Under the pieces are notes generated by a model. The model had not been told where the DNA came from and made no database searches. It saw only the letters and a list, made by a program, of their open reading frames with translations. Positions 1 through 64,000 of a DNA stretch of 64,000 bases are shown piece after piece. The position numbers and the translations under genes were made by a program. The stretch comes from an uncultured Collinsella sp. (lineage in GTDB: Bacteria > Actinomycetota > Coriobacteriia > Coriobacteriales > Coriobacteriaceae). Each line of letters opens with the position of its first letter. Position 1 is the stretch's first letter. The stretch covers positions 95,689 through 159,688 of the forward strand of contig CAJLVJ010000001.1 in NCBI GenBank assembly GCA_905210085.1. Direction: 5' to 3'.

Positions 1-1389
1 CTCCTGTCCTTCAAATCCAAAAATCATCGCCAACGCAAACGTCACGGCACCGCCAGCAAGACACCCGATGGTGCCAGGGATGATATCCTGAGCAAACATG
101 AGCACGTTCATCCATGGGAAACCAACGCCAGTGAAGATATAGACGTTGGCATGAAGAAGGCTTACCAGCAGACCACCGACAGCACCACCAATCATGTTCC
201 AGGCAAGAGCCTTCTTGTCGCGAAACAGGATGCCGTAGATGATGGGCTCACTCACGCGACCGAAGGCATAGGTGATGAACAAGTTCCAGCCCGTGGCTCG
301 ACTCTCCTTGCCCTTAGCGCGCAGGCCATAGGCGAGCGCGATGGCAAGCGTGGTGTAGGCTACAACCGCGGTGCCGGGGTATAAGATGGCGTCGTAACCG
401 TTCTGGAGCGCGGCGGGCAATATGGCGGTATAGATCGGCACGTGCATGCCGGTGGCGATGATCAGATTCCAGAATGCGCCGATAACCGCGGTCGCAGCGG
501 GACCGGCAACAGAGGCGAGCCAAATGATGAAATCGGCCACAAGGCCCATGACAAATTGGACGGCAGGGCCGCAGAGGCACAGCGCGACCGGCAACATCAC
601 GAGCACCGTACCCACGGGTACGATCAGAATGCGCAACATATCAGGCGAGATCTTCTTAAAGAAGCGCTCAACATAGGACTGGGCCCAGGTGATCAAGATG
701 ACCGGAAGAACAGCCTGGGTGTAGTTGACGAGCTGCATGGGGATGCCGAAGACGCTGAAAGGCTTTCCGTCCTCAACAATAGCGAGCATGTCGGGATAAA
801 TCATCACAACAGCGATGAGCAGTGCCAGCACAGGACTCGTTTTGAACTTCTTAGCCGAGCTATAGGCGGCAAACACCGGGAAGTAGTAATACGCCGCATC
901 GCCCACCAGGGAAAGGATCCGATACAGGTCGCTCGTTTCGGACATAAAACCGGCGCCTTCGGGCCCAAACAGAATAACGAGCATCTTGAAGATACCGGCG
1001 ACACAAAAGATCGGAAGGATCGGGGTGATAGCGCCGCTCACGGCATCGAGCAGCTGATTGAAGAGGTGCTTGGGCGCCAAGCGCTCCTTCCAGCTAAGCT
1101 GAGGGCCATCGAGTTCCTCGTCAATCGATACCGTGACCTCGAATCCGCCCTGCTTACAAACCTCGTCGTAGACCTTGTCGACCGTGGGCCCGACCACCAG
1201 CTGCACCTGCCCTCCGGCGTGCACGACGCTGATGATAGACGAGATGTCCTCAAGCTTCTCATCATTCGAGAGGCTTTCATCCTTGAGGTTGAAGCGCAGG
1301 CGCGTCATGCAATGCGTAACCGAAGCCACGTTTTCCGCCCCGCCCACAGTGGAGAGAATCTGCTCTGCCACCTTTTTGTAATTTGCCAT
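1..1389 (-). CDS. PTS beta-glucoside-family transporter, EIIB-EIIC; the 3' end runs off the window
   Basis: Absent from the ORF track because it has no stop codon in the window. My translation of the minus strand from the ATG at 1389-1387 gives MANYKKVAEQILSTVGGAENVASVTHCMTRLRFNLKD (EIIB-Glc-type Cys motif), followed by a long hydrophobic EIIC-like body. It lies directly downstream of a LicT-type antiterminator. Confidence 0.8.
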   Translation of the reverse strand, partial: MANYKKVAEQILSTVGGAENVASVTHCMTRLRFNLKDESLSNDEKLEDISSIISVVHAGGQVQLVVGPTVDKVYDEVCKQGGFEVTVSIDEELDGPQLSWKERLAPKHLFNQLLDAVSGAITPILPIFCVAGIFKMLVILFGPEGAGFMSETSDLYRILSLVGDAAYYYFPVFAAYSSAKKFKTSPVLALLIAVVMIYPDMLAIVEDGKPFSVFGIPMQLVNYTQAVLPVILITWAQSYVERFFKKISPDMLRILIVPVGTVLVMLPVALCLCGPAVQFVMGLVADFIIWLASVAGPAATAVIGAFWNLIIATGMHVPIYTAILPAALQNGYDAILYPGTAVVAYTTLAIALAYGLRAKGKESRATGWNLFITYAFGRVSEPIIYGILFRDKKALAWNMIGGAVGGLLVSLLHANVYIFTGVGFPWMNVLMFAQDIIPGTIGCLAGGAVTFALAMIFGFEGQE

Positions 1390-1459
1390 CATTGGCTCCT
1401 TTGCACAATCTTGGCTTACTGTTCGAATCGGCAAAGGTCATGCCCCGAATGGCTACGGG

Positions 1460-2299
1460 TTACAATCCTTTTTTGGAGATGATCCGGTTGAGATGGATCA
1501 TCAGATAGAGTTCCTCCTCCTCGGAGAGCGTGGCGTCCCACGTTTCACGACAATAGGAACCGATATGCTTCACGCACTCTGCCAACTGCGGAAACTCCTC
1601 ACGAAAGTTCTTGTACATCTGCATGTTGGCGCTGTTCAGCGACTCGCCGGCTTGAATGCGCTTGAACAGGTACCGCAGATGCGTGGCGAAGCGGGTGAAA
1701 TCAAAGGAATCGCGGTCGACAATAATGCGGAAATCGCTTTCGAGAATCTCGATAACGTCCTCGAGCATATCGTCGAACTGCTTTGCGGGCTCGGCCGTGG
1801 CTTTGACGGCTTCAACAACCCGTGCGTTCACGAGATTCATCGCAATACTGGCAATCTCATCCTTGGGAAGCCGCTCTCCGAGCTCCTTCTCGAGTCGCAT
1901 GACGATAAACTGGGCAGCCTTGTATTCCTTCGGATACGTCTCCCGCACTTCATAGGCAAGAGGCATCGCGATGCGGACCCCCTTTTGGGCTCGCGCAACG
2001 GCAAACGACAGGTGATCAGCCATGAACAGCGTCGCATTGGTCGAGAGGTCGTAGGGCAGTTCGTTGGCAACGATGTCCATAACTTTCGCCGCAAACATCA
2101 CGATATCCGAGGGAAGATCCCTCATGACATCTTGTCCTTTAGGATCAATGTCGTAAAACGTATGCTCGATTTTAGAAAGAGGGAGCTCTCGAGGAAAATC
2201 TCCACCGAAACCGACGCCCCTGCCCATGGCGATGACATCTCGCCCCTGTCCGTCACGGCAAAGAACCGCGTTGTTGTTAAGCTTTTTAATTGCAAGCAT
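1460..2299 (-). CDS. licT: BglG/LicT-family PRD-domain transcription antiterminator
   Basis: MLAIKKLNNNAVLCRDGQGRDVIAMGRGVGFG is the typical CAT RNA-binding N-terminus, followed by PRD-like regions. The start is set at the internal ATG 2299-2297, which is preceded by GGAGGT. The 23 upstream residues of the track ORF are discarded. Confidence 0.85.
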   Translation of the reverse strand: MLAIKKLNNNAVLCRDGQGRDVIAMGRGVGFGGDFPRELPLSKIEHTFYDIDPKGQDVMRDLPSDIVMFAAKVMDIVANELPYDLSTNATLFMADHLSFAVARAQKGVRIAMPLAYEVRETYPKEYKAAQFIVMRLEKELGERLPKDEIASIAMNLVNARVVEAVKATAEPAKQFDDMLEDVIEILESDFRIIVDRDSFDFTRFATHLRYLFKRIQAGESLNSANMQMYKNFREEFPQLAECVKHIGSYCRETWDATLSEEEELYLMIHLNRIISKKGL

Positions 2300-2326
2300 G
2301 GTGAACCTCCTTTCAAGAACACTCAC

Positions 2327-2385
2327 AGAAAAAGGCATGATAGCCAATAGCAGTGCTATTGCGGTCATGCCTTACGTAACAATCC
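2327..2385 (-). promoter_or_regulatory. RAT-like antiterminator target overlapping an intrinsic terminator in the bgl leader
   Basis: The minus strand reads GGATTGTTACGTAAGGCATGACCGC (compare the RAT consensus GGATTGTTAC...GGCAAAACC). Its 3' half forms the left arm of the hairpin AGGCATGACCGCAATAGCA/TGCTATTGGCTATCATGCCT, which is followed by TTTTTCT. Confidence 0.55.
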
Positions 2386-2548
2386 GTGTTGTATTGCTCT
2401 TGGGCATGCCTCCACACAGGAGTAACAATCCAAGATGTAGAATGCATTATAGCGCTCTCCCCGCCCCGGGGACCATCGGGCTGGCGAACGGTAGATGTCG
2501 GCCCGCCAGCGGCCACATCGAGCAGATGGGCGTGCTTCGATCCCGAGC

Positions 2549-3523
2549 CTAGCCTAGGATGCGGGCCATGCGCGCCTTGAACTCGGACAGAAAGCGCGGG
2601 GCGTCCACGGTGAGTGCCACAAGCGCGCTCTTGTCGGGGTCGGACAGGCGATGCTCGTCGCAGATAGTGCGGCCGCGATACTCGCCGAGCAGGTCGACGC
2701 GCAAGTTGCAACCAAGTGCGCCCACGAGCGTGGGATCAATCGCCACGGCAACGGCAAGCGGATCGTGCAGCGCGCAGCCGCCCAGGTAAGGGGCGTTCAT
2801 CTCGTACGAGCCAATGTAGTGCTCGACCATACTCGCAAATGCGCAGCCCGCCATGGTGCCCGAGCCCGTCCAACCGGCAATGTCGCGGCGCGTCAGCACC
2901 ACGCGATGCGTCACGTCAAGACCAACCATGGTGAGTTTGCGGCCCGAGCGCAGCACGGCGTCAGCGGCCTCGGGGTCGCTCGCCATGTTGGCCTCGGCAC
3001 CCGCACTCACGTTACCGGGCACGGTCAGGGCACCGCCCATCACCACCACGCGACCGATAGACATCATCGCCGCCGCATCGCGCTCCAGGGCAAGCGCCAA
3101 GTTGGAAAGCGGACCGGTTGCCACGTAGACCAGGTCGGGGCCATAGGTGCGCGCGGCATCGATCAGGTAATCGACCGCCGCGTTGCCTTCGGCCGTCGTC
3201 GCGCCCACCGGCTCGTACGGCGAGGCGGGCACGCTTGCGCCACCAATGCCATTCTTGCCGTGGATGAGCGTGGTGGACGCCGGCGGCGTATAGGGCTCGG
3301 TCGCCTTTATGGGACGATCGGCGCCCAGGTACACCGGCACCTCGGGGCGACCCAACAGGTCGAGCACCGCCAGGCAGTTATGCGCCGACTGGTCGACGCG
3401 CACGTTGCCAAAGCACGTGGTAATACCGACGAGCTCCACCTCGGGGCTCGCGATGGCATAGGCGAGCGCCATCGCGTCGTCCACACCCATATCCAGATCA
3501 AGGATCAGCTTCTTGATTGCCAT
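2549..3523 (-). CDS. Inosine/uridine-preferring nucleoside hydrolase family protein
   Basis: The N-terminal sequence DLDMGVDDAMAL matches the DxDxxxDD signature of IU-nucleoside hydrolases. The ORF is full length at 324 aa. Confidence 0.85.
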   Translation of the reverse strand: MAIKKLILDLDMGVDDAMALAYAIASPEVELVGITTCFGNVRVDQSAHNCLAVLDLLGRPEVPVYLGADRPIKATEPYTPPASTTLIHGKNGIGGASVPASPYEPVGATTAEGNAAVDYLIDAARTYGPDLVYVATGPLSNLALALERDAAAMMSIGRVVVMGGALTVPGNVSAGAEANMASDPEAADAVLRSGRKLTMVGLDVTHRVVLTRRDIAGWTGSGTMAGCAFASMVEHYIGSYEMNAPYLGGCALHDPLAVAVAIDPTLVGALGCNLRVDLLGEYRGRTICDEHRLSDPDKSALVALTVDAPRFLSEFKARMARILG

Positions 3524-3527
3524 TGTT

Positions 3528-4523
3528 CTACTCCGCTTCTCCGTCTATTACTAAATCGTCTAAACCAAACACGCGCTCAACTTCGGCGCGCGTGGGAATC
3601 GACTGTTGCGCGCCCAAACGCGACACCGTTACCGCCGAGGCACGAGCACCTGCGGCCATGCACCCAAAGAGCGGAAGGCCCTCCAGGCGGGCAGCCGCAA
3701 GCGCGCCGATAAACGTATCGCCCGCGGCTGTCGTATCGACCACCTCGTTCGAAAGCGCCGGCATGCGCAACAGCTCGCCGCTATCGCCAAGCGTAACCGA
3801 CCCGGCTCCGCCTAACGTAATGACCGCGGCTCCGACACCCTTGGCGAGCAGGGCATTGAGCGCCGCGACGCAGCTCGCATCATCCGCGGGCAAGATGCCC
3901 GTCAGCACCTGGCACTCAGTCTCGTTGGGACAAACCAGGTCGACCGCAGGCCAGGCCTCCGCAGGCAACTCGCAGGCAGGCGCCGGATTAAAGACCGTAT
4001 AGAACCCGAGCTCGTGAGCGCAAACAAGCGCCTCGGCCGTCGCCGCAAGGTCACATTCGCCCTGGGCGATAAAGACGCTTCCGGCAGCCGGGGCAATATC
4101 GCTGGCGTCGCCGTCGAGCTCATCGGCCACCAGACAACGCAGGGCGCAGGCCACATCCTCGCCCGCAAGCGCGTGGTTGGCGCCCGGCGACAGCACGATG
4201 CGGTTGTCGCTCTCGCAGCGAATGATAGTCGCGGTACCGGTCTCCACGTCATCGCGACGCGCCACAAACTCAACGCCCACGCCGGCATCCTGAAGCCCCG
4301 CCACGAGCGCATCGCCAAACGCATCGCACCCGACCGCGCCAATCATGCACGTGCGCGCGCCCATGCGCGCAGCTGCCACGACCTGGTTGGCACCCTTACC
4401 ACCGGCGTTGGTGATAAAACCGCTGCCGCCGACGGTCTCGCCCGCGCGCGGCATGCGCTCGCACGCCACCGAAAGGTCCATGTTCATGCTGCCGAACACC
4501 GCAACAATGCCGTTGTCTGCCAT
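3528..4523 (-). CDS. rbsK: Ribokinase (PfkB family)
   Basis: Both PfkB signatures are present: GGKGANQ and DTTAAGDTF. The start is set at MADNGIVAVFGS (ATG 4523-4521), preceded by GGAGGTTTCC. Confidence 0.85.
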   Translation of the reverse strand: MADNGIVAVFGSMNMDLSVACERMPRAGETVGGSGFITNAGGKGANQVVAAARMGARTCMIGAVGCDAFGDALVAGLQDAGVGVEFVARRDDVETGTATIIRCESDNRIVLSPGANHALAGEDVACALRCLVADELDGDASDIAPAAGSVFIAQGECDLAATAEALVCAHELGFYTVFNPAPACELPAEAWPAVDLVCPNETECQVLTGILPADDASCVAALNALLAKGVGAAVITLGGAGSVTLGDSGELLRMPALSNEVVDTTAAGDTFIGALAAARLEGLPLFGCMAAGARASAVTVSRLGAQQSIPTRAEVERVFGLDDLVIDGEAE

Positions 4524-4709
4524 GGAAACCTCCTCGTCTGCGGGCCTTGCACCCACCGTCGATCGTCGATTGCGCGCCTTCGCACCTCTATAACTTTAGT
4601 TCACTTTGATGTGAACGCGCCCTTGAGGTTGCGCCAGCAGCAAGCATTCACAGGAGCAGGCAGCTACAATGAATATGTGCTGATTATTCTCGTCATTGGA
4701 TGATGTTTT

Positions 4710-6926
4710 ATGGAACAATTCCCACAATCGAGCCCGCGCGGCCCGCGCCGCGCGCCCGATAACCAGGCACCGCACGAACGCCCGCGCGCCGACCGTCGCA
4801 CCGGCGAGTCGCGCCACGCCGCAGGCTCCCATCGCGCGCCCGCCAATAAGGGCACCCGCACCAACAGCGCCGCAAAAGAACAGGCACCCGCTCGCCCCAA
4901 GTCCCGCTACATTCCTGCGCTCGACGGTCTGCGTACGCTCGCCGTCGTCGCGGTGGTGCTCTATCACCTCAACCTCACGTGGGCTCAGGGCGGCCTGCTC
5001 GGCGTCACGATCTTCTTTGTGCTTTCGGGCTATCTGATCACGCGCCTGCTGCTCAACGAAGTCGCTAAGACCGGCCGCATCGATCTTAAGAGCTTCTGGA
5101 TTCGCCGCATCCGTCGCCTGGTCCCCGCCGTGGTAACGGTAGTGTTCGTGACCTGCGCGCTGTGCACCATCTTTAACCACGTGATGCTCACCAAGATGCG
5201 CCCCGACATCCTGCCGTCGCTGCTGTTCTTCAACAACTGGTGGCAGATTGCCCAAAACGTCTCGTACTTCAATGCTCTGGGCGACCCCTCGCCGCTCACG
5301 CACTTTTGGTCACTTGCCATCGAGGAACAGTTCTACCTGATTTGGCCGCCACTGCTGTTTGCCATGGTATCCATGCATGTGAGCAAGCCCAACACGCGCC
5401 GCGTGGTTCTGGGCCTTGCCGCGGTATCTGCCCTCGCCATGATGGTGCTTTACAACCCTGCCGCCGACCCCAGCCGCGTGTACTACGGCACCGACACCCG
5501 CGTGTTCTCGCTGCTACTGGGTGCCTGGATGGCCTTTATCCCCGATCGCGACCTGGCGCCGGTGCGTCTCGCTCATCGTTTGGGGCTCAATCGCCTGGCT
5601 GGCGCCGCCAAGCACGGCAAGAACGCCGTGGGCAAACCTGGCGAGAAGGCCGACGAATCAGCCGAGACTGCCCCGGCACAGCCGAGCGCCCTCGTGCGCT
5701 TTTGGTCCTCGCCCGCATCCATCGATGTGTTGGGCGTCGTGGGCCTGGTTGGCCTTGCCGCCATGGTCGCGCTCACCAACGGCTACACCGCGTTCCAGTA
5801 TCGCGGCGGCACGCTGTTATGCTCCATCCTCACGCTCATGGTCATCGCGGCCTGTGTGCAGCCCCAGGGAATGGTTGCCCGCGCGCTGTCCGCCGAGCCG
5901 CTCGTGTGGGTTGGCAAGCGCTCGTACAGCATCTACCTGTGGCACTATCCGCTGCTGCTGCTCATGAACCCGGTCGCCAACATCAACGATACGCCCTGGT
6001 GGCAGTACATTTTGCAGGTGCTGCTGGTGGTCGCCGTAGCCGAGTGCTCCTATCGCTTTATCGAAACGCCGTTTAGGAAGGGCGCCTTCGGCCGCACCGT
6101 CGCCGAATTCCGCGATGGCACCACCACGCCCGCCAACTGGGTGCGCGCGCACGTCCCTGTCTGCGCAGCCTGCGCCGTCGTGTTAGTCGTTGCGCTGGGC
6201 GGCCTGATCTTTGTGCCCGAGACGTCTGCGCTGAGCGGCGAGGGCGCCGAAGTTCTGAACAAGGAAGCCAAAAACACCGCGCCCACCGACCAGCAGGCGG
6301 CCGACGACACCGACAGGGACAACGACGGCTTCCCCGATGGCTCCTACGACCTGTTGATGATCGGTGACTCCGTGTCGCTGCGCGCCGTTGATTCCTTTGA
6401 CGGCGTGTTCCCGCACAGCCATATCGATGCCGAAAAGGGCCGCCAGTTTGATGCGGGCCGCGCGACATTTGAGGGCTATATCCAGCAGAACCTTGCCGGC
6501 AAGATCGTGGTCTTTGCCCTGGGCACCAACGGTTTGGTAACGGACGCCCAGGTCGACGCAATCATGGCCGACGCCGGCGAGCAGCGTATTGTCGTGTTTG
6601 TAAACACGCGTAGCCCGCAGCCGTGGGTCGGGTCCACGAACCAGGCCATCGCCAACGCCGCAACGCGCTACAAGAATGTACGCGTTATCGACTGGTACGG
6701 GTACAGCGCCAACCGCAACGACCTGTTTGACGGCGACGGCACGCACCTGTCGGCCACCGGCGTGGCCGAGTACCTCAATCTCATCCACGATGCGGTCAAG
6801 AAGGACCTGCCCGTGCACCCCGAGGACCACGTCAACGATCCGCAGCCGGCAGCCGTCAAGTCCGCCGCCGATGCGCTCGTCAGTGCCCTCGCCTACAAGC
6901 CACACAAGCTGGGCACCGACAAGTAA
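4710..6926 (+). CDS. Acyltransferase-3 membrane domain fused to an SGNH-like C-terminal domain (OatA/OafA-like O-acetyltransferase)
   Basis: YIPALDGLRTLAVVAVVLYHL opens an acyltransferase-3 domain with about 10 TM segments. The C-terminal MIGDSVSL segment is an SGNH block I-like motif. The exact start is uncertain because the N-terminus is Arg/Pro-rich. Confidence 0.8.
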   Translation: MEQFPQSSPRGPRRAPDNQAPHERPRADRRTGESRHAAGSHRAPANKGTRTNSAAKEQAPARPKSRYIPALDGLRTLAVVAVVLYHLNLTWAQGGLLGVTIFFVLSGYLITRLLLNEVAKTGRIDLKSFWIRRIRRLVPAVVTVVFVTCALCTIFNHVMLTKMRPDILPSLLFFNNWWQIAQNVSYFNALGDPSPLTHFWSLAIEEQFYLIWPPLLFAMVSMHVSKPNTRRVVLGLAAVSALAMMVLYNPAADPSRVYYGTDTRVFSLLLGAWMAFIPDRDLAPVRLAHRLGLNRLAGAAKHGKNAVGKPGEKADESAETAPAQPSALVRFWSSPASIDVLGVVGLVGLAAMVALTNGYTAFQYRGGTLLCSILTLMVIAACVQPQGMVARALSAEPLVWVGKRSYSIYLWHYPLLLLMNPVANINDTPWWQYILQVLLVVAVAECSYRFIETPFRKGAFGRTVAEFRDGTTTPANWVRAHVPVCAACAVVLVVALGGLIFVPETSALSGEGAEVLNKEAKNTAPTDQQAADDTDRDNDGFPDGSYDLLMIGDSVSLRAVDSFDGVFPHSHIDAEKGRQFDAGRATFEGYIQQNLAGKIVVFALGTNGLVTDAQVDAIMADAGEQRIVVFVNTRSPQPWVGSTNQAIANAATRYKNVRVIDWYGYSANRNDLFDGDGTHLSATGVAEYLNLIHDAVKKDLPVHPEDHVNDPQPAAVKSAADALVSALAYKPHKLGTDK

Positions 6927-6951
6927 CGCACAGCCAAATCTGCTTACATCC

Positions 6952-6985
6952 GCAGGGGGCGTCGGCCACGGCCGACGCCCCCTGC
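6952..6985 (+). terminator. GC-rich hairpin downstream of the acyltransferase gene
   Basis: GCAGGGGGCGTCGGCC-ACG-GCCGACGCCCCCTGC forms a perfect stem of about 15 bp, 26 nt after the stop codon. There is no clear T tract. Confidence 0.45.
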
Positions 6986-7034
6986 GGCAGTTAGGGACAC
7001 TCCTTTTGCACCGGCACCTAGGGATACTCCTGGC
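6985..7034. repeat. Family-1 (GGGAC-core) mosaic repeat, locus A
   Basis: CGGCAGTTAGGGACACTCCTTTTGCACCGGCACCTAGGGATACTCC contains two CGGCA..TAGGGA modules like those at 19500-19545, 23160-23215 and 60980-61025. Confidence 0.5.
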
Positions 7035-7150
7035 GCAGCCAATGAAGACTTCTACGGATGAATTCCAAGCCGCTCCGGGCATCGTTTCCGCGCCTCGCGC
7101 CTGCTCCAAACAATCAAAACAAGCCCTTTTCGCCGCAACCCCAAAGGTCT

Positions 7151-7380
7151 GTGGGCAAAAAAGGCCAAATATGAGTACTGTTACCATTTTAGTAGCAGGT
7201 AAATCACCCAAAATGACATCCGGGCGACCCCTACAGCCCCCTAAAGCAGCCAACCTGACTGCTTTAGGGCGTATTGGGGGCCAATTTTAATGGACATACT
7301 ATAGGTTATGTTCATTATCTTCTTGGATGTAAATGCTATTCACTTAGCAACAGTACTCATATTTGGCATTTTTTGCCCAC
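7151..7380. repeat. 230-bp element with 32-bp terminal inverted repeats and an AT-rich interior
   Basis: GTGGGCAAAAAAGGCCAAATATGAGTACTGTT at 7151-7182 matches the reverse complement of 7349-7380 with one mismatch. The interior contains the sub-hairpin CCCTAAAGCAG...CTGCTTTAGGG. The element lies between convergent genes. Confidence 0.6.
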
Positions 7381-7462
7381 TGCCATATAACTAGCACCCT
7401 ATAGCAGACAAAAAACAGGCCGCAACCCATCGCTGCAGCCTGTTCGGAGGCAAAAGTGGGCG

Positions 7463-8716
7463 CTAAGCGCTGTAGCCCATTGCCTGTAGGACAAACATGA
7501 CGACCGTCAACACCGTAATCACGCCGATAGTCGCCCACGTGAGCACGTTCCATACGCGGCCGTTGCGGTTGGCGCCCATAATGTGGCGATCCGCCGCGAT
7601 AACCACCTGGAATACCAAGACTACGGGCAGCAGCACGCCGTTGATGACCTGCGAGGTCATCATAATCTGGAACAAATCGACGCCGGGCATGAGCACCAAC
7701 ACGGCAGAAATGCCGATGATGGCCGTAATGATGCCGCGGTAAACCGGGGCCTCGTCCCAGCTGCGATCGGCACCGCGCTCCCAGCCAAATGCCTCGCAGA
7801 TAGCGCTGGACGTAACGCCTGGCAGCACGCAGGCGGCCAAGAAGCTCGCCGCGACCAGGCCCGAGGCAAACAGCACCGTGGACCACTGGCCCGCGATGGG
7901 CTCCAATGCGCGGGCGGCGTCGGCAGCATCGCTGATCTGAATGCCCGCGGGGAACAGTACCGTACCGGTCGTTATGATAATAAAGCCGGCAATGACATCG
8001 GCGGCGATCGAGCCGCTCACGGTATCAATGCGCTGCAGCACGATATCGTCCTCACCCGCATTCTTATCGACCACGTTGTTCTGCGCCAAGAAGATCATCC
8101 ACGGCGCGATGGTGGTGCCGATCGTTGCGACCACAAGCGACACGTAGCTGGGGTCGTTTTGGATGTTGGGCACAACCAGGTCGACCGCCACCTCGCCCCA
8201 GCTGGGACCAGCCATAAATGCAGCGACGATGTAGGTCACAAACACGCAGCTCACCAGCAGCAGAATCTTCTCGATGCGCTGGAAGCTGCCCGACATGGTA
8301 AGCATCCAAACCAGCAGCGCCACGAGCGGCACCGAGATGCTCGCCGGCACGCCAAAGAGGGCAAGACCGCTCGCGATACCCGCAAACTCCGAAATGGTCA
8401 CGGCCGTGTTGGCGATCAGCAGCGCCGCCATGGCCAGCACGCTCCTGCGCACGCCAAAGCGCTCGCGGATGAGCGACGCCAAGCCCTTGCCCGTCACGCA
8501 GCCGCAGCGCGCCGCAGTCTCCTGCGTCACGATGAGCAGCACGGTCATGACGGGAAGCATCCACAGCATCTTGTAGCCATAGCTGGCACCGGCACTGGAA
8601 TACGTGGCGATGCCGCCGGCGTCATTGCCCGAAAGCGCCGCCAGAAGGCCAGGGCCCATGGCGCCAAAGATGGCCGCGATGGTCAGCTTTTGCTTGGTGC
8701 TCGCCTTTTGCTTCAT
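7463..8716 (-). CDS. NRAMP/SLC11-family transporter with NRMT-type (Mg2+) binding-site substitutions
   Basis: GPGLLAALSGNDAGGIATYSSAGASYGYKMLW aligns to MntH TM1 with DAGG in place of DPGN. IGTTIAPW aligns to TM6 in place of GATVMPH. The start is set at MKQKAS (ATG 8716-8714). Confidence 0.8.
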   Translation of the reverse strand: MKQKASTKQKLTIAAIFGAMGPGLLAALSGNDAGGIATYSSAGASYGYKMLWMLPVMTVLLIVTQETAARCGCVTGKGLASLIRERFGVRRSVLAMAALLIANTAVTISEFAGIASGLALFGVPASISVPLVALLVWMLTMSGSFQRIEKILLLVSCVFVTYIVAAFMAGPSWGEVAVDLVVPNIQNDPSYVSLVVATIGTTIAPWMIFLAQNNVVDKNAGEDDIVLQRIDTVSGSIAADVIAGFIIITTGTVLFPAGIQISDAADAARALEPIAGQWSTVLFASGLVAASFLAACVLPGVTSSAICEAFGWERGADRSWDEAPVYRGIITAIIGISAVLVLMPGVDLFQIMMTSQVINGVLLPVVLVFQVVIAADRHIMGANRNGRVWNVLTWATIGVITVLTVVMFVLQAMGYSA

Positions 8717-8733
8717 GTTTTGCACGCGACCAC

Positions 8734-10593
8734 CTAACCCATGACCGACATGGTGAGCAGCACCGCGGCGATGCAGTACGCCACGCATGAGATCATGACG
8801 GCAATGACGTTCATGGCGGTACCCGACGTATTGAGGTCGTGCTCGTCACGCCAGAACAGCACCATCAGGTAAATCACGGCGCTCATGTTGCCCACCAGGC
8901 AGATGATGGCCGCGATGTTAAAGCAGCCGGTAAAGAGCTGTTCCTCAAGCATAGGGGCATCGAGGAACGCGGCGGTGCGCACCAGCTGCGCACACAGGTA
9001 GGTCACAAGCGAAAGGATCAGGCCCATACCCGTGCTCTGGAAGAAGAATCCCAGGTACGGTTTGGGCTCGTCGTCGTGGCCGTCGTACTCCAAGAAGTAG
9101 TTCTTGACGAACGACACCATGCGCGAGGCAGCAAGCAGCACGAGCGGCATGGCGCACATGGGGAACACCACCAGATGCGCGGAGCCCAGCGCCGTCCCCA
9201 GCACCGTCGCCATAATGCACGAGGCGATGCCCCACACGACGACCCAGTACTGACGATGCACGAACCAGCTGAGCACGTTCGTCGAGTCGTCCGACGCGCT
9301 ATCGCCCGAGCCGACCCCGGCGATCTGCAAGTCCTCCTGATGCTCCTCGGCGATAACGTCCATGGCGTCGTCGAAGGTCACGATACCCAGGATATGACGG
9401 TTCTCGTCGCAGACAGGGATGGCAACCAGGTCGTACTTGGTCATCTCGTCCGTCACGTCTTCCTGGTCCTCATCGGGCGACACGTAGACCAGGTCGCGAT
9501 AGGCGAGCTGGCCCAGCGTGGCGTCGCGATCGGCCACGATCAGCGTGCGCAGCGAAAGCACGCCGGTGAGCATGCCGCTCGGATCCTCGGTATAGACGTA
9601 ATAGACGCTCTCAAAGTCCTCATCGAGTTTGCGAATCGCCTCGATGGCATCGCCGACCGTCGCCGTGGCGGGCAGGGAGACAAACTCCGAGGTCATGATG
9701 CGGCCGGCAGTGTTGTCCTCATAGCCCAGCAGGTTACGAATCGCCTTCTCCTCCTTGACGCCCATCAGGCGCAGGAGCTTCTCGGCCTTCTCATAATCGA
9801 GCTCGTCGATCAGGTCGGCGGCGTCGTCCGGGTCCATCATGGCCAGCATCGACGATGCGTCCGTATCGGACAGGCCCTCGAGCATCTCGGTCATGAGCTC
9901 GTCGTCATCGAACTCCGAGATGGCCTCGGCGGCCTGGGCGGTGTCGAGCTGCGCGAACACCTGCGCGCGCAGGCGCGGGTCGAGCTGCTCGATGATGTCG
10001 GCAATGTCAGCAGGATGCAGCTCGCCAAGCGTCTTGTGCGACACCGAGAGCTGGATGTTCTTAGTCGAGCGATCGAGCAGGTCCATGTAAGACCAGGCGA
10101 TAATGTCCTCGCTGAGCGGCTTGCCAAGGTGCTTCATAAAGCCCTCGACGACGTGCTCGAGCGTGGGGCTAATTGCACGCAGCAGACCGCGGGCGCCGAC
10201 CTCGGCACCCAGCAGGCGCAGCTGATTTTCACCCGACATGGAAAACTTGATGTCGTTTACGCGCACGACCTTCATGCCCTGCGTGTCGACAATCTGCTTG
10301 TTAAGCACGTCGCGGGCAAGCAAGAGTTCGGTCGGCTGCAAGTACGAAAAACGGATTTCGGTGGCCGACGTCTTAAGGTGTACACCCGTCTCGTCGATAC
10401 GGTCGACCCATTTGCGCCAGCTGATCATAAACGGCGTCTTGCCGGGACCACGGAACGCGAGCGACGTCACGTGCGGAAAAACTTCGCCGGTTGCAATGCC
10501 AAAATCGTTAACCACGCCGAGCTTTTCGCCGTCGACGTCCAAGACCGGCAATTTGAGCATCTCACTCAGATAATTCAATGGGCTCCCCATCAT
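8734..10593 (-). CDS. Membrane protein with a PRC-barrel-like N-terminus, MgtE-N-like domain, CBS pair and a non-canonical C-terminal TM domain
   Basis: An acidic helical region (DIADIIEQLDPRLRAQVFAQLD, DPDDAADLIDELD) resembles the MgtE intracellular N domain. It is followed by two CBS-like segments and about 5 hydrophobic helices. The start is near MMGSPLNYLSE. The gene ends 17 nt before the NRAMP-like gene. Confidence 0.7.
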   Translation of the reverse strand: MMGSPLNYLSEMLKLPVLDVDGEKLGVVNDFGIATGEVFPHVTSLAFRGPGKTPFMISWRKWVDRIDETGVHLKTSATEIRFSYLQPTELLLARDVLNKQIVDTQGMKVVRVNDIKFSMSGENQLRLLGAEVGARGLLRAISPTLEHVVEGFMKHLGKPLSEDIIAWSYMDLLDRSTKNIQLSVSHKTLGELHPADIADIIEQLDPRLRAQVFAQLDTAQAAEAISEFDDDELMTEMLEGLSDTDASSMLAMMDPDDAADLIDELDYEKAEKLLRLMGVKEEKAIRNLLGYEDNTAGRIMTSEFVSLPATATVGDAIEAIRKLDEDFESVYYVYTEDPSGMLTGVLSLRTLIVADRDATLGQLAYRDLVYVSPDEDQEDVTDEMTKYDLVAIPVCDENRHILGIVTFDDAMDVIAEEHQEDLQIAGVGSGDSASDDSTNVLSWFVHRQYWVVVWGIASCIMATVLGTALGSAHLVVFPMCAMPLVLLAASRMVSFVKNYFLEYDGHDDEPKPYLGFFFQSTGMGLILSLVTYLCAQLVRTAAFLDAPMLEEQLFTGCFNIAAIICLVGNMSAVIYLMVLFWRDEHDLNTSGTAMNVIAVMISCVAYCIAAVLLTMSVMG

Positions 10594-10922
10594 TATTCCT
10601 GCGGACCGCGCGACCATGCCGGCGCGCAATCCGTGGACTTTTAGATATGTATACGCATGCGCGGGCGGCACGCCGCTCGGCGCTCACACCCCGTGCACGC
10701 GCAGAAAGCACCTGCATGGGGTCATCGACTGTATGGTCGAGGTTTGGATTTCACCTGTAACCTTTCTCTTGACCCTCATTAACCGCAGTAACTATAGCAT
10801 CAGCATCGCGCTGCGGCACCGAATTTATGCACTGCACATCGCAGGCATACCAAACGCTGACGTATCCGTGACATAGAGCCGGATGGGTGTGGTGGGACAA
10901 AGCGATTAAGACCGCCCTAAAC

Positions 10923-10955
10923 GACCAGTCGTTTAAGCACGTCCCCAATGACTAC
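10923..10955. repeat. Family-1 repeat terminus, locus B
   Basis: GACCAGTCGTTTAAGCACGTCCCCAATGACTAC has the same module as 19594-19626 and 23255-23288. It contains the stop codon of the deacetylase gene. Confidence 0.6.
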
Positions 10956-12358
10956 TCTGTGGCGTCGTCGTCCTCGGGGAGTTGGGGGAACACGGCGTTT
11001 TTGGGCATGGAAACCTTGGTGAGCGAGGTGAGCTTTTTGCTCAATGCCGTGTCCGTCTTGACCAGGTCGCTGAGCGTCACGATCTTGTAGCCGTCGGCGA
11101 CAAGGCCATCGATAATCTGCGGCAGCGCCTCGAGCGTCTGCTCGGCGCACTCATCGCTATCGGTGAGCAGCACAATATTGCCCGGCGTCATCGAGTCGAG
11201 CACGGTCGATACTTGCTCGTCGGCGCCGTTGAGCAGCCAGTCACCCGAATCGATATTCCACGAAACCACGGCGGACACCAGATCCATCGAGTCAATCCAG
11301 TTTTGCTCATCAAACGCGGCGTAGGGGGCGCGCAGCAACATCGTCTCGACGCCGGTCGCCGACTTAATCGCCTCGGTGCCCTTCGTGATCTGCTTGCGTA
11401 CCGTCTCGCGATCCTCGCCCTTGAGCGAATCATCGCTGTAGCTGTTGGAGCCGATCTCGCACCCGGCATCGGCAATCGCTTTGGCAGTAGCGGGCGAGGC
11501 TTCCGCGGCATCGCCCGAAAGGAAGAACGTCGCCGTGACGCCCTTTTCCTTGAGCACCTGCAAGATCTGCTTGGTCGCGCCGCTCGGACCCTCGTCAAAT
11601 GTCAGGGCCACGTACTTTTCGTTGCCCTTGGGCGCCACGCTTGCGCACTCGACTACGCAGTCGGTGGCGGGCACGACTTCGCCGCGGTCCTGCGTCTTGC
11701 CCGACTGCTCGCCGACCCATACCTCGGAGCGGCCCTGAACGCCCCAGGTTTTGACATACTCAATGGCACCCGTGCCCTCGACCTTAAGCTTTGGCTCGAT
11801 AGTCGTGGCTTGGACCTCGTGCTTTTCGTACGCGTTGCGGCCGTCCTTGACCGTCACCTTCTCACCACCCGTAAGCTCGCGACTATCCCATTTGCCTCGC
11901 TTCACGCGCTTGCCGTCGACCTTCACCGACAGCTTTTCGCCGCCATGGCGCTTGAGCACGCTGTCGTCGACGGCCAGCAGATCGCCGGCGTCGTACGTTT
12001 CGGTCAGGCTTTGATCGTCGATAAGATTCTGCAACGTAGAGCCCACGCGCACCGCGGTCTTTTGCCCGTTGAGTTCCACGTCCACGCTGCGGTTGACGTA
12101 GCCCACGACGGCAGCGATAAACAGCACGAGCGCGCAACCCACGGCGATGAGCGCATAGGGCAGGCGGGACGGTCGGCGCGGCGAGCGCCCGTTGCCGATG
12201 CGCGCGCTGCGATCGCTAAACCCACGGCTATGGTTGAGGTACATCGCGCCGGGCTTACGGCGACGTCGACGCTGACCGCTGGGCAGCTGCCCCAGGTCGC
12301 GGCGCGCCGTCGGACGCGCATCCGAGCGCCCGTTTAAGTTAGATCCGTTTTGGCGCAT
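10952..12358 (-). CDS. Polysaccharide deacetylase (NodB homology domain) with an N-terminal TM anchor and beta-rich extracellular domains
   Basis: YVALTFDEGPS...TATFFLSGD...GCEIGSNSYSD are NodB motifs. The N-terminal Arg-rich tail and TM helix, followed by repeated beta-rich modules, resemble DUF348/G5 architectures. The start is uncertain. Confidence 0.8.
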   Translation of the reverse strand: MRQNGSNLNGRSDARPTARRDLGQLPSGQRRRRRKPGAMYLNHSRGFSDRSARIGNGRSPRRPSRLPYALIAVGCALVLFIAAVVGYVNRSVDVELNGQKTAVRVGSTLQNLIDDQSLTETYDAGDLLAVDDSVLKRHGGEKLSVKVDGKRVKRGKWDSRELTGGEKVTVKDGRNAYEKHEVQATTIEPKLKVEGTGAIEYVKTWGVQGRSEVWVGEQSGKTQDRGEVVPATDCVVECASVAPKGNEKYVALTFDEGPSGATKQILQVLKEKGVTATFFLSGDAAEASPATAKAIADAGCEIGSNSYSDDSLKGEDRETVRKQITKGTEAIKSATGVETMLLRAPYAAFDEQNWIDSMDLVSAVVSWNIDSGDWLLNGADEQVSTVLDSMTPGNIVLLTDSDECAEQTLEALPQIIDGLVADGYKIVTLSDLVKTDTALSKKLTSLTKVSMPKNAVFPQLPEDDDATE

Positions 12359-12430
12359 GTGCCCTCCCCCATAAACACAGCGAGCCGGAGCAACATGTCT
12401 CCGGCTCGCCTCCCATCATTTGGTACGTCG

Positions 12431-13186
12431 CTATTTGCTAGCTTTTGACGAGCCCCCGCTCGCCTTTTGATATTCGTCCTTAAAGGCCTTGAACATACCG
12501 CGCGTCTTGCCGAGCTGCTTGCCCAGTGCGCGGCTGCCCTTGTCCACGGCGACCGATCCCTTGTCATCGAGCACCTTGGCGCCCTTCTTGACCTTATCGC
12601 CCACCACGACACTGGCCTCGGCAGCCTTGGCGGCCGCGCCGCCCGAATACCCGAGCGCCTTGACCTCGTCCGAGACAATCATCGCGCCGTTCTCGTAGCC
12701 GCGCAGCATCGTCGGCGGCACCTGCGTATCGCCCACCAACATGCTCGATGCGGCACCGGCGGTCACATAGAACGTCTGTACAATGCCCGAACGCGGCTTG
12801 AACTCAACGTCCGAGCAGTAGCCCACGGCATCGCCCGATTCCGTGCGCACGTCCATGCCAACCCAGATGATGCAATCGTCCAGGTTGATATCGAGACGCT
12901 TGGCCGCGGCGGCATCGTAGGTGCCCTTGACGTCGTCGACCGCGACAGCACCCTCATAGACGCCGATGGCATCGAGCGCCACAAACCGGTCGGGGCGCTC
13001 GATCATGCCCGCGATATCGGACTGGCGGACCATAAAGCCCACCACGCGCGTGCCGCCCGGGGTAAAGACGGGAAAGTGAATCTTGCCGAGCTTCTTAGGG
13101 CTGCGCGGCGTGCCGTCCTTTTTGGTGCGCTTGTCTTCGGCAGGCTTACGATAAACCTTGACGCCGACAAAATCCCCTGCGCGCAT
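12431..13186 (-). CDS. PRC-barrel-like domain protein
   Basis: The 251-aa ORF shows coding-type third-position GC bias and its start overlaps the upstream gene's stop. The KIHFPVFTPGGTRVVGFMV segments look like a PRC barrel. The function is unknown. Confidence 0.55.
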   Translation of the reverse strand: MRAGDFVGVKVYRKPAEDKRTKKDGTPRSPKKLGKIHFPVFTPGGTRVVGFMVRQSDIAGMIERPDRFVALDAIGVYEGAVAVDDVKGTYDAAAAKRLDINLDDCIIWVGMDVRTESGDAVGYCSDVEFKPRSGIVQTFYVTAGAASSMLVGDTQVPPTMLRGYENGAMIVSDEVKALGYSGGAAAKAAEASVVVGDKVKKGAKVLDDKGSVAVDKGSRALGKQLGKTRGMFKAFKDEYQKASGGSSKASK

Positions 13187-13575
13187 TATGCCTCGGTTGA
13201 GGGCTCCGTGGCCTCGGTACCGGCCTCGGTGACGTTCTCGACCACGACGTCGGCAGCGGGCGTCACGTTGCCGCCCGAGATGGCGTCGTTGAGCTGCTCG
13301 CGAAGCTGGTCCATGCGCTCGCGGGCCAGGTCGACCTTGGCGCGCAGGTCATCGGTCTTGGCGTCGACCATCGGACCAAAGTCATTGACCGCGGCACGGG
13401 CCTCCTCGGCACTGTGCTCGTAGGCGTCACGCATGTTGTCCCAGGCATCGTTGGCGATATCGGCGGCCATGGCGCGGGTCTCGGCACCCGAGCGCGGGGC
13501 CAGGGCAACGCCGATGATAGCGCCGGCGGCGGCACCAAAGAGCGCACCGGAGACAAAGCTGAAAGTCTTTCCCAT
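13186..13575 (-). CDS. YtxH-domain protein
   Basis: MGKTFSFVSGALFGAAAGAIIGVALAPRSGAETR is the typical YtxH N-terminal helix motif. The start at ATG 13575-13573 is preceded by AGGAGAGGAA. Confidence 0.7.
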   Translation of the reverse strand: MGKTFSFVSGALFGAAAGAIIGVALAPRSGAETRAMAADIANDAWDNMRDAYEHSAEEARAAVNDFGPMVDAKTDDLRAKVDLARERMDQLREQLNDAISGGNVTPAADVVVENVTEAGTEATEPSTEA

Positions 13576-13711
13576 GATCATTCCTCTCCTGCGGGCACCT
13601 CGATGCCCACCGTTTGAATGCTGTCCATTATACCCGCAGCGCAACACTTGCCGTCGCGCTCATCTGCGTACGGTAAAAGCGCAGGTACATGATGGTGATA
13701 AGCGAGCGAAC

Positions 13712-14545
13712 CTACTCCTGCGACATGGCAGGCATGGCCACCGTGGCGGCCGGGCTCTCGCCGGCGCCATCGACCAGCGGCAGGTTGCCCTCGTGCGCCG
13801 AGCCGGACGGAGCCGTTGCCGCACCGCCAAAGACGGCCGCGGGGGCCTCGTGGTTCTCGGCGACCGCACCCTCGGTATCGATTGGCATCTGCGGCTCGTC
13901 GTCAAAGCTCGGGACGCCTTGGGGCTCCGCAGGCTCGGGCTCGGCAGGCGCCTCGGCAACGGGCTCAGTGTCGGCGTCGGCAAGAGCGTCGCCCTCGGGC
14001 GCGTCCTCGGCCACGTCCTCGCCGTTCGCAGCGGCAACGGCCTCGTGCGGGTCCTTGCCCTCGGCCTCGGCACGCATGCCCAGCACCAGGTTGCGCAGGC
14101 CCGCGACCGTGCCTTCCACGTCGGGGGCCGGCTGGTCGGCGTGCAGGTACGCCCAGTCCATCATAAAGGTCGCCGAAGACAGCGCGCCAATGGCCAACGC
14201 GTCATCGGGACACGAAAGCTCAACCTCAAAGACACGCTCGTCATGCTCGCTCACGCGCGTGCGACCGCACGAGATGCTGCCGGCAAGACCGGTCTCGTTC
14301 ATGAGCTCGACCGTCACGTGCTCCAGCAGGTGGCAAAGCTCGGTCTGGCCCATGCAGTCCTGGAACTCGCGACCCGAATCGCCCAGGCACAGATGCTTGG
14401 CAATCGCGGGCACCAGGTAGTACACGCGCGCCGTGGCCTCGATATCCTCCGAGGTCATGAGCGGCATGCCGGGGTTCACCAGCACGTGCGCGCAAATCTT
14501 GTCCTCGCTGACGGTGACCTTAAGGATATTGAACAGGCCTGCCAT
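13712..14545 (-). CDS. Hypothetical protein with a globular N-terminal domain and an acidic Ala/Pro/Glu-rich tail
   Basis: The ATG is preceded by GGGGAGAG. The N-terminal 150 aa (HLCLGDSGREFQDCMGQTELCHLLEHVTVELMNETG...GRTRV) is reminiscent of the cyanophycin-synthetase N-terminal domain family. That similarity is from memory and unverified. Confidence 0.6.
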   Translation of the reverse strand: MAGLFNILKVTVSEDKICAHVLVNPGMPLMTSEDIEATARVYYLVPAIAKHLCLGDSGREFQDCMGQTELCHLLEHVTVELMNETGLAGSISCGRTRVSEHDERVFEVELSCPDDALAIGALSSATFMMDWAYLHADQPAPDVEGTVAGLRNLVLGMRAEAEGKDPHEAVAAANGEDVAEDAPEGDALADADTEPVAEAPAEPEPAEPQGVPSFDDEPQMPIDTEGAVAENHEAPAAVFGGAATAPSGSAHEGNLPLVDGAGESPAATVAMPAMSQE

Positions 14546-14569
14546 AACTCTCCCCTACTCTTCCTTGCC

Positions 14570-15943
14570 CTACTCGTCGCCATCGTGCGGATCCGCAGAG
14601 CCCGCACCCGACGCCGCCGGCTTCTCTGCCGAGGACTCGGAATCCTTCTTATCGGTTTCGGCCGGAGCGATCACGCGAATGAGCGAGATGCGCTGGCCAC
14701 GCATCGACTGTACCTTGAACTTGTACCCTGCGACCTCAAATACCTCTCCGATGTCGGGCACCGAGTCGCAAAGCTCCAAAATCCAGCCAGCGATGGTCTC
14801 ATAATCATCGCTTTCCTCGAGCGGCCAACCAAGCTCAATCGCGTCATCGCACGAAAAACGCCCATCGACGAGCCACTCGCGGCGCGAAAGGCGCGTGAGG
14901 TACTTGTTGTCGGGGTCGAACTCGTCCTCGATTTCGCCGACGATCTCCTCGACGATATCTTCGATGGTGATGATGCCGGCCGTGCCGCCGTACTCGTCCA
15001 CGACGACCACGATCTGGTCGTGCGAGGTCTGCATCTCGGACAGCAGCGGCAGGATGTCCTTGGTGTCGGGCACAAAGGTGGCGTCGCGCAGGTAATCGGC
15101 GATGGGCTGGTCGCCCTTGCCGTCGAGCGCGGGCTGGATCAGGTCCTTGATGTGCGCGATGCCCGCGACGTTGTCGGGATCCTCGTGATACACCGGGATG
15201 CGGCTGAAACCGGTCTGGCGCATGGTGGACAACACGTCGGCGACTGTCTCGTCGTCCTCGCACATAGTGGTGTCCACGCGCGGCACCATGACCTCGCGAG
15301 CCACGGTGTCGCCCAGGTCGAAGATCTCGTGGATCATGCGCTTTTCCTCGTCGAGCAGGTCGTCCTGCTCCGAGACCATGTACTTGATCTCTTCCTCCGA
15401 GACGTTCTGGCGGTCGTCGGCGCTCTTGATGCGCAGGATGCGGGCCAGACCATCGGAGCAAGCGCCGGTCAGCCACACGAGCGGACGGGCGATCTTTTGG
15501 AACACGGAGAGCGGTCCCACGACCTGCTTGGATACGCCTTCGGCGTTAGCGAGGCCGATGCGCTTGGGCACGAGTTCGCCAATCACGATGGACACAAAGG
15601 CGACGGCGACGGTGATGATGACCGGCGCCAGGCCGCGCGCAATGGCAGAGAGCGGCGCGATGCCAAAGCTCATGAGCCACGTGGCAAGCGGGTCGGACAG
15701 GCTCGTCGAGGCGACGGCGGACGAAGCAAAGCCCACGAGCGTGATGGCAACCTGGATGGTGGCCAACAGTTGATCGGAGTCGGCGGCGAGCTGGACGGCG
15801 CGCTCGGCGCGCTTATCGCCCTCCTCGGCATCGTGCTCCAACACGGCGCGCTTAGCCGTGGTGAGAGCCATCTCGGACATGGAGAAGTAGCCGTTGATAA
15901 GCGTCAGGACGAGGGTAGTGATAAGGGAGATGGTTATGTCCAT
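14570..15943 (-). CDS. CNNM/DUF21-CBS-CorC_HlyC family protein (putative Mg2+/Co2+ efflux, hemolysin-family annotation)
   Basis: It has an N-terminal 4-TM DUF21-like region, a CBS pair (REVMVPRVD..., IPVYHEDPDNVAGIAHIKD) and a C-terminal CorC/HlyC-like domain. Confidence 0.85.
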   Translation of the reverse strand: MDITISLITTLVLTLINGYFSMSEMALTTAKRAVLEHDAEEGDKRAERAVQLAADSDQLLATIQVAITLVGFASSAVASTSLSDPLATWLMSFGIAPLSAIARGLAPVIITVAVAFVSIVIGELVPKRIGLANAEGVSKQVVGPLSVFQKIARPLVWLTGACSDGLARILRIKSADDRQNVSEEEIKYMVSEQDDLLDEEKRMIHEIFDLGDTVAREVMVPRVDTTMCEDDETVADVLSTMRQTGFSRIPVYHEDPDNVAGIAHIKDLIQPALDGKGDQPIADYLRDATFVPDTKDILPLLSEMQTSHDQIVVVVDEYGGTAGIITIEDIVEEIVGEIEDEFDPDNKYLTRLSRREWLVDGRFSCDDAIELGWPLEESDDYETIAGWILELCDSVPDIGEVFEVAGYKFKVQSMRGQRISLIRVIAPAETDKKDSESSAEKPAASGAGSADPHDGDE

Positions 15944-16050
15944 CGGGAGTTTCTCGAACCTCCAAGATTCGGGACGTTAGGGTAAAACGTTGATGGCGGA
16001 TACGGCAATTGCGCCGGTCGCCCGCGAGAGCGGGGCCGTGGGCGCGGTCG

Positions 16051-16752
16051 CTAGATTACGAAGAGGATCACCGCCATGAACTGGAAGATACTGCCGGCGA
16101 GCACCCACAAGTGGAAAACACTGTGCAGGTAGCGCACGTTTTTGGCGATGTAGAACGGCACGCCCACGGTATAGCACACGCCGCCGACGGCAAGCAGGGC
16201 AAGTGCCACGGGGTTGAGCAGCGCCACAAGTTCGGGCAGCTTAAAGACAACGAGCCAGCCCATCAGCAGGTAGACCAGGCCGCTTACCCAGTGCGGTTGA
16301 CGCTCGCGCATAAAGCACTCGAGGGCGATGCCGATAATGGCGATGGCCCATACGGCAAAGAACAGCGCAGGGCCGCCGTCGTCTGCAAGCGTGATGAGGC
16401 AAAACGGCGTATAGCTGCCGGCTATGAGCAGGTAGATGCAGCTGTGGTCGATGATGCGAAACACGCGCTTGGCGCCCGCGGGCTGAATCGCGTGGTAGAG
16501 CGTGGAGGCCAGATATTCAAGAATAATGCTGACACCATAGACAATCGCCGCGGCCATGTGGGCCGGACCTCCGCCGCGCAGGGCAGCGAATACGATCAGG
16601 AGCACCAGGCCCGCGATACCCAGCAGGCAGCCGACACCATGGGTGACGGAGTTCATGATCTCCTCGCCCACCGTGTAGTGTGGAACGGCCGCGGTCTTGG
16701 GTCGCGGCTTGGAACTGTCGCTCGAATCGGACATGCCGGTTACATCCTCCAA
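16051..16752 (-). CDS. Hemolysin III / PAQR-family membrane protein
   Basis: EEIMNSVTHGVG, YLASTLYH and IDHSCIYLLIAGSYTP are Hly-III family motifs, and there are seven hydrophobic helices. Confidence 0.85.
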   Translation of the reverse strand: MEDVTGMSDSSDSSKPRPKTAAVPHYTVGEEIMNSVTHGVGCLLGIAGLVLLIVFAALRGGGPAHMAAAIVYGVSIILEYLASTLYHAIQPAGAKRVFRIIDHSCIYLLIAGSYTPFCLITLADDGGPALFFAVWAIAIIGIALECFMRERQPHWVSGLVYLLMGWLVVFKLPELVALLNPVALALLAVGGVCYTVGVPFYIAKNVRYLHSVFHLWVLAGSIFQFMAVILFVI

Positions 16753-16920
16753 CGTAAAGAGTTCTCAACACTATATCAAAGCGTCTAGGTACGTGCGAAA
16801 TTTGCACCGCATGTGACCCTTTGTTTACCCATTCTTTGCTTGTTGACGCATCAACGGCGAACGTCCATAATGCGCTTGTTTTAAATGTTGATGTATTAAC
16901 ATCTTATAGGAAAGCTTCTC

Positions 16921-17886
16921 ATGTCTCAAAACGCACGTTCCCATCGAAAGCTTAAGATAACCGTCGTTGTTGCGTTGGCGCTCGTTGTCACGTTGCTCGG
17001 GTTTGCCGGCAACTTTTTGTTTGACTTTGCCTTGAACCCCCAAGCGCCGTACACCATGAAGATGATGCAGGATAGCAAGAACGACAAAGAAGGTGAGCAG
17101 CCGGATGCCGAGGACACCGAGGCGCGGGCATGGTTTAAAGAGAACCGCAAGAGCAGCAGCCTCACCGTAGATGACGGAACCGAGCTCGCCGCTTGGTATT
17201 TTGCTGCTTCGGAGAGCACGCACGACTACGCCGTCTGCCTGCATGGATATACCAACGAGCCCATTGGTATGGCCCGATACGCCAAACGATTCCATGACCG
17301 CGGAATGAACGTACTCGCACCCGCCGCCCGCGCCCACGAGCGCTCCGGCGGCGACTATATCGGCATGGGCTGGCCCGAGCGCCTCGACATCGTCGCATGG
17401 ATCGAGCGAATCGTTCAGGCTGACCCCGAGGCGCGTATCCTGGTCTTTGGCGAGTCGATGGGTGCGGCAACCGCCATGAACGTCGCGGGGGAATCTCTGC
17501 CCGCAAACGTGAAATGCATTATCGAGGACTGCGGGTATACGAGTGTTTGGGACGAGTTTTCTCTGCAGCTCAAAGACGTGTTCGGCCTGCCCAGCTTTCC
17601 CTTGCTCGATGTAGCAAACTTGGTGTGCAACGTGCGCGCAGGCTACGACTTTCATAGGGCGAGCAGTGTGGAGCAACTCAAACACGCGACGGTTCCCATG
17701 CTGTTTATCCACGGCGACCAGGACACCTTTGTGCCGTACGACATGCTCGACCAAAACTACGACGCGTGCGCCAGCAAGGTCAAGCAAAAGCTCACCATCC
17801 ATGGCGCCACCCACGCCAAGAGCGCGCAAGTTGACCCCGAGCTCTACTGGAACACGGTCAACAACTTCCTCGACGAGTATTTTTAG
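16921..17886 (+). CDS. Alpha/beta-fold hydrolase with an N-terminal membrane anchor
   Basis: The GESMG nucleophile elbow is present, along with the downstream Asp/His context (HGDQDTFVP, HGATHA). Confidence 0.8.
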   Translation: MSQNARSHRKLKITVVVALALVVTLLGFAGNFLFDFALNPQAPYTMKMMQDSKNDKEGEQPDAEDTEARAWFKENRKSSSLTVDDGTELAAWYFAASESTHDYAVCLHGYTNEPIGMARYAKRFHDRGMNVLAPAARAHERSGGDYIGMGWPERLDIVAWIERIVQADPEARILVFGESMGAATAMNVAGESLPANVKCIIEDCGYTSVWDEFSLQLKDVFGLPSFPLLDVANLVCNVRAGYDFHRASSVEQLKHATVPMLFIHGDQDTFVPYDMLDQNYDACASKVKQKLTIHGATHAKSAQVDPELYWNTVNNFLDEYF

Positions 17887-17923
17887 GCAAAAAGCAACGT
17901 CTGGGGCTTTATCTGACCCCCTA

Positions 17924-18055
17924 TTTTCGGAAGTATGCGGCAAAATCTGGAACTGCCGACCAGGCCGCAGTTTTACCAACAATTTATCAGGGGTTTTGTT
18001 GCCAAAAAATGTCGTGTGCTCGGCGATCTCGAAATTTGCCGCATACTTCCGAAAA
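17924..18055. repeat. 21-bp perfect inverted repeat pair flanking about 90 bp
   Basis: TTTTCGGAAGTATGCGGCAAA at 17924-17944 is the exact reverse complement of 18035-18055. Confidence 0.6.
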
Positions 18056-18090
18056 GCCGCCCGTGGGCGCTGTGCTCACGGGCGGCTTTT
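18052..18090. terminator. Bidirectional intrinsic terminator between convergent genes
   Basis: AAAAGCCGCCCGTG-loop-CACGGGCGGCTTTT has A and T tracts on both sides. Confidence 0.7.
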
Positions 18091-18137
18091 GCTAACGTTG
18101 CGCTACAAAAGCGCTTGATATGTCCAATAGACAGGTG

Positions 18138-19343
18138 CTACTTGACCTCGATAAGCTCGTACTTGCTCGTGCCCAGGCCGATCTTCTCGGCGTGCGCGAT
18201 GCACGCGCGCCAGTCGGTGTCGGGATGCGTGATGCAGAAGGGATCCTTGGCCTGCTCGCCCTCCAGATGCTCGTGGTTATGCTCCATCTTGGCCGCGCTA
18301 TCGGTGAGCTCGGTGTTGGGCAGCGGCTCGGATGCCATGACGGCATCGGCGCAGGCCTGGTCGATGGCGACCGGGTCGAAGCTCGCGAACATGCCGATGT
18401 CGTTGACGATAGGCGTGTCGTTTTCGGGATGGCAATCGCAGTTGGGGCTGATATCCATGGCAAGCGAGATGTGGAAGCTCGGGCGGCCGTCGACAACGGC
18501 CTTGGTGTACTCGGCGATCTTGCAGTTGAGCACGTCGGCCGCGGCTTCATAACCGGGCTTGATGGCGTCCTGGTTGCACACGCCGATGCAGCGGCCGCAG
18601 CCCACGCAGCGATCGTGGTCGATGGCGGCCACGCGCACCGTGCGGGTGTTGCCGTTGGCAAGCTCGCGCTCGCGGGTATCATCAAACGAGATAGCGTTGT
18701 GCGCGCAGATCTTTTCGCAGGCACGGCAGCCAATGCAGTGCTCGGTCGCGACGTTCGGCTTGCCGGCGGCATGCTGCTCCATCTTGCCGGCACGGCTGCC
18801 GCCGCCCATGCCCAGGTTCTTCATGGCGCCGCCAAAGCCGGCCTGCTCATGGCCTTTAAAGTGGGTGAGGCTGATCACAATATCGGCGTCCATGAGTGCC
18901 TGGCCGATCTTGGCCTCGTGCACGTACTCGCCGCCCTCGACCGGGACGAGCGCCTCGTCGGTACCCTTGAGGCCGTCGGCGATGATGATCTGGCAACCCG
19001 TGGCATACGGGGTAAAGCCGTTCTGATAAGCGGTGTCAATGTGCTCGAGCGCGTTTTTGCGGCTACCGACATAGAGCGTGTTGCAATCGGTGAGGAAGGG
19101 CTTGCCACCCAGCTCCTTCACGACATCCGCGACGGCGCGGGCGTAGTTGGGGCGCAAAAAGCTCAGGTTGCCCAGCTCGCCAAAGTGAATCTTGATAGCG
19201 ACGAACTTGTTCTCAAAGTCGATCTGCTCAATTCCGGCGTGACGGATGAGGCGCTTGAGTTTGTCGAGCTGGCTCTCGCGAGCATGCGTGCGCAGGTTGG
19301 TGAAGTACACCTTAGCGGGTGCTGCGGGTGCAGTTGCGGTCAT
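18138..19343 (-). CDS. DUF362-domain protein with a 2x[4Fe-4S] ferredoxin insert
   Basis: The DUF362-like N-terminus reads KVYFTNLR...FVAIKIHFGE. Two Cys clusters are present: CIGCRACEKIC and CVGCGRCIGVC. Confidence 0.8.
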   Translation of the reverse strand: MTATAPAAPAKVYFTNLRTHARESQLDKLKRLIRHAGIEQIDFENKFVAIKIHFGELGNLSFLRPNYARAVADVVKELGGKPFLTDCNTLYVGSRKNALEHIDTAYQNGFTPYATGCQIIIADGLKGTDEALVPVEGGEYVHEAKIGQALMDADIVISLTHFKGHEQAGFGGAMKNLGMGGGSRAGKMEQHAAGKPNVATEHCIGCRACEKICAHNAISFDDTRERELANGNTRTVRVAAIDHDRCVGCGRCIGVCNQDAIKPGYEAAADVLNCKIAEYTKAVVDGRPSFHISLAMDISPNCDCHPENDTPIVNDIGMFASFDPVAIDQACADAVMASEPLPNTELTDSAAKMEHNHEHLEGEQAKDPFCITHPDTDWRACIAHAEKIGLGTSKYELIEVK

Positions 19344-19425
19344 AGATCTATCCCCTCGGTCTATATGGCGTTACAGACATAGAGGATGGTACCAGTTAAA
19401 GCAGAGTTAATGTCAAGCGCGGCAC

Positions 19426-19626
19426 CTAGTCATTGGGGACAGACTTAAATGACTGAAACCACTCATTGGGGACGGACTTAAATGAGTGCCTCGCCACCTG
19501 GCAGCTAGGGACGTTCCTTTCCCGCCGGCAGTTGGGGACAGTCCTTGTCAGCCCGGCCGACGAGCCGGCGAATCGGCAAAGACCGTCCCCGATGACTAGT
19601 CGTTTAAGAACGTCCCCGATGACTAC
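19426..19626. repeat. Family-1 mosaic repeat, full-length copy C (about 200 bp, imperfect palindrome)
   Basis: It runs from CTAGTCATTGGGGACAGACTTAAATGACT to GACTAGTCGTTTAAGAACGTCCCCGATGACTAC. The internal inverted repeat is GGGGACAGTCCTTG...CAAAGACCGTCCCC. It is colinear with copy D. Confidence 0.75.
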
Positions 19627-22304
19627 TCTTGGACTTTGAGGGCTTCGGCCAGGCTGACGCGCTTGATGGAGCGCGTGTGTAGCAGCGCCACGACCAGGTA
19701 GGTCGCAAAGCCAATGCCGACGCATGCAGCCAAGGACCAAGCGGGCACGTAGATCTCGATATTGCCGTTGTAGGCGAGCAGCATCGAGCGGAAGATGGCC
19801 GTGAGCGAGCCAATAATGACCGGCAGGCTCAGCACGAGCGACGCCGCCACGCACAGTGTGATCGAGCGGATGTACAGGTGCGAGATCTCGCTATCGCGAT
19901 AGCCAAAGACCTTCATGTAGCTAATCGACCGGGCGCTATGGTCGATAACGGCCTTGGTCAGCAGGTACATAAACAGCAGGAAGATAAATACCGCGAGCCC
20001 GATCATCATGCCGATCATTTTGCTCATCATGCCGATGAACTGGTCGCCCACGGCGCGCATGTCGTCGGGCGTGGTGTCGCCGGCAAAGTAACGGGCATCG
20101 AGGTCGAGCTTCTCGTCGCTCACATAGCCGTTAAAGTAGGCGGCGTCGTTGTCGAACAGCTCATTAAAGTCGTCGATACTCATATAGATATTCATATCCG
20201 ACTTGGAGCCCCAGGCACAGTCCTTGCCCGCGTACTCAAGGGAATAATGCTCACCCTCGTACTTGTCGCTGAGTGTGACCTTCTGGCCCTCACTCCAGCC
20301 AAACTTATCGAGCAGACCGCCGCCAAAGACGACGCGCCCATCGCCGACGTCCAGCCCTTTCCAGTAGCGCGAATCGGACGAGATGCCGTAGATGGAAATC
20401 GTCTCCTCGCCATTTCCGTCGCCGCGGTCGTATTGCAGCTGGTAGACGGCGTATTTCTCGGCCTGTGCGATTGCGTCCGCACCGTTGTCGGTCGTATTGA
20501 CCGGGTGAATGTCATCGTTGTCGGTGTCGATCTTAGAGGCCTTGTCGATCAGGCCTATGGCCTCATCGCGGTCGCAGCCGAGGGCATCGGCAAGATCGTC
20601 AAGGCGCGCGTAGAGCGCATCCTTCTTGTCCTGGACCTTGGCGAGCGCGTCCTGCGCCGCGGCCAGGCTCTCGGCAGACGGAGATGCGCTCGCGGTATCG
20701 GCTGCCGTCTGCGCTGCATCGGCCGCGTCGTCAAGCTCGTCATCGGCATCCCGGGCGGCAGAAAGCAGCGCGCCGTCAACCGACTGCAAGCGCTCGAGTG
20801 CCGACCACTGCTCGCGCTCCTCGGTAGTGCCCTCGAGCTCCAGCGGCGCCTTGAGCGTGTACTGGTGCTCGGCGACCAGGCTTGTCTCGAGGTTGTCGGC
20901 GTAGTGCGTCATCGTGGGCAGAATCGCCAGGCCAAAGAGCAGCAGCAGCGACGCAAACGCAATGCCCACGAAGAGCGTGGCAAAGTTGCCCAGGTTGCGC
21001 AGGAAGATACGCAGGCGGAAGCGGGAAACAAAACCCATGCGCTCCGGCAGCTGCAAGCCGCGCTTGGTGCCCGATTTGCCGCTCGCCTCGTGACGAAGGA
21101 ACTGCAACGGCGTCTTGCCCATTTTGCGAAGCAGGCCCACCAGCGTGATGAGGATGAGCGCGGCGGCGGGAACCACGGCGCACTTCACAAAGATCTCCCA
21201 GCTCCAGTACACCTGGAAGGGCGGCAGGCTGTACGACCCGTAATAGAGGCTGCGCATGGGCTCGGTAAAGAACACAACGCCGAGCGCAGTGCCCAAAAGC
21301 GCCGCGACCACGCCCAAGATGGCGGGAAGCGCAAGGTAGTGCAGCACGATCTCGCGTCGACGATAGCCGCTGGCGAGCAGCGTGCCGATGATGGCGCTCT
21401 CCTCCTCGATGGTGGCGTCGGTAAGGACCACAAAGACGAACGCCATGATCACGATAATAATGTCGAGCAGCGTCATCCACATCATGGAGTCGCCGTCCAC
21501 GTCGTCGCGGGCGTAGCCAATGCCCTGGTTGGAATCGGCGTCGATGAGCTCATCTACGCGTGCATCGGCATCGGTCAGCGCCTCCACCATATCCTGCTCC
21601 GCATCGATGCGGTCCGCGGTGGAGAGGTCGCGGTCGTTAAGGGTGAAGGAGTAGGTGTAGGCGGGTGCGCCGCCGGCGTCCTCGAGCGCGGCAAAGCCGG
21701 CATCGGTAACCTCGGCAACACCGTACGTAATGGTGTTCACCGTAAAGTCCGAATTGTTGAGGAACAGCGCCTGGCTATCGGGCTGGGTCATGATGCCGCA
21801 GATGGTGTAGGTTCTGCCCTCGAGCTCGACCTTATCGCCCACGGACAGGTTGTTATTGGTAGCAAAGACACGGTCGATGGCCACCTCGTCGTCCGCCTTA
21901 GGCTGCCTACCTTCGCAGTAGGACGCGATATCGACCTTGGTGCGGTGCGCATAGGTGCGCAGCGTGCGCTTGGTGCCGTCGTCGCCGGCGGTCTTTTTGA
22001 TGATGGCGTCGATGGAGAAATTCTTGTAGAGTGTGATGCCGCCGACGTCGCCGGCTGCATCCTCGGCTGCCCTGAGCTGGTCTTTGGTGGCCTCGAAGGA
22101 GGTGGTCACGCGGCCGTCCTCGATCGTGTACGCATCGCGCATGTCGTCGATAAGGCAACCGATGGAATGCGCCGCGAGCAAAAAGCCCGAGGTGAGAGCG
22201 ATGCTTCCGCACATAAGCAAAAAGATGCCCAGGTACTTGCCGATATTGCGGCGCAGCTCGCGCGGGAGACGTTTTGCGAGAGGTGTCATGGCGCCGCCTA
22301 CCAA
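19623..22304 (-). CDS. ABC transporter permease with two FtsX-type domains (MacB-like, 893 aa)
   Basis: Two 4-TM FtsX-like blocks are separated by large extracytoplasmic regions. The start overlaps the stop of the ATPase gene. Confidence 0.85.
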   Translation of the reverse strand: MVGGAMTPLAKRLPRELRRNIGKYLGIFLLMCGSIALTSGFLLAAHSIGCLIDDMRDAYTIEDGRVTTSFEATKDQLRAAEDAAGDVGGITLYKNFSIDAIIKKTAGDDGTKRTLRTYAHRTKVDIASYCEGRQPKADDEVAIDRVFATNNNLSVGDKVELEGRTYTICGIMTQPDSQALFLNNSDFTVNTITYGVAEVTDAGFAALEDAGGAPAYTYSFTLNDRDLSTADRIDAEQDMVEALTDADARVDELIDADSNQGIGYARDDVDGDSMMWMTLLDIIIVIMAFVFVVLTDATIEEESAIIGTLLASGYRRREIVLHYLALPAILGVVAALLGTALGVVFFTEPMRSLYYGSYSLPPFQVYWSWEIFVKCAVVPAAALILITLVGLLRKMGKTPLQFLRHEASGKSGTKRGLQLPERMGFVSRFRLRIFLRNLGNFATLFVGIAFASLLLLFGLAILPTMTHYADNLETSLVAEHQYTLKAPLELEGTTEEREQWSALERLQSVDGALLSAARDADDELDDAADAAQTAADTASASPSAESLAAAQDALAKVQDKKDALYARLDDLADALGCDRDEAIGLIDKASKIDTDNDDIHPVNTTDNGADAIAQAEKYAVYQLQYDRGDGNGEETISIYGISSDSRYWKGLDVGDGRVVFGGGLLDKFGWSEGQKVTLSDKYEGEHYSLEYAGKDCAWGSKSDMNIYMSIDDFNELFDNDAAYFNGYVSDEKLDLDARYFAGDTTPDDMRAVGDQFIGMMSKMIGMMIGLAVFIFLLFMYLLTKAVIDHSARSISYMKVFGYRDSEISHLYIRSITLCVAASLVLSLPVIIGSLTAIFRSMLLAYNGNIEIYVPAWSLAACVGIGFATYLVVALLHTRSIKRVSLAEALKVQE

Positions 22305-23011
22305 TCGAGCTCGGCGGCCGCGACGGGCGACTCGTTGAGTTCATCCTCGACAATGCGACCGTCGCGCAGGCGCAGCACGCGATTGGCCATGCGCGCGATG
22401 GCGGCATTGTGGGTGACGATGATGATGGTGCAGCCGTACTCGTGATTGACATCCTCCATGAGCTGCAAGATTTCCTTGGACGTCTTGTAGTCGAGCGCAC
22501 CCGTGGGCTCGTCGCACAGCAGCAGACCCGGGTTTTTGACGAGTGCGCGGCCGATGGCACAGCGTTGCTGCTGGCCGCCCGAGACCTGGCGCGGGAACTT
22601 GTTGCGGTGCTCGTAGAGGCCCAGCGAGCGTAGCAGGTCGTCAATGTTGAGCGGGTTTTTGGACAGGTGCGCCGTGACCTCGATGTTCTCCTTGATGGTG
22701 AGATCGGGCACCAGGTTGTAGAACTGGAAGACAAAGCCCAGCTCGCGGCGGCGGTACTCACCCAGGTCGGCGGGCTTGAGCACTGTGAGGTCGCAGCCGT
22801 CCACCATGATGGAGCCGGCGTCGGCATCCTCCAGGCCACCGATCAGGTTAAGAAACGTCGACTTGCCCGAGCCCGAGGGCCCTAGCATGACGCAGATCTC
22901 TCCGCGGTTGATGGACGTGTCGATGCCGTCGAGCACCGTCAGGCGCGCATCACCGTCGCCGTAGTGCTTCTTGAGCCCCTTGACCTGGACGTAGGCTTGC
23001 TTCGTCGCCAT
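22298..23011 (-). CDS. ABC transporter ATP-binding protein (MacB/LolD type)
   Basis: Walker A is GPSGSGKST, the signature is VSGGQQQR and Walker B is LLLCDEPT. The start is at MATKQAY, preceded by GGGGGA. Confidence 0.9.
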
Positions 23012-23104
23012 GCTATCCCCCATTGTTAGCCTTGTACTACTTTATGAGGGTAATAGTAAACCTTGGCGAACTATTTTTGGGCGAGGCCTGGGATTTATTT
23101 CAGA

Positions 23105-23288
23105 CTAGTCATTGGGGACGTTCTTAAATGACTAGTCGCTGGGGACACTCTTTCGCCGCCCGGCAGTTGGGGACGTTCCTTTCCTACCGGCAGTTGGGGA
23201 CAGTCCTTGGCAACCCGACCGGCAAGCCGGCGGTTCGGCAAAGACTGTCCCCGATGACTAGTCGTTTAAGTCTGTCCCCAATGAGTAC
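23105..23288. repeat. Family-1 mosaic repeat, full-length copy D (about 184 bp)
   Basis: It has the same module order and orientation as copy C. The shared core runs from CGGCAGTTGGGGACGTTCCTTTCC through GACTAGTCGTTTAAG. Confidence 0.75.
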
Positions 23289-23303
23289 CCAATGACTAGG
23301 TGG

Positions 23304-24509
23304 CTAGGCGTGGGATTTGGTGCGTGCGAGGGCTAGGCCTACGGCGGCGATGGCCACGGCAAAGAGTGCCGTGACGCCCAGATCGCAGGCGATGTCGCCC
23401 AGCACGGTGGACGTCAGGTCCGCGGCGAGTGCCTTGCTGATCGCGTCGTTCACCCAATATGTCGGCACAAAATGCGCCACCGTCTGCACGGCCGGGCCCA
23501 TCAGCGACAGGGGCATCCAGGCGCCGCCCAAAAACGTCATGAGCATGCCGAGTAAGTTGCCCACGCCGTTGAGCAGCTCCTCGCGTGCGCCCAAGCTCGA
23601 CAGCGTAAAGCCAACGGCCAGCGGCGTGCACGCCAGGGCAAACGTCGCCGCCAGCGCCAGACACACACGACCCACGCCGACCTCGGCGACCGCACCGGCA
23701 AAGCCCACGACGCCCATCATGCTCGATACAAACCAGATGCAGACGGTGAGCACGGCGGCGGCCGCAAACACGGCAAGCGAACGCTGGCGCTCGGAGACCG
23801 GGCCGGCCTCCATGCGGCGCACGCGCTCGGGCTCGTTCATGCCCGAGAACACCAATCCCACCGACACGATGACCGACGAGATAATCGCGTACGCGCCAAA
23901 GTTGAAATACGACTCGAGCGTGGCGGCGGCTGTCGAGTCAACCTTGACCTGCTCGATCTCGACCTTGGCGCGCTTCGCGGCCGCATGCTCGGCCGCCTTG
24001 GCAACATCGCCGTTGGGGGCAGCGGGCTCAAGTGCCGCCGCAGCGCCCGCGAGCGAGATCCAGCGCGAGGCCTCGGCAGACGAAAGCGCCGCCGCCATGG
24101 TGCCGGCACCGTAGGTCACATCGAGCTTGGGCAGAGACTCCCCCGCTCGGGCGGCTGCAACGAGGTCGTCCTCAAACCCCTCCGGGATAAAGAACACGCA
24201 GTCGGCGCTACCCTTGGCGCTGTTGCTCTTGGAGAGCGCGTCCGCAAGGTCGTAGGTGTCGTCGCCGACGCCCGTGACCAGCTCAAAACGAGAACCCAGA
24301 TGCTTGGTAAGCGCACGCGAAAGGTCGCTGTCATCGCGGTCGACCACGATCACGTTGGTGTCGTAGGGCTTGTACTCGGTAAGCTGCGACGAGTTCCAGC
24401 TCACCGAGGCCGCGATGAATACGCCCATGAGCGAGATGAACACCGTATAGATGAGCAGGTAGAACGGGTGCGCCAACGCCATGCGAAGCGCGGTCTTAAA
24501 GGTGCTCAT
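23304..24509 (-). CDS. ABC-2-type transporter permease
   Basis: It has an N-terminal TM helix, a large loop and a C-terminal 5-TM ABC-2-like block. The start is at MSTFKTAL, preceded by GGAAGGAG. Confidence 0.75.
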   Translation of the reverse strand: MSTFKTALRMALAHPFYLLIYTVFISLMGVFIAASVSWNSSQLTEYKPYDTNVIVVDRDDSDLSRALTKHLGSRFELVTGVGDDTYDLADALSKSNSAKGSADCVFFIPEGFEDDLVAAARAGESLPKLDVTYGAGTMAAALSSAEASRWISLAGAAAALEPAAPNGDVAKAAEHAAAKRAKVEIEQVKVDSTAAATLESYFNFGAYAIISSVIVSVGLVFSGMNEPERVRRMEAGPVSERQRSLAVFAAAAVLTVCIWFVSSMMGVVGFAGAVAEVGVGRVCLALAATFALACTPLAVGFTLSSLGAREELLNGVGNLLGMLMTFLGGAWMPLSLMGPAVQTVAHFVPTYWVNDAISKALAADLTSTVLGDIACDLGVTALFAVAIAAVGLALARTKSHA

Positions 24510-25683
24510 AACGGCTCCTTCCAAAGATCAGCGTAGCGGCGGCGACAAACACCAGGGCTATCAGGACGAGCGCGCCGGCGCGGACGGCAAAGGGCCCCAG
24601 GTCCTCAAAGAAATACAGGCGATTGAACATGTCGCAGATGAGCTTGACGGGGTTGAGCCAGCACTCGGCCGGGCAGGCGCGGGCGACGTCGTCGGCAAGC
24701 GCCATCGCCGGCTCGCCGTAGAGGCCGGCGAACAGGGCGCACGTGGTGGCAAAGCCCGTGAGGATGCCCGACTTGGACGCCTTGCCACCCTTAACAGGAA
24801 GCGTGCCCACAAAGAGCCCCAGGCCCGTGGCGGCAAGCGCGGATGCAGCACCGCCCAGCAGGCACAGCCCCTCGCGCCCGCCAAAGTCGACGCCAACGAC
24901 TAGGCGCACGTAGCTAATCGCGACCGCCATCGAGGCAAAGGAAACCAACCACGAGCCGACAAAGATGCCGGCTAGCGACGCCGTCTTGGAAAGACCGCCC
25001 ACACAGCGACGCGCACCAAGGCCCGACAGATTGGGCTGCAGATCGACGACGCTCAAGGCGGCAAACTCGGCAGACATCATCGCGACCAGGCCAAAGAGCG
25101 CGTAGTAGTAGATGACCGTACCATCGGGCGTGGTGCGTGTCAGACTTACGCGGCGGGTGCCACCCTCGAGCGACAGGGCGCGCGCAACCGCCTCCGGGTC
25201 GGCGAGCGCCGCCGGGTTGTCTTGGGCAATCTGGGACATGAGCTCGGCATTTTGTGTATACGAGCTTGCCACCGTCTCCAGAATGCTGCGGTCGGTGAGC
25301 ACCGACGACGCACGTGAGTTGTCATAGCTCGAAAGCAGCGTGAGCCTGGGCGTGCCCGCGTCGTCGACCGTATAGATGCCCGCGACCTCGCCGGCCTTGA
25401 GCGCACGGCTCGCATCGGCTGCGTCGTCGCACTCGTGGATCTCGAGCAGCTGGTCGTCGCTCTCCTTGGCAAGCGACGTCGCCACGTCCTTAAAGGTCGA
25501 GGCGTCCCAGGCCTCGTCCGCCACGACGGCAACCGGCACCGGATCGACCGTGCCGTCGGAGCTGAGGTTCGCAAACATAAACATGAACATCGTGGAAAGC
25601 GCGACGGGAAAGACCGCGCCCCAAACCCATGTGCTCGGCCGGCGCAGCAGCGCCTTAACCGTGGTGATGATGGTGTTGTACAT
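24496..25683 (-). CDS. ABC-2-type transporter permease (paralogous partner)
   Basis: The architecture matches the neighbouring permease, and the ATG is preceded by AGGGGG. Confidence 0.75.
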   Translation of the reverse strand: MYNTIITTVKALLRRPSTWVWGAVFPVALSTMFMFMFANLSSDGTVDPVPVAVVADEAWDASTFKDVATSLAKESDDQLLEIHECDDAADASRALKAGEVAGIYTVDDAGTPRLTLLSSYDNSRASSVLTDRSILETVASSYTQNAELMSQIAQDNPAALADPEAVARALSLEGGTRRVSLTRTTPDGTVIYYYALFGLVAMMSAEFAALSVVDLQPNLSGLGARRCVGGLSKTASLAGIFVGSWLVSFASMAVAISYVRLVVGVDFGGREGLCLLGGAASALAATGLGLFVGTLPVKGGKASKSGILTGFATTCALFAGLYGEPAMALADDVARACPAECWLNPVKLICDMFNRLYFFEDLGPFAVRAGALVLIALVFVAAATLIFGRSRYEHL

Positions 25684-25692
25684 GACTGCCCC

Positions 25693-26631
25693 CTAGTCGC
25701 GCAGCTCGCGGCCGGTGATCTCGAGGAACACGTCGTTGAGGGTCGGTGGCTCGCTCCACACGCGGCCGAGCGCAACGTCGGCAGCGCGCAGCGTGTCGAG
25801 AATGTCGACCAGGTTGTGCGGGCTCGCCTCGCAGGTGCAGACGAGCTCGCCGCCGGACAGCTCGACGCTGAGCACGTGCTCGAGGGCGCGCAGTCGCTCG
25901 ACCGTGGCGGGCTCGACGGCGCCCACCTCGACGGTCACGCGCTCGCCCATCTGAATCATTCGCTTGAGCTCGTCGTTGGTACCCTGCGCCAGCACGCGCC
26001 CGCCGTCCATAATCATGATGCGGCTGCAGATCTGCTCGACTTCCTCCATGTAATGGCTGGTATACACCACCGTGGCGCCCTCGTCGCGCAGGCGGCAGAT
26101 GCCCTCCAGGATGGCGTTGCGGCTCTGCGGGTCGACCGCCACCGTGGGCTCGTCAAAAAAGATAAGCTCGGGCTTGTGCGCGATACCGCAGGCAATGTTG
26201 AGGCGACGCGCCAGGCCACCCGAGAGCTTGCCGGGGCGGAACTTGGTAAAGTCGCCCAGCCCGACAAAGTCGATCGCCTCGTCCACCAGCGCGCGGCGGC
26301 GCTTGCGGTCGTTGACGTAGAGGCTGCAGAAATAGTCAATGTTCTCGCGCACCGTGAGCTCGTCGAATACCGCCACCTGCTGCGGCACCACGCCGATGCG
26401 GCGCTTGAGGTCGTAGCGGGCGGGTGTCATGGGCTCGCCGAACAGCTCGATGGTGCCCTTGTCGTAAGCGAGCAGCTGCAAAATGCAGTTGATGGACGTG
26501 GTCTTGCCCGAGCCGTTGGGTCCGAGCAGGCCAAAGATCTCGCCGGGGGCGATGCTCAGGTTAAAGTGGTCGAGCGCGATAAGATCGTCGTAGCGCTTGA
26601 CGAGGTTTTCGACGTGGACGATGTCCGTCAT
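25693..26631 (-). CDS. ABC transporter ATP-binding protein (ABC-2 / DrrA-like)
   Basis: Walker A is GPNGSGKTT, the signature is LSGGLARR and Walker B is LIFFDEPT. Confidence 0.9.
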   Translation of the reverse strand: MTDIVHVENLVKRYDDLIALDHFNLSIAPGEIFGLLGPNGSGKTTSINCILQLLAYDKGTIELFGEPMTPARYDLKRRIGVVPQQVAVFDELTVRENIDYFCSLYVNDRKRRRALVDEAIDFVGLGDFTKFRPGKLSGGLARRLNIACGIAHKPELIFFDEPTVAVDPQSRNAILEGICRLRDEGATVVYTSHYMEEVEQICSRIMIMDGGRVLAQGTNDELKRMIQMGERVTVEVGAVEPATVERLRALEHVLSVELSGGELVCTCEASPHNLVDILDTLRAADVALGRVWSEPPTLNDVFLEITGRELRD

Positions 26632-26829
26632 GAGGCGGCCCTTCTGTTGATTGCGGCCCGGTACGATTGCATCATCGCAGGAGCCGCCGGCGCGCGCCAG
26701 TGAGCTTTGTCACGAGTGCGAGGGGGCGGAGGCGAAACCCCCGCTCGCGCGAGCGATCGTCCCCGCTTTGCCGCGCGGGAGGAATGTCACAGTTGCGCAG
26801 GCAGCCCCTCCACCACGCGCGGCTTCGCG

Positions 26830-26844
26830 TACAATACCCGTATG
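26830..26844 (+). promoter_or_regulatory. Candidate -10 box (TACAAT) placed for a leaderless histidine-kinase mRNA
   Basis: TACAAT at 26830-26835 ends 6 nt before the ATG at 26842, and there is no Shine-Dalgarno sequence between them. Confidence 0.3.
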
Positions 26845-27984
26845 AACAGGCTTTTCGACAAATCGATCGTGCTGGCGTGCTGTATTGCGGCCGCCACGGG
26901 CCTTGCTGTGGACGCTTGCCTGGTCGCGGCGTTTTGCCTTGGAGTTATCGCCACCTCGCTGGCCGAGGTCGCACAGGGAGAACGCACGCGCCGTGTAAGC
27001 GAGGCCGCGAGTTACGCTTACATCATCGCGGCCGTCTTTGTGCCGCCGTTTGTGCCGTTTGCGCCTCTCGCCCTTTATGACATCGCGCGGCGCGTGCGCC
27101 GCGAACACGCCTGGGTCGCGCTGGGCATTGGTTCCGTCTTTGCCTTTGCGCTCGTCGCGGACCTTCGCACCGACGTGCTCACCTCCCGAACGCTCCTGCT
27201 GACCGCCATCCTTTCGGTTGCCGCCACCTTGCTATCGCTACGTACCGCCCAGTTGGAGCGCGAGCAGCGGCACATGCGCCGCACCCGCGACGAGCTGCAG
27301 GAACGAGCCCTCGCGCTCGAAGCGCGCAACCGCGATCTTGCCGACCGCCAGGACTACGAAGTCGAGCTCGCGACGCTCGCCGAACGCGCCCGCATCGCGC
27401 GCGAAATCCACGATAACGTGGGCCACCAGCTCACGCGCGCCTCACTGCAGGCCGAAGCCTTGCGCGTGGTCCATGCCGACGAGCCCGGCGTCGCCGCCGA
27501 TTTCGCCGACGTCAAACGCACGGTTGACGAGGCGCTCCAGCTTGTGCGCACCAGCGTCCACGCGCTCAACGACAACGCCGTCGACCTTTCCGTGCAGCTC
27601 GAACGCATTGTCGAAGGCGCGCGCTCGGACGGCGGTCCGCAGATTGAGCTTGAAGTTATGGCCGAGCATGCACCCGCAAACGTCGCCAACTGCTTTGCGG
27701 CGGTCCTGCGCGAGGCGCTCTCCAACACCATGCGCCACGCTTGCGCCCATGCTGTCACTGTACGATGCATGGAGCATCCGTCGTTTTACCAGCTCATCGT
27801 TACCGACGATGGCACGGGCGGGGTCCAAGCAAGCAGCCGCGGCGCCGCGGAGGGCATGGGGCTTGCCTCCATGCGCGAGCGCATCGAGGCGCTTGGCGGC
27901 ACCTTCACCGCCGGCCCGCGTGTCGGCACCGGCGGCTGGCGCGTGTTTGCCACCGTTCCCAAACAGCAAGGAGATGAGGACTGA
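26842..27984 (+). CDS. Sensor histidine kinase, HisKA_3 (NarL/DesK-type) family
   Basis: N-terminal TM helices are followed by a coiled-coil, then the EIHDNVGHQLT H-box and a HATPase_c region (NTMRHA...DDGTG...GMGL). The start is set at MNRLFDKS rather than the 45-aa Arg-rich upstream extension. Confidence 0.85.
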   Translation: MNRLFDKSIVLACCIAAATGLAVDACLVAAFCLGVIATSLAEVAQGERTRRVSEAASYAYIIAAVFVPPFVPFAPLALYDIARRVRREHAWVALGIGSVFAFALVADLRTDVLTSRTLLLTAILSVAATLLSLRTAQLEREQRHMRRTRDELQERALALEARNRDLADRQDYEVELATLAERARIAREIHDNVGHQLTRASLQAEALRVVHADEPGVAADFADVKRTVDEALQLVRTSVHALNDNAVDLSVQLERIVEGARSDGGPQIELEVMAEHAPANVANCFAAVLREALSNTMRHACAHAVTVRCMEHPSFYQLIVTDDGTGGVQASSRGAAEGMGLASMRERIEALGGTFTAGPRVGTGGWRVFATVPKQQGDED

Positions 27985-28613
27985 TGAGGCTCATCGTTGT
28001 CGACGACGACCGCTTGGTGGTCGATTCGCTCAAGATTATCCTGGGCGCCCAGCCGCAGATCGAGGTAGTGGGCACCGGCGCCAACGGCAACGATGCGGTT
28101 TCGCTCTATGCCGAACACGCGCCCGATATCGCACTGCTCGACATTCAGATGCCGGGGCGGGACGGTCTTTCGGCGGCACGCGAGATCCTTGAGCGCGACC
28201 CTTCGGCGCGCGTGGTGTTTCTGACGACATTCTCGGATGACGAGTACATTGTGTCGGCGCTCAAACTGGGCGCCCGCGGCTACCTGATCAAAACCGATGT
28301 CGCCGCCATTCCGCCGGCGTTGGCGCAGGTCATGGACGGCAAACGCGTGCTCGAGGGAAAGGCGATCGAGGACATCGATTTTGACGGAACGGGCGTCGAG
28401 GCGGGCACGACCCGCCGGCCCGCGGCCTTTGCCGGCCTGACCGACCGCGAGTTCGAAGTCGCCGAGCTCATCGCCCGTGGCCTCGACAACAAGGAGATTG
28501 CCGCCACCGCCTATATGGGCGAAGGCACCGTGCGCAACCACATCAGCTCAATCCTTGCCAAAATGGGCCTGCGCAACCGCACGCAGATCGCCATTGCCTA
28601 CCTGCGAGGGTAA
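27984..28613 (+). CDS. Response regulator, NarL/LuxR-type HTH output
   Basis: The receiver domain has MRLIVVDDD...DIALLDIQMPG, and the C-terminal LTDREFEVAELIARGLDNKEIA is a LuxR-type HTH. The start overlaps the kinase stop. Confidence 0.9.
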   Translation: MRLIVVDDDRLVVDSLKIILGAQPQIEVVGTGANGNDAVSLYAEHAPDIALLDIQMPGRDGLSAAREILERDPSARVVFLTTFSDDEYIVSALKLGARGYLIKTDVAAIPPALAQVMDGKRVLEGKAIEDIDFDGTGVEAGTTRRPAAFAGLTDREFEVAELIARGLDNKEIAATAYMGEGTVRNHISSILAKMGLRNRTQIAIAYLRG

Positions 28614-28673
28614 TTACCCAACGGCCGACCACCCCGGCATAGCAAAATGGCTGCTACCGCTTTAATGCCATTT

Positions 28674-28827
28674 CAAAACTATGCCGGTTTACTACGGTGA
28701 ATCGCCCACCTTTGACCACGGCAAATTGCGCACTTGCAAAACCGCAGGTAGAGCGCTTGCAATATTTAGAAAAATGCAGTCATGGTCGGGGATGTCGAAT
28801 TCATCGTAGTGAACCGGCATAGTTTTG
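28674..28827. repeat. 31-bp imperfect inverted repeat pair flanking about 90 bp
   Basis: CAAAACTATGCCGGTTTACTACGGTGAATCG at 28674-28704 matches the reverse complement of 28796-28827 (CAAAACTATGCCGGTTCACTACGATGAATTCG). Confidence 0.55.
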
Positions 28828-28858
28828 TTCGTGGCGGCCCAACCGCGCGTTTAAGCGC

Positions 28859-28892
28859 GGGGCCGGCGGGGCATTTTTGCCCCACCGGCCCC
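28859..28892. terminator. Bidirectional terminator hairpin between the response regulator and the hydrogenase operon
   Basis: GGGGCCGGCGGGGCA-TTTTT-GCCCCACCGGCCCC lies between convergent genes. Confidence 0.6.
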
Positions 28893-28913
28893 TATTCCAG
28901 CTCTATTCCAGCG

Positions 28914-29255
28914 CTATTCCGGCTTGATTTCTACCGTGGGAGTCTTATCCGCCGTAACCGGGGTACGGGCGGTGTCCATAGTCAGGCAGTGTTTTGGGCA
29001 GCTCTCGACGCACTCGCCGCACACCACACAAGAATACGGATCAATCGACCACGTTCCGCCCTTGCGATCGACCGCGAGCGCGCCCGCCGGGCAACGCCGC
29101 GCGCACATGCCGCAGCAGATGCACACGTCCATGTCATTGACGATATGCCCGCGCAGGCGCTCGGGCGCCGTCAGCTTCTCCTGCGGATAGCACACCGTGA
29201 CCGGCTGCTTGACCATAGAGCCCAAGGCCGTCTTGGCAAATGTCAGTAAACTCAT
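28914..29255 (-). CDS. Hydrogenase 2x[4Fe-4S] ferredoxin-type subunit (NuoI/EchF/HycF-like)
   Basis: CICCGMCARRCP and CVVCGECVESCP clusters are present. It is the last gene of the hydrogenase operon. Confidence 0.85.
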   Translation of the reverse strand: MSLLTFAKTALGSMVKQPVTVCYPQEKLTAPERLRGHIVNDMDVCICCGMCARRCPAGALAVDRKGGTWSIDPYSCVVCGECVESCPKHCLTMDTARTPVTADKTPTVEIKPE

Positions 29256-29262
29256 GCCGCGC

Positions 29263-30351
29263 CTACCTTTCCGTGCAGCTAATGCAGGGGTCGATGGTCA
29301 GGATAATCATAGGAACGTTGGCAAGGAGCACGCCCTGCAGCGCATGTGTCAGACCCGCCAGGTTTTGCGACGTCGGCGTTCGCACGCGAAAACGGTCCAG
29401 ATTCTTGGTGCCGTTACCGCGCACATAGTAGTACGCCTCGCCGCGCGGCTGCTCAATCACAACCTCGCCGCGCGCGCCGTCGGCCGGCGTGAGCTTGGTG
29501 CGCCCGCCGATACCGTCGTGCGGGATCTTGCCCACAAGCTCCTTGATGATGTCCATGGCCTGCGTGACCTCGGCACAACGCACCTGGCAGCGGGCATAGC
29601 AGTCGCCGTCGGTAGCAACGATGGGCTCAAATGCTGCCAGGCCTGCATAGGCACCGTCGCCAAACATGCGCACGTCGTAATCCACGCCCGAGGCGCGACC
29701 GAACGGGCCGACCATCGACAGATTCAGCGCGTCCTTCTTGCTGATCACGCCCACGCCATGCAGGCGCTCGCCGCAGCTATTGTCGTCCAAAAACGTATGC
29801 ACCAGGGCCTCGTAGTCGGGACGCATGGCATCGAGCGTCTGGACAATACCCGCCAGCTCGGAGTCCTCAATGTCGTGCTTAAGGCCGCCGATCTCGTTGA
29901 TCGACAGAATCACGCGACCACCGCACGTGCTCTCGAAGATCTTGAGAATCTGCTCGCGCAGGGTCCACGACCGATAGAACAGCGCCTCGAAGCCAAAGGC
30001 ATCGGCGAGCAGGCCCAGCCACAGCAGATGCGAGTGGATGCGCGAAAGCTCGTGCAAAATGGTGCGGATATACTGCGCGCGGCCGGGCACCTCGATGTCG
30101 AGCATGCGCTCGCAGGCGCTGGCATAGCCGTAGCTGTGGCCCACGGCGCAGATGCCGCAGATGCGCTCGGCGATGTAGCCAAACTGATGCATGTCGCGCT
30201 TTTCGGTTAGCTTCTCGAGCCCGCGGTGCACAAAGCCGATCTGCGGAATTGCCTCGATGACGCGGTCGTCCTCGATCACCAGGTCCAGATGAAGCGGCTC
30301 GGGCAGCACCGGGTGTTGCGGGCCAAACGGAATAACGGAGCGATGTGCCAT
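29263..30351 (-). CDS. Group-4 [NiFe] hydrogenase large subunit (NuoD/EchE/HycE-like)
   Basis: The N-terminal Ni-binding motif is RICGICAVGH. The C-terminal DPCISCTER motif ends the protein. Confidence 0.9.
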   Translation of the reverse strand: MAHRSVIPFGPQHPVLPEPLHLDLVIEDDRVIEAIPQIGFVHRGLEKLTEKRDMHQFGYIAERICGICAVGHSYGYASACERMLDIEVPGRAQYIRTILHELSRIHSHLLWLGLLADAFGFEALFYRSWTLREQILKIFESTCGGRVILSINEIGGLKHDIEDSELAGIVQTLDAMRPDYEALVHTFLDDNSCGERLHGVGVISKKDALNLSMVGPFGRASGVDYDVRMFGDGAYAGLAAFEPIVATDGDCYARCQVRCAEVTQAMDIIKELVGKIPHDGIGGRTKLTPADGARGEVVIEQPRGEAYYYVRGNGTKNLDRFRVRTPTSQNLAGLTHALQGVLLANVPMIILTIDPCISCTER

Positions 30352-30356
30352 GGACC

Positions 30357-31073
30357 TTACGCCTCCTTTTTCTGCTTGTCGCGGGCGGCCTTGGCAGCAA
30401 GCGCCGCGCGGACCTTGGCCGCTTTCTCAGGATCCATGGCGGCGAGCTTTGCCTCCATCTCGGCAGCCTTGAGCGCGGCCTTGGCAGCGGCATCGTCATG
30501 CTGAGCATCGGAGCCGGTAGCCGCAGCGGGCTGGGCGGCAACAGCGTTCGCAGCATCGCCGGCACCCGCGGCGCCCTCCCCCGCAGCAGCAGCGGCAGCG
30601 GCCTTCTCGGCCGCAGCCTTGCGCGCCTTGGCCTCTGCGGCGGCACGGACCTTCATGGCTTTCTCGCGCGCGGCCTTCACCTCGGGTGTGATAACGCTCA
30701 TGGGCTCGGCCGTTGAGACCTGGTAGAAAAAGCCCTTAAAGTCGATCTGCATATCGGTAATGGCAAGCCCAAACAGGTCGTGCGCCTCGTTCTCAAACGG
30801 GAATACCGCCGGATAATACGAACTGATGGACGGAATCTCCTGGTACTGATCAATTCCCTCAACCACCAGGTTCTCGATCGCATAGCTGCCGTCCTGCGCA
30901 ATATGCTCCTGAGCAGCACGAACGTTGATAAACGTATAGACCAGGCGATACGTGCCGTCGTCGACGTTGCGCTCGGCATGCATTTGCACAAAGCGCGCGC
31001 CGACGCCCTTGAGCGCCTGGACATGCGACAAGAGCTCGTCGATTCCGACGGTGGTATAGATAGCCTTTTGCAT
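30357..31073 (-). CDS. NuoC/EchD-like 30-kDa subunit with an Ala/Lys-rich C-terminal tail
   Basis: The N-terminal 140 aa is a NuoC-like fold (FPFENEAHDLFG). The C-terminal roughly 95 aa is low complexity (AAEAKARKAAAEKAAAAAAAGEGAAGAG...). Confidence 0.8.
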   Translation of the reverse strand: MQKAIYTTVGIDELLSHVQALKGVGARFVQMHAERNVDDGTYRLVYTFINVRAAQEHIAQDGSYAIENLVVEGIDQYQEIPSISSYYPAVFPFENEAHDLFGLAITDMQIDFKGFFYQVSTAEPMSVITPEVKAAREKAMKVRAAAEAKARKAAAEKAAAAAAAGEGAAGAGDAANAVAAQPAAATGSDAQHDDAAAKAALKAAEMEAKLAAMDPEKAAKVRAALAAKAARDKQKKEA

Positions 31074-31741
31074 TACTCGGCCTCCTTTGCAGCGGCGGGC
31101 ATCCCAGCAGGCGCGTCGCCAGCGACGGGCGCGGCGGGCTTCCCGGCAGGCGCGTCACCAGCGGCGGGTGCGGCGGACCTGGTGGACACGTTGGCCTCGA
31201 CGCCGTCACCGGCACCGTCAGCCCCGGCCCCCGCGGCCACAAATCCGTCCTCGCCCAGCTCAACGCCGCCATCCCAGGTAGCAGCACCGCCCACGGTAAG
31301 CGGGTCACCGCCAGCACGCATCACGGCCTCCTTCTGATCCAGGATGCCGCACGCCTCCACGATGGCATCAATCACCGTCTCGGGACGAATGGCGCACCCG
31401 GGCGCGTATACGTCCACGGGAATCGCGCGGTCCACGCCTCCGATCACGTTGTAGGCATCGCGGAATACGCCGCCCGAGCACGCGCAGATGCCGCACGCCA
31501 CCACGCACTTGGGCTCGAGCATCTGGTTGTAGATCTGGCGCACGACGGGCAGGTTCTGGGCATTGACCGACCCCGTCACCAAAAAGATGTCCGCATGCTT
31601 GGGGTTGCCGGTGTTGACCACGCCAAAGCGCTCCGCATCAAACAGCGGCGTGAGCGAGGCCAGCACCTCGATATCGCATCCGTTGCAGCTCGAGCCGTCG
31701 TAATGAATAACCCACGGCGAGCGCGACATTTTATGATCCAT
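31073..31741 (-). CDS. Hydrogenase small subunit (NuoB/EchC-like) with a repeat-containing C-terminal extension
   Basis: The CNGCDIE...GCAIRPE Cys pattern matches NuoB-type [4Fe-4S] subunits. The tail carries a 13-aa tandem repeat (PAAGDAPAGKPAA / PVAGDAPAGMPAA). Confidence 0.85.
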   Translation of the reverse strand: MDHKMSRSPWVIHYDGSSCNGCDIEVLASLTPLFDAERFGVVNTGNPKHADIFLVTGSVNAQNLPVVRQIYNQMLEPKCVVACGICACSGGVFRDAYNVIGGVDRAIPVDVYAPGCAIRPETVIDAIVEACGILDQKEAVMRAGGDPLTVGGAATWDGGVELGEDGFVAAGAGADGAGDGVEANVSTRSAAPAAGDAPAGKPAAPVAGDAPAGMPAAAKEAE

Positions 31742-31753
31742 GGATGCCGCCTC

Positions 31754-34636
31754 CTAAATAAACACGTCGACGAGGATGGGCATAAGATTGAGCAGGCCAA
31801 ACACCAGCGCCACGCCCCAGCCGAGCTTAAAGCAGCTGCGCCAGGTGCTGCGCGCGAAGGTGTTGTCGATGAGCACCTCGACAAAATACGTCGCGGCCAT
31901 CACGACCAGGGCGACCACCCAGCTCACCGGGTTGTCCCAAACAAAGAACATGCCCACCCACATCAAAAACAGCACGGTCTCGCACCAGTGCATAAGGGTC
32001 ATCTTGGCCAGCGTGCCGCCGCTCATCTCGGTGGCGACGCCCTGGACGATCTCCTGATGCGCGTGATGCGAGTACGAAAGATCGAACGGCGACTTGCGCA
32101 GCTTGATGGTAAGTACCGCGAGCAGCGCGAGGAAAATGGGCGCGCTGTACACGATGATGGGGGCCGACTGCCCCGTCACGGCGATGGAATCGAAGCTGTC
32201 GGTGGCAAGGTACAGGCCCACGCTCATCAGCAGAACGGCGGGCTCGTAACTCATGACCTGCAGCAGCTCGCGGTCGGCACCGACCTGGGCAAACGGGCTT
32301 TGCGTCGAGGCGGACGCCAGCACCACAAAGATCGCGGCGAGCGTCACCATAAAAGCGCACAGCAGCGTGTTGGAGCCCGACACAAAGATGCCGCCGCCCA
32401 CGACGGTAAAGATGAGCGCGCACGCCATGTAGGTATCGTCCATGGTGTTTACGCTGGCAGGGGCCTTGCGCAGCAGCTTGGCAACGTCGTAGAACGGTTG
32501 CAGCAGGCGCGGGCCCACACGGCCCTGCATGCGAGCCGAAAGCTTACGGTCAACGCCGTCGATCAGGCCGCCCACAAGCGGCGCCAGCAGGGCAAACGCC
32601 ACGGTGCCAATAAAGATGCCCACGACACCCGAACCTTCAAAATACTTACCGCGCAGCACCGAGGGCGCACTCATGGCAAGTCGCTCGGGCCCAATCCACG
32701 CGCAGCACAGCAGCGCAAACAAGATAATGCTGCAGCACACGACGCTACCCGCGGGGCCAATACGCTTCTCGCCAAGGACGTCCTCCGAGTACCAATTGCG
32801 CTTTTCGGCCTTCACCTCGTGTCCCATCGAGCCACGGAAATGGCGATATTTGTCGGTTCCCACACCCGAAAGATATACGTTTACGTGCGGTTTGTTGCTC
32901 ACGCGGAATGACGTCAGCAGCACCACGGCGATAAACGCCACGATAACGACCATCAGATACATGGCGTCCTTGCCGATAACGTACGGCACGCGGCCAAACA
33001 CCATGGCCAAGTAAGGCGACACCAGACCGCTCGAGATAACCGGGAACGCCACGCAGCACAGAATCAGCAGCGCGGCGATGGTGTTGAGCGCCATCCATTC
33101 GGTCTTATGGACATTGACCTCAACGTTTTGAGCCGTGGGGTCGACGCCCGAAAGCTTGGCAAGCCACTTGCCCCAGAAGTAAAACGTCGCGGCCGAGCCA
33201 AAGGCAAGCACCATGATCATGAGCACGTTGCCGGTCTGCGCAAACGCCACCAGGGCGCCCCACTTGGACACGAGCATGCCAAACGGCGCCACGAACATGC
33301 CCATGATACCCAGCATCATCAGACGCGTCAGGTGCGGCATGCGGCTGAACATACCGTCCATGTCCTCGATATTGCGGCTGCCGATATGATGCTCGGCCGT
33401 GCCCACGCACAGGAACAGCAGCGACTTTGCCACCGTGTGGAACAGGATCAGGAAGATGGCCGCCCATACGGCCTCGGGCGCGCCGACACCCAAGCAGGCA
33501 CTGATGAGGCCCAGGTTGGAAATGGTGGAGTACGCGAGCACGCGCTTGGCGTTGCTCTGCGAGATGGCCATGAGGGCAGCGAGCAAAAACGTGATGGCAC
33601 CCACACTCGTGACCATAAAGCCGGTCACGGGATAGATAGCATAGAGCGGGCTCAGCTTGACCATCAGGAACACGCCGGCTTTGACCATGGTTGACGAGTG
33701 CAGCAGGGCGCTCGTGGGCGTGGGGGCAACCATAGCACCCAGCAGCCAAGTGTGGAACGGCATCTGTGCGGCCTTGGTGAGCGCGGCGAGCGACAGCAGG
33801 ATGACCGGCATCACCAGCAGCGCGGACTGCGCGGTTCCGGCGCCGGAAAGCTCGATCATACCCGAGATGGTCAGCGGCATGCCGTTAACGTGCAGGAACA
33901 TAAGGCCTGCCAAAAACGCGATGCCGCCCAGCATGTTGAGGATGATCTGGGTGAAAGCGTTTTTAATGGCCTCGGGCGTGCGCGTGTAGCCAATCATGAG
34001 GAACGAGCACACGGTGGTGATTTCCCAGCCGCAGAACAGCCACTCAAGGTTGTCGCTCGTCACGATGACGAACATGGCCGAGAGGAACAGGAACATAAGC
34101 GCCAGGAACTGCGGGCGACGGTCGGGCGCGGTCTGCCCGCGCAGCGCGGCCTCGTGCTCGTCATGGGCCTGGAAGTCCTTCATGTAGCCCAGGGCATACA
34201 CGCAGATAAGGCTGCCGACGATGCCGACGGCGAGGACCATGATTACGCTCATGTAGTCCAGGTAGAGCGGCGTTGCGGTGACGGCTTCGGTCGCGGGCAG
34301 CGTCATGGCTGCAAAGGCGAGCGAGCCCACCAGCTGGACTATGCCGAGCACCGTGGTGAGCGCGTTCCTATATTTGTACGCGTTGTACAGGATGACGGCG
34401 CACAGGATGACGTCGATGACGGAGCTGATGATCGAGAGCACATGCGAGGTGCCGGGGGCAACCTCAAAGCTCTGCGGACCCGTGCCAAAAAACATGGCGG
34501 CGACTACAACTGTCACCGCCATAATAATGCCGGAGCCTATGAGCCCCACCGCATCGCGGACGCGGTCACCGCGCGCGAGCAGCATGCCCAGCGCCGGTAC
34601 CAGCGGAAACAGGGTAAGGAAATACAGTAGCGTCAT
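31754..34636 (-). CDS. Fused membrane subunit: NuoL/HyfB/EchA-like antiporter module plus NuoH/HycD/EchB-like module (960 aa)
   Basis: The N-terminal roughly 640 aa is antiporter-like (TKAAQMPFHTWL, ALLHSSTMVKAGVFL). The C-terminal roughly 300 aa carries DRKLSARMQGRVGPRLLQPFYDVAKLLRK, typical of NuoH/HycD. The ATG is preceded by GGGGGAG. Confidence 0.85.
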   Translation of the reverse strand: MTLLYFLTLFPLVPALGMLLARGDRVRDAVGLIGSGIIMAVTVVVAAMFFGTGPQSFEVAPGTSHVLSIISSVIDVILCAVILYNAYKYRNALTTVLGIVQLVGSLAFAAMTLPATEAVTATPLYLDYMSVIMVLAVGIVGSLICVYALGYMKDFQAHDEHEAALRGQTAPDRRPQFLALMFLFLSAMFVIVTSDNLEWLFCGWEITTVCSFLMIGYTRTPEAIKNAFTQIILNMLGGIAFLAGLMFLHVNGMPLTISGMIELSGAGTAQSALLVMPVILLSLAALTKAAQMPFHTWLLGAMVAPTPTSALLHSSTMVKAGVFLMVKLSPLYAIYPVTGFMVTSVGAITFLLAALMAISQSNAKRVLAYSTISNLGLISACLGVGAPEAVWAAIFLILFHTVAKSLLFLCVGTAEHHIGSRNIEDMDGMFSRMPHLTRLMMLGIMGMFVAPFGMLVSKWGALVAFAQTGNVLMIMVLAFGSAATFYFWGKWLAKLSGVDPTAQNVEVNVHKTEWMALNTIAALLILCCVAFPVISSGLVSPYLAMVFGRVPYVIGKDAMYLMVVIVAFIAVVLLTSFRVSNKPHVNVYLSGVGTDKYRHFRGSMGHEVKAEKRNWYSEDVLGEKRIGPAGSVVCCSIILFALLCCAWIGPERLAMSAPSVLRGKYFEGSGVVGIFIGTVAFALLAPLVGGLIDGVDRKLSARMQGRVGPRLLQPFYDVAKLLRKAPASVNTMDDTYMACALIFTVVGGGIFVSGSNTLLCAFMVTLAAIFVVLASASTQSPFAQVGADRELLQVMSYEPAVLLMSVGLYLATDSFDSIAVTGQSAPIIVYSAPIFLALLAVLTIKLRKSPFDLSYSHHAHQEIVQGVATEMSGGTLAKMTLMHWCETVLFLMWVGMFFVWDNPVSWVVALVVMAATYFVEVLIDNTFARSTWRSCFKLGWGVALVFGLLNLMPILVDVFI

Positions 34637-34781
34637 ACCATCACTCCCCCATGCAAAAACGCTGCAATTGTTTAATGTTATAGCTCAATTGAGGAGTAGC
34701 GGCGGCAGGTTTTCGGTCAACTGAGGAGTTTTAGGCGTACGGGGTAAGGACACGTCCGCTTTGGAGCAGTGGCGCGGCAAG

Positions 34782-34805
34782 AAAAATGCGCCCCCTGTGG
34801 GCGCA
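34782..34805 (-). terminator. Intrinsic terminator after the orphan OrfA-like gene
   Basis: The minus strand reads TGCGCCC-ACAGG-GGGCGCA-TTTTT, 13 nt after the stop codon. Confidence 0.65.
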
Positions 34806-34817
34806 CCATCCCGTTCG

Positions 34818-35222
34818 CTATTCCGCCTTTTTAACGCGCGGCTTGCGACCGCGCGGCTTATCGATAAGCGCGTCGGCGCCGCCATCGCGATACTGGCGAC
34901 ACCAGGCCTTAACCGGAGACTCGCTGGGAATCTTGTGCTTGATCATGGCCTCGCGAACCGTCAGACCGTTTTCCAAACGGTCCTTAACCACGGCGAGCTT
35001 TACGTCGTACGAATACGTGCGGTGATGCGAGCCCGCGTTGAGCACAGCGTCGGCACCGCCCACGGCATATGCGCGGGCCCACTGGCGAGCCGTGGCCTGG
35101 GGAATGCCAAGCTTTGCGGCAAGGGCGCGGTGACCGACCCCCTCTTGGAGGATCTCGACGGCGCGCTGCCTAACCTCGGGCGCATGCGTGCGAGTCCTAG
35201 TTGCTTCCGACATACCTGCCAC
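34818..35222 (-). CDS. IS3-family (IS150-group) OrfA-like double-HTH protein, orphan
   Basis: Two HTH modules each end in a W..Y...G...L pattern (ATARQWARAYAVGGADAVL; PVKAWCRQYRDGGADALIDKPRGRK), as in IS150 InsJ-type OrfA. There is no OrfB, frameshift window or terminal repeats nearby. Confidence 0.65.
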   Translation of the reverse strand: MAGMSEATRTRTHAPEVRQRAVEILQEGVGHRALAAKLGIPQATARQWARAYAVGGADAVLNAGSHHRTYSYDVKLAVVKDRLENGLTVREAMIKHKIPSESPVKAWCRQYRDGGADALIDKPRGRKPRVKKAE

Positions 35223-35660
35223 TTCTTAGCCTTAACCGTTAATCTGCTTTCTTACGTGCACGCTAGATAGTAGCATTTTGCTGTTTGCTCAAAGTAGTTA
35301 ATTAAAATAGACGCGGCGTTATCTGGGCATTTGACACCTATTTACGACATTTCTTTATCGATTATTTACGCTGGTAGCTAGCTCGCAGCTAATCGTCATT
35401 CGTTTGCCAACAAAATTGACGTCTCTTTATGTCCTTTGGTCTAGAGGGAATAATTATTAACCCCTCCCCCAATAATTTTGAGCGGCCTGCAGGGCAGTGA
35501 CGCCTCACTCCTCATGATTACCGCGCATTGCCATCCACCCGAGCAAAACAAAAAGGACGGGACCTGCTGCGCTTGCAGACCCCGCCCCGGTTGACACCCG
35601 ATGGGACGCAGTCGGGCGAGGCAGGTCCGTGCTGCCGCCCCGCCTGGCCGCGATGTTCAA

Positions 35661-37691
35661 CTACAGCTCGTTGGCCGCGTGATACGCCGTGCGAATGGCG
35701 CTCGCAATGTCGGCAGTGCGCTCGCCCGAGCAGTCGCCCACGCAGGTCACGGGCACCGTCACGCCGTCCAGGTCAAACGCGTTGGCCTTGGAGCCCACGG
35801 CCATCACCACGTAATCGCAGGCGATCTTCACCGGCTCCTCGGCGCCGTCCTCGGTGGTGCGAATGGCCTCCACGCCCTCGTCGGTAATGGCGGTCAGGCG
35901 GGTCTTCACGTGCTGCTCCACGTTGTGCTCTGCAAAGTCGCTCATAATCAGCGGCAGAATGGTCTCGGACTCGCCCGCGGCAATCTTGTCGAGCATCTCC
36001 ACGATCGCCACCTCGCAGCCGTGCTGCAGCAGGTACTCGGCAGTCTCGGTGCCCACCAGGCCGCCGCCAATGACAGCGACGCGGCCCGTAAGCTCCGCCT
36101 TGCCGGCCAGCACGTCCCAGCTCGAGACGACCTTCTCCGAGTCGGCACCCGGAACGGGGATAACCACGTCGTGCGCGCCCACGGCCACAATCGCGGCGTC
36201 GGCGGCGTTGAGGTCCTCAGCAGTAGCGGCATGGTTGAGCTCAACCTTCACGCCCAGGCCGGGCAGAATCTTCTCGTAATACTCGACCGAGCGCATGATC
36301 TCGTCCTTGCGCGGAGGCGCGGCCGCCAGCACAATCTGGCCGCCCAGATGATCGCTCGCCTCGTAGACGGTCACATCGTAGCCGCGCTTGGCCGCCACGC
36401 GTGCGGCCTCCAGGCCGGCAATACCGCCGCCCACCACGGCGATCTTCTTGTCGCCCTCGCCCGGCTTGATGGCGACGGTCGCCTCGTCGCCGTTCTCGGC
36501 GTTGAGCACGCACGAGATGTACTTGCGGTTTTGAATCGCATCGACGCAGCCCTTGTTGCAGTTGAGGCACTCGCGGATGGGCTCACCCGTGGCGGCCTTC
36601 AGCGCAATGTCGGGGTCGCACATGAGCGAGCGGCCATAGGCGATGATGTCGGCCGCGCCGTCTTCCAGAATCTTCTCGCCGGCCTCGACCGAGATGACAC
36701 GGCCCACGGTTGCCACCGGCACGGAGACCAGGGCCTTGACGCGCTCGGCCACGGGCAGCGTCCAGTTGTAGGGCATGGCGCCCATGGGCGGAATGGTGTC
36801 GCCCATGTTGCCGGTGTGGTTGGCCTGTGCAACCTGGATCATGTCGATGCCCGCGCCCTCGAGCAGCTTGGCGAACTCGCAGGCCTCGTCAGGCTGCAGG
36901 CCGCCCTTGCCGCGCGGCGTGCCGTCGGGGTTCTCCATGATCACGGGGAGCTTGTACTCCATCATCAGCTGCGGCGCGGCTTCCTTAATGGCAGCGACGA
37001 CCTCGAGCGCGTAGCGAACGCGGTTCTCGAACGAGCCACCGTACTCGTCGGTGCGCTGGTTGAGGATGGCCGAGCACAGCGAACCCACCAGGCGATCGCC
37101 GTGGACCTCGATGGCGTCGATGCCGGCCTGCTGCGCACGGGCGGCCGAGGCAGCGATGGCTTCCTTGATCTGGGTGAGCTGTTCTACGCTTGCCTCGTTC
37201 ACAAAGTGCTGCATGTCGTGGTGCAGCTTGGCGTAGGCCTGATTGCGGATCTCGTTGGACTCGGCCATCTTGGCGGCAAAGGTCTCCTCGTCGCCGGCGG
37301 CCTTGGCCTCCTGCGCGGCCTTGGCAGCGGCCATGGATCCCATGACCATGCGGCCGACACCGGGCACGTCATACTCGGGGTGGAACAGCTGCAGCGCGAC
37401 CTTGGCGCCGTGCTTGTGGACGGCGTCGGCCAGCGCCTTAAACGTGGGGATCTGGGCGTCGGTTGCCAGCTTGGGCGTGGGGCTCGCGGTCATGACGGGA
37501 GCAACGTCACCGATGACGATGTAGCTCACGCCGCCACGGGCCAGGCGCTCGTAAAAAGCCAGGCTGCGCTCGCCAATGGAACCGTCGCGCTCCTCGTAGC
37601 CGGTGGTCAACGGCGGGAACATAATGCGGTTCTTGAGCTCAAGGGGGCCAACCGTAATGGGCTGGAGCAGCTTGGATGCAGGTGCGGTCAT
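35661..37691 (-). CDS. OYE-like FMN domain fused to an FAD/NAD(P)-binding domain (2,4-dienoyl-CoA reductase / enoate reductase family)
   Basis: An N-terminal TIM-barrel NADH:flavin oxidoreductase region is followed by the ECLNCNKGC Fe-S motif and then the IAVVGGGIAGLEAA dinucleotide-binding fold. Confidence 0.85.
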   Translation of the reverse strand: MTAPASKLLQPITVGPLELKNRIMFPPLTTGYEERDGSIGERSLAFYERLARGGVSYIVIGDVAPVMTASPTPKLATDAQIPTFKALADAVHKHGAKVALQLFHPEYDVPGVGRMVMGSMAAAKAAQEAKAAGDEETFAAKMAESNEIRNQAYAKLHHDMQHFVNEASVEQLTQIKEAIAASAARAQQAGIDAIEVHGDRLVGSLCSAILNQRTDEYGGSFENRVRYALEVVAAIKEAAPQLMMEYKLPVIMENPDGTPRGKGGLQPDEACEFAKLLEGAGIDMIQVAQANHTGNMGDTIPPMGAMPYNWTLPVAERVKALVSVPVATVGRVISVEAGEKILEDGAADIIAYGRSLMCDPDIALKAATGEPIRECLNCNKGCVDAIQNRKYISCVLNAENGDEATVAIKPGEGDKKIAVVGGGIAGLEAARVAAKRGYDVTVYEASDHLGGQIVLAAAPPRKDEIMRSVEYYEKILPGLGVKVELNHAATAEDLNAADAAIVAVGAHDVVIPVPGADSEKVVSSWDVLAGKAELTGRVAVIGGGLVGTETAEYLLQHGCEVAIVEMLDKIAAGESETILPLIMSDFAEHNVEQHVKTRLTAITDEGVEAIRTTEDGAEEPVKIACDYVVMAVGSKANAFDLDGVTVPVTCVGDCSGERTADIASAIRTAYHAANEL

Positions 37692-37833
37692 GGATATTCC
37701 TCTCTTGTAGGCGCGGCGGCGATGATGCCGCGTAATTATCTAGAGGATATGGCATAGGGGTACAGCGGCACAACGGAAATCGGCGAATATCAGGTGGCGG
37801 CTGGTGGATGGGACGGGGCGGCCCGTCGGTTTG

Positions 37834-38130
37834 TCTCAATCTGTAACATCTACTCGGCAAAACCGGGTCTTACTGTTACAGATCGAGATATTCCCCTCGA
37901 CCCAACCTCAACAATCTCAATCTGTAACAGCTAGGCCCACTTTTGACCCCTACCTGTTACAGATCGAGACAAACCAAACCCGCCTGCTAGAAAATCTCAA
38001 TCTGTAACAACAACTCGGCAAAATCCGTCCCTCGTGTTACAGATTTAGACAAACACGACCCAACCCACCGGTATATCTCGATCTGTAACACCTAGCCGCC
38101 CAAATCGGGTCTAGATGTTACAGATCGAGA
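37834..38130. repeat. Array of eight 15-mers (TCTCRATCTGTAACA) in strictly alternating orientation with 25-26 nt spacing
   Basis: Forward copies lie at 37834, 37915, 37995 and 38076. Reverse-complement copies lie at 37874, 37955, 38035 and 38116. The gaps are 25, 26, 25, 25, 25, 26 and 25 nt. Confidence 0.85.
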
Positions 38131-38180
38131 TTTTGTTTGAGAGGCCGAGAATTGGACCGAAAACACGGTCCCGGAATAAC

Positions 38181-38214
38181 AAAAAAGCTCGCCGGCTAGG
38201 CCGACGAGCTGCAA
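38181..38214 (-). terminator. Intrinsic terminator downstream of the tRNA
   Basis: The minus strand reads AGCTCGTCGGC-CTA-GCCGGCGAGC followed by TTTTTT. Confidence 0.7.
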
Positions 38215-38219
38215 GTTCT

Positions 38220-38296
38220 TGGTCGCGGGGGCAGGATTTGAACCTACGACCTCCGGGTTATGAGCCCGGCGAGCTACCAGACTGCTCCACCCCGCA
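38220..38296 (-). tRNA. tRNA-Met (anticodon CAT), initiator-like
   Basis: The hand-folded 77-nt cloverleaf is TGCGGGG-TG-GAGC-AGTCTGGTA-GCTC-G-CCGGG-CTCATAA-CCCGG-AGGTC-GTAGG-TTCAAAT-CCTGC-CCCCGCG-A-CCA. It is near-identical in layout to bacterial tRNA-fMet, including three G:C pairs closing the anticodon stem. The 1:72 pair is a weak U.G. Confidence 0.85.
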
Positions 38297-38493
38297 ATGT
38301 CTGGGCGCCTCATGTGCGCAAGAAAGAATATTACGCGGGAGTTCGGCAAACGGCAAGAAAAATCTCGTAGAGCATAATTCCTTCATATTTAAACTCCTCA
38401 GCCCCTATCACCGTAAACGAATCGCAGCCGAGCGCCGTCGACGGCACGTATACAATGGTGCGCGTCCTTTTACGCCGACACCGGGAGTAGACA

Positions 38494-39266
38494 TGCTGCT
38501 CGCTATCGATATGGGAAATACGCAGACGGCCATGGGCCTGTTTGACGGAGACGAGCTGGTGCAGTCGTGGCGCATGCCCACCGACCGCTCTTATACCGCC
38601 GACGAGATCCATGTGCGCCTGATGGGCTTCTTTAAGATGTACGACCTCTCGCTCGGCGCGGTCGACGCGATCGCCTTTGCCGGCGTGGTGCCGCAGCTCT
38701 CGCGCGAATGGCACGCCGTGGCCGACCGCATTGCCGCGGACGCCATCGTCATCGGGCCGCAGACGGCCGCGGTGACCAAGCTGCGCGCGGCGCGTCCCCA
38801 AGCCGTAGGCGCCGACCGCATCGCCAACGCCGTCGCTGCCGAGACCTTCTACGACGCGCCGGCGATCGTGGTGGACTTTGGCACCGCAACCAATATCGAC
38901 GTCATCGATGAGGACGGTTATTACATTGGCGGAGCGATCGCGCCGGGCATTCGCATCTCCATGGACGCGCTTGCCGCCCGTGCCGCCAAGCTCGCCAGCG
39001 TGCCGCTCGAGGCGCCCGAGCACGCCATCGGCCGCGATACCGAGGAGTGCATCAAGGTCGGCGCCGTGATGGGCGCCGCCGCCATGGCCGAGGGCCTGGT
39101 CGCGCGCATGAAGCGCGAGCTGGGCCGCGAGGATGCCACCGTTATCGCCACGGGCGGCCTCGCCGGCATCGTCGCCGATTCGACCGATGCCTTCGACGTG
39201 GTCGATGGACAGCTCACCATCAAGGGTATCTGCGAAATTTACCGCCGCATGCAGGAGCTGGGATAG
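38494..39266 (+). CDS. coaX: Type III pantothenate kinase
   Basis: MLLAIDMGNTQT is the typical CoaX N-terminal motif, and GADRIANAVAA and ATGGLA are also present. The start is at ATG 38494 after GGGAG. The upstream part of the track ORF overlaps the tRNA and is discarded. Confidence 0.85.
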
Positions 39267-39323
39267 AGCAGGGGCTTAAGTCGAGCACGCCCGATGCCAC
39301 AGTCCCCGCAAAGGCTCGCCAAG

Positions 39324-39366
39324 CCTATTCCTCAAAATCGAAAAATTTTCAGTTTTGAGGAATAGG
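39324..39366. terminator. AT-rich 14-bp hairpin between convergent coaX and birA
   Basis: The stem is CCTATTCCTCAAAA...TTTTGAGGAATAGG. Confidence 0.55.
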
Positions 39367-39463
39367 TCCGAGGTGCTACCCCGCAGTCACGCAAAGCCCT
39401 CCCCGGTGCAAGCCGAGGAGAGCTTTCGTTGTCATCGTTATCTTTGAGCGCGGGCGCCTCGCG

Positions 39464-40165
39464 TTACAGTCCGCGAATTCGTACAGCCTCGGGCGGAAAC
39501 TCCTGCTCGCCGGCATCGGTCTTGATGGTGGCGCGACCCCAGATGTCCAGGCCCGCAAACACACCGACCGCAAGCGGCAAGCCGTTGGGAGACACCGCCG
39601 CAACCTGGCGGCCCAGCAGCGGCACCATGTCGAAGTACTCGCCCAGCACGGGAGCCAGCGGCCCTGCGGCGCCCTGCGGCGTGTTGGCAACAACCGCCCA
39701 GGCGTCCACGCGGGCCAGCATGGCGGCGGCCAACTCTTCGACCAGCGCTTCGTCGGCCATATCCACGCCAAGCTCACCCAGCGCCGCACGCTCAATATCA
39801 ACCGTCACCGCGGCAAACATGCCCGCAGCACCGGCACCGCCGTTCACGGTAACACGCGCGAGCGACGTCTCAAACGCAGGCGCACCGCACACGATATCGC
39901 TCGGCCACTGGATACCTACCTTGCCGGCAAGGCCCAACCCCGGCGTCGAAGCCGTGCCCACAAGCGCGTCCATCATGCCCATAGCCGCCACAAACGGCAG
40001 GCCGTGGAAGGCATGCATGTTCACATCGGGGCGCACGACCAGCGAAAACATCAGCGATGCATCGCCCGCGCTCCACGCGCACCAGCCCGCGGACATGCCC
40101 TCGCGGCCCGCGTCGCGCGCCGCGTCGAGCTCGGTACCGGCGACAACAGCATTCATCTCGATCAT
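39464..40165 (-). CDS. birA: Biotin--protein ligase (catalytic domain only, no N-terminal HTH)
   Basis: GIQWPSDIV corresponds to the KWPNDI motif of BPL-family ligases. At 233 aa it has group I architecture. Confidence 0.7.
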   Translation of the reverse strand: MIEMNAVVAGTELDAARDAGREGMSAGWCAWSAGDASLMFSLVVRPDVNMHAFHGLPFVAAMGMMDALVGTASTPGLGLAGKVGIQWPSDIVCGAPAFETSLARVTVNGGAGAAGMFAAVTVDIERAALGELGVDMADEALVEELAAAMLARVDAWAVVANTPQGAAGPLAPVLGEYFDMVPLLGRQVAAVSPNGLPLAVGVFAGLDIWGRATIKTDAGEQEFPPEAVRIRGL

Positions 40166-41896
40166 CTACATACGCCCCAATTCGCCCACGATATGGCCCA
40201 CGCGGTCCTCGGGCTCCTTGACCTCGACACCGTTGTAGCGGAAGAACCGCGCCGGGTCGTGCATCAGGTCCTCGAGCGGCACCAGCACAAAGTCGCGTTC
40301 GCCGATCAGCGGATGCGGCAGGCGCAGCTTTTTGCCGCCGTGGGTCTCGCCGTCCATCCACAGCAGGTCCAGGTCGATGGTGCGCGGACCGTTGGCCTTG
40401 GCCTTTTTGGAGCGGTCGCGCCCCAGCTCGGCCTCGATCTTCATGAGCTCGTCGAGCAGCACCAGCGGCGCAAGCTCGGTCTTGATCTCGATGACGGCGT
40501 TGGCAAACGCGTCCTGGCGCGTCTCGTAGGCAGGCTCGCTCTCGTAAATCTTGGAGGAGTTGGACACGCAGGTGAGTGGAATCTCGGCGATCATCTCGCG
40601 TGCGGCGCGGATGTTGTCGCAGCGATGCCCCAGGTTGGAGCCCACGGCCACAAACGCGCGGCGCGGCTGTGGCTTGGCAACCGCCCAGTAGCCGTTTAGG
40701 AACTGCGCAAAACCCGCGGCGTCGTGCACGCGCACGATGTTGGCACCGGCCTGGATGGCGCCCAGGCACACGCCAAACGTAGCGGCATCGCGCTCGGCGG
40801 CCTCGGTCACGCCCGAGACGGCGCCCACAAAGCGCTTGCGCGACACGGCGCACATGAGCGGATAGCCCAGTGACGCCATCTTGGCAGTCTCGCGCTGGAT
40901 GACGATGTCCTCGTTAGTCGACTTACCAAAGCCCGGGCCAGGATCGATGCAGATGCGGTCGCGCGACACGCCGGCATGGATGAGTGTGCGGGCCTGGTCA
41001 GACAGAAAGCCCATGACGCGGCGCATGATGGGCGCCGAATCGGGCAGGGTGAAGCGGCGGAGCTGCGAGGTGGGCACGTAGGCTTCCTCGCGGCGGGCGC
41101 TGCGGCGCATCATGGCGGCCAGACGGTCATTGGACTCCGATGCGGCCTCGGTGGCTGCGGGCGCGGGCGCGACGGTCTCGGCGGCAGCAGTCTGCTCGGC
41201 GGCGGGCGTCTCCTGCTCGGTTGCAGGCTCGGACGTGGGCTCCGGTTCGCCAAACGGCAACGAGGGCTGCACCACGCCGCCCGGAAGCTTGGCCTCCGAC
41301 TTAGGCTCACCCAGCAACTTGCCGCGACGGCGGCGAGCCGGCTTCTCGGCCTCACGCGCGGCCTCGGCAGCCGCCTCGCGCGCCTTCTCGGCAACAAACG
41401 CCGCTGCCGAGGTATCGAGCTGCACCGTTGCGTGCGTGCGGGTGGGCGCGGCGACCTCGCCGGCATGCATCACGATGACGCCGCAGGTGCTCGTCTTAAC
41501 AAACTCGACCATCTTGGGATCGGTGAAGCCGGTCACGTCGTTGACGATCGAGGCGCCGCAGCGCACGGCCGCCTTGGCAACCGCCACATGACGCGTGTCG
41601 ATCGAGACGATGGCGCCCTCCTTGGCCAGCGCGCGCACCACGGGCAGCACGCGGCGAGCCTCCTCGTCGGGGTTGACCGGGGTAAAACCAGGGCGCGTGG
41701 ACTCGCCGCCCACGTCGATGATGTCGGCGCCGGCGTCGAGCATCGCTAGGCCGTACTCGATGGCGGCATCCGGGTCGAAGTGCTCCCCGCCATCGCTAAA
41801 CGAATCGGGCGTCACGTTGAGGACGCCCATGATGCGCGGACGGTCAAAGCTGAGCTCGTACTTTCCGCACCGCCATGTCTTGCTGTCGTTCGCCAT
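40166..41896 (-). CDS. folP: Fused dihydropteroate synthase / HPPK (FolP-FolK) with a large low-complexity insertion
   Basis: The DHPS motifs are GVLNVTPDSFSDGG, DVGGESTRPG and IDPGPGFGKS. The C-terminal HPPK motifs are AFVAVGSNLG and GPRTIDLDLL. The start is at MANDSKTW (ATG 41896) after AGGAGG. Confidence 0.85.
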   Translation of the reverse strand: MANDSKTWRCGKYELSFDRPRIMGVLNVTPDSFSDGGEHFDPDAAIEYGLAMLDAGADIIDVGGESTRPGFTPVNPDEEARRVLPVVRALAKEGAIVSIDTRHVAVAKAAVRCGASIVNDVTGFTDPKMVEFVKTSTCGVIVMHAGEVAAPTRTHATVQLDTSAAAFVAEKAREAAAEAAREAEKPARRRRGKLLGEPKSEAKLPGGVVQPSLPFGEPEPTSEPATEQETPAAEQTAAAETVAPAPAATEAASESNDRLAAMMRRSARREEAYVPTSQLRRFTLPDSAPIMRRVMGFLSDQARTLIHAGVSRDRICIDPGPGFGKSTNEDIVIQRETAKMASLGYPLMCAVSRKRFVGAVSGVTEAAERDAATFGVCLGAIQAGANIVRVHDAAGFAQFLNGYWAVAKPQPRRAFVAVGSNLGHRCDNIRAAREMIAEIPLTCVSNSSKIYESEPAYETRQDAFANAVIEIKTELAPLVLLDELMKIEAELGRDRSKKAKANGPRTIDLDLLWMDGETHGGKKLRLPHPLIGERDFVLVPLEDLMHDPARFFRYNGVEVKEPEDRVGHIVGELGRM

Positions 41897-41991
41897 GAAC
41901 ATCCTCCTAAAATGCCCACGCCGCCGAGCTTGGGGAGCTGGCGGCGGGGTCGCTTTGCACTCAGTCTTTCTATTGTATCCGCGCGCGCGGG

Positions 41992-42744
41992 CTAGAACGC
42001 AAACGCGGCCGCGATGTCGCAAGAAATCAGCAGGTCGGCATTTGCATCCTGATCGGTGGGAGCAAGGTTGCATATGGCCAGCGTATCGCCGGTAAAGTAA
42101 CGCGTAAGGCCTGCCGCCGGATACACCACGAGTGAGGTCCCGCCCACAATGAGGGCATCGGCAGCGGCGATGGCGGCAACGGCACCGGTCAACACATGCT
42201 CGTCGAGCGGCTCTTCATAGAGCACTACATCGGGCTTGATGCGGCCGCCGCACGCGGGGCACGCAGGCACGCCCGCGGCATCCTCGTGCTCGCGCGAGCA
42301 AATCCATTCGGCGCTATAGACCGCGCCGCATGACTGGCAAATGTTTCGATGGACCGATCCGTGCAGCTCAAACACGCGCTGTGAGCCGGCCATCTGATGC
42401 AGGCCGTCAATGTTTTGCGTCACCACGGCATTTAGCTTGCCGGCGCGCTCCAGCTCGGCCAGCTTGGTGTGGCAGCGGTTGGGCTTGGCGCCAAGCGCGA
42501 TCATCTTGGTGCGGTAGAAGTCGAAGAACTCGGCCGGGTGCACCTCGTAAAAGCTATGCGAGAGCATGGTCTCGGGCGGGTAGACAAATTGTTGGTGATA
42601 TAGGCCGTCCACGCTGCGGAAATCGGGAATGCCACTCGCCGTGGAAACGCCCGCGCCGCCAAAGAAGACCACGCGCTTGTGGGTGCCGAACAGCTCCGCC
42701 AGCGCGGCGGAGGCCTGCTTGGAGTCCGTTATCGCCTGCGTCAT
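41992..42744 (-). CDS. cobB: NAD-dependent protein deacylase (Sir2 family)
   Basis: GAGVSTASGIPDFRS, TQNIDGLH and the Zn ribbon CQSCG...CPACGG are present. The start is at MTQAITD after GGAGGA. Confidence 0.85.
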   Translation of the reverse strand: MTQAITDSKQASAALAELFGTHKRVVFFGGAGVSTASGIPDFRSVDGLYHQQFVYPPETMLSHSFYEVHPAEFFDFYRTKMIALGAKPNRCHTKLAELERAGKLNAVVTQNIDGLHQMAGSQRVFELHGSVHRNICQSCGAVYSAEWICSREHEDAAGVPACPACGGRIKPDVVLYEEPLDEHVLTGAVAAIAAADALIVGGTSLVVYPAAGLTRYFTGDTLAICNLAPTDQDANADLLISCDIAAAFAF

Positions 42745-42880
42745 ATGAGTCCTCCGTCCTTGTTGGTCGGGCAGCGTCGGGCGATGTCCCAGCATGCGGC
42801 CTTTGGGTCAGCACGCGCGGTGCCCACCACCGCCCCTGTTGCGCTAATCTTAAGCCTGCCAACCCCGTCGAAAGGACACC

Positions 42881-43699
42881 ATGCCTCAGACTTACACTTT
42901 CGCCTCGTGGAACGTCAACGGCCTGCGCGCCGTGCTCAAAAAGGACCCGAGCTTTATCCAGATCGCGCAAGAACTCGACGTCGATATCCTGGCGTTGCAA
43001 GAGACCAAGTTGCAAGAAGGCCAGGTTGATATTGACCTGCCCGGCTATCGCCAAACCTGGAGCTACGCCGAGCGTAAAGGCTATTCGGGCACTGCGGTCT
43101 TTAGCCGCCAGGAACCGCTGCACGTGCTGCACGCCGACGCGCTGTTACCCTACGCCGGCGAGGGCGAGGCGGCCGAGCTCGTCGCCCAAGCCGCAACCGA
43201 GGGCCGCGTCTGCGCGTTGGAGTTCGACAAGTTCTGGTTTGTGGATGTCTACACTCCCAACGCGCAAAACGAACTCGCCCGCATCGACGTGCGCATGGCC
43301 TGGGATGATGCCTATCGCGGCTTTTTGAGCGCGCTTGAGCGCGAGACCGGCAAACCCGTCGTAACCTGCGGCGACTTTAACGTGGCGCACGAGGAGATCG
43401 ACCTTAAGAACCCCAAGTCCAACCGCGGCAACGCAGGCTTTTCGGACGAGGAACGCGGCAAGTTTACCGAGCTGCTCAACGGCGGGTTTACCGATACCTG
43501 GCGCGCGGCAAACCCCGACGTCGAGGGCGTCTACAGCTGGTGGAGCTACCGCTTTAATGCCCGTAAGAACAACGCAGGCTGGCGCATCGACTACTTCCTG
43601 GTAAGCGATGCAATCGCCGCCAACGTTCGCGACACCGGTATCCGTGGCGATATCTTCGGCAGCGACCACTGCCCCGTCACCCTCACGCTAGAGCTCTAG
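42881..43699 (+). CDS. xthA: Exodeoxyribonuclease III (AP endonuclease family 1)
   Basis: FASWNVNGLRA, LALQETK, GDFNVAH and SDHCPV motifs are present. Confidence 0.9.
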   Translation: MPQTYTFASWNVNGLRAVLKKDPSFIQIAQELDVDILALQETKLQEGQVDIDLPGYRQTWSYAERKGYSGTAVFSRQEPLHVLHADALLPYAGEGEAAELVAQAATEGRVCALEFDKFWFVDVYTPNAQNELARIDVRMAWDDAYRGFLSALERETGKPVVTCGDFNVAHEEIDLKNPKSNRGNAGFSDEERGKFTELLNGGFTDTWRAANPDVEGVYSWWSYRFNARKNNAGWRIDYFLVSDAIAANVRDTGIRGDIFGSDHCPVTLTLEL

Positions 43700-43758
43700 C
43701 CCCAAGTAATTTCCTGGGAGACAGAGGAAAACAGATCATGCGACCCCTCTCCCCCTAT

Positions 43759-43827
43759 AAGTTGCGGTGGAATAGTTCCTGTTTGGGCAGCAAATAGCCA
43801 AAAACGAGAACTATTCCACCGCAAGTT
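43759..43827. repeat. 20-bp inverted repeat hairpin between convergent genes
   Basis: AAGTTGCGGTGGAATAGTTC at 43759-43778 matches the reverse complement of 43808-43827 with one mismatch. Confidence 0.55.
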
Positions 43828-43848
43828 CGTGAGGGAACGCGAAATGCC

Positions 43849-44562
43849 CTACAGCCCGTATTTCACGACGACACGGTTAATGCGACGGCACCAAGGCTTG
43901 TACAAGGCGGCCAAGAACACGCAGGTCGCGAGGCCGTGTGTGATATCGAACGGCACTGCCGTGGCAAGACGCGCCATGGCACCCGCCCACGTGAGCGGTT
44001 GAACAAAACCGATAATGTCGTAGGCGTTGATCACAACGCCGTACAGCAAACCCGAAGCAAAGCCGTAGGTCAGCAGCGCCGGCATACGCACGGCGCCATC
44101 GGCGCGATCAAAAGCGCCGGCATGCGCCAGCGCACCGCCAACGTATCCCACGAGCCCCCAGGCATACATCTGCCACGGCGTCCACATGCCCTGCCCAAAA
44201 AAGAAATTGCTGGTCAGCGCCGCCAACGCACCGACCATAAAGCCGTTACGACGACCGAGTGTCGCCCCGGCGATAATGGCGATGGCACTCACGGGTTTAA
44301 AGTCGGGAATGGGTCCAAACAGGATGCGCCCCGCCGCCGCCAGCGCCGCCAGCACCAGCGTGGGCATAATCTGACGCAGGCCTGGACGCGATGCCTCATA
44401 GCCCGCAAAGAACAGCGCAAGCACCAACGCCACCACAACCAGCATGGCCAACGCTGCCTGCTCAACACCCGCCAGCAACGCGGCAGCCATCACCGCCGGC
44501 ACCGCCAACAACAGCGGGATCTCCAGTTTTGCAAGCAAACGCGAGAAACGACAGTCCGTCAT
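43849..44562 (-). CDS. ECF-transporter substrate-specific (S) component-like membrane protein
   Basis: It is about 237 aa with 6 hydrophobic helices and lies immediately downstream of the EcfT and fused EcfA-EcfA genes. The start is at MTDCRFS, 4 nt after the ATPase stop. Confidence 0.6.
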   Translation of the reverse strand: MTDCRFSRLLAKLEIPLLLAVPAVMAAALLAGVEQAALAMLVVVALVLALFFAGYEASRPGLRQIMPTLVLAALAAAGRILFGPIPDFKPVSAIAIIAGATLGRRNGFMVGALAALTSNFFFGQGMWTPWQMYAWGLVGYVGGALAHAGAFDRADGAVRMPALLTYGFASGLLYGVVINAYDIIGFVQPLTWAGAMARLATAVPFDITHGLATCVFLAALYKPWCRRINRVVVKYGL

Positions 44563-44566
44563 CCCA

Positions 44567-46210
44567 TCACGCCCTATAGAACACGTTGTCGGCAAAGAAG
44601 TCGGCCGGGGACTCCATGCAGGCAATCTCGCCGTCAAACATCATGGCGACGTCGTCGGCTACCTGCTCGGCAAAGTCCAAATCGTGCGTAGCCATGATGA
44701 CGGTGCCGCCAGCCTTCGCATGGTCACGCAGGGCGCGGGCGATGGTGCGGCGGCTGAACAGGTCTAGACCCTTGGTGGGCTCATCGAGCAATAGCAGTTC
44801 GGGGCCGATTAGCAGCAGTTTTGCCAATGCAAGCAGTTGACGCTGCCCGCCCGAAAGATCGTACGGATGGCGTCCATCCAGACCCGACAACCCCAAGCTC
44901 GCCGCACGCTCCCGCGCCAAGTTCTCGTCATATCCGCAGGTCGAGGCCCATTCCATCAGCTCATCGCGAACCGTCTCGGCAACCAGCAATGCTTTGGGAT
45001 TCTGAGGCAGCAGCGCCGCCGAGGCCGCTCCGCGCACCATGCGGCCGCGCTGCAGCTTGGCGGTCTTCGCCAGCACCGAGAGTATCGTCGACTTACCGCA
45101 TCCGTTGCCGCCCACGATCGCATGCACCGCACCGGCCGAAAACGCCACGTCGAGCCCGCGCAGCACCCAACCGCCCGCGCGATCGTAGCGAAACCAGCCT
45201 TCCGACAGGGTGGTAGCCGACCCGCCGTGCATTTTTTGGAGTATTCTGCTTCCATCCGTGCGCGGGAAGGCTTCCGAGCCATTCTCGAGCGACGTTTGCG
45301 CCACAAATTCGGACGATTTGTCCAATTCTGAACTTTTTTTCGCGCTCGATACGTCCCCGGGCGGCTCCAGAGAGCCCAAATTGTCCTCACGCCTGCTGAA
45401 TACTCCGTTTTTTGCACATCGGATGGCACCCCACCCCAACATGTCATCGGAAAACAGCGATTCTCGGCGTCCCAAAGAAGCCATATCCGCCACCTCGCGC
45501 ACGCGACCGTCCTCAATCCGGTACGCACGCGTCGCGTATTCGAGCATTGGGCGCGGCTGATGCGTCGCCACAACAACCGTGCAGCCCAGCTCGCGATTCA
45601 CACGAAACAGCGCGTGCAGGAAATTCTTCTCAGCAACGGGATCGAGCTGAGACGTGGGCTCGTCGAGCAGCAGCACGCGCGGGCGTAATGCCAGCACAGC
45701 CGCCAGCGACAGCAGCTGTTTGCGTCCGCCCGAAAGCGTATCGGTGTCGCGGTGGAGCCAATCTTCCAGCCCAAAGAAATAGCTGGTCTCAGATACGCGA
45801 CGGCGCATCTCATCACGCGCTAGCCCCAAGTTTTCCAGACCAAACGCCATCTCGTGCCACACGGTCTCGCACACGATCTGGTTCTCGGGGTCCTGAAACA
45901 CATAACCCACGCGCTCCGCCGATGCCCGCACGTCCATGTCGGCAACGTTCTCGCCCAGCACGCGCGGCTCGCCGGAGAGCGTACCCGCCGGCGCGATCTC
46001 GGGCTTGAGCAGCGACAGCAGCGTCGACTTGCCCGAACCGGTACCGCCAACAAGCAGCGCAAATGCACCTTGGGGAACAGACCAGTCGAGCCCCTCGAGC
46101 ACCGCAGCATCAGTATCGGGGTAGGCAAAGCTCAGGCTCCGCACCTCAATCGCCGGCATATCCGGGCCGCACGCCGCGCCCGACACCGGGCCCCTATCCA
46201 ACCGAGCCAT
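44567..46210 (-). CDS. ECF-transporter ATPase, fused double ABC domain (EcfA-EcfA')
   Basis: Two Walker A motifs (GGTGSGKST, GGNGCGKST) and two signatures (LSGGRKQ, LSGGQRQ) are present. The two domains are joined by a Ser/Glu-rich linker. Confidence 0.85.
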   Translation of the reverse strand: MARLDRGPVSGAACGPDMPAIEVRSLSFAYPDTDAAVLEGLDWSVPQGAFALLVGGTGSGKSTLLSLLKPEIAPAGTLSGEPRVLGENVADMDVRASAERVGYVFQDPENQIVCETVWHEMAFGLENLGLARDEMRRRVSETSYFFGLEDWLHRDTDTLSGGRKQLLSLAAVLALRPRVLLLDEPTSQLDPVAEKNFLHALFRVNRELGCTVVVATHQPRPMLEYATRAYRIEDGRVREVADMASLGRRESLFSDDMLGWGAIRCAKNGVFSRREDNLGSLEPPGDVSSAKKSSELDKSSEFVAQTSLENGSEAFPRTDGSRILQKMHGGSATTLSEGWFRYDRAGGWVLRGLDVAFSAGAVHAIVGGNGCGKSTILSVLAKTAKLQRGRMVRGAASAALLPQNPKALLVAETVRDELMEWASTCGYDENLARERAASLGLSGLDGRHPYDLSGGQRQLLALAKLLLIGPELLLLDEPTKGLDLFSRRTIARALRDHAKAGGTVIMATHDLDFAEQVADDVAMMFDGEIACMESPADFFADNVFYRA

Positions 46211-47046
46211 CAGCCAAACCTCTTCTCATCAATCGCGTGCAACGTGCAAGGCAGCACCATCCAGGCAGCGTACACAACATAGCCCGGCCACGGCGCCGGC
46301 ACCGAGAGCTGCGGATAAAACGAATACTGCGTCGTCGCGGTCCACGCCACCGCCACCGCGGCGGCGCCAAACAGCGCAAGCCCAACCAGCGCGGCAACAT
46401 CGCCGCGCCCCAGCCGATACCGCGCATACGTCGTTCGACGCGTCGCGGCGCCCCACCCACGGGAGCGCATGGCGTCCGCGCGCTCCAGCGAATCTTCCAT
46501 GCCCCAGCCCATCAACACGCTCGACGCCCGCAGGCGCGATCGCACGGGATCGGTGGGCGCGCGGCCCGGCACATCAATCGCATCCTGCACCGCCAGCACC
46601 GTACGACCGCGGCGTAAAAACTGCGGGATAAGCCTCATGCACATCGAGATCATGAGCGCAATCACCGGTGCGGCATTGCCCAGCAGCGCGAGCACCTTGT
46701 CGTATTCGAGCATCGACGCCGCGGCCTCAAACCACAGCACGCTCGCCACAAACAGCCCGCCCATGCACAGGCCATATACCATGCTCTCCAGATACACCGC
46801 GCACATGCCAATACGGAACAGCTCCGTCGAGCCCGAGGCGCTAAACAGCGGATTGACCAGCGCGATAATCAAAATCACCGGCAGCTGCCAGCGGAGTGCG
46901 CCCAGCGTGCGGGCAGCCCCGCGCGTCGCAAATCCATACGCCAGCCCGCCCGCAAGTGACAGCGCAATCAGCACCGGCTGCATCGAGAACATGGTGAGCC
47001 CCAGCGTCAGCACCATGTAGAGGGCCGGCACAGCCGGATGCGACAT
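46210..47046 (-). CDS. ECF-transporter transmembrane (T) component, EcfT/CbiQ family
   Basis: It is hydrophobic, with the Arg-containing coupling region (ADAMRSRGW) typical of EcfT. The start is uncertain; I chose MSHPAVPALYM, and the ORF stays open upstream to 47268. Confidence 0.7.
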   Translation of the reverse strand: MSHPAVPALYMVLTLGLTMFSMQPVLIALSLAGGLAYGFATRGAARTLGALRWQLPVILIIALVNPLFSASGSTELFRIGMCAVYLESMVYGLCMGGLFVASVLWFEAAASMLEYDKVLALLGNAAPVIALMISMCMRLIPQFLRRGRTVLAVQDAIDVPGRAPTDPVRSRLRASSVLMGWGMEDSLERADAMRSRGWGAATRRTTYARYRLGRGDVAALVGLALFGAAAVAVAWTATTQYSFYPQLSVPAPWPGYVVYAAWMVLPCTLHAIDEKRFG

Positions 47047-47296
47047 CGAGAATGCCGCGACGGGCTCGCCGCCAAACTCCTCTTGTATGTTGTCCACGGG
47101 CACCCCCGTCCCCTCGCTCAAACGACAGCTCCGCAGCACCGCCAACGCCGCACGCAAGCAGCGCAAACGCCACGCCGGCGGCACCGACATCGGCCGCCAT
47201 GAGCCAATCGCTACGCGCTCAACATATGCCTGCGGTATCATATTGCGCCGTGTATCGTTTCCAAACACACGTCTCTATAACGTAACAGGAGATCAC

Positions 47297-48709
47297 ATGG
47301 ACGCAACCGCAATTATCCTCGCTGCCGGCGAGGGCACCCGCATGAAGTCGAACCACTGCAAGGTTTCGCACAAGATCCTGGGTAAGCCCATGGTTCAGTG
47401 GATCGTCGACGCCACCATCAAGGCCGGCTGCAGCCGCGTCGTGGTCGTCATCGGCAGCCACGCCGACGAGATGCGCGCCCTTATCGACGGCGCCTACGCC
47501 AGCAGCGCCACCAAGGTCGAGTGCGTCGAGCAGACCGAGCGCCTGGGCACCGGTCACGCCGTGAAGGTCGCGCTCGAGGCCTGCGGCATCACGCAAGGCC
47601 CGGTCGTCGTGCTCAACGGCGACTTGCCGCTCATCACCGCCGACACCGTCGCCAAGTTCGCGCAGACCGTCGCCACCGGCGAGCTCGCCTGCACCGTCAT
47701 GACCATGACCCCGCCCGATCCTTTTGGCTACGGCCGCATCAAGCTGGGTGCCGATGGTCAGATCGAGCGCATCATCGAGCAGAAGGACTGCACGCCCGAG
47801 CAGGCCGCCACGCTGCTCGAGTGCAACGCCGGCTGCTACGCCTTCGACGGCGCGCAGCTCGCCGCCCACATTAACGAGATCGGCAACGACAACGCGCAAT
47901 CCGAGTACTACCTGCCCGACATGCTCGAGATCCTCAAAGGCCATGGTCAGGCAGTCTCCATCTTCCACTGCGACGACTACCGCGACGGCCTGGGCGTCAA
48001 CAGCCGCATCCAGCTCGCGCAGCTCACCGCCATCGCGCGCGACCGCATCAACGAGCACTGGATGGCCGAGGGCGTCACGTTCATCGATCCCACGCAGGCC
48101 TGGATCGGTCCCGACGCTACCATCGGCCGCGACACCGTCGTGTGGCCGCAGACGCATCTGATCGGCCACGTCACCGTGGGCGAGGAGTGCCAGCTCGGCC
48201 CCAACAGCCGCCTCACCGACACCACCGTCGGCAGCGGCTGCATCATCGATGAGACCATCGCCATCGAGGCCGCCATCGAGAACGGCGTCGACTGCGGCCC
48301 GCGCGCCTACCTGCGCCCGGGCACCCACATGCTCGACGGCTCCAAGGCCGGCACGCATGTGGAGATCAAGAAGTCCACGATCGGCGAGGGCTCCAAGGTG
48401 CCGCACCTGTCCTACATCGGCGACACCACCATGGGCTCCGGCGTCAACGTGGGCGCGGGCTCTATCACCTGCAACTACGACGGCGTCCACAAGCACAAGA
48501 CCGTCATCGGCAAGGATGCCTTCATCGGTTCCGACACCATGATGGTCGCGCCCGCCCAGATCGGCGACGGCGCGCTCGTGGCCGCCGGCTCCGTCATCAC
48601 CGAGCCGGTCCCGGCCGACGCACTTGGCCTGGGTCGTGCCCGTCAGGTAAACATTGAGGGCTGGGCCGCCGATTATCGCCGCCGTCTGCACGAGGACGAC
48701 GAGGTATAA
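47297..48709 (+). CDS. glmU: Bifunctional UDP-N-acetylglucosamine pyrophosphorylase / glucosamine-1-phosphate N-acetyltransferase
   Basis: The N-terminal motif AIILAAGEGTRMKS is followed by C-terminal hexapeptide repeats. The ATG at 47297 comes after AGGAG. Confidence 0.9.
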   Translation: MDATAIILAAGEGTRMKSNHCKVSHKILGKPMVQWIVDATIKAGCSRVVVVIGSHADEMRALIDGAYASSATKVECVEQTERLGTGHAVKVALEACGITQGPVVVLNGDLPLITADTVAKFAQTVATGELACTVMTMTPPDPFGYGRIKLGADGQIERIIEQKDCTPEQAATLLECNAGCYAFDGAQLAAHINEIGNDNAQSEYYLPDMLEILKGHGQAVSIFHCDDYRDGLGVNSRIQLAQLTAIARDRINEHWMAEGVTFIDPTQAWIGPDATIGRDTVVWPQTHLIGHVTVGEECQLGPNSRLTDTTVGSGCIIDETIAIEAAIENGVDCGPRAYLRPGTHMLDGSKAGTHVEIKKSTIGEGSKVPHLSYIGDTTMGSGVNVGAGSITCNYDGVHKHKTVIGKDAFIGSDTMMVAPAQIGDGALVAAGSVITEPVPADALGLGRARQVNIEGWAADYRRRLHEDDEV

Positions 48710-48902
48710 CGTTTTACCAAGCATCTAAGGAGCTGTTCCCATGGGGGCGGCTCCTTTTTCTATCGTGACCTGCGCAACCGGATGAGTGGTCGGTTCGTGT
48801 CCGTTGACGGTAAAGACGTTATCAAGACTCGATAAACCCCGTTGCGCGGTTACAATGCAAAAAGGCATCTATATGGCATTCGATATATAAAGGAGAAGGG
48901 TA

Positions 48903-49889
48903 ATGCCGATTAATGATCCCGAGAAGTCGGAGAATATGCGCAAGTCCATCCGCGTGTATTCCGGTTCCTCCAACCGTCCCCTCGCTCAGAAGATTGCTGA
49001 GTACCTTGGGGTCGAGCTTTCGGGCCTTACGCTAAAGCAGTTCGCCAATGGTGAGATTTACGCCCGCTACGACGAGACCGTCCGCGGCGCCGACGTCTTC
49101 CTGATTCAGTCCGTGGCCGGCGGCAACGTCAACGACATGCTCATGGAGCTGCTCATCGCCACCGACGCTGCCAAGCGCGCATCCGCCCGCTCCATCACTG
49201 CCGTTATCACCCACTACGGCTATGCCCGCCAGGACCGCAAGGCCGGCCCGCGTGAGCCCATCACCGCCCGCCTCGTCGCCAACCTGCTCGAGCGCGCCGG
49301 CGTCAACCGCATCATCACCCTCGACCTGCACCAGGGCCAGATCCAGGGCTTCTTCGATATCCCGGTTAACCACCTGTCCGCGCTGCCGCTGTTTGGCCAG
49401 TACTACAACGACATGCACTTCGACACCGACAACCTGGTTGTCGTCTCCCCCGATGTGGGCCGCGCCAAGGCCGCCAAGAAGCTGTCCGACATGCTCGGCT
49501 GCGACCTGGCCATCGCCCACAAGGGCCGTCCGCGCCACAACGCCGCCGAGGTCATGGGCATCATCGGTGACATCAAGGGCAAGACCTGCATCATCAACGA
49601 CGACATGATCGACACCGCAGGCACCCTGTGCGCCAACGTCAAGGAGCTCAAGGCTATGGGCGCCGGCGACATCTACGTATGCGCCACCCACGGCATCTTC
49701 TCCGGTCCGGCCATCGAGCGTCTGAACGACGCCCCGATCGTCGAGTGCCTCGTCACCGACGCCATTCCCGTCGAGGTCGGCGGCAAGATCAAGACCATCT
49801 CGGTCGCCGAGGAGTTCGCTCAGGCCATCTCCGCCGTTTACCACGAGGAGCCCGTCTCCACGCTCGTCGGCGGCGATTTCGCGCTGTAG
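48903..49889 (+). CDS. prs: Ribose-phosphate pyrophosphokinase
   Basis: The YARQDRK motif and the DLHQGQIQGFF and VVVSPDVG PRPP-binding regions are present. Confidence 0.9.
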   Translation: MPINDPEKSENMRKSIRVYSGSSNRPLAQKIAEYLGVELSGLTLKQFANGEIYARYDETVRGADVFLIQSVAGGNVNDMLMELLIATDAAKRASARSITAVITHYGYARQDRKAGPREPITARLVANLLERAGVNRIITLDLHQGQIQGFFDIPVNHLSALPLFGQYYNDMHFDTDNLVVVSPDVGRAKAAKKLSDMLGCDLAIAHKGRPRHNAAEVMGIIGDIKGKTCIINDDMIDTAGTLCANVKELKAMGAGDIYVCATHGIFSGPAIERLNDAPIVECLVTDAIPVEVGGKIKTISVAEEFAQAISAVYHEEPVSTLVGGDFAL

Positions 49890-49917
49890 CCTGCCGCGCA
49901 TCATCTTTGATGTTTTT

Positions 49918-49949
49918 AAAGGGTCGGAAGCGAGCTTCCGACCCTTTTT
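49918..49949 (+). terminator. Intrinsic terminator of prs
   Basis: The hairpin is AAAGGGTCGGAAGC-GA-GCTTCCGACCCTTTTTC. Confidence 0.8.
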
Positions 49950-49971
49950 CTATCCCTCGCCAACCTTCCCT

Positions 49972-50171
49972 GGACAATTAGTTCAGATACGTATTTTTTA
50001 AAGCTCCAAAGGGCCGTTCGGAGCCTTCTGAGCTCCCCGGCGGATGCCATGCCGCCCAAAGCTCATCTTTTTCGAGTACAACCGCCGCATCTTTACCCTC
50101 AAATCGCCCTCGAAGGCCCTTAGAAACGTCTCGAACGCCCGCCGCCTTATACGTATCTGAACTAACTGTCC
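49972..50171. mobile_element. MITE-like element L (200 bp) with 23-25-bp terminal inverted repeats
   Basis: GGACAATTAGTTCAGATACGTAT at 49972-49994 matches the reverse complement of 50149-50171 (GGACAGTTAGTTCAGATACGTAT), with one mismatch. Confidence 0.7.
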
Positions 50172-50335
50172 AGTAGCTATCGTCAACCTTCGCGGCAGAG
50201 CTCAATTTCCCGCAATCCCCTCAACCGATTCCACCGATTTCATAACACCCAGCCGTTCGTGGTGCGCAGCGCCCCGCTGAGCGAAAAGAACGGCATGGCG
50301 GTCGCATTCTGCCGCCAACTTAGTACGTTATAGCT

Positions 50336-51463
50336 ATGACGACCGTGATTTCACATTTCTCCGCCCTCCGCGCAATTCGTCGCGCACGACGGGCGTACTC
50401 TGCCCTACCCTGGGACTCCGTTGATAGCGAACAGCAAGCACAGGCCTTGGCTGGCTGCATTCCCAACAATGACGCGATAGACTTTGGCGCACTTTCGATA
50501 CTCGACGCCTGGAATGAAGATGATTCCGAACTGCTCGATCTTCTCGTTTCAAACGAAGACAACAGGCGCCCCGACAAGCGACTTCTTCAGCATATTCTCT
50601 CCGCTTCGCTTCCTGAAGGTGCAATTATGCGCGTCGAGGCCGACATCTACGCAACGTCTCCTGCCATGACAGCCATGCTTTGTTCCAAGAATGAATCAGT
50701 CGCCAAAACCTTGATGCTACTCATGGAACTGCTCGGAACCTACTCCCTTCCCCCCGGGGCAACATACCCCATTGCCTATGACGCCATCTGGCCCAAGGGC
50801 GATGACTGCGCAGCGACGGGCGATCTTGATTGCTTGGGCGACCAGTCGGCGACCGAACAACAGAACGAGACCCGCTACGAACAGGCACACTACAAATGCG
50901 AGCCCGCCACAACTATCGAAGAGCTCGAGGCGGTCGCACGCTTCGCCAAAAGTAGCTCATACACCTCGTTTCGCACGGCAGTCAATCTCGCCCGACCCGG
51001 ATCTGCATCCCCAGCCGAATCCCTAATGTTTGCCGTTCTCGGAGCGCCCATGCGCTTTGGCGGATTCGGATGTTGCAGCCTGCCCATGGGAGGCCTGCTA
51101 CTCAACTATCGAATCGACTTCGACACCCTTGCGGTCAACATGTCCTCGGGCATCCCCTATGCCATCTGTGACCTATATTGCCCGGCAGCCGGAGTCGACA
51201 ACGAATACAACGGAATTGGGCACGAGCTTCAAAACGCTCGCATCCACGATGGCAATCGAAATAATGGCCTCAAGGCAATGGGCATCCACGTCCTGGTTAT
51301 CAATCGCGACCAAATGAAAGACCTTGTTGCACTCGAAGCCTTCGCCCAAACGATGCATCGACTCGCGGGAGTCCGATTCCGATACCGTATCAAGGGCTAT
51401 CGCAAGCGTCAGGCCGCTTGGCTCAACGCCCTGCGGGCCGGAATCGGCCTTGCGCCGGTCTAA
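50336..51463 (+). CDS. Hypothetical protein with a C-terminal DUF559/Vsr-like endonuclease-fold region
   Basis: It is a 375-aa ORF in a visibly lower-GC segment. The C-terminal pattern ICDLYCPAAGVDNEYNGIGHE...HDGNRNNGLKAMGIHVLVI resembles the D...E.DG..H...D..R...L...G..V pattern of DUF559 proteins. That resemblance is from memory and unverified. Confidence 0.6.
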   Translation: MTTVISHFSALRAIRRARRAYSALPWDSVDSEQQAQALAGCIPNNDAIDFGALSILDAWNEDDSELLDLLVSNEDNRRPDKRLLQHILSASLPEGAIMRVEADIYATSPAMTAMLCSKNESVAKTLMLLMELLGTYSLPPGATYPIAYDAIWPKGDDCAATGDLDCLGDQSATEQQNETRYEQAHYKCEPATTIEELEAVARFAKSSSYTSFRTAVNLARPGSASPAESLMFAVLGAPMRFGGFGCCSLPMGGLLLNYRIDFDTLAVNMSSGIPYAICDLYCPAAGVDNEYNGIGHELQNARIHDGNRNNGLKAMGIHVLVINRDQMKDLVALEAFAQTMHRLAGVRFRYRIKGYRKRQAAWLNALRAGIGLAPV

Positions 51464-51497
51464 ACGGCGAATCACCCGTGCACCGTCGAGCAGGGCT

Positions 51498-51698
51498 GGA
51501 CAGTTAGTTCAAATACGTATAAATGGACACATTGAATTAGGCTGTTTTGCAGTTATCTCTATACCATTCGCCCGATTTGAAGGCAGGGTAGACTTCAAAA
51601 CAGCGTCATATGGACTAACTAAAGCTCCAAAACAACGTATCGGCATTGAATCGAGCAATTCGAGGTCTCAGAACTTATACGTATCCGAACTAACTGTC
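51498..51698. mobile_element. MITE-like element R (201 bp), same TIR family as element L
   Basis: GGACAGTTAGTTCAAATACGTAT at 51498-51520 matches the reverse complement of 51676-51698 (GGACAGTTAGTTCGGATACGTAT). Confidence 0.7.
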
Positions 51699-51807
51699 CA
51701 CCTCGATTTCGACGGCCGTCCAAACGCCCTCAAATAACCTCAATTGCCCTCCATTTGACAGCGGCAACAGGGTCGCTCACCATAGCAGGCGACAAATCAA
51801 CGAAAGG

Positions 51808-52443
51808 ATGAACATGGCAGCTGCACAGCCGCTTAAGATTCGCATGGTTGCCGGACTTGGCAACCCTGGCGAGGAATATGCCGAGACCCGTCACAACGCT
51901 GGTTTCAAAGCAATCGACGAGCTGGCCCGTCAGGCCGGCGTCACGTACTGGAAAAACCAAGCAGGCGCCGAGATCGCGCTCATCAACATCAACGATCCCG
52001 AGGAAGAGGGCGGCAAGCGCCAGATTGTACTGGTCAAGCCGCAGTCGTACATGAACACCTCGGGCGGGCCCATCTCCAAACTCTGCCGCGAGTACAAGAT
52101 CAAGGCCGAGGAGCTGCTCGTCATCCACGACGAGCTCGATATTCCCGCCGGCGACGTGCGTGTTAAGGTGGGCGGCGGCCATGCCGGTCACAACGGCCTG
52201 CGTTCCATCATCGATAAGATGGGCAGCCGCGACTTCAGCCGCATCCGCACCGGCATCGGCAACCCTCCCGGCAAGATGGCCGTCGCCGACTACGTGCTTA
52301 AGCAGCTGCGCGCCCGCGAGGCCGAGGATTTCCAGGACACCTGCGCCCGCGCGGCCGACGCCGCCGGCCTGGCGATTGTGCACGGCGTAGTCTATGCTCG
52401 CGACCATGTCAACGGCGCCGCCTCCGCCAACGGCAAGCACTAA
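51808..52443 (+). CDS. pth: Peptidyl-tRNA hydrolase
   Basis: GLGNPGEEYAETRHNAGF and HDELD...GGHAGHNGLRS motifs are present. Confidence 0.9.
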   Translation: MNMAAAQPLKIRMVAGLGNPGEEYAETRHNAGFKAIDELARQAGVTYWKNQAGAEIALININDPEEEGGKRQIVLVKPQSYMNTSGGPISKLCREYKIKAEELLVIHDELDIPAGDVRVKVGGGHAGHNGLRSIIDKMGSRDFSRIRTGIGNPPGKMAVADYVLKQLRAREAEDFQDTCARAADAAGLAIVHGVVYARDHVNGAASANGKH

Positions 52444-52646
52444 AACCTACTATTTAGGGACAGGGTTATTTTGGCAGGTTTTATCTACGGAAACGCCATG
52501 ACAGCCGCGCCGTAATAAACCCTGTGCCGCCATACATATGCAGCGCTCCAAAAGGGGCCGGCCTCACCGATGCGCGAGGCCGGCCCCCCTTTGCCGTTTT
52601 GCCTGATAAAACCGACCAAAATAAACCTGTCCCTATTTGGTAGGCC
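52441..52646. repeat. Inverted pair of family-3 43-nt units flanking the pth terminator hairpin
   Basis: The unit TAAAACCT-N6-TAGGGACAGGGTTATTTTGGCAGGTTTTA lies at 52441-52483, with a reverse-oriented, slightly degenerate copy at 52607-52646. The GC hairpin GGGGCCGGCCTC...GAGGCCGGCCCC lies at 52554-52587. Confidence 0.7.
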
Positions 52647-52818
52647 GAAGTGGATAAACCCTTTTCCCACCTGCCAAAGAAACACGTAAGCGACGTTGCC
52701 ATGAGGGTATAATTTGCACCGTATGTCTGCACAACGCCTGTGCACGTACGGTTTTACTCGGGCTACCGTCCATTTCCGTGGAGGCACGGTTCGGCGGCCC
52801 TAACAAGAGAGGGGTTCT

Positions 52819-53658
52819 ATGTATAAGATCCTGGAGAAGACGCAGTTCTCGGAGAAGGTGTTCAAGTTCCGCATCGAGGCGCCCGCAATCGCCAAGCATG
52901 CGCACGCTGGACAGTTCCTCATGGTCCGCGCCAACGAGACGGGCGAGCGCGTCCCGTTTACCCTGGCCGGCTGGAACGGTGACGAGGGCTGGGTCGAGTT
53001 CATCTTCATGGTGATCGGCAAGACCACCGAGATGCTGTCCACCTACGAGGCCGGCGAGTCGCTGCGCGACGTCGTGGGCCCGCTGGGCGTTCCCACCGAG
53101 ATGGCCGAGGGCCCCTGCGCCGTCATTGGTGGCGGCGTCGGCCTGGCAATTGCCTTCCCGGTCGCCAAGCACCTGGTCGAGACCGGTCACGAGGTGCATG
53201 CCATCATGGGCGCCCGCACCAAGGACCTCCTGCTCATGGAGGACCAGTTCCGCGAGCTCCTCGACGAGGACCACATCCACATCACCACTGACGACGGTTC
53301 CTACGGCGAGCAGGGCGTTGTCACCGCTCCGCTGGAGCGCCTGCTGCAGGACAAGGCCGTGAGCCAGGTCTTCTGCGTCGGCCCCGTTCCGATGATGAAG
53401 TTCTCGACCCTCACCGCCCAGAAGTACGACACCCCCATCACCGCGTCGCTCAACCCCATCATGGTTGACGGCACCGGTATGTGCGGCTGCTGCCGCGTCG
53501 AGGTGGGCGGCGTGACCAAGTTCGCTTGCGTCGACGGCCCCGACTTCGATGCCACCCTGGTCGACTGGGATGACCTTCGTGCCCGCCAGGCCGCTTACCG
53601 TTCCGAAGAGGGCGAGTCCCTCAAGGCCTATGAGGAAAAGAGCTGCGCATGCCACTAG
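52819..53658 (+). CDS. nfnA: Sulfide/dihydroorotate dehydrogenase-like FAD/NAD-binding subunit (NfnA-type)
   Basis: It has a ferredoxin-reductase-type fold with a C-terminal 2Fe-2S motif (CGCCRV...FACVDGPDF). It overlaps the start of the GltD-like partner gene. Confidence 0.75.
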   Translation: MYKILEKTQFSEKVFKFRIEAPAIAKHAHAGQFLMVRANETGERVPFTLAGWNGDEGWVEFIFMVIGKTTEMLSTYEAGESLRDVVGPLGVPTEMAEGPCAVIGGGVGLAIAFPVAKHLVETGHEVHAIMGARTKDLLLMEDQFRELLDEDHIHITTDDGSYGEQGVVTAPLERLLQDKAVSQVFCVGPVPMMKFSTLTAQKYDTPITASLNPIMVDGTGMCGCCRVEVGGVTKFACVDGPDFDATLVDWDDLRARQAAYRSEEGESLKAYEEKSCACH

Positions 53659-55058
53659 TTAACGGTCGTTTCGTTGCCGATATGAAGTCGCCCCGCACCC
53701 CCGATAACGAGGAGCCGGCTGCCGAGCGCGCCTGCGACTTCCGCCCCGTCGACAAGGGCTTCACCGAGGAGATGGCGCTGGCCGAGGCCGAGCGCTGCCT
53801 CAACTGCAAGAAGCCGTTCTGTGTTGAGGGCTGCCCCGTCAACATCAACATCCCCCGCTTTATCGAGCAGATCCGCGCGAAGGACTTCGGCGGCGCCCTC
53901 GATACCATCCGCGAGGACTCCATGCTTCCCGCTATCTGCGGCCGTGTCTGCCCGCAGGAGAACCAGTGCGAGGGCAAGTGCATCCGTGGTAAGAAGTCCG
54001 AGCCTGTGGCCATCGGCCAGCTCGAGCGCTTCCTGGGTGACCGCCCCGAGCTCGCCTCCACGCCCAAGATGGCCCCCAAGAACGGCAAGAAGGTCGCCGT
54101 CGTCGGCTCCGGCCCGTCCGGCATCACCTGCGCCGGCGAGCTCGCCCGCAACGGCTTTGACGTCACCGTCTTTGAGGCCTTCTTCACCGGCGGCGGCGTG
54201 CTGGTCTACGGCATCCCCGAGTTCCGTCTGCCCAAGGCAGTCGTCAAGCGCGAGATTGACGGCCTGGAGGACATGGGCGTCAAGTTTGAGTACAACTCCG
54301 TCGTGGGCAACATGGCCACGGCCGAGGAGCTGTTCGAGCAGGGCTTCGACGCCATCTACGTGGCGACCGGCGCTGGCCTGCCCAAGTTCCTCAACGTCCC
54401 CGGCGAGAATCTGCCCAACGTCTTCTTCGCGAACGAGTACCTCACCCGCGTGAACCTGATGAAGGCCAACAAGTTCCCCGAGTACGACACCCCCACCAAG
54501 CACGGCAAGAACGTCGTCGTCTTTGGTGGCGGCAACGTGGCTATGGACGCCGTCCGTACCGCCAAGCGCCTGGGCGCCGAGCACGCCATCATCGCCTACC
54601 GTCGTACCGAGGACGAGATGCCCTGCCGTCGTGCCGAGCTGCACCACGCCAAGGCCGAGGGCGTCGAGGTTCTGCCGCTCGTTTCCCCGCTCGAGTTTGT
54701 CGCTGGCGAGGACGGCTCCGTGTGCGCCGTCAAGGTCCAGAAGATGGAGCTCGGCGAGCCCGATGAGTCCGGCCGTCGTCGCCCGGTGCCCATCGAGGGC
54801 GCCATCGAGGAGATTCCCTGCGACGTCGCAATCTCGGCTATCGGTACCAACGCCAACCCCTTCGCAAAGAAGATCGGCGGCAAGATGGAGCTCAACAAGT
54901 GGGGCTACATCGTCGCCGACGAGGAGACCGGCCAGACCACCGATCCCCGCATCTGGGCCGGCGGCGACATCGTCACCGGTGCCGCTACGGTCATTCTGGC
55001 GATGGGCGCCGGCAAGAAGGCCGCCGCTTCCATCACCAAGAGCCTGCTGGGCGAGTAA
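53649..55058 (+). CDS. nfnB: GltD-like NADPH-dependent oxidoreductase subunit (NfnB-type)
   Basis: N-terminal 2x[4Fe-4S] Cys clusters (CLNCKKPFCVEGCP, CGRVCPQENQCEGKC) are followed by the VAVVGSGPSGITCA and VVVFGGGNVAMD dinucleotide folds. Confidence 0.8.
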   Translation: MPLVNGRFVADMKSPRTPDNEEPAAERACDFRPVDKGFTEEMALAEAERCLNCKKPFCVEGCPVNINIPRFIEQIRAKDFGGALDTIREDSMLPAICGRVCPQENQCEGKCIRGKKSEPVAIGQLERFLGDRPELASTPKMAPKNGKKVAVVGSGPSGITCAGELARNGFDVTVFEAFFTGGGVLVYGIPEFRLPKAVVKREIDGLEDMGVKFEYNSVVGNMATAEELFEQGFDAIYVATGAGLPKFLNVPGENLPNVFFANEYLTRVNLMKANKFPEYDTPTKHGKNVVVFGGGNVAMDAVRTAKRLGAEHAIIAYRRTEDEMPCRRAELHHAKAEGVEVLPLVSPLEFVAGEDGSVCAVKVQKMELGEPDESGRRRPVPIEGAIEEIPCDVAISAIGTNANPFAKKIGGKMELNKWGYIVADEETGQTTDPRIWAGGDIVTGAATVILAMGAGKKAAASITKSLLGE

Positions 55059-55086
55059 TCACCTACAGCGTTAGCCATCAAACGGC

Positions 55087-55125
55087 AAAGTCCCCGTCGA
55101 GCACACGCCCGGCGGGGACTTTTTC
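55087..55125 (+). terminator. Intrinsic terminator after nfnB
   Basis: AAAGTCCCCG...CGGGGACTTTTT is usable in both directions. Confidence 0.7.
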
Positions 55126-55184
55126 TATGCCGATCGCCCTACCACCGCAAAGGTGCCTGTCCCCCTTGCGGTGGTTTTGGTCGG

Positions 55185-55808
55185 CTAGCCTTCGAGCTGC
55201 GCCACCTTGTAGCGGTAGGCTGCGGCGATGACGTCCTTGCAGCCTTCGCGGCCCAACTTGGCGCGGTTGACGACGATATCCTTACCGCTCGTCATCTTCC
55301 ACTTTCCGGCGCTATAGCGCTTATAGAACGCCTCGCGCGCCTTCTGCTGCTGCTTGACCAGCTTGGCGCCCTTCTTTTTGTTAAGGCCGCGCTTCTTGCG
55401 CACGATCTCGACGCGGTCCTCAAAGGGAGCGGTCACTAGCACGGCAATGTGGTTGGGGTTGTTGCGCAGCAGATAATCGGACAGGCGGCCTTCGATAATG
55501 CAGCTCTCGGTCTCGCCCAGGTCCAAAATCACCTGGCTCATCTTTTGGAATAATTTGTCCGAGTACGAACGGGCATCGTAACGGTCGGGCAGAAACGCCA
55601 TGTTCTCCACAGCCAGACGCTCGTCGTAGGCGGCCATCTTGTCGAGCGACTCGCCCGCGTGCAGCGACGCACGCACCAGCAGCTCGTTATCGTACAGCGG
55701 AATCCCCAACTCGTCGGCAAGCATGCGACCAATCTCGTGGCCCTCGGCGCCAAAGTCGCGCGCGATGGTAATGACCACAGGATTCTTCTTGTTCTCCAGA
55801 TCGCTCAT
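55185..55808 (-). CDS. Cytidylate kinase-like family protein
   Basis: VITIARDFGAEGHEIG is the typical N-terminus of the AAA/cytidylate-kinase-like family. The start is at MSDLENKK. Confidence 0.65.
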   Translation of the reverse strand: MSDLENKKNPVVITIARDFGAEGHEIGRMLADELGIPLYDNELLVRASLHAGESLDKMAAYDERLAVENMAFLPDRYDARSYSDKLFQKMSQVILDLGETESCIIEGRLSDYLLRNNPNHIAVLVTAPFEDRVEIVRKKRGLNKKKGAKLVKQQQKAREAFYKRYSAGKWKMTSGKDIVVNRAKLGREGCKDVIAAAYRYKVAQLEG

Positions 55809-55856
55809 CGCGATTCCTTTCTCTATGTGACAAAGGGGCTGTCCCTTTGTCACATT

Positions 55857-56495
55857 CTACGCTGCCACCATTCGCCTCTGATACGCGCGGACCAGCAGCG
55901 AGATACCAAAGTTGAGCACAAAGTACATCGCAAACACCAGGCCGTAGAGCATAAGCACCTGCGACAGGTCGATCGCGTGGGCCATCACGACGTTTGCCGT
56001 GTACATGAGCTCGGCCACGTTAATGCCCGAAAGATACGAGCTGTCCTTAATGACGGTCGTGCACTGGCTAAACAGCGCCGGAATGATCGTCTTAAACGTC
56101 TGCGGCAGAATGATGTAGCGCATGGTGGCAAAGAAGCCGAAGCCCTGGCTCTGCGCTGCCTCAAACTGGCCGCGCGGAATCGAGTTGAGGCCGCCGCGCA
56201 CAATCTCGGCCATAACAGCGCTGGTAAACAGCGTAAAGGCGATGGTCGAAATCACAATGTCCAAACCCTGCACCGTAAAGTAGATAAACAGAATCCACAG
56301 CAGGTTCGGCGTGCAACGGAACAGCTCGATATAGGCGCTCACCAAAATACGGAACGGGCGGGGCGCATAGCTTTTAACGAGCGCCAGCACCGTACCAAAG
56401 ATGAGCGAGAAAAAGATCGACAGCGCCGAGATCTCGATCGTCTTAACAAAGCCGCCCCAGATGTAGAGCAGGTTGGTCGCGTTGAAGATTTCCAT
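55857..56495 (-). CDS. Amino-acid ABC transporter permease
   Basis: It carries the His/Glu/Gln/Arg-type permease EAA-like loop (EAAQSQGFGFFATMRYIILPQ). Confidence 0.85.
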   Translation of the reverse strand: MEIFNATNLLYIWGGFVKTIEISALSIFFSLIFGTVLALVKSYAPRPFRILVSAYIELFRCTPNLLWILFIYFTVQGLDIVISTIAFTLFTSAVMAEIVRGGLNSIPRGQFEAAQSQGFGFFATMRYIILPQTFKTIIPALFSQCTTVIKDSSYLSGINVAELMYTANVVMAHAIDLSQVLMLYGLVFAMYFVLNFGISLLVRAYQRRMVAA

Positions 56496-56498
56496 GCG

Positions 56499-57245
56499 CT
56501 AGGCCTCCTCTACGTTGTCGAGCCCCAGCTCGGCCAGGCTCACGCCGCGCGGACGCTCCTTGGAGCGGCGCTCGAGCCACTGCACCAGCATGGCGAGCGG
56601 AAAGCAGATGATGAAGTACATAAGGCAGCAGACGATGTATCCCTGCAGGTAACCGTACAGACTCACAAAGTTGTCGGAACGGTACATAAGGTCGCCGCCG
56701 GCCACAAGCGCCAGCACCGACGTGTTCTTGACCAGGTTGAGTGCCTGGTTACACAGCGGCGGCAGAATGATCTTGAATGTCTGGGGCAGCACGATGTACC
56801 AGTACGCCTGCGCACGGGTGAAGCCCTGGCTCTGGGCCGCCTCCATCTGACCGCGCGGAACCGCCTCGATACCAGTGCGGATGACCTCCGAAATGTAGGC
56901 CGCGTGATACAGGCCCACACCCAAGAAGCCCAGCACGAACGGAGCGATGCGCACCGGCTGGTCGGCACCGGTTATGGCCTGCAAAAACTGCGGACCGGCC
57001 ATGTACATAAAGAGCACCTGTACGGGCAACGGGGTGTTCTGGTAAAACTCCACGTACACGCGGCTTATGGCGCGCAGCACGCGCGAACGAGTGGTAGAGA
57101 ACACGCCCAGCAGCGTGCCCAGCACCAGCGACAGCAGCAGACCGGCAACGACCACCTGCAGCGTCACGCCAAAGCCCTCCCAGAAGGGCCCCATGTTTTG
57201 AAATGTCGTCGACCAACGGTCGGCGTCAAATAATCCTTCGAGCAT
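56499..57245 (-). CDS. Amino-acid ABC transporter permease
   Basis: The EAAQSQGFTRAQAYWYIVLPQ loop is present. The start is at MLEGLFD after GGAAGGA. Confidence 0.85.
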   Translation of the reverse strand: MLEGLFDADRWSTTFQNMGPFWEGFGVTLQVVVAGLLLSLVLGTLLGVFSTTRSRVLRAISRVYVEFYQNTPLPVQVLFMYMAGPQFLQAITGADQPVRIAPFVLGFLGVGLYHAAYISEVIRTGIEAVPRGQMEAAQSQGFTRAQAYWYIVLPQTFKIILPPLCNQALNLVKNTSVLALVAGGDLMYRSDNFVSLYGYLQGYIVCCLMYFIICFPLAMLVQWLERRSKERPRGVSLAELGLDNVEEA

Positions 57246-57270
57246 TTGATTCCTTCCTTGGACGATGCGC

Positions 57271-58149
57271 CTATACAAGACCCCAGGTCTTGACCTCTTG
57301 GTCGAGCCAGCCGTCGGCCAGGCGATCGCAAATCACCTGATCGACCACGGCCGAAAGGTCGCAGCCCTTCTTGGTCGCCACGCCGTAGCCCTGCTCGCCA
57401 AACTTGACCTCGGGCTGCAGCAGCTCAACGGTCTCGTTCATGTAACCGGCCAGCGTGGAGCGGTCCATGGCAAAGACGTCGATATTGCCGGCGTCGAGCG
57501 AGCTCTTGATGATGGGGTAGCCGCTAAAGGCCCTAAACTCTGGTTTGCAGCTAAAGCCGTTGTCCTTGATCATCTGCTCGATGAGGCCCTGTGTGGTGGC
57601 ACCCTGGCTCACACCAATGACCTTGCCATCCAGATCTTCAATCGAGGTAAAGCCCGAACGCTTCTTGACCATAAGTCCCACGTAGTCGGTACGGTACGGC
57701 GTCGAGAAATCCCAGCTCTTCTTGCGCTCGTCGGTGATGGTGTAGGTCGCCGCGACCACGTCGAGCTGGCCGTTATCGATCAGCGGGCCGCGCGTCTTGG
57801 GCGTTACGTCGGTAAACTCGACAAGCTCCTGGGCACGGGCATCCTTGTAGCTCACGCCAAAGACGGCAGCGGCGATCTGGTAGCACAAATCGACTTCCAT
57901 GCCCTCAAAGCGGCCCTTGGCGGTGTCGTAATAGCCATAGCCGGGAACGTCTTTCTTAACGCCGGCATTCAGATGGCCACGCGATTTGATGGCCGCAAGC
58001 TTGGACCCCTTGTCGGAGTCCTCGCCGCTGGTGGAGTTGCCGCAACCGGTAAGCGCGGTCCCCGTCAGCGCAAGCATGCCGGCGCCAGCCAGCTGCAAAA
58101 AGTGACGGCGCGACACGGCCGCCCTCGTCATATCCGTCATGTCCATCAC
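57271..58149 (-). CDS. Amino-acid ABC transporter substrate-binding lipoprotein
   Basis: It has a Tat-like RRHFLQLAG signal with the lipobox LTGC, followed by a family-3 SBP body. Confidence 0.85.
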   Translation of the reverse strand: MMDMTDMTRAAVSRRHFLQLAGAGMLALTGTALTGCGNSTSGEDSDKGSKLAAIKSRGHLNAGVKKDVPGYGYYDTAKGRFEGMEVDLCYQIAAAVFGVSYKDARAQELVEFTDVTPKTRGPLIDNGQLDVVAATYTITDERKKSWDFSTPYRTDYVGLMVKKRSGFTSIEDLDGKVIGVSQGATTQGLIEQMIKDNGFSCKPEFRAFSGYPIIKSSLDAGNIDVFAMDRSTLAGYMNETVELLQPEVKFGEQGYGVATKKGCDLSAVVDQVICDRLADGWLDQEVKTWGLV

Positions 58150-58154
58150 CGCGC

Positions 58155-58886
58155 CTAGTGCAGAATCTTGGACAGGAACTCGCGGCAGCGCGGGTTCTCG
58201 GGGTTATCGAAGAAGTGCTCAGGCGTGCCCTCCTCCAGAATGCGGCCGTCCTCCATAAAGATGACGCGGTCGGCCACCTGGCGCGCAAAGCCCATCTCAT
58301 GCGTCACGCAGATCATGGTGATATCCTCCTGCGCGAGCTCAATCATAACGTCCAGAACCTCCTGGACCATCTCGGGGTCGAGCGCCGAGGTCGGTTCGTC
58401 AAACAGGATGATGGGCTGCTTGGTGCACAGGGCACGGGCGATGGCGATGCGCTGCTGCTGACCGCCCGAGAGGTTCTGCGGATACTCGCCGGCCTTATGC
58501 GCCATGCCGACGCGCTTGAGCGCGGCGATGGCGACCTCGGTCGCCTCCTCCTTGCTCTTCTTTTGCAGCTTGATGGGCGCGAGCGTCAGGTTGCCGAGCA
58601 CCGTCATGTTGGGATACAGGTTGAACTGCTGAAACACCATGGAACTATACTTGCGAGCCATCTCCAGGTGATTCTTTTTGGTGAGCGGCGTACCGTCGAT
58701 GACGACCTCGCCCGACGTGGGCTCCTCAAGATAATCGACACAGCGGATGAGCGTCGACTTACCCGAACCGGAGGGCCCGATCATTACGAGCTTCTCGCCG
58801 CGCTTGACGGTGAGGTTGATATCTTTGAGCACATGCAGGTCGCCAAAGTACTTGTTGAGATGCTTGATCTCGATCATGTCTGCCAT
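58155..58886 (-). CDS. Amino-acid ABC transporter ATP-binding protein (GlnQ-like)
   Basis: The motifs are [17 protein letters not shown] and [11 protein letters not shown]. Confidence 0.9.
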
Positions 58887-58992
58887 GAATGTCCCTTCCC
58901 TGCGTTTACACGAGTTGAACTATTGTACGGAAAGAACCGCGTTTCCGCAGCCCACACTACATTCCCGTAAAGAACCCGCAACCTTCCACTCA

Positions 58993-59059
58993 CTCATTGG
59001 GGACAGACTTAAATGAGTGCCTACTCATTGGGCACTCATTTAAGTCTGTCCCCAATGAG
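58993..59059. repeat. Family-1 repeat, locus E: perfect 29-bp-stem palindrome
   Basis: CTCATTGGGGACAGACTTAAATGAGTGCC at 58993-59021 is the exact reverse complement of 59031-59059, with a 9-nt loop. Confidence 0.8.
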
Positions 59060-59133
59060 CGCCCAGCCCAGCAAAAAGGGGCGCGACCATGACGGCCACG
59101 CCCCCTCAACATCAACTATGTACCGCTCGGCCC

Positions 59134-59577
59134 TTACGCAAGCTTTGCGCCGACGATCTTTGCTGCGGCCGGCTTGTCGAAGTTGCCGCCGGTGGCCTTG
59201 CCCAGGGCGCCCATGACCTGGCCCATCTGCTTCTTGGACGTGGCACCCAACTCGGCGATGACCTGCTCGATCAGAGCCTCGAGCTCCTCGCCCGAAACCT
59301 GCGCGGGCAGCAGGCTCTCTAGAATCTTGACCTGCTCGGTCAGGTTGTCGGTACGCTCCTGGTCGGTGCCGGCCTTGATAGACATCTCCAGCGTCTCGCT
59401 CGTCTGCTTAATCAGACGCTTGATCATGCTGTTGACGTCTTCCTCGGTCACATCGCGGCGCTCGTTGACCTCGATATTCTTCACCTCGGCCTTAACCTGG
59501 CGAATGATGGACAGGCGAACCTTGTCCTTGGCCTTCATGGCCGCGATCATTTCTTTCTGCAGCTCTTCGTTGGTCAT
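59134..59577 (-). CDS. GatB/YqeY-domain protein
   Basis: MTNEELQKEMIAAMKAKDKVRLSIIRQVKAEV is the typical YqeY N-terminus. The start at ATG 59577 comes after GAGAGGA. Confidence 0.8.
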   Translation of the reverse strand: MTNEELQKEMIAAMKAKDKVRLSIIRQVKAEVKNIEVNERRDVTEEDVNSMIKRLIKQTSETLEMSIKAGTDQERTDNLTEQVKILESLLPAQVSGEELEALIEQVIAELGATSKKQMGQVMGALGKATGGNFDKPAAAKIVGAKLA

Positions 59578-59631
59578 CTGCAAATCCTCTCTAATAGCGT
59601 GGGCGGCACTCACGCGAGCGCCGCCCCATGA

Positions 59632-60852
59632 TTACTCAGTCGTCGACGAATCGTCGGTCGAACTCTTGGTGACGCCCTTCAGGCTGACGTTGTACGGCAC
59701 GTCCTTGGGCATGGGGTTAACGGTGATGTCGGCATCCTTCTTGTACTGCTCCAGCCACTCGCTGTACGCAGTGCTTGCCGCCTGCGTCTTCACCACGTTG
59801 GAGACGTACTTCTTGATGTCCTTGGGCACCTGCTTAATGTCATCGACCTGATTATCGACATGGAAGTAGTCGGTGCACTTGATGATGTGATAACCATAGG
59901 TCGACTCGACGACGTCGCTCACATCGCCCTTGTTGAGCCCCTCGAGCGCCGCCTGGTAGCTGTCGACGAAGGTAGTGAGCTTGTCCCAGCCAACATCGCC
60001 CTTCTTGTCCTTGGAGCCGGTGTCATCGGAGTACTGCTCCACGGCGTCCTCAAAGCTCAGCTCACCGGAGTTGATCTTGTCCAGGCACTCCTGCGCCTTG
60101 GCCTTGGCGGCAGCCTTGTCCTCGTCGGAAGCGTCGGAATCAACCTTGATCAGGATGTTCGACGAGCGGCGGGCGTCGTTGTAGTTAGACAGGTTCTCGT
60201 TGATGTAATCGACGATCTCGCTGTCCTTGGGCTTGCTGGTGGGTGCCACGGCATCCTTAAGCTTTTGCTGTGCTAGGCTCTCCTTGAGCGAGTCCTTGTA
60301 GGTGTCCTCGGTATAGCCGTAGGTCTTAAGGGTCTTCTTAAAGGTCTTGGCACCACCCGCGCTCTTGCACGCGTCCTTCCATGCCTTCTCGACCTCCTCG
60401 TCCGACACCGTCACGCCGTTCTCCTTCTGTGCCTGCTGAAGCAGAATTTGCTGGGTGTAGGAGTCGATGAGTTGCTTGCGGTACTTCTTGGGCGTGAGGT
60501 CGTTGTCAACCAGATACTGCGCCCAATCCTTGTCCTTGGTGTAGCCGTTGGACGTGCGCATGCTCATGATCTGCTTGGTCACGGTGTCCTCGGTGAGGTT
60601 GGTGCCGTTGATAGTGGCAGCAACACCGCCGGTCAGCTTGTAGCCCGAGGTGTCCTCAGCCTGCGACATAAGGCCGGAGCACGCCATCGCCGAGACGGAA
60701 AGCAGCATCGCCAGCACGCCGATGACCACCAGAACGATCTTGACGGTCTTAGACACGCGGGTCTTGCGCTGCTTCTTGCGAGAGCTGGAGGCGGCGCGGG
60801 CCTGCTGCTCGGGCGTCGGCGCGGCCTCGGAGTTCTTTTTCTTATTTGCCAT
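59632..60852 (-). CDS. PpiC-type peptidyl-prolyl isomerase (PrsA/SurA-like) with an N-terminal membrane anchor
   Basis: A Lys-rich N-terminus and TM helix are followed by a SurA-N-like region and a parvulin domain (SSNILIKV...GYHIIKC). The start is at MANKKKNSE. Confidence 0.8.
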   Translation of the reverse strand: MANKKKNSEAAPTPEQQARAASSSRKKQRKTRVSKTVKIVLVVIGVLAMLLSVSAMACSGLMSQAEDTSGYKLTGGVAATINGTNLTEDTVTKQIMSMRTSNGYTKDKDWAQYLVDNDLTPKKYRKQLIDSYTQQILLQQAQKENGVTVSDEEVEKAWKDACKSAGGAKTFKKTLKTYGYTEDTYKDSLKESLAQQKLKDAVAPTSKPKDSEIVDYINENLSNYNDARRSSNILIKVDSDASDEDKAAAKAKAQECLDKINSGELSFEDAVEQYSDDTGSKDKKGDVGWDKLTTFVDSYQAALEGLNKGDVSDVVESTYGYHIIKCTDYFHVDNQVDDIKQVPKDIKKYVSNVVKTQAASTAYSEWLEQYKKDADITVNPMPKDVPYNVSLKGVTKSSTDDSSTTE

Positions 60853-60920
60853 AGTTGGCCTTTCGCATAACGAATCGAACAAACGCCATTGTGTCACAAC
60901 GCGGCCCCCGCGACACGCTT

Positions 60921-61064
60921 GGTGCATTGGGGACAGGTTAATCTGCACCATTTTGGTGCAAAGGGGACAGCTCTGGCAGCCGGCAGTTAGGGACGTTCCT
61001 TTTCTGCCGGCAGTTAGGGACAGTCCCCAAGTGCCGGCAGAAAAGGAACGTCCCCAAGTGCCGA
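60921..61064. repeat. Family-1 mosaic repeat, locus F
   Basis: GGTGCATTGGGGACAGG... is followed by CCGGCAGTTAGGGACGTTCCTTTTCTGCCGGCAGTTAGGGACAGTCCCC and the inverted CCGGCAGAAAAGGAACGTCCCC. Confidence 0.7.
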
Positions 61065-61076
61065 CTCAGCCCCACC

Positions 61077-61541
61077 TTAGAAGTGACGGCGGATGGCGTC
61101 GACCATGCCTTGGGGCGTGGTCTGGCCAAGCACATCGGCTGCAGCGTCGGCGTCCATAAAGATATTCATGAGCGCCTGAAGCGCCTCGACCTGGCCGCCC
61201 GGCTCGGCAATACCCAGGTTGATGACAATCTGCGCCGGCACGGGGGCACCCATGCCCGCCATAGCATTGAATGTCACGGGCACAGCAGGCTTTACCACCG
61301 CGATATAGGGCTTGGCCACAAATCCCGGATCGGTGTGCGGGATGGCGATGTTTGCCGCCGGCATAACGAGACCCGTGGGATAGGCGTCCTCGCGCGTGCG
61401 GACGGCGTTGAGCCAGCCCTCGGCAATGTAGCCGCGCGGGGCAAGCTCGCCCTCGAGCCGCGCAAATACCTCATCCGGCGTTGCACACTCCCAATCAAAA
61501 AACACCAGCTCAGGCGTAAACAGCGCTTCGTTATCCGCCAT
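61077..61541 (-). CDS. PTS EIIA component (fructose/mannitol-type EIIA-2 domain), stand-alone
   Basis: It is 154 aa and carries the phosphorylation-site context AIPHTDP. Confidence 0.75.
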   Translation of the reverse strand: MADNEALFTPELVFFDWECATPDEVFARLEGELAPRGYIAEGWLNAVRTREDAYPTGLVMPAANIAIPHTDPGFVAKPYIAVVKPAVPVTFNAMAGMGAPVPAQIVINLGIAEPGGQVEALQALMNIFMDADAAADVLGQTTPQGMVDAIRRHF

Positions 61542-61570
61542 GCGCTCACCTCTCTCATCTAGTCACCTGC

Positions 61571-61616
61571 GACGTTCTTGAATGACCAGTCGTTAAAGCC
61601 CGTTCCCGATGACTAC
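61571..61616. repeat. Family-1 repeat terminus, degenerate, locus G
   Basis: GACGTTCTTGAATGACCAGTCGTTAAAGCCCGTTCCCGATGACTAC is the same module as loci B, C and D, with substitutions. Confidence 0.5.
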
Positions 61617-61693
61617 CCAAAACAAAAGGTGGCCACGCGCGCCTTGGCGCCAATGACCACCCTGACTACTCGGCTAAATTGTACTGTGCGCCG

Positions 61694-62395
61694 CTAGCCG
61701 CGAGGCGCATCAATTGCAACCTTGCCGCTCTCCGACACGTGGACGCGGCCGTCGGCGAGCATTTGCACGACCTCGGGATACAGCACGTGCTCAATCGCGT
61801 GGATGTGCTCCTCGAGCGTGTCGATATCCCAGCCCTCCTCAACAGCCAGCGCGCGCTGGGCGATGATGGGACCGTTGTCGTAGATCTCGTTGGCAAAGTG
61901 CACGGTCACGCCGGTCACCTTGACGCCGCGAGCAAACGCATCGTCAATCGCATGGGCACCGGTAAAGCTCGGCAGCAGCGCCGGGTGCAGATTAACCACA
62001 CGATTGGGGAACGCCGCCAGCAGCGGCGTGTGCACCATGCGCATATAGCCGGCCATGACCACATACTCGCAACCGCGCTCGAGCAGCTCGTGCGCGATGA
62101 TCTCGTCAGCGGCGATGGGGTCGGCATAGACATCCTTGGACAGCGTGAGTGTCTGGATGCCCGCACGCTCGGCGCGCTGCAACCCCTTGGCCGAAGGACG
62201 GCTCGACACCACAAGCTCAATCGAAGCGTTGAGCTTGCCGGCGGCGATCAGATCGATCAGCGCCTGCAGGTTGGTACCCGAACCGCTGATGAGCACGCCG
62301 ATCTTGAGCGGCTCGGCCGTATCGGTGCCGGTCGGACGGGTATAGGGCACAAAGTCCAGGCCCTCGGCGGCAGTCATCTGCTCGTTAGCGCTCAT
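61694..62395 (-). CDS. purN: Phosphoribosylglycinamide formyltransferase
   Basis: The motifs are IGVLISGSGTNLQALID and NLHPALLP...GVTVH. Confidence 0.9.
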   Translation of the reverse strand: MSANEQMTAAEGLDFVPYTRPTGTDTAEPLKIGVLISGSGTNLQALIDLIAAGKLNASIELVVSSRPSAKGLQRAERAGIQTLTLSKDVYADPIAADEIIAHELLERGCEYVVMAGYMRMVHTPLLAAFPNRVVNLHPALLPSFTGAHAIDDAFARGVKVTGVTVHFANEIYDNGPIIAQRALAVEEGWDIDTLEEHIHAIEHVLYPEVVQMLADGRVHVSESGKVAIDAPRG

Positions 62396-63488
62396 CGGAG
62401 TACACGACCTTACCGGAACCCTCGACGCACTCGCCCACGCGGAACGGCTTTTCGCCCAGCGCGACCAGAGCCTCGGTCACCGCGGCCTCGTCCTCGGGGG
62501 CGACGATCAGGCACAGGCCAACGCCCATGTTGAAGGTCTTACATGCCTCATTGGGCGCGAGCTCGGCCTGGCGCGACACGTAGGTGATGACGGGCGGAAC
62601 GTCCCAACCCATCTCGGCGCCCTTGCGGGTGACCACGGCATCGACGTCGTCGGCGAGCGCGCGGTTGAGGTTCTCGGTAATACCGCCGCCAGTGATGTGG
62701 GCGATAGCGTGCACGTTGGCGCCGCCGCGCAGCAGCTCCAGAATCGGCTTGACGTAGATGCGCGTGGGGGCCAGCAGGGCGTCTGCCAGCGATGCACCGC
62801 CGAGTTCCTCGAGCGGACGGCTCAGCTCCTCGGCCTTAGCGGCGGCCTCGGGCGTGCCCGGCTTAATGCCGTCGACGCCGATGACCTTGCGCACGAGCGA
62901 GTAGCCGTTGGAGTGCACGCCGGTGGAAGGCAGGCCCAGGATCACATCGCCCGGGCGGACGTTTGCGGGGTCGAGCATCTTGGGACGGTCGACGACGCCC
63001 ACGGTAAAGCCGGCAAGGTCGTAGTCGGCCGGAGCCATGACGCCGGGGTGCTCGGCCATCTCACCGCCCACGAGCGCGCAGCCCGCGAGCTTACAGCCAT
63101 CGGCCACGCCCTTGATGATCTTTGCCATGTGCCCGGCCTCGATGTGACCGATGGCAACGTAGTCCAGGAAGAACAGCGGCTCGGCACCCGAAGCCAAAAT
63201 GTCGTTGACGCACATAGCGACCAGGTCCTGGCCCACCGTCTCGTGACGGTCCATAATCTGGGCGAGCACGAGCTTGGTACCCACGCCGTCAGTACCGCTG
63301 ATCAGGATCGGGTCTTCCATATCCTTGAGCGCGGCGGCCGAGAATAAGCCACCAAAGCCACCGATACCGCCGATGACCTCGGGACGGTTGGTGTCCTTAA
63401 CCATTTGCTTAATAGCGTCGACGGCGCGGCCGCCCTCGGCGGTATCGACGCCGGCGTCCTCATACGTCACATGTTTGCTGTCGCTCAT
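62385..63488 (-). CDS. purM: Phosphoribosylformylglycinamidine cyclo-ligase
   Basis: The AIR synthase motifs are GGFGGLF, DGVGTKL and HSNGYSL. Confidence 0.9.
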   Translation of the reverse strand: MSDSKHVTYEDAGVDTAEGGRAVDAIKQMVKDTNRPEVIGGIGGFGGLFSAAALKDMEDPILISGTDGVGTKLVLAQIMDRHETVGQDLVAMCVNDILASGAEPLFFLDYVAIGHIEAGHMAKIIKGVADGCKLAGCALVGGEMAEHPGVMAPADYDLAGFTVGVVDRPKMLDPANVRPGDVILGLPSTGVHSNGYSLVRKVIGVDGIKPGTPEAAAKAEELSRPLEELGGASLADALLAPTRIYVKPILELLRGGANVHAIAHITGGGITENLNRALADDVDAVVTRKGAEMGWDVPPVITYVSRQAELAPNEACKTFNMGVGLCLIVAPEDEAAVTEALVALGEKPFRVGECVEGSGKVVYSDER

Positions 63489-63604
63489 CTGAGCCTTCCT
63501 CTCCCACTACCGTCCGCCGCCCGGGCGCCAAACGGTGCTCATAGTTGCGTTCATTTCGGCGCGCGCCATAACAACGCGCGACGCTCAATCAACAAAACAG
63601 CAGG

Positions 63605-63647
63605 TAAAACCTTCCAAAATAAACCTGTCCCTACATGGCAGGTTTTA
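63605..63647. repeat. Family-3 43-nt unit (reverse orientation) abutting the purF stop
   Basis: TAAAACCTTCCAAAATAAACCTGTCCCTACATGGCAGGTTTTA is the reverse-complement match of the unit at 52441-52483. Confidence 0.7.
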
Positions 63648-64000
63648 GGCCTCGCCGTGCTTCTCTTCCCAGCTGCGGTCGTCGTATTTCTCGACCACGG
63701 CGTCGTCGTCAAAGTGCAGCGGCTTATCCAGGTTGCGGGGCTTAAAGCCCTCCATAAACTTGTCGCGGCCAAAGCTCTCGGGAATCGCCACGGGATAACG
63801 GCCGGTAAAGCACGCATCGCAGTAGCCGCCCTTGGGCATGACCTTAAGCAGGCCCTCGACCGAAAGGAAGGCCAGCGAATCGGCGCCGATATACTCGCAA
63901 ATCTCGTCGACCGTCTTGTTGGCGCTGATAAGCTGCGACTGCACGTCGGTGTCGATACCGTAGAAGCACGGCCAGATGACCTCGGGCGAGTTGATGCGGA
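63645..64000 (-). CDS. purF: Amidophosphoribosyltransferase, C-terminal part; the 5' end lies outside the window
   Basis: The frame is open to the window edge. The C-terminal CDACFTGRYP Fe-S Cys motif is present and the gene is in synteny with purM and purN. Confidence 0.8.
   Translation of the reverse strand, partial: RINSPEVIWPCFYGIDTDVQSQLISANKTVDEICEYIGADSLAFLSVEGLLKVMPKGGYCDACFTGRYPVAIPESFGRDKFMEGFKPRNLDKPLHFDDDAVVEKYDDRSWEEKHGEA

Follow-up and report, generated by a model that had tools for sequence, protein, structure and literature searches.

The window, that is, the whole 64-kb stretch of DNA analysed here, holds a short repeat array between a tRNA gene and a reductase gene. Read on the minus strand, the order is tRNA-Met, tRNA terminator, array and a gene for a 676-aa reductase. 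The tRNA-Met (anticodon CAT; 38220..38296, minus strand) has an initiator-like anticodon stem, with the three G-C pairs typical of initiator tRNAs in an alignment inspected by eye. Between the tRNA and the array sits the tRNA's canonical intrinsic terminator (38186..38210, minus strand), an 11-bp G+C-rich stem followed by TTTTTTG, which belongs to the context and lies outside the repeat itself. An earlier note on this DNA had placed the array 50 bp past this terminator; the terminator is there, but the distance from its stem is 55 bp. On the other side, the reductase gene (35661..37691, minus strand) encodes an Old Yellow Enzyme / FAD-NAD(P) oxidoreductase whose start codon, the ATG at 37691, lies 143 bp from the end of the array, as the earlier note had measured. 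The 676-aa product matches the NCBIfam model 'bilirubin reductase, long form' (1044 bits against a cut-off of 750), and a gut-metagenome scaffold encodes a protein identical to it. A small helix-turn-helix gene lies directly downstream of the reductase gene. Annotation of the neighbouring genes gave no integrase/recombinase adjoining the array.

A search of the window for the 15-mer TCTCRATCTGTAACA at up to two mismatches returned eight matches, all within 37834-38130, where about 0.13 are expected by chance and none of 100 shuffles reached eight. Seven copies are exact and one is near: the copy at 38035, which reads TCTAAATCTGTAACA on the minus strand, has A for C at position 4. The copies alternate in orientation at 40-41 bp steps, with forward starts at 37834, 37915, 37995 and 38076 and reverse starts at 37874, 37955, 38035 and 38116. 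Their start-to-start steps (40, 41, 40, 40, 40, 41 and 40) leave gaps of 25, 26, 25, 25, 25, 26 and 25 bp. The starts, the gaps and the absence of the 15-mer elsewhere in the window agree with the earlier note, with the addition of the one mismatch.

The array can be described as four units, each a forward arm, a 25-bp centre and a reverse arm, separated by three spacers; none of these features is assigned a strand. Unit 1 (37834..37888) consists of a forward arm at 37834-37848 (TCTCAATCTGTAACA), a centre at 37849-37873 and a reverse arm at 37874-37888, and is followed by a 26-bp spacer (spacer 1, 37889..37914). Unit 2 (37915..37969) has its forward arm at 37915-37929, a centre in the T-run orientation at 37930-37954 and its reverse arm at 37955-37969; the 25-bp spacer 2 behind it (37970..37994) is of the CAAAC...GAAAA type. 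In unit 3 (37995..38049), the forward arm (37995-38009) and centre (38010-38034) precede the reverse arm with the mismatch (38035-38049), which falls at an arm position that is variable family-wide. Spacer 3 (38050..38075), of 26 bp, begins CAAAC and leads to unit 4 (38076..38130; forward arm 38076-38090, centre 38091-38115, reverse arm 38116-38130). Tandem Repeats Finder reported no repeat in the array because conservation is confined to the arms.

The window array is one vertically inherited locus of a Collinsella-wide repeat family. The same site, between tRNA-Met and the reductase gene, recurs in seven other genomes (L027, L048, L064, L084, L096, L103 and L119), and an orthologue of unit 1 was found in all seven. 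The eight orthologous arrays, the window counted, have centres and spacers in common and hold three or four units each. In four of the eight (L064, L084, L096 and L103), unit 2 is missing together with one spacer (spacer 1), a one-period deletion of about 81 bp. The earlier note had left it to comparison with relatives whether the array is kept between the same flanks and in how many units; it is conserved, and the unit number at this site is three versus four. In L096, three neighbouring arms have an identical T-to-C / A-to-G (complementary) change, which suggests conversion between arms, or pairing.

A scan of one genome per species with the pattern ATCTGTAACA-N20-30-TGTTACAGAT matched at least 120 stretches of DNA, and the 15-mer arrays form an interspersed repeat family between unrelated genes across Collinsella genomes. 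The matches listed come from records titled Collinsella, bar a few 'uncultured bacterium' or differently named bins, and comprise at least 143 arrays with at least 367 units. Among these matches, 354 of 357 forward-to-reverse gaps measure 25 bp, and the reverse-to-forward gap is 24-26 bp in 234 of 237 (24 bp seven times, 25 bp 135 times and 26 bp 92 times). The family unit is a 15-mer, 25 bp and an inverted 15-mer, 55 bp in all, and the period is 80-81 bp. The arrays listed open with a forward arm, close with a reverse arm and contain one to seven units each. For a generic REP family the earlier note had foreseen an absence of fixed spacing, an expectation that fails here: the strict 25-bp and 24-26-bp spacing is family-wide.

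Clustering of the flanks gives at least 30 distinct intergenic sites, with at least 55 flank combinations in all, and none of the 143 arrays listed is inside a called gene. At the 32 listed sites with both neighbours called, the gene context is convergent at 15, co-directional at nine and divergent at eight, and a tRNA adjoins four. Many of the arrays listed are directly downstream of genes. A canonical terminator stands between gene end and array in the window, after lacG in L150 and in 10 of the 43 distinct gene-end gaps among the matches listed. The 20 flanking proteins annotated from distinct sites have no function in common and come from unrelated housekeeping genes. Neighbours of arrays include Nramp, amidohydrolase, DXP synthase, RF3, LacI and GntR regulators, GH1 glycosidase, glycogen phosphorylase, P-type ATPase and pseudouridine synthase.

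The family has apparently not been described before. The 15-mer appears in none of the searched papers, in which its 10-mer core occurs by coincidence only (e.g. in a predicted mycobacterial CRP site), and the literature searched on Collinsella repeats gave no relevant description of an interspersed repeat family.

One long record, NZ_OY725717.1 (899,693 bp; C. aerofaciens TSDC17.2-1.1), was analysed whole. Its PLSDB label is 'plasmid 6', but the record is chromosomal, not plasmid, because rpoBC and ribosomal-protein operons are on it. It contains 13 arrays with 30 units, and one further array truncated by an IS200 insertion. None of the arrays is in the first 400 kb; all are between 402 and 877 kb, and six fall inside 20 kb around gltBD and an Nramp gene. 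The window and this record share no synteny. By extrapolation from NZ_OY725717.1, a 2.4-Mb Collinsella genome would hold a few dozen arrays. Together, the 13 arrays in this one 900-kb piece and the 30 or more unrelated intergenic sites across the genus support one of three readings offered in the earlier note, that of a lineage-specific REP cluster.

The same record allows a view of the mobile elements that live alongside the arrays. Lone 15-mers (up to three mismatches) are found outside its arrays at chance level only, a count that suggests that no IS in the record ends in the 15-mer. The IS content comprises IS3, IS21, IS30, IS110, IS256, IS1249, IS1595 and IS200. The two IS200 tnpA copies are identical and have their own hairpin ends, unrelated to the 15-mer; the copy at 422,700 has truncated an array beside the Nramp gene, and the second is away from arrays. 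A RAYT/IS200 association was considered and, as far as this record goes, rejected. No RAYT is among the annotated genes of the record.

What is conserved within the family can be read from 321 unique units among the matches listed. Outside positions 4, 5 and 15, at least about 96% of arms agree with the consensus at any given position (about 94% at position 15); position 4 is C, less often A or T, and position 5 is A or G at about 50:50. As judged by eye from logos, TCTCRATCTGTAACA lacks a GTAG head, and TGTWACA is its only internal dyad. The centres are far more diverse, with 293 distinct sequences in about 98 independent groups more than six mismatches apart. They follow the pattern K-Y-T-A-G, five G/C-rich bases, an A- or T-run, five G/C-rich bases and C-T-A-R-M, and the spacers frequently begin CAAAC and finish RAAAA, with the orientation of this motif mixed within single arrays. 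Centres and spacers alike keep a compositional pattern only. We sought a single polarity for the unit and rejected it, as its possible markers (arm position 5, the A-/T-run, the T/G end of the centre and the CAAAC flank) correlate weakly at most and are mixed within arrays. Compared across sites, centres have about 12-13 differences in their 25 positions, as many as between the centres of a single array, and therefore give no sign of recent copying. Between sites they are near saturation, while their length almost never changes.

Orthologous sites show the same contrast in place. The main divergence test covered 496 ordered pairs at 28 sites and required arms to be detected in just one genome of a pair. 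Divergence was 5.0% for the arms at all positions (16% at position 4, 22% at position 5 and 0.3-6.9% at the other 13), compared with 16.1% for centres, 15.5% for spacers and 10.8% for flanks. A design that is biased, with arms detectable in both genomes, gave 3.2%, 12.7% and 14.8% for arms, centres and spacers. Divergence at orthologous sites is about 3-5 times slower in the arms than in loops and spacers. Both spacing lengths and the sequence of the arms are thus maintained in place, by purifying selection or by a homogenising process, and gene conversion among arms could also lie behind the conservation of the arms. The divergence figures bear out the suggestion in the earlier note that selection acts on the 15-mers and their spacing.

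The pattern of change between the two arms of a unit bears on whether they are read as double-stranded DNA or as a folded strand. At position 5 the arms vary independently (G,G in 110, A,A in 87, A,G in 86 and G,A in 82 of the units listed), with a modest excess of A,G over G,A, 58 to 31, when the CAAAC flank is taken as reference. Over the rest of the arms, single changes far exceed double ones, and one compensated pair occurs in 321 units. In the centres, no covariation was significant among about 98 independent sequences (best z 3.0 among about 230 pairs). Hairpin covariation in the centres had been a candidate and was discarded: high z values for symmetric and offset pairings arose only while orthologues were counted as independent. 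Relative to transcription the units have no strand bias among the matches listed. In co-directional contexts, arm mismatches on the sense strand are G.U in 32 cases and A.C in 32, and 28 units have an A-run in the centre against 24 with a T-run.

Against a reading on duplex DNA stand the shared arm change in L096 and the bases at the inner ends of the arms. The base just inside the two arms is complementary in 15 of the 98 independent centres, rarer than the 28.3 expected (p = 0.0003). The palindrome is therefore actively held at 15 bp, and the two halves are therefore not independent. Longer hairpins may be avoided, or a hairpin may require a mismatch there; a symmetric half-site model, in its simple form, does not predict the deficit. 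As a whole, the uncompensated arms, the lack of strand bias, the terminators and the fixed lengths favour a 15-mer that is recognised on duplex DNA.

Our best reading, held tentatively and at a probability of roughly 45%, is that of a lineage-specific BIME-like repeat whose arms would be phased recognition sites on double-stranded DNA for a putative protein. Each 15-mer would be a sequence-specific site that this protein reads on the duplex. The fixed 40-bp phasing, about four helical turns, together with the central A/T run, would let neighbouring protomers cooperate on bent/wrapped DNA. Each array could then form a small nucleoprotein block in 'safe' intergenic DNA, in the manner of gyrase- or IHF-binding BIMEs. 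Besides the possible gene conversion among arms and the linked halves of a unit, two points weigh on this reading. At 40 bp centre to centre, neighbouring sites are far apart for proteins to touch directly unless the DNA bends strongly, and the preference for convergent-gene sites (15 of the 32 among the matches listed) equally fits a tolerated selfish element.

A more ambitious version, which we regard as rather unlikely, is that the putative Collinsella protein assembles on the 40-bp alternating lattice into chromosome-organising nucleoprotein blocks. Domain barriers, topoisomerase entry points and region-specific markers are examples of what such blocks might be. On one replichore the arrays are unevenly placed: a 400-kb part of NZ_OY725717.1 has none, and all 13 fall in the 500 kb after it.

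Among the alternatives, a selfish/commensal REPIN/MITE-like element survives best, although we consider it somewhat unlikely. Here the 55-bp unit would fold as a single-stranded DNA hairpin and be copied by a putative enzyme encoded elsewhere, the arms would be conserved because only matching copies are recognised, and arrays would grow by unequal recombination or through insertion beside units already there. REPIN clusters and BIMEs have the same architecture, namely tandem clusters of inverted doublets that are confined to extragenic DNA and vary in unit number. The units also point either way within one array by their CAAAC flank, as independent insertions would have them do. Further, a conserved mismatch where arm and centre meet holds the palindrome at 15 bp, which is reminiscent of protein-recognised imperfect hairpins, and convergent intergenic sites are over-represented.

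The copying enzyme could be a RAYT-like Y1 transposase or, possibly, a DUF559-like protein flanked by arrays. The gene for the latter (364 aa, with a weak DUF559 match at E = 0.027, below the Pfam cut-off) has arrays on both sides in 10 of the 10 sequences that hold it, namely nine loci listed and OY725717. In two loci, a paralogue (35% identical) and another array are separated by about 0.9 kb; in a third the distance is 1.7 kb, with a gene between. This association may be chance because the Nramp gene, too, is flanked by arrays on both sides and the region is dense in arrays. For the transposase, tblastn with approximate RayT, IS608 and IS200 TnpA queries gave no match in about 1 Mb of array-bearing loci, and in the 900-kb record the annotated genes include no RAYT and the IS200 copies end in different hairpins.

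The sequences of the units tell against copying as well. Different sites have no centre sequence in common beyond the family pattern, with no sign of recent copy-and-paste, and the arms are kept in place about 3-5 times better than centres/spacers, where selfish copies should decay. An exact 25-bp centre with free sequence is left unexplained by copying. MITEs (e.g. the Correia elements of Neisseria) offer a further comparison. Like them, the Collinsella unit is short, has conserved inverted repeats at its ends, is intergenic and exists in many copies. Unlike them, it has an interior that is unconserved between copies and forms strictly spaced tandem arrays, and at 55 bp it would be far smaller than known MITEs. 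The terminal inverted repeats of MITEs match an autonomous IS. MITEs also leave a target-site duplication, and none is evident by eye around the units of the window.

An element that acts at the RNA level is improbable in our judgement. It would consist of transcribed units whose 15-bp stems stabilise/terminate transcripts, serve as substrates of a nuclease (RNase III or other) or give rise to small RNAs. Both strands of the window array do fold far better than shuffles (-156.7 kcal/mol, z = -11.6, for the minus strand; -128.2 kcal/mol, z = -13.6, for the plus strand), but this says little because strong folding of both strands is inevitable with 15-bp inverted repeats. On the minus strand, which the tRNA and the reductase share, the arm differences of the window array are G.U, a bias that gives way to equal numbers of G.U and A.C once the sense strand is compared family-wide. 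The location of many arrays directly downstream of genes and the excess of A,G over G,A at position 5 would also suit a transcribed hairpin. Against it are the single compensatory double change in the arms, the centres without covariation, the arrays between divergent genes (eight of the 32 sites listed) and those beyond canonical terminators. Moreover, a hairpin needs neither a loop of exactly 25 nt nor a spacer of 24-26 nt. An Rfam search of the window returned no match to the array at gathering scores, and at E up to 10 gave only spurious miRNA-hairpin matches. The four consecutive stable RNA hairpins that the earlier note had proposed are physically possible as folds; as an account of the array they are weakened by the near absence of compensation, the lack of strand bias and the frequent position of arrays past terminators.

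Very improbable is a control or recombination region specific to this locus (an operator array of the reductase, a centromere-like site or integrase arm-type sites at the tRNA, as the earlier note had also proposed), which would suit the position between the tRNA gene and the reductase 5' end and the helix-turn-helix gene nearby, but which has against it the identical unit at dozens of sites beside unrelated genes, the scarcity of tRNA neighbours, the lack of an integrase beside the window array, the segments between two arrays that are never inverted across genomes (49 of 49 consistent among the matches listed), and viral-contig junctions that are not in the arms. The unrelated neighbours and the genome-wide dispersal effectively rule out an operator, a regulon and a tRNA-specific recombination site. 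On the same counts, a regulon/operator was rejected over the 20 flanking proteins without a common function, and a tRNA-linked integration site over the four tRNA-adjoining sites of 32 listed.

Several further candidates were tried and set aside. Invertible centres, as in a shufflon, had been suggested by 'inverted' centre matches, which proved to be an artefact of the inconsistent orientation of partly shared flanks; the array-to-array segments are uninverted in 49 of 49 cases. Integron attC or recombinase core sites were rejected on the same figure, on the absence of an adjacent recombinase in the window, and on units that lie 25 bp apart without cassettes. A CRISPR array, which has direct repeats of 23-47 bp around unique spacers and usually cas genes, does not fit repeats that alternate and two kinds of intervening segment that both follow a compositional pattern, and the only match to an Rfam CRISPR repeat scored 14.8 bits, far under the threshold of 39. 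An intrinsic terminator, with its short G+C-rich stem, loop of 3-8 nt and U-run, was excluded given a 15-bp stem with a 25-nt loop, separate canonical terminators before arrays and arrays between divergent genes too. A structured RNA known to Rfam, including the Collinsella-1 motif, was likewise rejected, with no covariance-model match and no covariation.

A phage origin was also dropped, as a phage database gave no match. IMG/VR returned 13 matches, of which three are low-G+C chance matches and 10 are Collinsella-like contigs. Seven of these 10 match known host sites beside a variable-region junction about 75 bp outside the array, and the other contigs (L124, L133 and L134) have no match among the host loci compared.

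The closest analogues of the Collinsella family, by analogy of architecture, are the BIMEs of E. coli and the REPIN clusters of Pseudomonas, and the family can be classed with the REP/BIME kind, as a variant. BIMEs of E. coli and other enterobacteria are likewise strictly extragenic, found at many unrelated sites and often at gene 3' ends. They too are built from a short conserved motif in alternating orientation, with linkers of two fixed-length kinds, and form tandem clusters that differ in copy number from strain to strain. As DNA-level elements, BIME-2 binds gyrase and BIME-1 binds IHF. The differences are equally clear. In E. coli a single REP, of about 35 nt, already forms an imperfect palindrome and has a GTAG-type head (for the enterobacterial type in general, 20-40 nt and GTAG/GTGG), whereas the Collinsella 15-mer is non-palindromic and forms a palindrome only with its partner 25 bp away. 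In addition, the Collinsella linkers have no conserved sequence, the arrays would number in the tens per genome, no RAYT was found in the sequence searched and the host is an actinobacterium (Coriobacteriia).

REPINs, known from Pseudomonas fluorescens SBW25 and others, resemble the Collinsella units as inverted doublets that form a long hairpin around a less conserved intervening segment of fixed length, as singlets and tandem clusters, and in their long vertical inheritance. However, REPINs form a full-length related cloud around a master copy in each genome, whereas Collinsella centres are unrelated between sites. In REPIN-RAYT systems the RAYT is typically flanked by repeats; none was found for Collinsella in the loci searched, and no GTAG is evident in the consensus.

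Arrays and families of protein-binding sites (e.g. sopC of plasmid F, iterons, matS, and the sites bound by Noc and SlmA) offer a different comparison. Like the Collinsella 15-mers, these sites are short, sequence-specific and selected, their spacing is near whole helical turns, and they occur as tens of sites per chromosome, unevenly distributed. The known sites have an established binder and are built as direct repeats or short palindromes (12-16 bp), whereas the Collinsella half-sites are 40 bp apart and intergenic only, and their binder is putative.

Few actinobacterial genera are as prevalent in the human gut as Collinsella, whose arrays have practical consequences. As unit number varies between strains, the arrays could serve as strain-typing markers. 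They would also break short-read assemblies, and they could be mistaken for regulatory sites of their neighbours, such as the bilirubin-reductase-like gene of the window. More broadly, the family is clean material for asking what REP-like elements do: the 15-mer and two lengths are conserved while the rest drifts. Reading the arms as duplex sites predicts a sequence-specific binder with a 40-bp register. Finally, if arrays do organise the chromosome, they would represent a new kind of chromosome-structuring cis element, and no relic of transposition.

NZ_OY725717.1 (899,693 bp), which is labelled 'plasmid 6' of C. aerofaciens TSDC17.2-1.1 in PLSDB, is a piece of chromosome wrongly labelled as a plasmid, given that it carries rpoBC, most ribosomal-protein operons, recA, ftsK and dnaE and that its cumulative GC skew is monotonic along the record. 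The placement of arrays (tandem 55-bp units of two inverted 15-mer arms around a 25-bp centre) is very uneven along this sequence: none lies in 1-400 kb, whereas 13 lie in 402-877 kb, and six of these 13 cluster in the surroundings of gltBD and the Nramp gene, at 402-423 kb. Judged by gene orientation and skew, and for what is a single replichore fragment, the array-bearing side is the one nearer the replication origin.

The same record holds two identical copies of an IS200/IS605 tnpA (WP_055287554.1), each with its own hairpin ends. One copy (locus L144, 422,650-423,820) sits at the array position downstream of the Nramp gene, occupying the place of the array known there from other genomes. 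What is left of the array beside it is one forward arm and the 25-bp centre only; therefore, the array was truncated by the IS200/IS605 insertion. The other copy (L135, 533,230-534,110) is flanked by the biotin ligase gene and rpsJ, at a place with no array.

Arrays also accompany a gene for a hypothetical protein of 364-378 aa, whose C-terminal part has a weak match to DUF559 (PD-(D/E)XK-like; E = 0.027). In all ten sequences holding this gene, arrays stand about 5-45 bp off on both sides; examples are 4917-6011 in array locus L042, 904-2040 in L020 and 412,152-413,228 in NZ_OY725717.1. A paralogue with 35% identity (locus L026, 1789-2829) is about 0.9 kb from another array. Between this paralogue and a gene that is, by its ORF translation, putatively 5-formyltetrahydrofolate cyclo-ligase-like, L026 contains a second short repeat type, GAGCGTGGAWAATC, in three direct copies and one inverted copy (2840-2990).

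Positions 4-5 are the only variable arm positions family-wide (e.g. 37837-37838 in the window), a CG dinucleotide with the variants CG, CA, AG, AA and TG. An arm with G at position 5 includes both TCGA and GATC, and the roughly 50:50 G/A polymorphism at that position resembles what CpG or methyl-cytosine deamination would leave at a site under no constraint.

Within the window, the flank from the array to the tRNA terminator (38131-38185) contains a small hairpin, GGACCGAAAACACGGTCC. It resembles the pattern of the unit centres (G/C-rich, A-run, G/C-rich) and may be the decayed remnant of an array unit. The reductase gene is closely followed, on its downstream side, by a minus-strand gene (34818-35222), itself upstream of an Ech/Mrp-like hydrogenase cluster, for a small, transposase-OrfA-like protein of 134 aa with two helix-turn-helix domains (HTH_28 and HTH_Tnp_1); a regulator and an IS remnant are its candidate identities.

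The interval that separates the Nramp gene from the array upstream of gltB contains a 257-aa gene in some genomes and lacks it in others (loci L008, L016 and L028). Gene content in the gltB-Nramp region is variable immediately beside arrays. Five IMG/VR 'viral' contigs (L122, L125, L127, L129 and L131) share a common junction with host DNA, located by comparison with the host loci L040 (~4673) and L101. This junction is about 75 bp outside the array, directly past a canonical terminator, and looks like the boundary of a variable region or prophage in the same intergenic region as the array.
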